Source of the DNA: a virus
Reading direction: 5' to 3' (one strand)
Virus genome (UHGV): UHGV-0153759
Length of the DNA: 13,808 nucleotides
In this document: piece after piece, positions 1 to 13,808 of the stretch
Layout of the letters: each line of letters opens with the position of its first letter
How positions within the stretch are numbered: position 1 is the stretch's first letter
Position numbers and translations under genes: made by a program
The notes under the pieces: generated by a model
The model's input: the letters and a program-made list of their open reading frames with translations, nothing else
What the model was told of the DNA's origin: nothing
The model's database searches: none

Positions 1-402
1 ATGCTGAACGTGTCGCTGGCGCTGATGCTGGCACTGTCCCTGATTTACCCGCAGAGCGTGGCCGTCAATTTTGTCGCCGCCTGGGTGATTCTGGCGACGG
101 TTATCTGTGTGGTTGCCGGTGGTGTCGGCGTGTATGCCACTGAGTATGTGCTGGAACGCTACGGGCGGGAGCTGCCGCCGGAATCGCTGGCCGTGAAGAT
201 TGTCGCGTCGCTGTTTTTGCAGCCGGTGCCGTGGCGCAGACGGGCGGCGGCTCTGGTGGTGATGGTGGCAACGTTTATCTCGCTGGTCGCTGCCGGGTGG
301 ATTTTTACCGCGCTGATTTACCTCGTGGCGTCGGTGTTCTTCCGGCTGATACGCACGGCCTGTCGTCAGCGTTTTGAGGGGCGGGAACCATGTCAAAGCT
401 GA
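1..402 (+). CDS. lysA: LysA-like lysis-timing membrane protein; possibly 5'-truncated by the window edge
   Basis: 133-aa ORF with several hydrophobic helix-like stretches; sits directly upstream of and overlaps the spanin pair, as P2 lysA does. ORF begins at base 1, so the true start may lie upstream. Confidence 0.6.
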   Translation: MLNVSLALMLALSLIYPQSVAVNFVAAWVILATVICVVAGGVGVYATEYVLERYGRELPPESLAVKIVASLFLQPVPWRRRAAALVVMVATFISLVAAGWIFTALIYLVASVFFRLIRTACRQRFEGREPCQS

Positions 403-815
403 TGATTGTGCTGGTTGTGTTGTTATCACTGGCGGTGGCCGGTCTGTTTCTGGCGAAGCATGAAAACGCCAGCCTGCGCACCTCGCTGGACAGGGCGAAC
501 AACGTCGCCAACGGGCAGCAGACGACTATCACCATGCTGAAAAATCAGCTTCATGTTGCCCTCACCAGAGCAGACAAAAACGAGCTGGCGCAGGTGGCAC
601 TGCGTCAGGAACTGGAGAACGCGGCGAAGCGTGAAGCACAGCGCGAGAAAACCATCACGAGGTTACTGAATGAAAACGAAGATTTTCGCCGCTGGTACGG
701 CGCTGGCCTGCCTGATGCTGTGCGCCGGTTGCACCAGCGCCCGGCCTGCACCGACGCCAGTGATTGTCGCCAACGCCTGCCCGAAAGTGAGCCTTTGCCC
801 GATGCCGGGCAGTGA
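390..815 (+). CDS. lysB: Rz-like inner-membrane spanin (i-spanin)
   Basis: 141 aa; N-terminal transmembrane segment (MIVLVVLLSLAVAGLFLA) followed by a charged, likely coiled-coil region; the o-spanin gene is embedded in its 3' part in another frame. Upstream GGGAA as possible RBS. Confidence 0.8.
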   Translation: MSKLMIVLVVLLSLAVAGLFLAKHENASLRTSLDRANNVANGQQTTITMLKNQLHVALTRADKNELAQVALRQELENAAKREAQREKTITRLLNENEDFRRWYGAGLPDAVRRLHQRPACTDASDCRQRLPESEPLPDAGQ

Positions 816-960
816 CCCGGAGACGAACGGCGATTTAAGTGCCGATATCCGACAGCTTGAGAACGCGCTGGCACGCTGTGCCAGCCAGGTAAAAATGATT
901 AAACACTGTCAGGACGAAAACGATGCTCAAACCCGACAGCCTGCGCAGGGCGCTGACTGA
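670..960 (+). CDS. lysC: Rz1-like outer-membrane lipoprotein spanin (o-spanin)
   Basis: 96 aa; signal peptide ending in lipobox-like LCAGC, proline-rich mature part; begins inside lysB in the +1 frame and runs past it, the classic overlapped spanin layout. Confidence 0.8.
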   Translation: MKTKIFAAGTALACLMLCAGCTSARPAPTPVIVANACPKVSLCPMPGSDPETNGDLSADIRQLENALARCASQVKMIKHCQDENDAQTRQPAQGAD

Positions 961-1390
961 TGCCGTCACGGTGCTGAAAACCAGTCCCGAGATGCTGCGG
1001 ATATTCGTTGATAACGGGAGTATTGCCTCCACACTGGCGACGTCGTTGTCATTCGAAAAGCGTTACACGCTCAATGTGATTGTGACCGACTTTACCGGTG
1101 ATTTTGACCTGCTCATCGTGCCGGTGCTGGCGTGGCTGCGGGAAAATCAGCCCGACATCATGACCACTGACGAAGGTCAGAAAAAGGGCTTCACGTTTTA
1201 TGCAGACATCAACAATGACAGCAGCTTTGATATCAGCATCAGCCTGATGCTGACCGAGCGCACGCTGGTCAGTGAGGTGGACGGCGCGCTGCATGTGAAG
1301 AATATCCCGGAACCCACGCCGCCGGAGCCGGTCACCCGCCCGATGGAGCTTTATATCAATGGCGAACTGGTGAACAAGTGGGATGAATGA
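923..1390 (+). CDS. R: tail completion protein R
   Basis: 155 aa, same length and position as P2 gpR (after lysC, before S); AGGA about 9 nt upstream of the ATG; 8-nt overlap with the next gene. Confidence 0.8.
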   Translation: MLKPDSLRRALTDAVTVLKTSPEMLRIFVDNGSIASTLATSLSFEKRYTLNVIVTDFTGDFDLLIVPVLAWLRENQPDIMTTDEGQKKGFTFYADINNDSSFDISISLMLTERTLVSEVDGALHVKNIPEPTPPEPVTRPMELYINGELVNKWDE

Positions 1391-1835
1391 GTTTAAGCGT
1401 TTTGAAGATCGGCTGACCGGACTGATTGAGTCGCTGTCACCGTCAGGGCGTCGGCGACTGAGTGCCGAACTGGCGAAACGTCTGCGGCAGAGTCAGCAGC
1501 GTCGGGTGATGGCTCAGAAAGCCCCGGACGGCACACCCTACGCGCCACGCCAGCAGCAGAGCGCCAGAAAAAAGACCGGTCGCGTTAAGCGAAAAATGTT
1601 TGCGAAACTTATTACCAGTCGTTTTTTGCATATCCGCGCCAGCCCTGAACAGGCATCAATGGAGTTTTACGGCGGGAAGTCACCGAAAATCGCCAGCGTG
1701 CATCAGTTCGGTCTGTCGGAAGAAAACCGGAAAGACGGTAAGAAAATTGATTATCCGGCGCGTCCTCTGCTCGGTTTTACCGGTGAGGATGTGCAGATGA
1801 TTGAAGAGATTATTCTGGCTCACCTCGACCGTTAG
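1383..1835 (+). CDS. S: tail completion protein S
   Basis: 150 aa, basic protein at the P2 gpS position and size; start overlaps the R stop (translational coupling). Confidence 0.8.
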   Translation: MNEFKRFEDRLTGLIESLSPSGRRRLSAELAKRLRQSQQRRVMAQKAPDGTPYAPRQQQSARKKTGRVKRKMFAKLITSRFLHIRASPEQASMEFYGGKSPKIASVHQFGLSEENRKDGKKIDYPARPLLGFTGEDVQMIEEIILAHLDR

Positions 1836-1867
1836 TTGTGCCATTCCCGACACCTCATCGTCACATT

Positions 1868-1890
1868 GCCGCCGGTATGACCCGGCGGCA
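1868..1890 (+). other. GC-rich stem-loop in the S-V intergenic region (possible terminator or RNA-processing element)
   Basis: TGCCGCCGG (1868-1876) pairs with CCGGCGGCA (1882-1890), a 9-bp perfect stem with a 5-nt loop, followed by a T/C-rich tract and lying 12 nt before the V start. Confidence 0.3.
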
Positions 1891-1901
1891 TCCTTCCCGT
1901 T

Positions 1902-2537
1902 ATGAACACTCTCGCAAATATTCAGGAACTCGCGCGCGCACTGCGCAACATGATTCGTACCGGCCTTGTCGTCGAAACCGACCTTAAAGCCGGTCGCTGC
2001 CGTGTGCAGACCGGCGGCATGTGCACCGACTGGCTTCAGTGGCTGACCTGTCGTGCCGGGCGTTCGCGCACATGGTGGGCACCTTCCGTGGGGGAGCAGG
2101 TGCTGATTCTGGCCGTGGGCGGTGAACTTGACACGGCGTTTGTTCTGCCGGGGATTTATTCCGGCGATAACCCCGCGCCGTCTGCGTCGGCGGATGCCCT
2201 GCATATCCGTTTCCCTGACGGGGCGGTGATTGAGTATGAACCCGAAACCAGTGCACTCACGGTAAGCGGAATCAAAACGGCCAGCGTGACGGCTTCTGAT
2301 TCTGTTACTGCCACGGTACCGGTGGTCACGGTGAAAGCGTCAACCCGTGTCACCCTGGACACACCGGAAGTGGTCTGCACTAACAAACTGACTACCGGCA
2401 CGCTGGAAGTGCAGAAGGGCGGGACGATGCGCGGCAACATTGAACACACCGGCGGTGAACTCTCATCAAACGGGAAGGTACTGCATACCCACAAACACCC
2501 CGGCGACAGCGGCGGCACAACCGGGAGTCCTCTATGA
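1902..2537 (+). CDS. V: baseplate spike / assembly protein V
   Basis: 211 aa, P2 gpV size and position; Thr/Val/Ser-rich C-terminal half consistent with a spike beta-structure; ATGA overlap with W. Confidence 0.85.
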   Translation: MNTLANIQELARALRNMIRTGLVVETDLKAGRCRVQTGGMCTDWLQWLTCRAGRSRTWWAPSVGEQVLILAVGGELDTAFVLPGIYSGDNPAPSASADALHIRFPDGAVIEYEPETSALTVSGIKTASVTASDSVTATVPVVTVKASTRVTLDTPEVVCTNKLTTGTLEVQKGGTMRGNIEHTGGELSSNGKVLHTHKHPGDSGGTTGSPL

Positions 2538-2881
2538 CAGCGCGTTATCTCGGAATGAATCGCAGTGATGGCCTGACTGTCACTGACCTTGAGCATATCA
2601 GCCAGAGTATCGGCGATATCCTGCGTACCCCCGTCGGCTCACGGGTGATGCGTCGTGATTACGGCTCGTTGCTAGCGTCAATGATTGACCAGCCGCAGAC
2701 CCCGGCGCTTGAGTTGCAGATTAAGGTCGCCTGTTACATGGCGGTGCTGAAATGGGAACCCCGCGTCACCCTGTCATCCGTCACCACGGCGCGCAGCTTT
2801 GACGGGCGAATGACGGTCACTTTGACAGGCCAGCACAACGACACCGGCCAGCCACTTTCATTAACCATCCCTGTGAGTTGA
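2534..2881 (+). CDS. W: baseplate protein W (T4 gp25-like)
   Basis: 115 aa, P2 gpW size and position; start overlaps the V stop. Confidence 0.85.
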   Translation: MTARYLGMNRSDGLTVTDLEHISQSIGDILRTPVGSRVMRRDYGSLLASMIDQPQTPALELQIKVACYMAVLKWEPRVTLSSVTTARSFDGRMTVTLTGQHNDTGQPLSLTIPVS

Positions 2882-2885
2882 AACC

Positions 2886-3794
2886 ATGCCGATTATCGAC
2901 CTGAACCAGCTACCCGCACCGGATGTGGTCGAGGAGCTGGACTTTGAAACCATTCTTGCCGAACGCAAGGCGACACTGATTTCCCTTTACCCGGAAGACC
3001 AGCAGGAGGCGGTCGCCCGTACCCTGACGCTGGAATCCGAGCCTCTCGTCAAACTGCTGGAGGAAAATGCTTATCGTGAGCTTATCTGGCGTCAGCGTGT
3101 GAATGAGGCCGCACGGGCGGTGATGCTGGCCTGTGCCGCCGGTAATGACCTTGATGTGATTGGTGCCAATTACAACACCACGCGCCTGATTATCACCCCG
3201 GCAGATGATTCGACCCTCCCGCCGACACCGGCAGTGATGGAATCTGATACCGATTATCGTCTGCGTATTCAGCAGGCGTTTGAAGGTTTAAGCGTCGCCG
3301 GGTCGGTGGGGGCCTATCAGTATCATGGTCGCAGTGCTGACGGGCGTGTCGCGGATATTTCTGTCACCAGTCCGTCTCCGGCCTGCGTCACCATCTCTGT
3401 GCTGTCACGTGAAAATAACGGCGTCGCATCCGAAGACCTGCTGGCTGTGGTGCGTAACGCCCTTAATGGCGAGGACGTCAGGCCGGTGGCCGACCGCGTG
3501 ACCGTGCAGTCTGCCGCCATCGTTGAATACCAGATAAACGCCACGCTTTACCTTTACCCTGGTCCCGAAAGCGAACCCATACGCGCTGCCGCCGTGAAAA
3601 AACTGGAAGCGTACATCACGGCACAGCACCGGCTGGGGCGTGACATCCGTCTGTCTGCCATTTATGCCGCTTTGCATGTGGAAGGCGTGCAGCGTGTTGA
3701 ACTGGCTTCACCACTGGCCGACATCGTGCTCAACAGTACGCAGGCGTCTTTCTGTACCGAATACCGCGTCGTGACCGGAGGCTCGGATGAGTGA
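2886..3794 (+). CDS. J: baseplate assembly protein J
   Basis: 302 aa, P2 gpJ size and position in the V-W-J-I block. Confidence 0.85.
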   Translation: MPIIDLNQLPAPDVVEELDFETILAERKATLISLYPEDQQEAVARTLTLESEPLVKLLEENAYRELIWRQRVNEAARAVMLACAAGNDLDVIGANYNTTRLIITPADDSTLPPTPAVMESDTDYRLRIQQAFEGLSVAGSVGAYQYHGRSADGRVADISVTSPSPACVTISVLSRENNGVASEDLLAVVRNALNGEDVRPVADRVTVQSAAIVEYQINATLYLYPGPESEPIRAAAVKKLEAYITAQHRLGRDIRLSAIYAALHVEGVQRVELASPLADIVLNSTQASFCTEYRVVTGGSDE

Positions 3795-4398
3795 TTCGCG
3801 CCTGCTGCCGACCGGCTCATCACCGCTTGAAGTCGCTGCTGCAAAAGCCTGTGCGGAAATTGAAAAAACGCCGGTCAGTATTCGTGAGCTGTGGAACCCG
3901 GACACCTGCCCGGCAAATCTGCTGCCGTGGCTGGCGTGGTCATTTTCGGTTGACCGCTGGGATGATAAGTGGCCGGAAGCGACAAAACGCGCCGTTATCC
4001 GCGATGCGTATTTCATTCACTGCCATAAGGGCACTATAGGCGCAATCCGGCGTGTGGTGGAGCCGCTCGGCTATCTGATTGAGGTGAGGGAGTGGTGGCA
4101 ACTCAATGAGGAGCCGGGGACGTTCCGTATCGTTGTTGGCGTGCTTGAGCAGGGTATTACCGAGGAAATGTATCAGGAGCTGGAGCGCCTAGTTGCTGAT
4201 GCAAAACCGGCAAGCCGCCATCTGACGGGACTGGCTATCAGTTTAAGTACAACCGGCAACATTTTTGCCGGTGCGGGATGCTATCACGGCGACGCCCTGA
4301 CGGTTTATCCCTACACCCCGGAGGCCATTATTGTCGGAGGGGATTATTTCCCGGCCTCGGCCATTCATTTAATTGATAACCTGAGAGTAAACGCATGA
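3787..4398 (+). CDS. I: baseplate/tail protein I
   Basis: 203 aa at the P2 gpI position; start overlaps the J stop by 8 nt and the stop overlaps the H start (ATGA). Longer than I expect for P2 gpI, so the true start could be internal. Confidence 0.75.
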   Translation: MSDSRLLPTGSSPLEVAAAKACAEIEKTPVSIRELWNPDTCPANLLPWLAWSFSVDRWDDKWPEATKRAVIRDAYFIHCHKGTIGAIRRVVEPLGYLIEVREWWQLNEEPGTFRIVVGVLEQGITEEMYQELERLVADAKPASRHLTGLAISLSTTGNIFAGAGCYHGDALTVYPYTPEAIIVGGDYFPASAIHLIDNLRVNA

Positions 4399-5684
4399 CA
4401 GTGAAATACTACGCCATTCTGACTAATCAGGGCGCAGCACGGCTGGCTAACGCGACGATGCTCGGCAGTAAGCTGAATCTGACGCAAATGGCCGTTGGTG
4501 ATGCGAATGGTGTCTTGCCGACACCAGACCCGGCACAGACAAAACTGATTAACCAGAAACGCATCGCGCCGCTGAATCTTCTGAGTGTTGACCCGAACAA
4601 CCAGAGCCAGATTATTGCGGAGCAAATCATCCCTGAGAACGAGGGCGGATTCTGGATCCGTGAGATTGGGCTTTATGATGATGAAGGCGTACTCATTGCG
4701 GTGGCGAACTGCCCGGAAACGTACAAACCGCAGTTGCAGGAAGGCAGTGGTCGTACCCAGACTATCCGCATGATTCTGGTTGTCACGAATACCGAAGCTA
4801 TCACGCTGAAAATCGACCCGTCGGTGGTACTGGCGACCCGTAAATACGTGGATGATGAAGTCCTGGAATTAAGGCTGTATGTGGATGACCAGATGAGAAA
4901 CCACATTGCCGCACAGGATCCTCATACCCAGTATGCGCAGAAACATAATCCGACATTTACCGGAGAACCAAAAGCGCCGACGCCTGCCGCAGGAAATAAC
5001 ACCACGCGGATTGCGACCACTGCGTTTGTACAGGCTGCTATTACCGCTCTGATTGACGGTGCGCCAGCCACGCTGGACACGCTGAAGGAAATTGCAGCAG
5101 CTATCAACAATGACCCGAAATTCAGCACCACCATTAACAATGCGCTGTCAGGTAAGCAACCACTGGATGAGACGCTGACTCATTTGAGTGGAAAGGATGT
5201 GGCTGGTCTTCTCGCATACCTTGGTTTGGGAGAAGGCTCAGCATTACCCGTTGGTGTCCCTGTTCCCTGGCCTTCTGTCACACCACCGACAGGCTGGCTG
5301 AAATGCAACGGTGCGGCTTTTTCTGCTGAAGAATACCCGGAACTGGCAAAGGCTTACCCGAGCGGAAAATTACCTGATTTACGCGGTGAATTTATTCGTG
5401 GCTGGGATGACGGGCGCGGTGTGGATACAGGTCGAGCCATCTTAAGCGCACAGGAATGGTTGACAGGGAGTCATTGTCACTATATCCGGTCATGGGACGC
5501 ATGGAATAATACAGTACTGGAACCAAATGACAGACAGGGCGACAGTCTGTTGTCGACAGATAACGCCGTGCAGGAAGGTGCGATTAACGGGAGGTTTACC
5601 AGTCAATACAGAACGGAGTTTTCAGGGGGAAATGAAACCCGCCCACGTAACATCGCCTTCAATTATATTGTGAGAGCTGCATAA
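4395..5684 (+). CDS. H: tail fibre protein H: constant N-terminal part fused to a variable, invertible C-terminal part
   Basis: 429 aa. C-terminal part carries a tail-collar-like motif (PTGWLKCNGAAFSAEEYPELAKAYPSGKLPDLRGEFIRGWDDGRGVD). A recombination site lies at codon ~276 (LAYLGLGEG, 5209-5234). Confidence 0.85.
   Translation: MTVKYYAILTNQGAARLANATMLGSKLNLTQMAVGDANGVLPTPDPAQTKLINQKRIAPLNLLSVDPNNQSQIIAEQIIPENEGGFWIREIGLYDDEGVLIAVANCPETYKPQLQEGSGRTQTIRMILVVTNTEAITLKIDPSVVLATRKYVDDEVLELRLYVDDQMRNHIAAQDPHTQYAQKHNPTFTGEPKAPTPAAGNNTTRIATTAFVQAAITALIDGAPATLDTLKEIAAAINNDPKFSTTINNALSGKQPLDETLTHLSGKDVAGLLAYLGLGEGSALPVGVPVPWPSVTPPTGWLKCNGAAFSAEEYPELAKAYPSGKLPDLRGEFIRGWDDGRGVDTGRAILSAQEWLTGSHCHYIRSWDAWNNTVLEPNDRQGDSLLSTDNAVQEGAINGRFTSQYRTEFSGGNETRPRNIAFNYIVRAA
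5209..5234. repeat. left inversion crossover site (hix/gix-like, 26 bp) inside H
   Basis: TTCTCGCATACC-TT-GGTTTGGGAGAA: two imperfectly palindromic 12-bp half-sites around a central TT, with the AAACC/GGTTT core typical of Hin/Gin sites. 5221-5234 is the exact reverse complement of 7133-7146. Confidence 0.7.
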
Positions 5685-6286
5685 TGAATAACGCGATATT
5701 AAATAATGACCTTATTGCCGTACAGGCGGGAAACGTCATCGTTTATAACTATGATGGTGAGACGCGGGAATATATTTCCGAATCAACTGAATATCTTGCT
5801 GTGGGTGTTGGTATTCCGGCATGTTCCTGTTTAGAGGCTCCTGGTACACATAAGGATGGTTATTCAATTTGCCGCTCTGTGGATTTAAATTCATGGGAAT
5901 ATGTGCCGGACCATCGCGGTGAAATTGTCTTTAGCACCGAAACAGGAGAATCAAAAGAAATCACAGCACCGGGTGATTACCCTGATAATACAACCACTCT
6001 CGTACCGTTAACGCCATACGATAAATGGGATGGTGAAAAATGGGTGACAGATACTGAGGCACAGCATAGTGCCGCAGTAGGCGCGGCAGAAGCACAGCGT
6101 CAGTCACTGATTGATACTGCAATGGCTTCCATTAGTCTGATTCAACTGAAATTGCAGACCGGGCGGAAGCTGACGCAGACAGAAAACACCCGACTTAACG
6201 CTGTGCTGGATTACATTGACGCGGTGACGGCAACTGATACCAGCACCGCGCCGGATATCAATTGGCCTGCTCCCCCGGAGGCGTAG
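5684..6286 (+). CDS. tail fibre assembly (chaperone) protein, G/U-like
   Basis: 200 aa directly after H (TAATG overlap); C-terminus has the tail-fibre-assembly signature (DYIDAVTATDTSTAPDINWPAPPE). Appears AT-richer than the flanking tail genes. Confidence 0.8.
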   Translation: MNNAILNNDLIAVQAGNVIVYNYDGETREYISESTEYLAVGVGIPACSCLEAPGTHKDGYSICRSVDLNSWEYVPDHRGEIVFSTETGESKEITAPGDYPDNTTTLVPLTPYDKWDGEKWVTDTEAQHSAAVGAAEAQRQSLIDTAMASISLIQLKLQTGRKLTQTENTRLNAVLDYIDAVTATDTSTAPDINWPAPPEA

Positions 6287-6674
6287 GCCAGACGGGATTT
6301 GATGTATCAACGCGCATCAGCAAGACCCGGTATTTTTTCCATTCAGATAACGCGGCGGTTTCTTCTGCCGTCGCGATTTCCGCATCAAAAGCATCCTGTC
6401 TCCAGACTATTTCCTTATCAGCCATAGAACGCAATACCGTTCTTTTCTGTTCAGCCTGAATAATCTGTTGTTCAGCGGAGAGTGGCGGGATATCAATCCA
6501 CGCAGGATTACCATTTTTATCAGCCCCCAGCGTTTTGCCTTGTGGCGCTACGCCTGTGTAAATTGCCATTGTTTCATCATCAACATCAACGCCATTTTCA
6601 GGCCATGAACCGGCGCTGATATATACCTCTTTTAGTGCTTTCGGATAGAAAGAGCCTTTATAAAATTTATTCAT
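6258..6674 (-). CDS. second tail fibre assembly protein, inverted orientation (U'-like)
   Basis: Start is probably the ATG at 6674 (MNKFYKGSFYP, typical Tfa N-terminus); the supplied ORF extends to a TTG at 6704. C-terminus WKKYRVLLMRVDTSNPVWPTPPGE is the Tfa signature. Convergent with the + strand Tfa gene, sharing 29 bp at the 3' ends. Confidence 0.7.
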   Translation of the reverse strand: MNKFYKGSFYPKALKEVYISAGSWPENGVDVDDETMAIYTGVAPQGKTLGADKNGNPAWIDIPPLSAEQQIIQAEQKRTVLRSMADKEIVWRQDAFDAEIATAEETAALSEWKKYRVLLMRVDTSNPVWPTPPGEQAN

Positions 6675-6676
6675 TC

Positions 6677-7186
6677 TTAATACCCCAGCGCGATAAAACA
6701 ACAATCTTCGGTGCCCTCTCCGGATGGCGACCAGTTCTGAATACTGATATGCGTTCTGCTGGCAATACGCACATTCATCGCGGCATTGTAGCCAGATGTT
6801 CCACGGTTTCCGGTCGCAAATAAGCCTGCATAGGGAAAAGCAAATGGTAAGGCATATCCAGCATCAGCTCCCTTTTGTGTTGCCACCGTTCCCCACTGCA
6901 ACATAAGTTTCACCGGGTTTCCTGTCGTCGCAATGCATGGAATGTAGATGTAGCCATTCCCTGACATCATTGACCTGAAGCTGTCTAAATCCAGTAACTT
7001 CGAGGCATTATCTGCTCCAACATCTCGTGTTGCGGCGGTCCCTAACTGGAGCGCATTTCGGAAGGCTGATACATCAGAAATATCAGCTCCATTAGCCGAT
7101 TTCTGCATAGCTCCGGAGGCTTTATTTATCGTTTCTCCCAAACCAACGTTTAAGAAAATGCAGAGATTACGGCTAACTGGCATCAT
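6677..7186 (-). CDS. alternative tail fibre C-terminal segment (Sv'-like), expressed only after inversion fuses it to the H N-terminus
   Basis: Minus-strand frame is open from the stop at 7196-7198 down to 6677; the ATG at 7186 is probably not a real start. Contains the in-frame crossover site (NVGLGE, 7133-7158) and a fibre-tip-like motif (GYIYIPCIATTGNPVKLMLQWG). Its stop abuts the Tfa' start. Confidence 0.65.
   Translation of the reverse strand: MMPVSRNLCIFLNVGLGETINKASGAMQKSANGADISDVSAFRNALQLGTAATRDVGADNASKLLDLDSFRSMMSGNGYIYIPCIATTGNPVKLMLQWGTVATQKGADAGYALPFAFPYAGLFATGNRGTSGYNAAMNVRIASRTHISIQNWSPSGEGTEDCCFIALGY
7133..7158. repeat. right inversion crossover site (hix/gix-like, 26 bp), 55 bp upstream of the invertase remnant
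   Basis: TTCTCCCAAACC-AA-CGTTTAAGAAAA; 7133-7146 is the reverse complement of 5221-5234 (14/14), and the central dinucleotide is compatible (TT vs AA). Confidence 0.7.
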
Positions 7187-7213
7187 CCCCGGTTTTTATT
7201 CAGGGGATCCATC

Positions 7214-7396
7214 ATGCTTATTGGCTATGTCCGCGTGTCAACAAATGACCAGAATACGGAATTGCAGCGTAACGCGCTGGAGTGCGCAGGATGTGAGCTG
7301 ATTTTTGATATTGGCCTGTCCACGCTCTATAAAAAATTCCCCTCATCAGCGACAAAGAATAAATTGTGTCATCCCTTAGCCAACCGGGACAAATAG
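7214..7396 (+). pseudogene. remnant of a Hin/Gin/Pin/Cin-family serine DNA invertase with an in-frame internal deletion
   Basis: 60 aa. N-terminus MLIGYVRVSTNDQNTELQRNALECAGCELIF matches, from my memory of Pin/Hin, the invertase N-terminus including the catalytic Ser; it joins directly to IGLSTLYKKFPSS, which resembles the extreme C-terminal helix-turn-helix tail. About 130 codons of the catalytic domain are missing. Confidence 0.75.
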
Positions 7397-7455
7397 CCTG
7401 ACATCTCCGGCACAACAGAAAATATCACTCACCCATTAACCACGGAGTTAAACGG

Positions 7456-8646
7456 ATGAGTGACTATCATCACGGCGTGCAGGTGCTGGAGATTAACGAC
7501 GGCACCCGCGTCATTTCCACCGTATCCACTGCCATTGTCGGCATGGTCTGCACGGCCAGCGATGCGGATGCGGAAACCTTCCCCCTCAATAAACCTGTGC
7601 TGATTACCAATGTGCAGAGCGCAATTGCAAAGGCCGGTAAAAAAGGCACGCTGGCAGCATCGTTGCAGGCCATCGCTGACCAGTCAAAACCGGTCACCGT
7701 TGTCGTGCGTGTGGAAGACGGCACCGGCGACGACGAAGAAACGAAACTCGCGCAGACCGTTTCCAATATCATCGGCACCACCGACGAAAACGGTCAGTAC
7801 ACCGGACTGAAAGCCCTGCTGGCGGCGGAGTCGGTAACCGGTGTTAAACCGCGTATTCTTGGTGTGCCGGGACTGGACACCAAAGAGGTGGCTGTTGCAC
7901 TGGCATCAGTCTGTCAGAAGCTGCGCGCTTTCGGGTATATCAGCGCATGGGGCTGTAAAACCATTTCCGAGGTGAAAGCCTACCGCCAGAATTTCAGCCA
8001 GCGTGAGCTGATGGTCATCTGGCCGGATTTCCTCGCATGGGATACGGTCACCAGTACCACCGCCACCGCGTATGCCACCGCCCGTGCGCTGGGTCTGCGC
8101 GCTAAAATCGACCAGGAGCAGGGCTGGCATAAAACGCTGTCCAATGTCGGGGTGAACGGTGTTACCGGCATCAGCGCATCCGTCTTCTGGGATTTGCAGG
8201 AGTCCGGCACCGATGCTGACCTGCTTAACGAGTCAGGCGTCACTACGCTGATTCGCCGCGACGGTTTCCGCTTCTGGGGTAACCGTACCTGCTCCGATGA
8301 CCCGCTGTTCCTCTTTGAAAACTACACCCGCACCGCGCAGGTGCTGGCCGACACGATGGCTGAGGCGCACATGTGGGCGGTGGACAAGCCCATCACCGCA
8401 ACGCTGATTCGCGACATCGTTGACGGCATCAATGCCAAATTCCGTGAGCTGAAAACAAACGGCTATATCGTGGATGCGACCTGCTGGTTCAGCGAAGAAT
8501 CCAACGATGCGGAAACCCTCAAGGCCGGAAAACTGTATATCGACTACGACTATACCCCGGTGCCTCCTCTTGAAAACCTGACCCTGCGCCAGCGTATTAC
8601 CGATAAATACCTGGCAAATCTGGTCACCTCGGTTAACAGCAATTAA
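7456..8646 (+). CDS. FI: contractile tail sheath protein FI
   Basis: 396 aa, P2 gpFI size, first gene of the FI-FII-E-T-U-D block; GGAG about 8 nt upstream of the ATG. Confidence 0.9.
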   Translation: MSDYHHGVQVLEINDGTRVISTVSTAIVGMVCTASDADAETFPLNKPVLITNVQSAIAKAGKKGTLAASLQAIADQSKPVTVVVRVEDGTGDDEETKLAQTVSNIIGTTDENGQYTGLKALLAAESVTGVKPRILGVPGLDTKEVAVALASVCQKLRAFGYISAWGCKTISEVKAYRQNFSQRELMVIWPDFLAWDTVTSTTATAYATARALGLRAKIDQEQGWHKTLSNVGVNGVTGISASVFWDLQESGTDADLLNESGVTTLIRRDGFRFWGNRTCSDDPLFLFENYTRTAQVLADTMAEAHMWAVDKPITATLIRDIVDGINAKFRELKTNGYIVDATCWFSEESNDAETLKAGKLYIDYDYTPVPPLENLTLRQRITDKYLANLVTSVNSN

Positions 8647-8658
8647 GGAGCCTGACCG

Positions 8659-9177
8659 ATGGCAATGCCGCGCAAACTCAAGTTAATGAACGTCTTTCTG
8701 AACGGCTACAGCTATCAGGGCGTTGCAAAGTCCGTCACGCTGCCAAAACTGACCCGTAAGCTAGAAAACTATCGCGGTGCGGGGATGAACGGCAGCGCAC
8801 CGGTAGACCTCGGCCTTGATGACGATGCGCTGTCAATGGAGTGGTCGCTCGGGGGCTTCCCGGATTCGGTTATCTGGGAGCTTTACGCCGCAACCGGTGT
8901 GGATGCCGTGCCGATTCGTTTTGCTGGTTCTTACCAGCGCGACGATACCGGCGAAACGGTGGCCGTTGAAGTGGTCATGCGTGGACGTCAGAAAGAAATC
9001 GACACCGGCGAGGGTAAACAGGGAGAAGACACTGAGTCGAAAATCTCCGTGGTCTGCACCTATTTCCGGCTGACGATAGACGGTAAGGAGCTGGTCGAAA
9101 TCGACACCATCAACATGATTGAGAAGGTGAACGGCGTCGACCGGCTGGAGCAACACCGCCGCAATATCGGCCTGTGA
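8659..9177 (+). CDS. FII: tail tube protein FII
   Basis: 172 aa, P2 gpFII size, directly after the sheath gene; AGGAG RBS at ~8644-8648. Confidence 0.9.
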   Translation: MAMPRKLKLMNVFLNGYSYQGVAKSVTLPKLTRKLENYRGAGMNGSAPVDLGLDDDALSMEWSLGGFPDSVIWELYAATGVDAVPIRFAGSYQRDDTGETVAVEVVMRGRQKEIDTGEGKQGEDTESKISVVCTYFRLTIDGKELVEIDTINMIEKVNGVDRLEQHRRNIGL

Positions 9178-9184
9178 TTTTCAT

Positions 9185-9205
9185 CCGGTCAGCCTGGCTG
9201 ACCGG
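9185..9205 (+). other. stem-loop in the FII-E intergenic region
   Basis: CCGGTCAG (9185-9192) pairs with CTGACCGG (9198-9205), an 8-bp perfect stem with a 5-nt loop and no following U-run; it sits between the FII stop and the E RBS. Confidence 0.3.
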
Positions 9206-9233
9206 TTAACCCCGATTCAGAAGTGAGAAAACC

Positions 9234-9509
9234 ATGAACAAAGAAAACGTCATTACCCTGGACAATCCGGTCAAACGTGGTGAGCAGGTTATCGAACAGG
9301 TCACGCTGATGAAACCCAATGCCGGGACGCTGCGCGGTGTCAGTCTGGCTGCAGTCGCGAACTCCGAAGTCGATGCACTGATTAAAGTGCTGCCGCGCAT
9401 GACGGCACCGATGCTGACCGAGCAGGAAGTCGCCGCGCTGGAACTGCCTGACCTTGTGGCGCTGGCCGGTAAGGTGGTCGGTTTTTTGTCGCCGAACTCG
9501 GTGCAGTGA
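9234..9509 (+). CDS. E: tail assembly chaperone E (zero-frame product)
   Basis: 91 aa between tube and tape-measure genes; ends just after a TTTTTTG slippery heptamer. Confidence 0.8.
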   Translation: MNKENVITLDNPVKRGEQVIEQVTLMKPNAGTLRGVSLAAVANSEVDALIKVLPRMTAPMLTEQEVAALELPDLVALAGKVVGFLSPNSVQ

Positions 9510-9661
9510 CGTTTCCGAAAAATCTCTCGGTCGATGACCTGATGGCGGATGTGGCAGTGATATTTCACTGGCCGCCATCAGAACTGTATCCCATGAGCCT
9601 GACCGAACTCATCACATGGCGCGAAAAGGCGCTCCGGCGAAGCGGAAACACGAATGAGTAA
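9234..9661 (+). CDS. tail assembly chaperone E' (E+E' fusion via programmed -1 frameshift at 9482-9488)
   Basis: After a -1 slip on T6G, the -1 frame stays open from 9488 to a TAA at 9659-9661, overlapping the T start at 9654; this gives ~142 aa, the P2 E' arrangement. Confidence 0.65.
9482..9488 (+). promoter_or_regulatory. T6G slippery heptamer for the E/E' programmed -1 frameshift
   Basis: TTTTTTG read as GGT-TTT-TTG in the E frame, 7 codons before the E stop; the -1 frame is open to 9661. Confidence 0.65.
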
Positions 9662-12101
9662 CAATGTAAAATTACAGGTATTGCTCAGGGCTGTTGACCA
9701 GGCATCCCGCCCGTTTAAATCCATCCGCACAGCGAGCAAATCGCTGTCGGGGGATATCCGGGAAACACAAAAATCACTGCGCGAGCTGAACGGTCAGGCA
9801 TCCCGTATTGAGGGATTTCGCAAGACCAGTGCACAGCTCGCCGTGACTGGTCATGCACTTGAAAAGGCACGGCAGGAGGCCGAAGCCCTTGCCACACAGT
9901 TTAAAAACACCGAACGTCCGACACGTGCTCAGGCGAAAGTGCTGGAATCCGCAAAGCGTGCGGCGGAGGACTTACAGGCGAAATATAACCGCCTGACGGA
10001 TTCCGTTAAACGCCAGCAGCGGGAACTGGCCGCTGTGGGAATTAATACCCGCAATCTTGCACATGATGAGCAGGGACTGAAAAACCGTATCAGTGAAACC
10101 ACCGCACAGCTTAACCGTCAGCGTGACGCGCTGGCTCGTGTCAGTGCGCAACAGGCAAAACTTAACGCAGTAAAACAGCGTTATCAGGCAGGCAAGGAAC
10201 TGGCCGGAAATATGGCCTCAGTGGGCGCTGCCGGTGTGGGGATTGCGGCGGCGGGAACGATGGCCGGAGTTAAGTTGCTGATGCCCGGTTATGAGTTTGC
10301 GCAGAAAAACTCAGAATTGCAGGCCGTGCTCGGAGTGGCAAAAGACTCCGCCGAAATGACCGCACTACGCAAACAGGCGCGCCAGCTCGGCGACAATACC
10401 GCCGCCTCGGCGGATGATGCGGCCGGTGCACAGATAATCATCGCGAAAGCGGGTGGGGATGTTGATGCCATTCAGGCGGCAACGCCGGTCACGCTGAATA
10501 TGGCGCTGGCGAACCGCCGCACGATGGAAGAAAACGCCGCCCTGCTGATGGGGATGAAATCCGCCTTTCAGCTTTCAAACGATAAGGTCGCTCATATCGG
10601 GGATGTTCTCTCCATGACGATGAACAAAACCGCCGCCGATTTTGACGGTATGAGCGATGCGCTGACCTATGCCGCACCTGTGGCAAAAAATGCCGGTGTC
10701 AGCATTGAAGAAACCGCCGCAATGGTCGGGGCGCTGCATGATGCAAAAATTACCGGTTCAATGGCGGGGACGGGAAGCCGTGCCGTGTTAAGCCGTCTGC
10801 AGGCACCGACGGGAAAAGCATGGGATGCACTGAAAGAGCTTGGCGTAAAAACCTCAGACAGTAAGGGGAATACCCGACCAGTATTTACCATTCTGAAAGA
10901 AATGCAGGCCAGTTTTGAGAAAAACCGGCTCGGTACTGCCCAGCAGGCTGAATACATGAAAACCATTTTCGGGGAGGAGGCCAGCTCAGCCGCCGCCGTG
11001 CTGATGACTGCCGCCTCAACCGGAAAGCTGGACAAACTGACCGCTGCGTTTAAAGCCTCAGACGGGAAGACCGCCGAGCTGCTAAATATCATGCAGGACA
11101 ACCTCGGCGGTGACTTTAAAGAGTTTCAGTCCGCTTATGAGGCGGTGGGGACTGACCTGTTTGACCAGCAGGAAGGCGCACTGCGTAAGCTCACGCAGAC
11201 GGCCACAAAGTATGTGTTAAAACTCGACGGCTGGATCCAGAAAAACAAATCACTGGCGTCAACCATCGGCATCATTGTCGGTGGTGCACTGGCACTGATT
11301 GGTGTCATCGGTGCCATTGGCCTCGTAGCCTGGCCGGTTATCACCGGCATCAATGCCATCATCGCGGCAGCAGGCGCAATGGGGGCAATCTTCACGACGG
11401 TTGGCAGTGCTGTTATGACCGCCATCGGAGCGATTAGCTGGCCGGTTATGGCCGTGGTGGCCGCCATTGTCGCCGGGGCGTTGCTTATCCGTAAATACTG
11501 GGAGCCTGTCAGCGCATTCTTTGGCGGTGTGGTGGAAGGGCTGAAAGCGGCATTTGCGCCGGTGGGGGAACTGTTCACGCCACTTAAGCCGGTGTTTGAC
11601 TGGTTGGGCGAAAAGTTACAGGCCGCGTGGCAGTGGTTTAAAAACCTGATCGCCCCGGTTAAAGCCACCCAGGACACCCTGAACCGTTGCCGTGACACGG
11701 GCGTCATGTTCGGGCAGGCACTGGCTGACGCGTTGATGCTGCCGCTTAATGCGTTCAACAAACTGCGCAGTGGTATTGACTGGGTACTGGAAAAACTCGG
11801 TGTTATCAACAAAGAGTCAGACACACTTGACCAGACCGCCGCCAGAACTCATGCCGCCACGTATGGCACCGGTGGTTATATTCCGGCGACCAGCTCTTAT
11901 GCAGGCTATCAGGCTTATCAGCCGGTCACGGCACCGGCTGGCCGCTCTTATGTAGACCAGAGTAAAAACGAATATCACATCAGCCTGACGGGTGGTACTG
12001 CGCCGGGGACACAGCTCGACCGCCAGTTACAGGATGCGCTCGAAAAATACGAGCGGGATAAACGTGCGCGCGCCCGTGCCAGCATGATGCATGACGGTTA
12101 A
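9654..12101 (+). CDS. T: tail tape measure protein T
   Basis: 815 aa; coiled-coil-like Q/A/R-rich N-terminal third, long Gly/Ala/Ile-rich hydrophobic segment in the middle, position after E/E'. Confidence 0.9.
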   Translation: MSNNVKLQVLLRAVDQASRPFKSIRTASKSLSGDIRETQKSLRELNGQASRIEGFRKTSAQLAVTGHALEKARQEAEALATQFKNTERPTRAQAKVLESAKRAAEDLQAKYNRLTDSVKRQQRELAAVGINTRNLAHDEQGLKNRISETTAQLNRQRDALARVSAQQAKLNAVKQRYQAGKELAGNMASVGAAGVGIAAAGTMAGVKLLMPGYEFAQKNSELQAVLGVAKDSAEMTALRKQARQLGDNTAASADDAAGAQIIIAKAGGDVDAIQAATPVTLNMALANRRTMEENAALLMGMKSAFQLSNDKVAHIGDVLSMTMNKTAADFDGMSDALTYAAPVAKNAGVSIEETAAMVGALHDAKITGSMAGTGSRAVLSRLQAPTGKAWDALKELGVKTSDSKGNTRPVFTILKEMQASFEKNRLGTAQQAEYMKTIFGEEASSAAAVLMTAASTGKLDKLTAAFKASDGKTAELLNIMQDNLGGDFKEFQSAYEAVGTDLFDQQEGALRKLTQTATKYVLKLDGWIQKNKSLASTIGIIVGGALALIGVIGAIGLVAWPVITGINAIIAAAGAMGAIFTTVGSAVMTAIGAISWPVMAVVAAIVAGALLIRKYWEPVSAFFGGVVEGLKAAFAPVGELFTPLKPVFDWLGEKLQAAWQWFKNLIAPVKATQDTLNRCRDTGVMFGQALADALMLPLNAFNKLRSGIDWVLEKLGVINKESDTLDQTAARTHAATYGTGGYIPATSSYAGYQAYQPVTAPAGRSYVDQSKNEYHISLTGGTAPGTQLDRQLQDALEKYERDKRARARASMMHDG

Positions 12102-12115
12102 GGAGGTGACGAAAA

Positions 12116-12595
12116 ATGATGCTCGCGTTAGGTATGTTTGTTTTTATGCGCCAGACGCTGCCACACCAGACCATGCAGCGTGAATCAGATTATCGCTGGC
12201 CGTCAAATTCCCGTATCGGTAAACGGGATGCCTTTCAGTTTCTCGGTGTGGGTGAGGAAAACATTACGCTTGCCGGCGTGCTTTATCCCGAACTGACCGG
12301 CGGCAAGCTGACGATGACCACGCTCAGGCTGATGGCAGAGGAAGGCCGGGCGTGGCCGTTGCTGGATGGCACTGGCATGATTTATGGCATGTATGTCATC
12401 AGCAGGGTGAGTGAAACAGGGAGTATTTTCTTTGCAGACGGCACACCCCGGAAAATTGATTTTACGCTGTCACTCACCCGCGTTGATGAATCACTGGCCG
12501 CGCTTTATGGCGATATCGGTAAACAGGCGGAGTCGCTTATTGGTAAGGCTGGCAGTATGGCGACCAGATTCACAGGTATGACGGGGGCGGGATAA
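12116..12595 (+). CDS. U: tail protein U
   Basis: 159 aa, P2 gpU size and position; AAGGAGGTGA RBS at ~12101-12110; stop overlaps the D start (TAATG). Confidence 0.85.
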   Translation: MMLALGMFVFMRQTLPHQTMQRESDYRWPSNSRIGKRDAFQFLGVGEENITLAGVLYPELTGGKLTMTTLRLMAEEGRAWPLLDGTGMIYGMYVISRVSETGSIFFADGTPRKIDFTLSLTRVDESLAALYGDIGKQAESLIGKAGSMATRFTGMTGAG

Positions 12596-13758
12596 TGCTG
12601 GACGCGCTGACATTTGATGCAGGCAGTACGCTGACGCCGGATTACATGCTGATGCTCGACAGCAGGGATATTACCGGCAATATCAGCGACCGTCTGATGA
12701 GCATGACCCTGACGGATAACCGGGGCTTTGAGGCTGACCAGCTTGATATTGAACTGAACGATGCCGACGGGCAGGTCGGGCTGCCGGTTCGTGGCGCTGT
12801 CCTGACGGTGTATATCGGCTGGAAAGGTTTTGCCCTGGTATGCAAAGGGAAATTTACCGTTGATGAGGTTGAACACCGGGGCGCGCCGGATGTGGTCACC
12901 ATCCGCGCCCGGAGTGCAGATTTTCGCGGGACGCTCAATTCCCGCCGTGAAGGCTCCTGGCATGACACCACGCTCGGTGCGATTGTTGAGGCGATAGCCT
13001 CCCGTAACAGGCTGGAAGCCAGTGTCGCGCCGTCACTGGCCGGAATTAAAATCCCGCACATCGACCAGTCGCAGGAGTCTGATGCAAAATTCCTGACCCG
13101 CCTTGCTGAACGCAACGGCGGTGAGGTGTCGGTAAAAATGGGAAAACTGTTGTTTCTCAAAGCGGGGCAGGGGGTGACGGCCAGCGGTAAAAAAATCCCG
13201 CAGATCACCATCACCCGCAGCGACGGTGACCGTCATCATTTTGCGATTGCTGACCGTGGAGCCTATACCGGCGTAACGGCAAAGTGGCTTCACACCAAAG
13301 ACCCGAAGCCGCAAAAGCAGAAGGTAAAACTGAAACGCAAAAAGAAAGAGAAACACCTGCGCGCACTGGAGCACCCGAAAGCGAAACCAGTCACGCAGAA
13401 GAAAGCGCCAAAAGTACCGGAAGCGCGCGAAGGTGAATACATGGCCGGTGAGGCTGACAACGTTTTTGCCCTGACCACGGTATATGCCACGAAAGCGCAG
13501 GCCATGCGCGCCGCTCAGGCGAAGTGGGATAAGCTGCAACGGGGCGTGGCGGAGTTCTCCATCAGCCTGGCTACCGGTCGGGCAGATATTTACACGGAAA
13601 CACCGGTCAAAGTGTCAGGCTTTAAGCGCGTCATAGACGAGCAGGACTGGACAATCACTAAGGTGGCACATTTTCTGAATAATAGCGGCTTCACGACGTC
13701 CTTAGAGCTTGAGGTCAGGCTTTCTGATGTGGAGTATGAAACAGAAGATGATGAGTGA
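12595..13758 (+). CDS. D: tail protein D
   Basis: 387 aa, P2 gpD size, last gene of the tail operon; contains an internal Lys-rich low-complexity stretch. Confidence 0.85.
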   Translation: MLDALTFDAGSTLTPDYMLMLDSRDITGNISDRLMSMTLTDNRGFEADQLDIELNDADGQVGLPVRGAVLTVYIGWKGFALVCKGKFTVDEVEHRGAPDVVTIRARSADFRGTLNSRREGSWHDTTLGAIVEAIASRNRLEASVAPSLAGIKIPHIDQSQESDAKFLTRLAERNGGEVSVKMGKLLFLKAGQGVTASGKKIPQITITRSDGDRHHFAIADRGAYTGVTAKWLHTKDPKPQKQKVKLKRKKKEKHLRALEHPKAKPVTQKKAPKVPEAREGEYMAGEADNVFALTTVYATKAQAMRAAQAKWDKLQRGVAEFSISLATGRADIYTETPVKVSGFKRVIDEQDWTITKVAHFLNNSGFTTSLELEVRLSDVEYETEDDE

Positions 13759-13808
13759 TGTGTTTTGTTTATCTGTTTGTTTTATAAGGATAAATTGACT
13801 AAAATGGC

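Follow-up and report, generated by a model that had tools for sequence, protein, structure and literature searches.

Phage segments that invert to exchange one tail-fiber tip for another are already known from the G segment of Mu (gix sites, Gin, S/U and S'/U'), the C segment of P1 (cix sites, Cin), the P segment of the cryptic E. coli prophage e14 (pix sites, PinE, stfP/stfE and tfaP/tfaE) and the P2-like prophages of EPEC E2348/69, within which inversion phase variation has been shown experimentally (PMC4272514). In Mu G and P1 C, the crossover falls within the fiber open reading frame, and the invertase gene lies adjacent to the segment with the enhancer held in its 5′ end. The Fis dependence of the recombinational enhancer is established for the Din family, and the invertase Fin of the Fels-2 prophage is reportedly able to act in trans on the H segment of Salmonella, a finding attributed to Kutsukake in 2006. 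Trans action has also been published for e14, the P segment of which is inverted by PinQ of the Qin prophage (PMC12529663). Here, we compare these systems with a locus in a 13,808-nucleotide stretch of viral DNA, the whole of which is referred to as the window.

A pix-type pair of sites in a P2-like tail module

The window shows the P2-like (Peduovirus-type) tail gene order V-W-J-I-H ... FI-FII-E-E'-T-U-D, which bears out the P2-type setting given in the original prediction, and the genes of this module are annotated alike in loci that are 98-99.9% identical. The cassette has the P2-type gene H on one side and the sheath gene on the other; the latter is its right-hand neighbor, a P2 FI-type open reading frame on the plus strand at 7456-8646, and in every homologous locus its counterpart bears the annotation phage tail sheath protein. 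In a sister lineage, the prophage end is formed by ogr, which adjoins fieF/pfkA. The locus thus resides in a P2-like prophage of E. coli. Annotations of this arrangement can be found in many E. coli genomes as well as among deposited records of P2-like phages; in KC618326/NC_041848, pro483, 500465-2, S164 and Salmonella phage MET_P1_103_31, the order is H, tfa, tfa, fiber, DNA invertase and sheath, as in the window. In contrast to the window, which carries an allele with a 411-bp in-frame deletion, these deposited phage and prophage copies have a full-length invertase gene.

A repeat search of the window recovered the two predicted 26-bp sites as its top inverted repeat (5209-5234 and 7133-7158; 26 nt, 81% complementary, spacing of 1898 nt), including their perfect 14-bp inverted core (TTGGTTTGGGAGAA at 5221-5234 and TTCTCCCAAACCAA at 7133-7146). 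When the 13.8-kb window was searched with the core and 3 or fewer mismatches were permitted, just 2 positions were matched, and by arithmetic the number of pairs of exact 14-mers expected by chance is about 1e-4. The other inverted repeats listed by the repeat search are 12-20 nt long and imperfect.

The left, pixL-like site (5209-5234) reads TTCTCGCATACC TT GGTTTGGGAGAA with its central dinucleotide at 5221-5222, and the right, pixR-like site (7133-7158) reads TTCTCCCAAACC AA CGTTTAAGAAAA with its central dinucleotide at 7145-7146. As in the Din family, this is an inverted pair of 26-bp sites with imperfect 12-bp half-sites around a 2-bp core, and the two cores are reverse-complementary. We aligned the sites with pix, cix and gix. 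The left site equals e14 pixL (CTCTCGAAAACCTTGGTTTGGGAGAA) at 23/26 positions, and the right site equals e14 pixR (TTCTCCCAAACCAACGTTTATGAAAA) at 25/26 positions. The inverted repeat of e14 is given in the literature as TTGGTTTGGGAGAAGG, the 14-bp core of which is the same as that of the window (PMC12529663). The TT/AA center is likewise that of the e14 P segment, whereas Mu gix has TC/GA. The sites had been described as hix/gix-like; the assignment to the Din family stands, but they are of the pix (e14 P-segment) type and not of the gix type.

Gene content and reading frames of the segment

From central dinucleotide to central dinucleotide, the invertible segment spans 5221-7146 (1926 bp), with Sv and tfa on the plus strand and tfa' and Sv' on the minus strand; at 1.9 kb it is smaller than the segments of Mu (about 3 kb) and P1 (4.2 kb). 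Gene H starts at 4395 and its codon 276 is CTT at 5220-5222, while codon 14 of the minus-strand open reading frame from 7186 to 6677 is GTT at 7147-7145. In both frames, the central TT occupies codon positions 2 and 3 and is followed by GGT TTG GGA GAA (GLGE). Inversion of 5221-7146 in silico produced an uninterrupted H' of 431 aa (...LAYLGLGE-TINKASGAMQKS...ALGY) with a 138-aa assembly gene on its 3′ side, in agreement with the predicted in-frame exchange at H codon 276 and the predicted placement of the second assembly gene downstream. As in known host-range switches, the crossover is within the fiber open reading frame, either C-terminus is in frame, and each has its own chaperone.

The constant part of H, Sc (4395-5220, plus strand), consists of codons 1-275 and the first base of codon 276 of the open reading frame at 4395-5684. 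Its N-terminal domain matches Pfam Phage_tail_fib (residues 1-150, E=2.5e-62), and among other genomes Sc is found fused to either variable part. The currently expressed variable C-terminus, Sv (5223-5684, plus strand, residues 277-429), matches Pfam Collar PF07484 (E=1.9e-14) and, in the PDB, the tip of T4 gp37 (2xgf, E=1.5e-17) as well as short tail fibers (T4 gp12), and it has 61% identity to K-12 StfE. The assembly chaperone for Sv is encoded by tfa (5684-6286, plus strand, 200 aa, TfaE-like), which matches Pfam Caudo_TAP (E=1.3e-32) and has 84.5% identity to K-12 TfaE and 99% to the copy in the e14-like element of HeN100.

On the minus strand, the silent chaperone gene for Sv', tfa' (6258-6674, 138 aa, ATG at 6674), also matches Caudo_TAP (E=1.7e-31). 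Its counterpart in the related loci L001 (ETEC4089) and L004 (E. coli strain 10) is 417 bp long and annotated as tail fiber assembly protein, and in flipped genomes tfa' is found immediately 3′ of H'. The silent alternative C-terminus, Sv' (6677-7144, minus strand), belongs to a predicted open reading frame that extends to an ATG at 7186, beyond the segment. It matches Pfam Gp53-like_C PF21882 (E=1.7e-8) and PHROG tail-fiber families, and the stretch of the open reading frame that spans the junction motif (residues 10-49) aligns with the Mu S/S' chimera 8ju3 (E=1e-4). The homology check proposed for 6677-7186 (minus strand) thus identified tail-fiber sequence, as had been supposed. In 87 genomes, H and Sv' form a single reading frame. 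NCBIfam gave no match for H, Sv' or the invertase remnant described below.

The locus shares with the e14 P segment the 14-bp core, nearly equal 26-bp sites, the TT/AA center and the layout of a constant fiber part, a segment of Sv and tfa facing tfa' and Sv', and an invertase gene. It differs in that the constant part is an e14 fiber gene there and the H gene of a P2-type myovirus tail module here, in that the second cassette of K-12 e14 is a different one (DNA of the window matches from the TfaE/StfE side only), and in that the invertase gene is deleted in the window. The architecture of Mu G (constant H, Sv-tfa facing tfa'-Sv', invertase) is matched, and Mu G and P1 C have the same mechanism, gene logic and position of the invertase gene. 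However, the variable proteins of Mu are only 35-43% identical to those of the window over partial lengths (35% between Sv' and Mu S' over 76 aa, and 43% between tfa' and Mu U over the C-terminal 68 aa).

A truncated invertase gene with a putative enhancer

In the window, no functional serine invertase gene of the Din family adjoins the segment. At 7214-7396 (plus strand) lies a remnant of such a gene, 60 codons long, which joins N-terminal residues 1-31 to the last 29 residues without a shift of frame. The remnant matches the Pfam Resolvase N-terminal domain over residues 3-35 only and the PHROG family DNA invertase, and 2 of its N-terminal 31 residues are not those of PinE. Compared with the 594-bp gene that is intact in L001, it lacks 411 bp in frame; the full 594-bp gene is present in the close relatives L001, L004 and L005. 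The intact gene contains a 12-bp direct repeat at nucleotides 84-95 and 495-506 (codons LIFE and LIFD). At the deletion junction (7297-7308), the window has the sole remaining copy, GCTGATTTTTGA, and the BLAST pieces of the window against the intact gene share a 12-bp overlap. The 411 bp were probably lost by recombination or slippage between the two direct repeats, and as a result the switch cannot flip itself. A role of the 60-aa remnant as a functional mini-protein was considered and rejected, as the catalytic and DNA-binding domains are both largely missing.

The recombinational enhancer of Hin is 65 bp long and is located about 100 bp from hix (PMC3798978), and in the P1 record the Cin enhancer is annotated at cin nucleotides 19-90. 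The equivalent of the P1 enhancer in the window is found at 7232-7303, within the remnant and wholly in retained sequence; the two align without gaps at 57/72 identical positions, and the ends are conserved (CGCGT.TCAACAAATGA and GCGCAGGATGTGAGCT). Judging from this position and identity to the P1 annotation, 7232-7303 would be a retained enhancer. The original remark that the sites look intact though the invertase does not is accurate, both sites being present beside a 60-aa remnant, and it can be widened to the stretch that corresponds in position to the annotated P1 enhancer.

Both orientations in sequenced genomes

The junction in the orientation of the window is contiguous in 15 records, and the predicted flipped junction is contiguous, as a single piece, in 87 complete E. 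coli genomes. In L004, the segment is reverse-complemented between the same flanks with 99.84% identity (3 mismatches in 1929 bp), and the annotated order is the flipped one, H' (1296 bp) followed by tfa' (417 bp). L004 and L001 are exact flips of one another and have a common invertase protein, WP_074613307.1; L004 is an exact flip of the window arrangement as well, as expected for Din-family inversion.

Segment orientation in lineages with the deletion

We consider it likely, with a probability of about 85%, that the locus is a Din-family (Hin/Gin/Cin/Pin) cassette of the e14 P-segment type in a P2-like prophage, which has lost the ability to flip itself and can still be inverted in trans. 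A serine invertase would pair the two 26-bp sites and cut at the central TT/AA dinucleotides, and rotation followed by religation would invert 5221-7146. With the crossover in H codon 276, the constant 276-residue shaft would be joined to one of two tips, either the collar-type Sv together with tfa or the gp53-like Sv' together with tfa', and the exchange of tips would alter the receptor specificity of the virion. Since both sites and the enhancer equivalent are kept, the segment should remain invertible in trans, and a related invertase from another prophage or a plasmid could supply the missing activity.

Prophages that have the identical remnant and share one insertion site at fieF/pfkA are separated by no more than 2 SNPs across 18.3 kb and yet occur in both orientations, 6 one way and at least 12 the other. 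In the tape-measure gene, each allele of one SNP occurs with both orientations, so that two or more flips since the deletion are implied, with the reservation that this is a single SNP and that a like pattern could result from recurrent mutation or from gene conversion. In these prophages (the Y5-type loci), the two inner half-sites differ (GGATTTGGAGAA versus GGTTTGGGAGAA) and move together with the segment. One of the inner half-sites is a 2-substitution variant, and the exact-core search gave no match at these loci. Because the adjacent inner half-sites differ, the exchange is confined to the 4 bp TTGG, which includes the canonical crossover. By this comparison of near-clonal genomes, the deletion allele is still flipping in at least one lineage. 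In both GYB01 and OZ547259 there is a second prophage of the P2-like kind, the invertase gene of which is of full length, and these prophages are possible invertase donors. The comparisons suggest that an invertase is supplied in trans in sister lineages, and the switch of the window can probably be flipped in the same way.

One competing explanation is that the locus is a frozen relic in which the loss of the invertase locked the present orientation for good and the sites have merely not yet decayed. The reduction of the invertase to 60 codons, without most of its catalytic and DNA-binding domains, fits this explanation, and some assemblies of truncated lineages show one orientation per genome. 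However, a locked segment is at odds with the near-clonal prophages that share the identical deletion but not the orientation and that show exchange at the canonical crossover, and with a SNP pattern that needs at least two flips; the enhancer-equivalent stretch is also kept in full, and action of Din invertases on the segments of other elements, such as that of PinQ, is established. We therefore regard a permanently locked segment as unlikely.

A second explanation attributes the orientation differences among truncated prophages to homologous recombination or gene conversion with other prophages, or to independent deletions in ancestors that had already flipped, rather than to inversion in trans. 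At least five other cassette contents (L011, L012, L013, L014 and L028) are found together with this remnant allele, and therefore recombinational reshuffling around the locus is common. The deletion, which is seen with several different cassettes, is bounded by 12-bp direct repeats and could arise repeatedly; some orientation differences could thus predate independent deletions. Nevertheless, the breakpoints of the Y5-type loci fall within 4 bp, which is too short for homologous recombination and is exactly what a Din invertase would leave, and the flanks, remnant and segment are 99.9-100% identical across orientations, which speaks against independent deletions in diverged ancestors. We regard this second explanation as quite unlikely. 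Finally, the reading of the inverted repeat as a chance or structural feature beside minus-strand open reading frames that are not tail-fiber genes, which has in its favor only the general frequency of short repeats, is contradicted by the roughly 1e-4 expectation for an exact 14-bp core that is present only twice and by the identity of this core to the published e14 recombination core, and it is refuted by domain matches to tail-fiber tips and chaperones, by the flipped junction in genomes and by the exact flip in L004.

Distribution of the deletion allele

The reading as a trans-invertible cassette adds nothing new to the host-range switch as such, the mechanism having been textbook knowledge from Mu G, P1 C and e14 P onward. 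What it indicates is that a switch need not be dead because its invertase seems to be, since the deletion spares the sites and the enhancer position and the comparative data show that flips took place after it. This is relevant to the annotation of prophage "pseudogenes" and to the reading of assembly differences among otherwise clonal genomes, and it agrees with recent reports of prophage invertases that work across elements, as PinQ does on e14. At least 25 complete genomes, with 7 or more different cassette contents, carry the deletion allele. We tentatively raise the possibility that the 411-bp in-frame deletion, beyond being a product of random decay, is a recurrent or long-lived allele that retains the enhancer, and that it leaves an orphan inverton driven entirely by the invertases of co-resident prophages or plasmids. 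If so, the fiber choice of one phage would be coupled to the presence or activity of another.

Among 5,426 complete genomes, the exact combination of the full two-cassette segment and the truncated invertase gene was found in 0. The closest member of this collection, EC16, is 99.8% identical over window positions 4395-7034 and is interrupted inside Sv'. The e14-like element of HeN100 carries window positions 5210-7308 at 98% identity.

Structure of the tail-fibre switch

A P2-type late operon runs through the window, with ORFs at 1902-2537, 2534-2881, 2886-3794, 3787-4398 and 4395-5684 and then at 7456-8646, 8659-9177, 9654-12101, 12116-12595 and 12595-13758, and homologous RefSeq loci (98-99.9% identical) are annotated with baseplate V, W, J and I, tail fibre, sheath, tube, tape measure, U and D. 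The ORF order and these annotations bear out the P2-type tail module of the original prediction. The tail-fibre gene H (4395-5684) has a Phage_tail_fib N-terminal domain (residues 1-150), and Sv, the C-terminus that it now encodes, carries a Collar domain and has PDB matches to short tail fibres and to the tip of T4 gp37. Caudo_TAP tail-fibre chaperones are encoded at 5684-6286 on the plus strand (tfa) and at 6258-6674 on the minus strand (tfa'). The silent minus-strand ORF Sv' (6677-7186) is related to tail fibres, as had been proposed, with a Gp53-like_C domain, matches to PHROG tail-fibre families and, near the junction motif, a match to the Mu S/S' chimera 8ju3.

A repeat search showed that the strongest inverted repeat in 4300-7500 has 26-nt arms at 5209-5234 and 7133-7158 (81% complementary), the same two sites with a perfect 14-bp inverted core that had been named beforehand. 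The window holds two copies of this core and no more, one per strand, even with 3 mismatches allowed. The central dinucleotide is, as claimed, the second and third base of a codon on both sides: codon 276 of H is CTT (5220-5222), codon 14 of the Sv' ORF is GTT (7147-7145), and in both frames GGT TTG GGA GAA follows the central TT. Reverse-complementing 5221-7146 in silico produced a 431-aa H' reading ...LAYLGLGETINKASGAMQKS...ALGY with the 138-aa assembly gene directly after it, which reproduces the expected in-frame swap of the H C-terminus and places the second assembly gene downstream. Between the right site and the start codon of the invertase gene there is a terminator-like hairpin with a trailing T-run (7175-7194, plus strand); the mechanical start of the Sv' ORF (7186) falls inside this hairpin.

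In the 26-bp alignment, the left site reads TTCTCGCATACC TT GGTTTGGGAGAA and the right site TTCTCCCAAACC AA CGTTTAAGAAAA; the e14 P-segment sites of K-12 read CTCTCGAAAACC TT GGTTTGGGAGAA (pixL) and TTCTCCCAAACC AA CGTTTATGAAAA (pixR), P1 cix has a TT/AA centre, and Mu gix has a TC/GA centre. The published e14 repeats, TTGGTTTGGGAGAAGG and CCTTCTCCCAAACCAA (PMC12529663), share the 14-bp core of the window, and TfaE of the K-12 e14 is 84.5% identical to the window tfa. In addition, an e14-like element of strain HeN100 (L007, 3001-5098) matches window 5210-7308 at 98% identity, a stretch that takes in the two sites, the entire segment and the 5' end of the invertase gene. The site alignment, the HeN100 match and the TfaE identity assign the cassette to the Pin/pix subgroup. 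It works identically to Mu G, yet it is not a gix/Gin element; the inversion logic of the original prediction held, while its hix/gix label gives way to pix/e14-type sites. Several E. coli plasmids of 92-120 kb carry the Sv'-site-invertase stretch at ~98% identity, and together with the HeN100 element these copies indicate that the cassette is a module exchanged among unrelated phage and plasmid backbones.

Both orientations occur in E. coli genomes

A 1001-bp synthetic piece joining the constant part of H to Sv' and tfa' was used as the flipped-junction query. A contiguous match to the predicted flipped left junction was found in 87 complete E. coli genomes (identity up to 99.6%), and the window-orientation junction was contiguous in 15 records. 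Relative to ETEC4089 (L001) and to the window, strain 10 (L004) is exactly flipped: its segment aligns in reverse complement, with 3 mismatches over 1929 bp, and the flanks are collinear. Strain 10 and ETEC4089 encode the identical invertase protein WP_074613307.1. By these comparative data, the segment inverts in related prophages. Inversion has been shown experimentally in P2-like prophages of EPEC (PMC4272514), and several deposited P2-like phage genomes have the gene order of the window with a DNA invertase.

Some related loci are altered. In strain 1002W03 (L002 1501-2784, NZ_CP147056.1), H is annotated as two pseudogene fragments; the cassette is otherwise intact, and its invertase is full-length. 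In strain EC16 (NZ_CP074120.1), a 99.8% match (17851-20490) ends at window 7034, inside Sv', and a weaker match (23068-23913; 95.3%, window 7026-7460) follows ~2.6 kb further on, which suggests an insertion in the silent Sv' gene. Strain NDM2 has the tail-fibre/invertase region on the chromosome (NZ_CP083886.1 1800399-1803876) and again on a separate 43,140-bp record (NZ_CP083887.1 23715-27188); the separate record may represent the P2-like prophage in excised or episomal form.

An in-frame deletion removes most of the invertase

At the position of the window remnant (7214-7396), L001, L004 and a further close relative (L005) have a 594-bp invertase gene. Of this gene, 411 bp are missing from the window, where the two BLAST pieces share 12 bp (7297-7308). 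The 12-mer GCTGATTTTTGA occurs twice in the intact gene, at nucleotides 84-95 (..ELIFE) and 495-506 (..ALIFD), and the deletion took one repeat and everything between the repeats, in frame. The resulting 60 residues are residues 1-31 fused to the last 29, with the match to the resolvase/invertase catalytic domain limited to residues 3-35. Little is left of either the catalytic or the DNA-binding domain, so the predicted product cannot be an active invertase. The sites are intact and the invertase is not, as first proposed.

Of the 60 complete E. coli genomes that matched best, at least 25 contain the same remnant (98.4-100% identity over 314 bp), and the identical 411-bp deletion was found at L003, L011, L012, L013, L014 and L016-L028. 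It is linked to at least seven segment contents (window, Y5 type, SRY149, LD27-1, MNCRE44, NCTC10973 and 1332KP). The exact combination of a full two-cassette segment and a truncated invertase was found in no genome of the 5,426-genome collection. The deletion, which lies between direct repeats and is linked to at least five other cassette contents, may recur, or it may have arisen once and spread by recombinational reshuffling.

Din-family invertases require a cis-acting enhancer whose two ends each hold a Fis site, ~100 bp from one recombination site (PMC3798978); this enhancer is annotated in the P1 record at cin nucleotides 19-90. When cin, gin, pinE, the intact relatives and the window remnant are aligned over their 5' ends, no gaps are needed, and the equivalent of the P1 enhancer is window 7232-7303 (57/72 identical, both ends conserved). 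This putative enhancer lies wholly in retained sequence (collinearity with the intact gene extends to 7308), so all known cis elements appear to be kept in the window.

Inversion in sister prophages after loss of the invertase

Near-clonal sister prophages with the same deletion (Y5 type) are integrated beside fieF/pfkA, and no more than 2 SNPs in 18.3 kb separate the 8 members compared. Sv' is silent in Y5, GYB01, 1000, OZ547259, OZ547064 and P50, and expressed in AR_0137, 005008, 1000C-3, DETEC-S560, TL-14, E-ge-1, 800, PRO_A-1370, OZ501671, ES11, JX4-T and 23CRST051. Their inner half-sites are unequal (GGATTTGGAGAA vs GGTTTGGGAGAA), and in each orientation the inner halves have travelled with the segment while the outer halves have not moved; therefore, the exchange is confined to the 4 bp TTGG, which hold the canonical central TT. 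Such an exchange bears the signature of a Din invertase and not of homologous recombination. A tape-measure SNP (alignment column 12061; WP_064770643.1 vs WP_047149169.1) occurs with both alleles in both orientations: P50 has one allele in one orientation, E-ge-1 and 23CRST051 have the P50 allele in the other, and the remaining strains have the second allele in either orientation. By the four-gamete argument, which uses this one SNP, at least two inversions would have followed the deletion.

The Y5-type segment (L003 2327-3526; L016-L027) is only 1197 bp with a single chaperone gene. One orientation gives a 370-aa H with a short gp53-like tip and no downstream chaperone gene, and the other a 431-aa H' followed by tfa'. 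The inner half-site GGATTTGGAGAA is a 2-substitution variant, yet the segment has inverted. In GYB01 (L015, NZ_CP125731.1), the genes for the virion morphogenesis protein, W, H, the sheath and the tail assembly protein are frameshifted, and near-identical prophages have all 5 intact; since the frameshifts are probably sequencing errors, GYB01 was excluded from the SNP comparison.

The window remnant is identical to the Y5-type remnant over 314 bp and the window sites are canonical, which suggests that the window switch is most likely flippable in trans rather than frozen. It would thus depend on an invertase supplied in trans, with the enhancer position retained. Elements of this type have long been known, are annotated in many genomes and have been documented by experiment in P2-like prophages; the only point that is mildly new is the comparative evidence that a common, enhancer-retaining deletion allele does not halt flipping. 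PinQ acts on e14, a case of the invertase of one prophage acting on the segment of another (PMC12529663). The GYB01 and OZ547259 genomes each contain a further P2-like prophage whose invertase gene is full-length, and these invertases are possible trans donors.

Follow-up and report, generated by a model that had tools for sequence, protein, structure and literature searches.

The DNA analysed here, called the window below, is a stretch of 13,808 nucleotides from the virus genome UHGV-0153759. It corresponds to the tail module of a P2-like prophage (Peduoviridae), with open reading frames collinear in the order V-W-J-I-H-G ... FI-FII-E-T-U-D, and over its full length it is 97-99% identical in nucleotide sequence to annotated P2-like prophages. 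It contains an invertible fibre cassette and what is left of an invertase gene, with the following features.

4395..5684, plus strand: tail fibre gene H, 429 aa, constant up to the left crossover site (ORF list; 'phage tail protein' in relatives)
5209..5234, no strand assigned: left 26-bp crossover site, TTCTCGCATACC TT GGTTTGGGAGAA, inside H, an inverted repeat with 7133-7158
5235..7132, no strand assigned: interior of the invertible segment (ORF list; annotations of LR-72 and GYB01; homologous segments occur in flipped form in other carriers)
5235-5684, plus strand: expressed variable C-terminus of H
5684-6286, plus strand: tfa gene following fibre tip 1
6258-6704, minus strand: alternative tfa gene
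6677-7132, minus strand: alternative fibre tip (ORF called to 7186)
7133..7158, no strand assigned: right 26-bp crossover site, TTCTCCCAAACC AA CGTTTAAGAAAA, an inverted repeat with 5209-5234
7214..7396, plus strand: invertase remnant ORF, a pseudogene; 60 codons that correspond to residues 1-31 and 169-197 in a serine invertase of Gin/Pin type with 197 aa
7236..7298, no strand assigned: putative recombinational enhancer, intact, with two Fis-type sites (consensus scan and conservation)
7297..7308, plus strand: deletion junction, the one remaining copy of a 12-bp direct repeat, GCTGATTTTTGA
7365..7382, plus strand: candidate activator site of the late promoter of the sheath operon, TGTGTCATCCCTTAGCCA, one mismatch to TGT-N12-ACA
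7456..8646, plus strand: tail sheath gene FI, intact and directly downstream of the remnant (ORF list, annotations)

Both 26-bp crossover sites are intact, and their central dinucleotides, TT on the left and AA on the right, match when one site is inverted; the left site is common to all carriers of the allele described below. No cognate invertase adjoins the segment, its neighbour being the 60-codon remnant, whose translation is MLIGYVRVSTNDQNTELQRNALECAGCELIFDIGLSTLYKKFPSSATKNKLCHPLANRDK followed by the stop codon.

Related E. coli prophages carry at the same position a 594-nt gene annotated as 'recombinase family protein'. The closest full-length allele, that of E. coli ECJXMCRH7 (L026 5056-5649, 594 nt, WP_000905097.1, 197 aa), was used as reference; this genome and the window are 99.7% identical on either side of the deletion. 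The 197-aa parent matches the Mu Gin structures 3uj3 and 4m6f over residues 1-182 (E about 1e-94), and its gene is 79.8% identical to e14 pinE over 530 nt; by these similarities the parent is a Din-family invertase serving a fibre switch of the G-, C- or P-segment type. Base by base, the ORF of the window equals the ECJXMCRH7 allele minus nt 96-506, with 0 mismatches, that is, an in-frame deletion of 411 bp (137 codons) that removes residues 32-168. This exact reconstruction bears out the preliminary description, which had proposed an in-frame fusion of the invertase N-terminus, with its catalytic serine (Ser9), to the last helix of the C-terminal DNA-binding domain, and had taken the catalytic core to be lost. 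That account had also suspected a short-repeat deletion from two 'IF' motifs, and 12-bp direct repeats do occur at both ends: in the ECJXMCRH7 allele the deletion is bounded by two copies of GCTGATTTTTGA, at gene nt 84-95 and 495-506; no direct repeat in the full-length gene is longer. The two copies code for ..ELIFED.. and ..ALIFDI.. in the same phase and account for the 'LIF(E/D)' motifs; as the L-I-F codons are identical in the two, the frame is kept across the junction. A single 411-bp deletion between the repeats, through replication slippage or short-homology recombination, would most likely explain the allele.

Pfam searches agree with this structure. Remnant residues 3-35 align with positions 2-42 of the 145-position Resolvase profile (E 3.5e-6), and residues 30-44 with positions 30-44 of the 45-position HTH_7 profile, its last helix (E 0.05, below the curated cut-off when taken alone); in the full-length relative HTH_7 is matched over positions 1-43 (E 1.1e-12). 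The C-terminus of the remnant is identical to that of the full-length allele, so its resemblance to invertase C-termini is exact. The deleted 137 aa have left no trace elsewhere in the window (tblastn, best E 3.8), and the same search with the deleted core found no other invertase there; an 'exon' up- or downstream that would restore the enzyme was considered and is ruled out for the window by this result. The deletion took away the bulk of the catalytic domain, helix E, which mediates oligomerisation, and two HTH helices, the first and the second. The remnant thus descends from a full-length Din invertase gene and keeps Ser9, and it has neither a complete resolvase-type catalytic domain (~135 aa, with the Ser nucleophile and helix E) nor a three-helix HTH_7 C-terminal domain. 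Because residues 32-168 are deleted, it is a pseudogene and not a functional member of the Din family; annotations of relatives label the allele 'recombinase family protein, incomplete' (PGAP).

The resulting peptide is left with 31 of the ~135 catalytic-domain residues, Ser9 among them, and a single HTH helix out of three; it has no minor-groove arm. Such a product cannot catalyse recombination. The earlier idea that the small protein might still bind DNA finds little encouragement in one remaining HTH helix, a lost minor-groove arm and an AlphaFold model of the 60-mer, computed from a single sequence, with a mean pLDDT of 53, a pTM of 0.34 and 0 residues at or above 90; very probably the product neither folds nor binds DNA.

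Scanning for the 15-bp Fis consensus, GNNYRNNWNNYRNNC, we found a proximal site at 7236-7250 that matches loosely and a distal site at 7284-7298 that matches strictly. Centre-to-centre distances are 48 bp between the two and 97.5 bp from the proximal site to the right crossover site. Seven genes, namely four P2-type alleles, two pinE genes and Mu gin, share these Fis-type sites, at gene nt 23-37 and 71-85; the enhancer is called from sequence and geometry, and this conservation could partly reflect protein-coding constraint. The geometry of 7236-7298 matches that of the hin enhancer, which spans 65 bp with a Fis site at either end, lies within the invertase gene and is situated ~100 bp from hixL (PMC3798978). 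Up to nt 95 (window position 7308) the remnant does not differ from the full-length allele, which puts the start of the deletion ~10 bp beyond the distal Fis core. The loss of part of the enhancer, which had been thought probable, is not supported: both Fis-type sites are situated wholly upstream of the junction, in native sequence to 7308, and as far as can be read from these sites the putative Fis-dependent enhancer is not damaged. Because the left repeat is located just 3' of the enhancer, all cis elements survive, i.e. the two 26-bp sites and the ~63-bp putative enhancer (gene nt 23-85). Because every cis element survives, Din-family invertases from other loci of the cell, which are known to stand in for one another, should still be able to act on the segment, with an enhancer that is presumably functional.

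The 3' end of the remnant marks the edge of the inserted DNA. Invertase-less P2-type phages match the window only from 7364 on, which places the right edge of the invertase/cassette insertion within the last 32 nt of the invertase ORF and makes the 3' tail of the ORF (..LCHPLANRDK) P2 backbone and promoter DNA. The interval 7301-7460 contains no exact TGT-N12-ACA motif and only the one-mismatch site; this copy, TGTGTCATCCCTTAGCCA, may be the activator site of the late promoter of the sheath operon.

The allele is neither rare nor confined to one background. A 42-bp sequence across the junction is present in 25 of the 5,426 complete E. coli genomes and is chromosomal in each case; this invertase locus occurs in 372 genomes, of which the 25 make up ~7%. 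A protein identical to the 60-aa product is encoded on 434 public contigs. The junction is absent from the GTDB species representatives, and in IMG/VR it has a single match (L029, UViG_2671180841_000012), only 97% identical. That scaffold has an 'NN' join at 8205-8215, exactly within the right crossover site, with ~90 bp missing; a break of this kind would be expected if the reads held both orientations. The remnant haplotype occurs on at least five backbone/cassette combinations (Y5, MNCRE44/NCTC10973, SRY149, 1332KP and LD27-1, with that of the window in addition); P2-like prophages clearly recombine with one another. The window itself joins a Y5-like backbone (22 differences in 4.66 kb) to an LR-72-like cassette with two tfa genes, and no complete E. 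coli genome has this combination of backbone, cassette and deletion. In LD27-1 (L024 4880-5042) the junction is accompanied by four SNPs, at positions equivalent to 7204, 7237, 7276 and 7285 of the window, and could be the product of an independent deletion or of later recombination. The distribution would be explained most simply if the deletion arose once and was then passed among mosaic P2-like prophages by recombination.

Whether the switch has moved since the deletion can be asked within one prophage lineage with a small 1.2-kb cassette, which we call the Y5 lineage and which is represented by 18 complete genomes. All 18 have the deletion. Six are in state A, with a 371-aa H and the tfa gene (WP_047149170.1) on the minus strand; in the 12 of state B that tfa lies on the plus strand and H measures 431 aa. 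Flanking sequences of Y5/strain 1000 (state A) and of the state B majority show 0 SNPs in 4.66 kb, while L032 (state A) and L033 (state B) are 100.000% identical over 2,737 + 4,251 bp. The inverted block spans exactly from crossover site to crossover site, and the inner half-sites are reciprocally exchanged between states; the remnant haplotype is the same in A and B except at the inner-half positions 7139 and 7142, which change from CA to AT with the switch state. A second cassette type has been flipped too (L030/L036 versus L031, 99.8-99.9% identical over 1.87 kb), on backbones that differ by 0.3-2%. The view that the switch is likely frozen in one orientation is thus not supported, the identical deletion being found in both orientations between flanks that are 100% identical over 7 kb, with breakpoints at the crossover sites. 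Judged from these comparisons the switch is not frozen at the population level, and the polymorphism is one between genomes. The most economical reading would be that the deletion came first and was followed by at least one site-specific inversion; a single inversion after the deletion is enough for the Y5-lineage data.

No member of the Y5 lineage with a full-length invertase was found among the complete E. coli genomes. EC7 (L028, NZ_CP060963.1), the only other genome with the Y5-lineage cassette, was considered as a possible full-length ancestor and rejected: it is a prophage of a different kind, with e14-/Mu-like baseplate genes and pinE, and has only the cassette in common. At 4366-6472 of this non-P2 prophage the cassette stands beside an intact pinE, with a 100% identical 334-bp fibre tip and the same tfa (WP_047149170.1), and a retron Ec67-family reverse transcriptase adjoins it. 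The arrangement in EC7 points to an exchange of whole invertible cassettes between unrelated prophage families.

An inversion without an enzyme of its own would call for invertases in trans, which the preliminary description had offered as the alternative to a frozen switch. We used a chimeric query made of 334 lineage-specific bp and a 250-bp Din invertase core, with the 334 bp alone as control. The chimeric query matched at 2-3 places in every Y5-lineage chromosome and the control at exactly 1, which leaves 1-2 further Din-type cores per carrier, these figures being match counts per chromosome for the 250-bp core. The extra cores are close enough to pinE for megablast in 8 of the 18 carriers and more divergent in the other 10. 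GYB01 and AF43 have a second P2-like prophage with a full-length copy of the invertase. In E. coli GYB01 (L001, L007) many phage genes, among them the full-length invertase of the second prophage, carry a frameshift in the annotation, and these frameshifts are probably long-read homopolymer errors rather than real pseudogenes. Across the species, the core query was matched in 4,498 of the 5,426 complete genomes (83%). There is precedent for action across systems: according to work cited in PMC12529663, PinE inverts both the H segment of Salmonella and the G segment of Mu, and the P2-like prophage Fels-2 encodes Fin, which inverts the hin segment (Kutsukake 2006). With its cis sites intact and other invertase cores present in the carriers, inversion by an enzyme in trans is supported as the probable way in which the segment turns. 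Co-resident Din invertases would have performed the observed inversions, the host of the window presumably encodes one as well, and it is very likely that other invertases in the cell still operate the switch.

Three other explanations have to be set against this reading. Were the switch truly frozen, the two orientations would stem from independent, identical deletions in prophages that were in different states beforehand, or homologous recombination would have moved the remnant between prophages. The 12-bp repeat could let the deletion recur, the LD27-1 junction is found on a different 5' haplotype by 4 SNPs, the remnant sits on at least five mosaic backbones, and for the second flipped cassette pair flank identity is only 98-99.7%. 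Against this stands the Y5 lineage, where the perfectly identical flanks extend over 7 kb in both states, all 18 genomes carry the deletion with no full-length member found, and the remnant haplotype is identical in both states; the sole differences are the reciprocally swapped inner half-sites, a signature of site-specific exchange and not of homologous replacement. We therefore regard a frozen switch as unlikely.

An origin of the junction in sequencing or assembly, by collapse of the two 12-bp repeats, has a negligible probability. Short repeats can give rise to local misassembly, and one IMG/VR scaffold does have an NN gap at the switch, but the same junction recurs in 25 independent complete genomes from many laboratories and platforms, and its product is listed in 989 blocks of a public collection. 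Given the 42-bp junction in 25 complete chromosomes and the 60-aa product on 434 contigs, the junction is no assembly artefact. It is also very improbable that the 60-aa fusion is functional, for example as a regulator that binds DNA or through a dominant-negative effect on other Din invertases, with an in-frame junction maintained by selection. The ORF is intact, with its native Shine-Dalgarno sequence and start codon, it is widespread, and it retains Ser9 and the recognition helix. Against this, the reading frame follows directly from the phase of the repeats, the protein has lost helix E, without which dimers do not form, the minor-groove arm and two of the three HTH helices, and the AlphaFold model is of low confidence, which is weak evidence since it comes from a single sequence. 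Variation among carriers is too small for a test of purifying selection on the remnant.

We conclude with good confidence that the ORF is the remnant of a Din-family invertase in the tail-fibre host-range switch of a P2-like E. coli prophage, whose cis elements are intact and which was inverted after the deletion, remaining a substrate for other invertases. It is unlikely that the allele represents more than this, namely an orphan switch whose flipping has been outsourced to the invertases of co-resident prophages, the recombinase being removed and the enhancer and crossover sites spared; its occurrence on at least five P2-like backbones and on hundreds of public contigs would then be due to selection or preferential spread, for example through lower or conditionally triggered switching, and not to drift or hitch-hiking.

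The system has close relatives. Like the G segment of Mu with Gin and the C segment of P1 with Cin, the window combines inverted 26-bp crossover sites with alternative fibre C-termini, which have assembly genes of their own, and with a putative enhancer within the 5' part of the invertase gene, in which the Fis-type sites occupy matching nucleotide positions. Unlike them, its invertase has lost codons 32-168, so that the switch is without a recombinase of its own, and the element is a P2-like prophage. The P segment of e14 in K-12, served by PinE, has the same layout (stfP-tfaP / tfaE-stfE). The K-12 pinE gene (L027 4686-5240) shares the left copy of GCTGATTTTTGA at nt 84-95, but it is intact, and because the right copy is missing (C-terminus VAIIYDVG) this deletion cannot occur there. 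To judge from the alleles compared, the predisposition is specific to P2-type alleles with ..ALIFDIG... Deletion of pinE locks the P segment (PMC12529663). Hin and Fin of Salmonella offer a precedent for a P2-like prophage invertase and a chromosomal switch working in trans, although the P2-like prophage here is the recipient of the help and not its donor, and the deletion allele is a natural one, not a laboratory mutant. The invertible tail-fibre loci of P2-like prophages in E. coli, for example in EPEC E2348/69, which are of the same kind but have their own intact invertase, were seen by sequencing to phase-vary in culture (PMC4272514).

What these comparisons add is mechanistic. The allele itself is already in the databases, flagged by PGAP as a pseudogene of a well-known enzyme family. 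Conceptually little is gained, since the parts of such switches and the ability of Gin, Cin, Pin, Hin and Fin to complement one another were already known in the 1980s. The points added are the deletion endpoint that spares a putative gene-internal enhancer, a clean natural case of a short-repeat deletion narrowly missing a regulatory element within a gene, and an inversion without the element's own invertase, seen by comparison of genomes. A phase-variable host-range switch of a phage can lose its own enzyme and yet work as long as the cis signals survive. In annotation, a 'truncated recombinase' beside an invertible fibre cassette does not equal a locked switch, and in phage typing, tailocin work and phage therapy the fibre expressed may hinge on co-resident prophages.

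Two further observations concern the Y5 lineage. Its cassette (L002 3667-4000 / L005 4518-4851) comprises two fibre tips and one tfa, and in state A (H of 371 aa) the expressed fibre is not followed by a matching assembly gene on its own strand, so that in one of the two states this lineage may give a defective or a chaperone-independent fibre. In the Y5-lineage prophage of E. coli NRZ95651 (L018 6419-8721), the IS21-like element ISEc12 lies between the sheath and tube genes, and because of this insertion that copy is probably unable to make tails.
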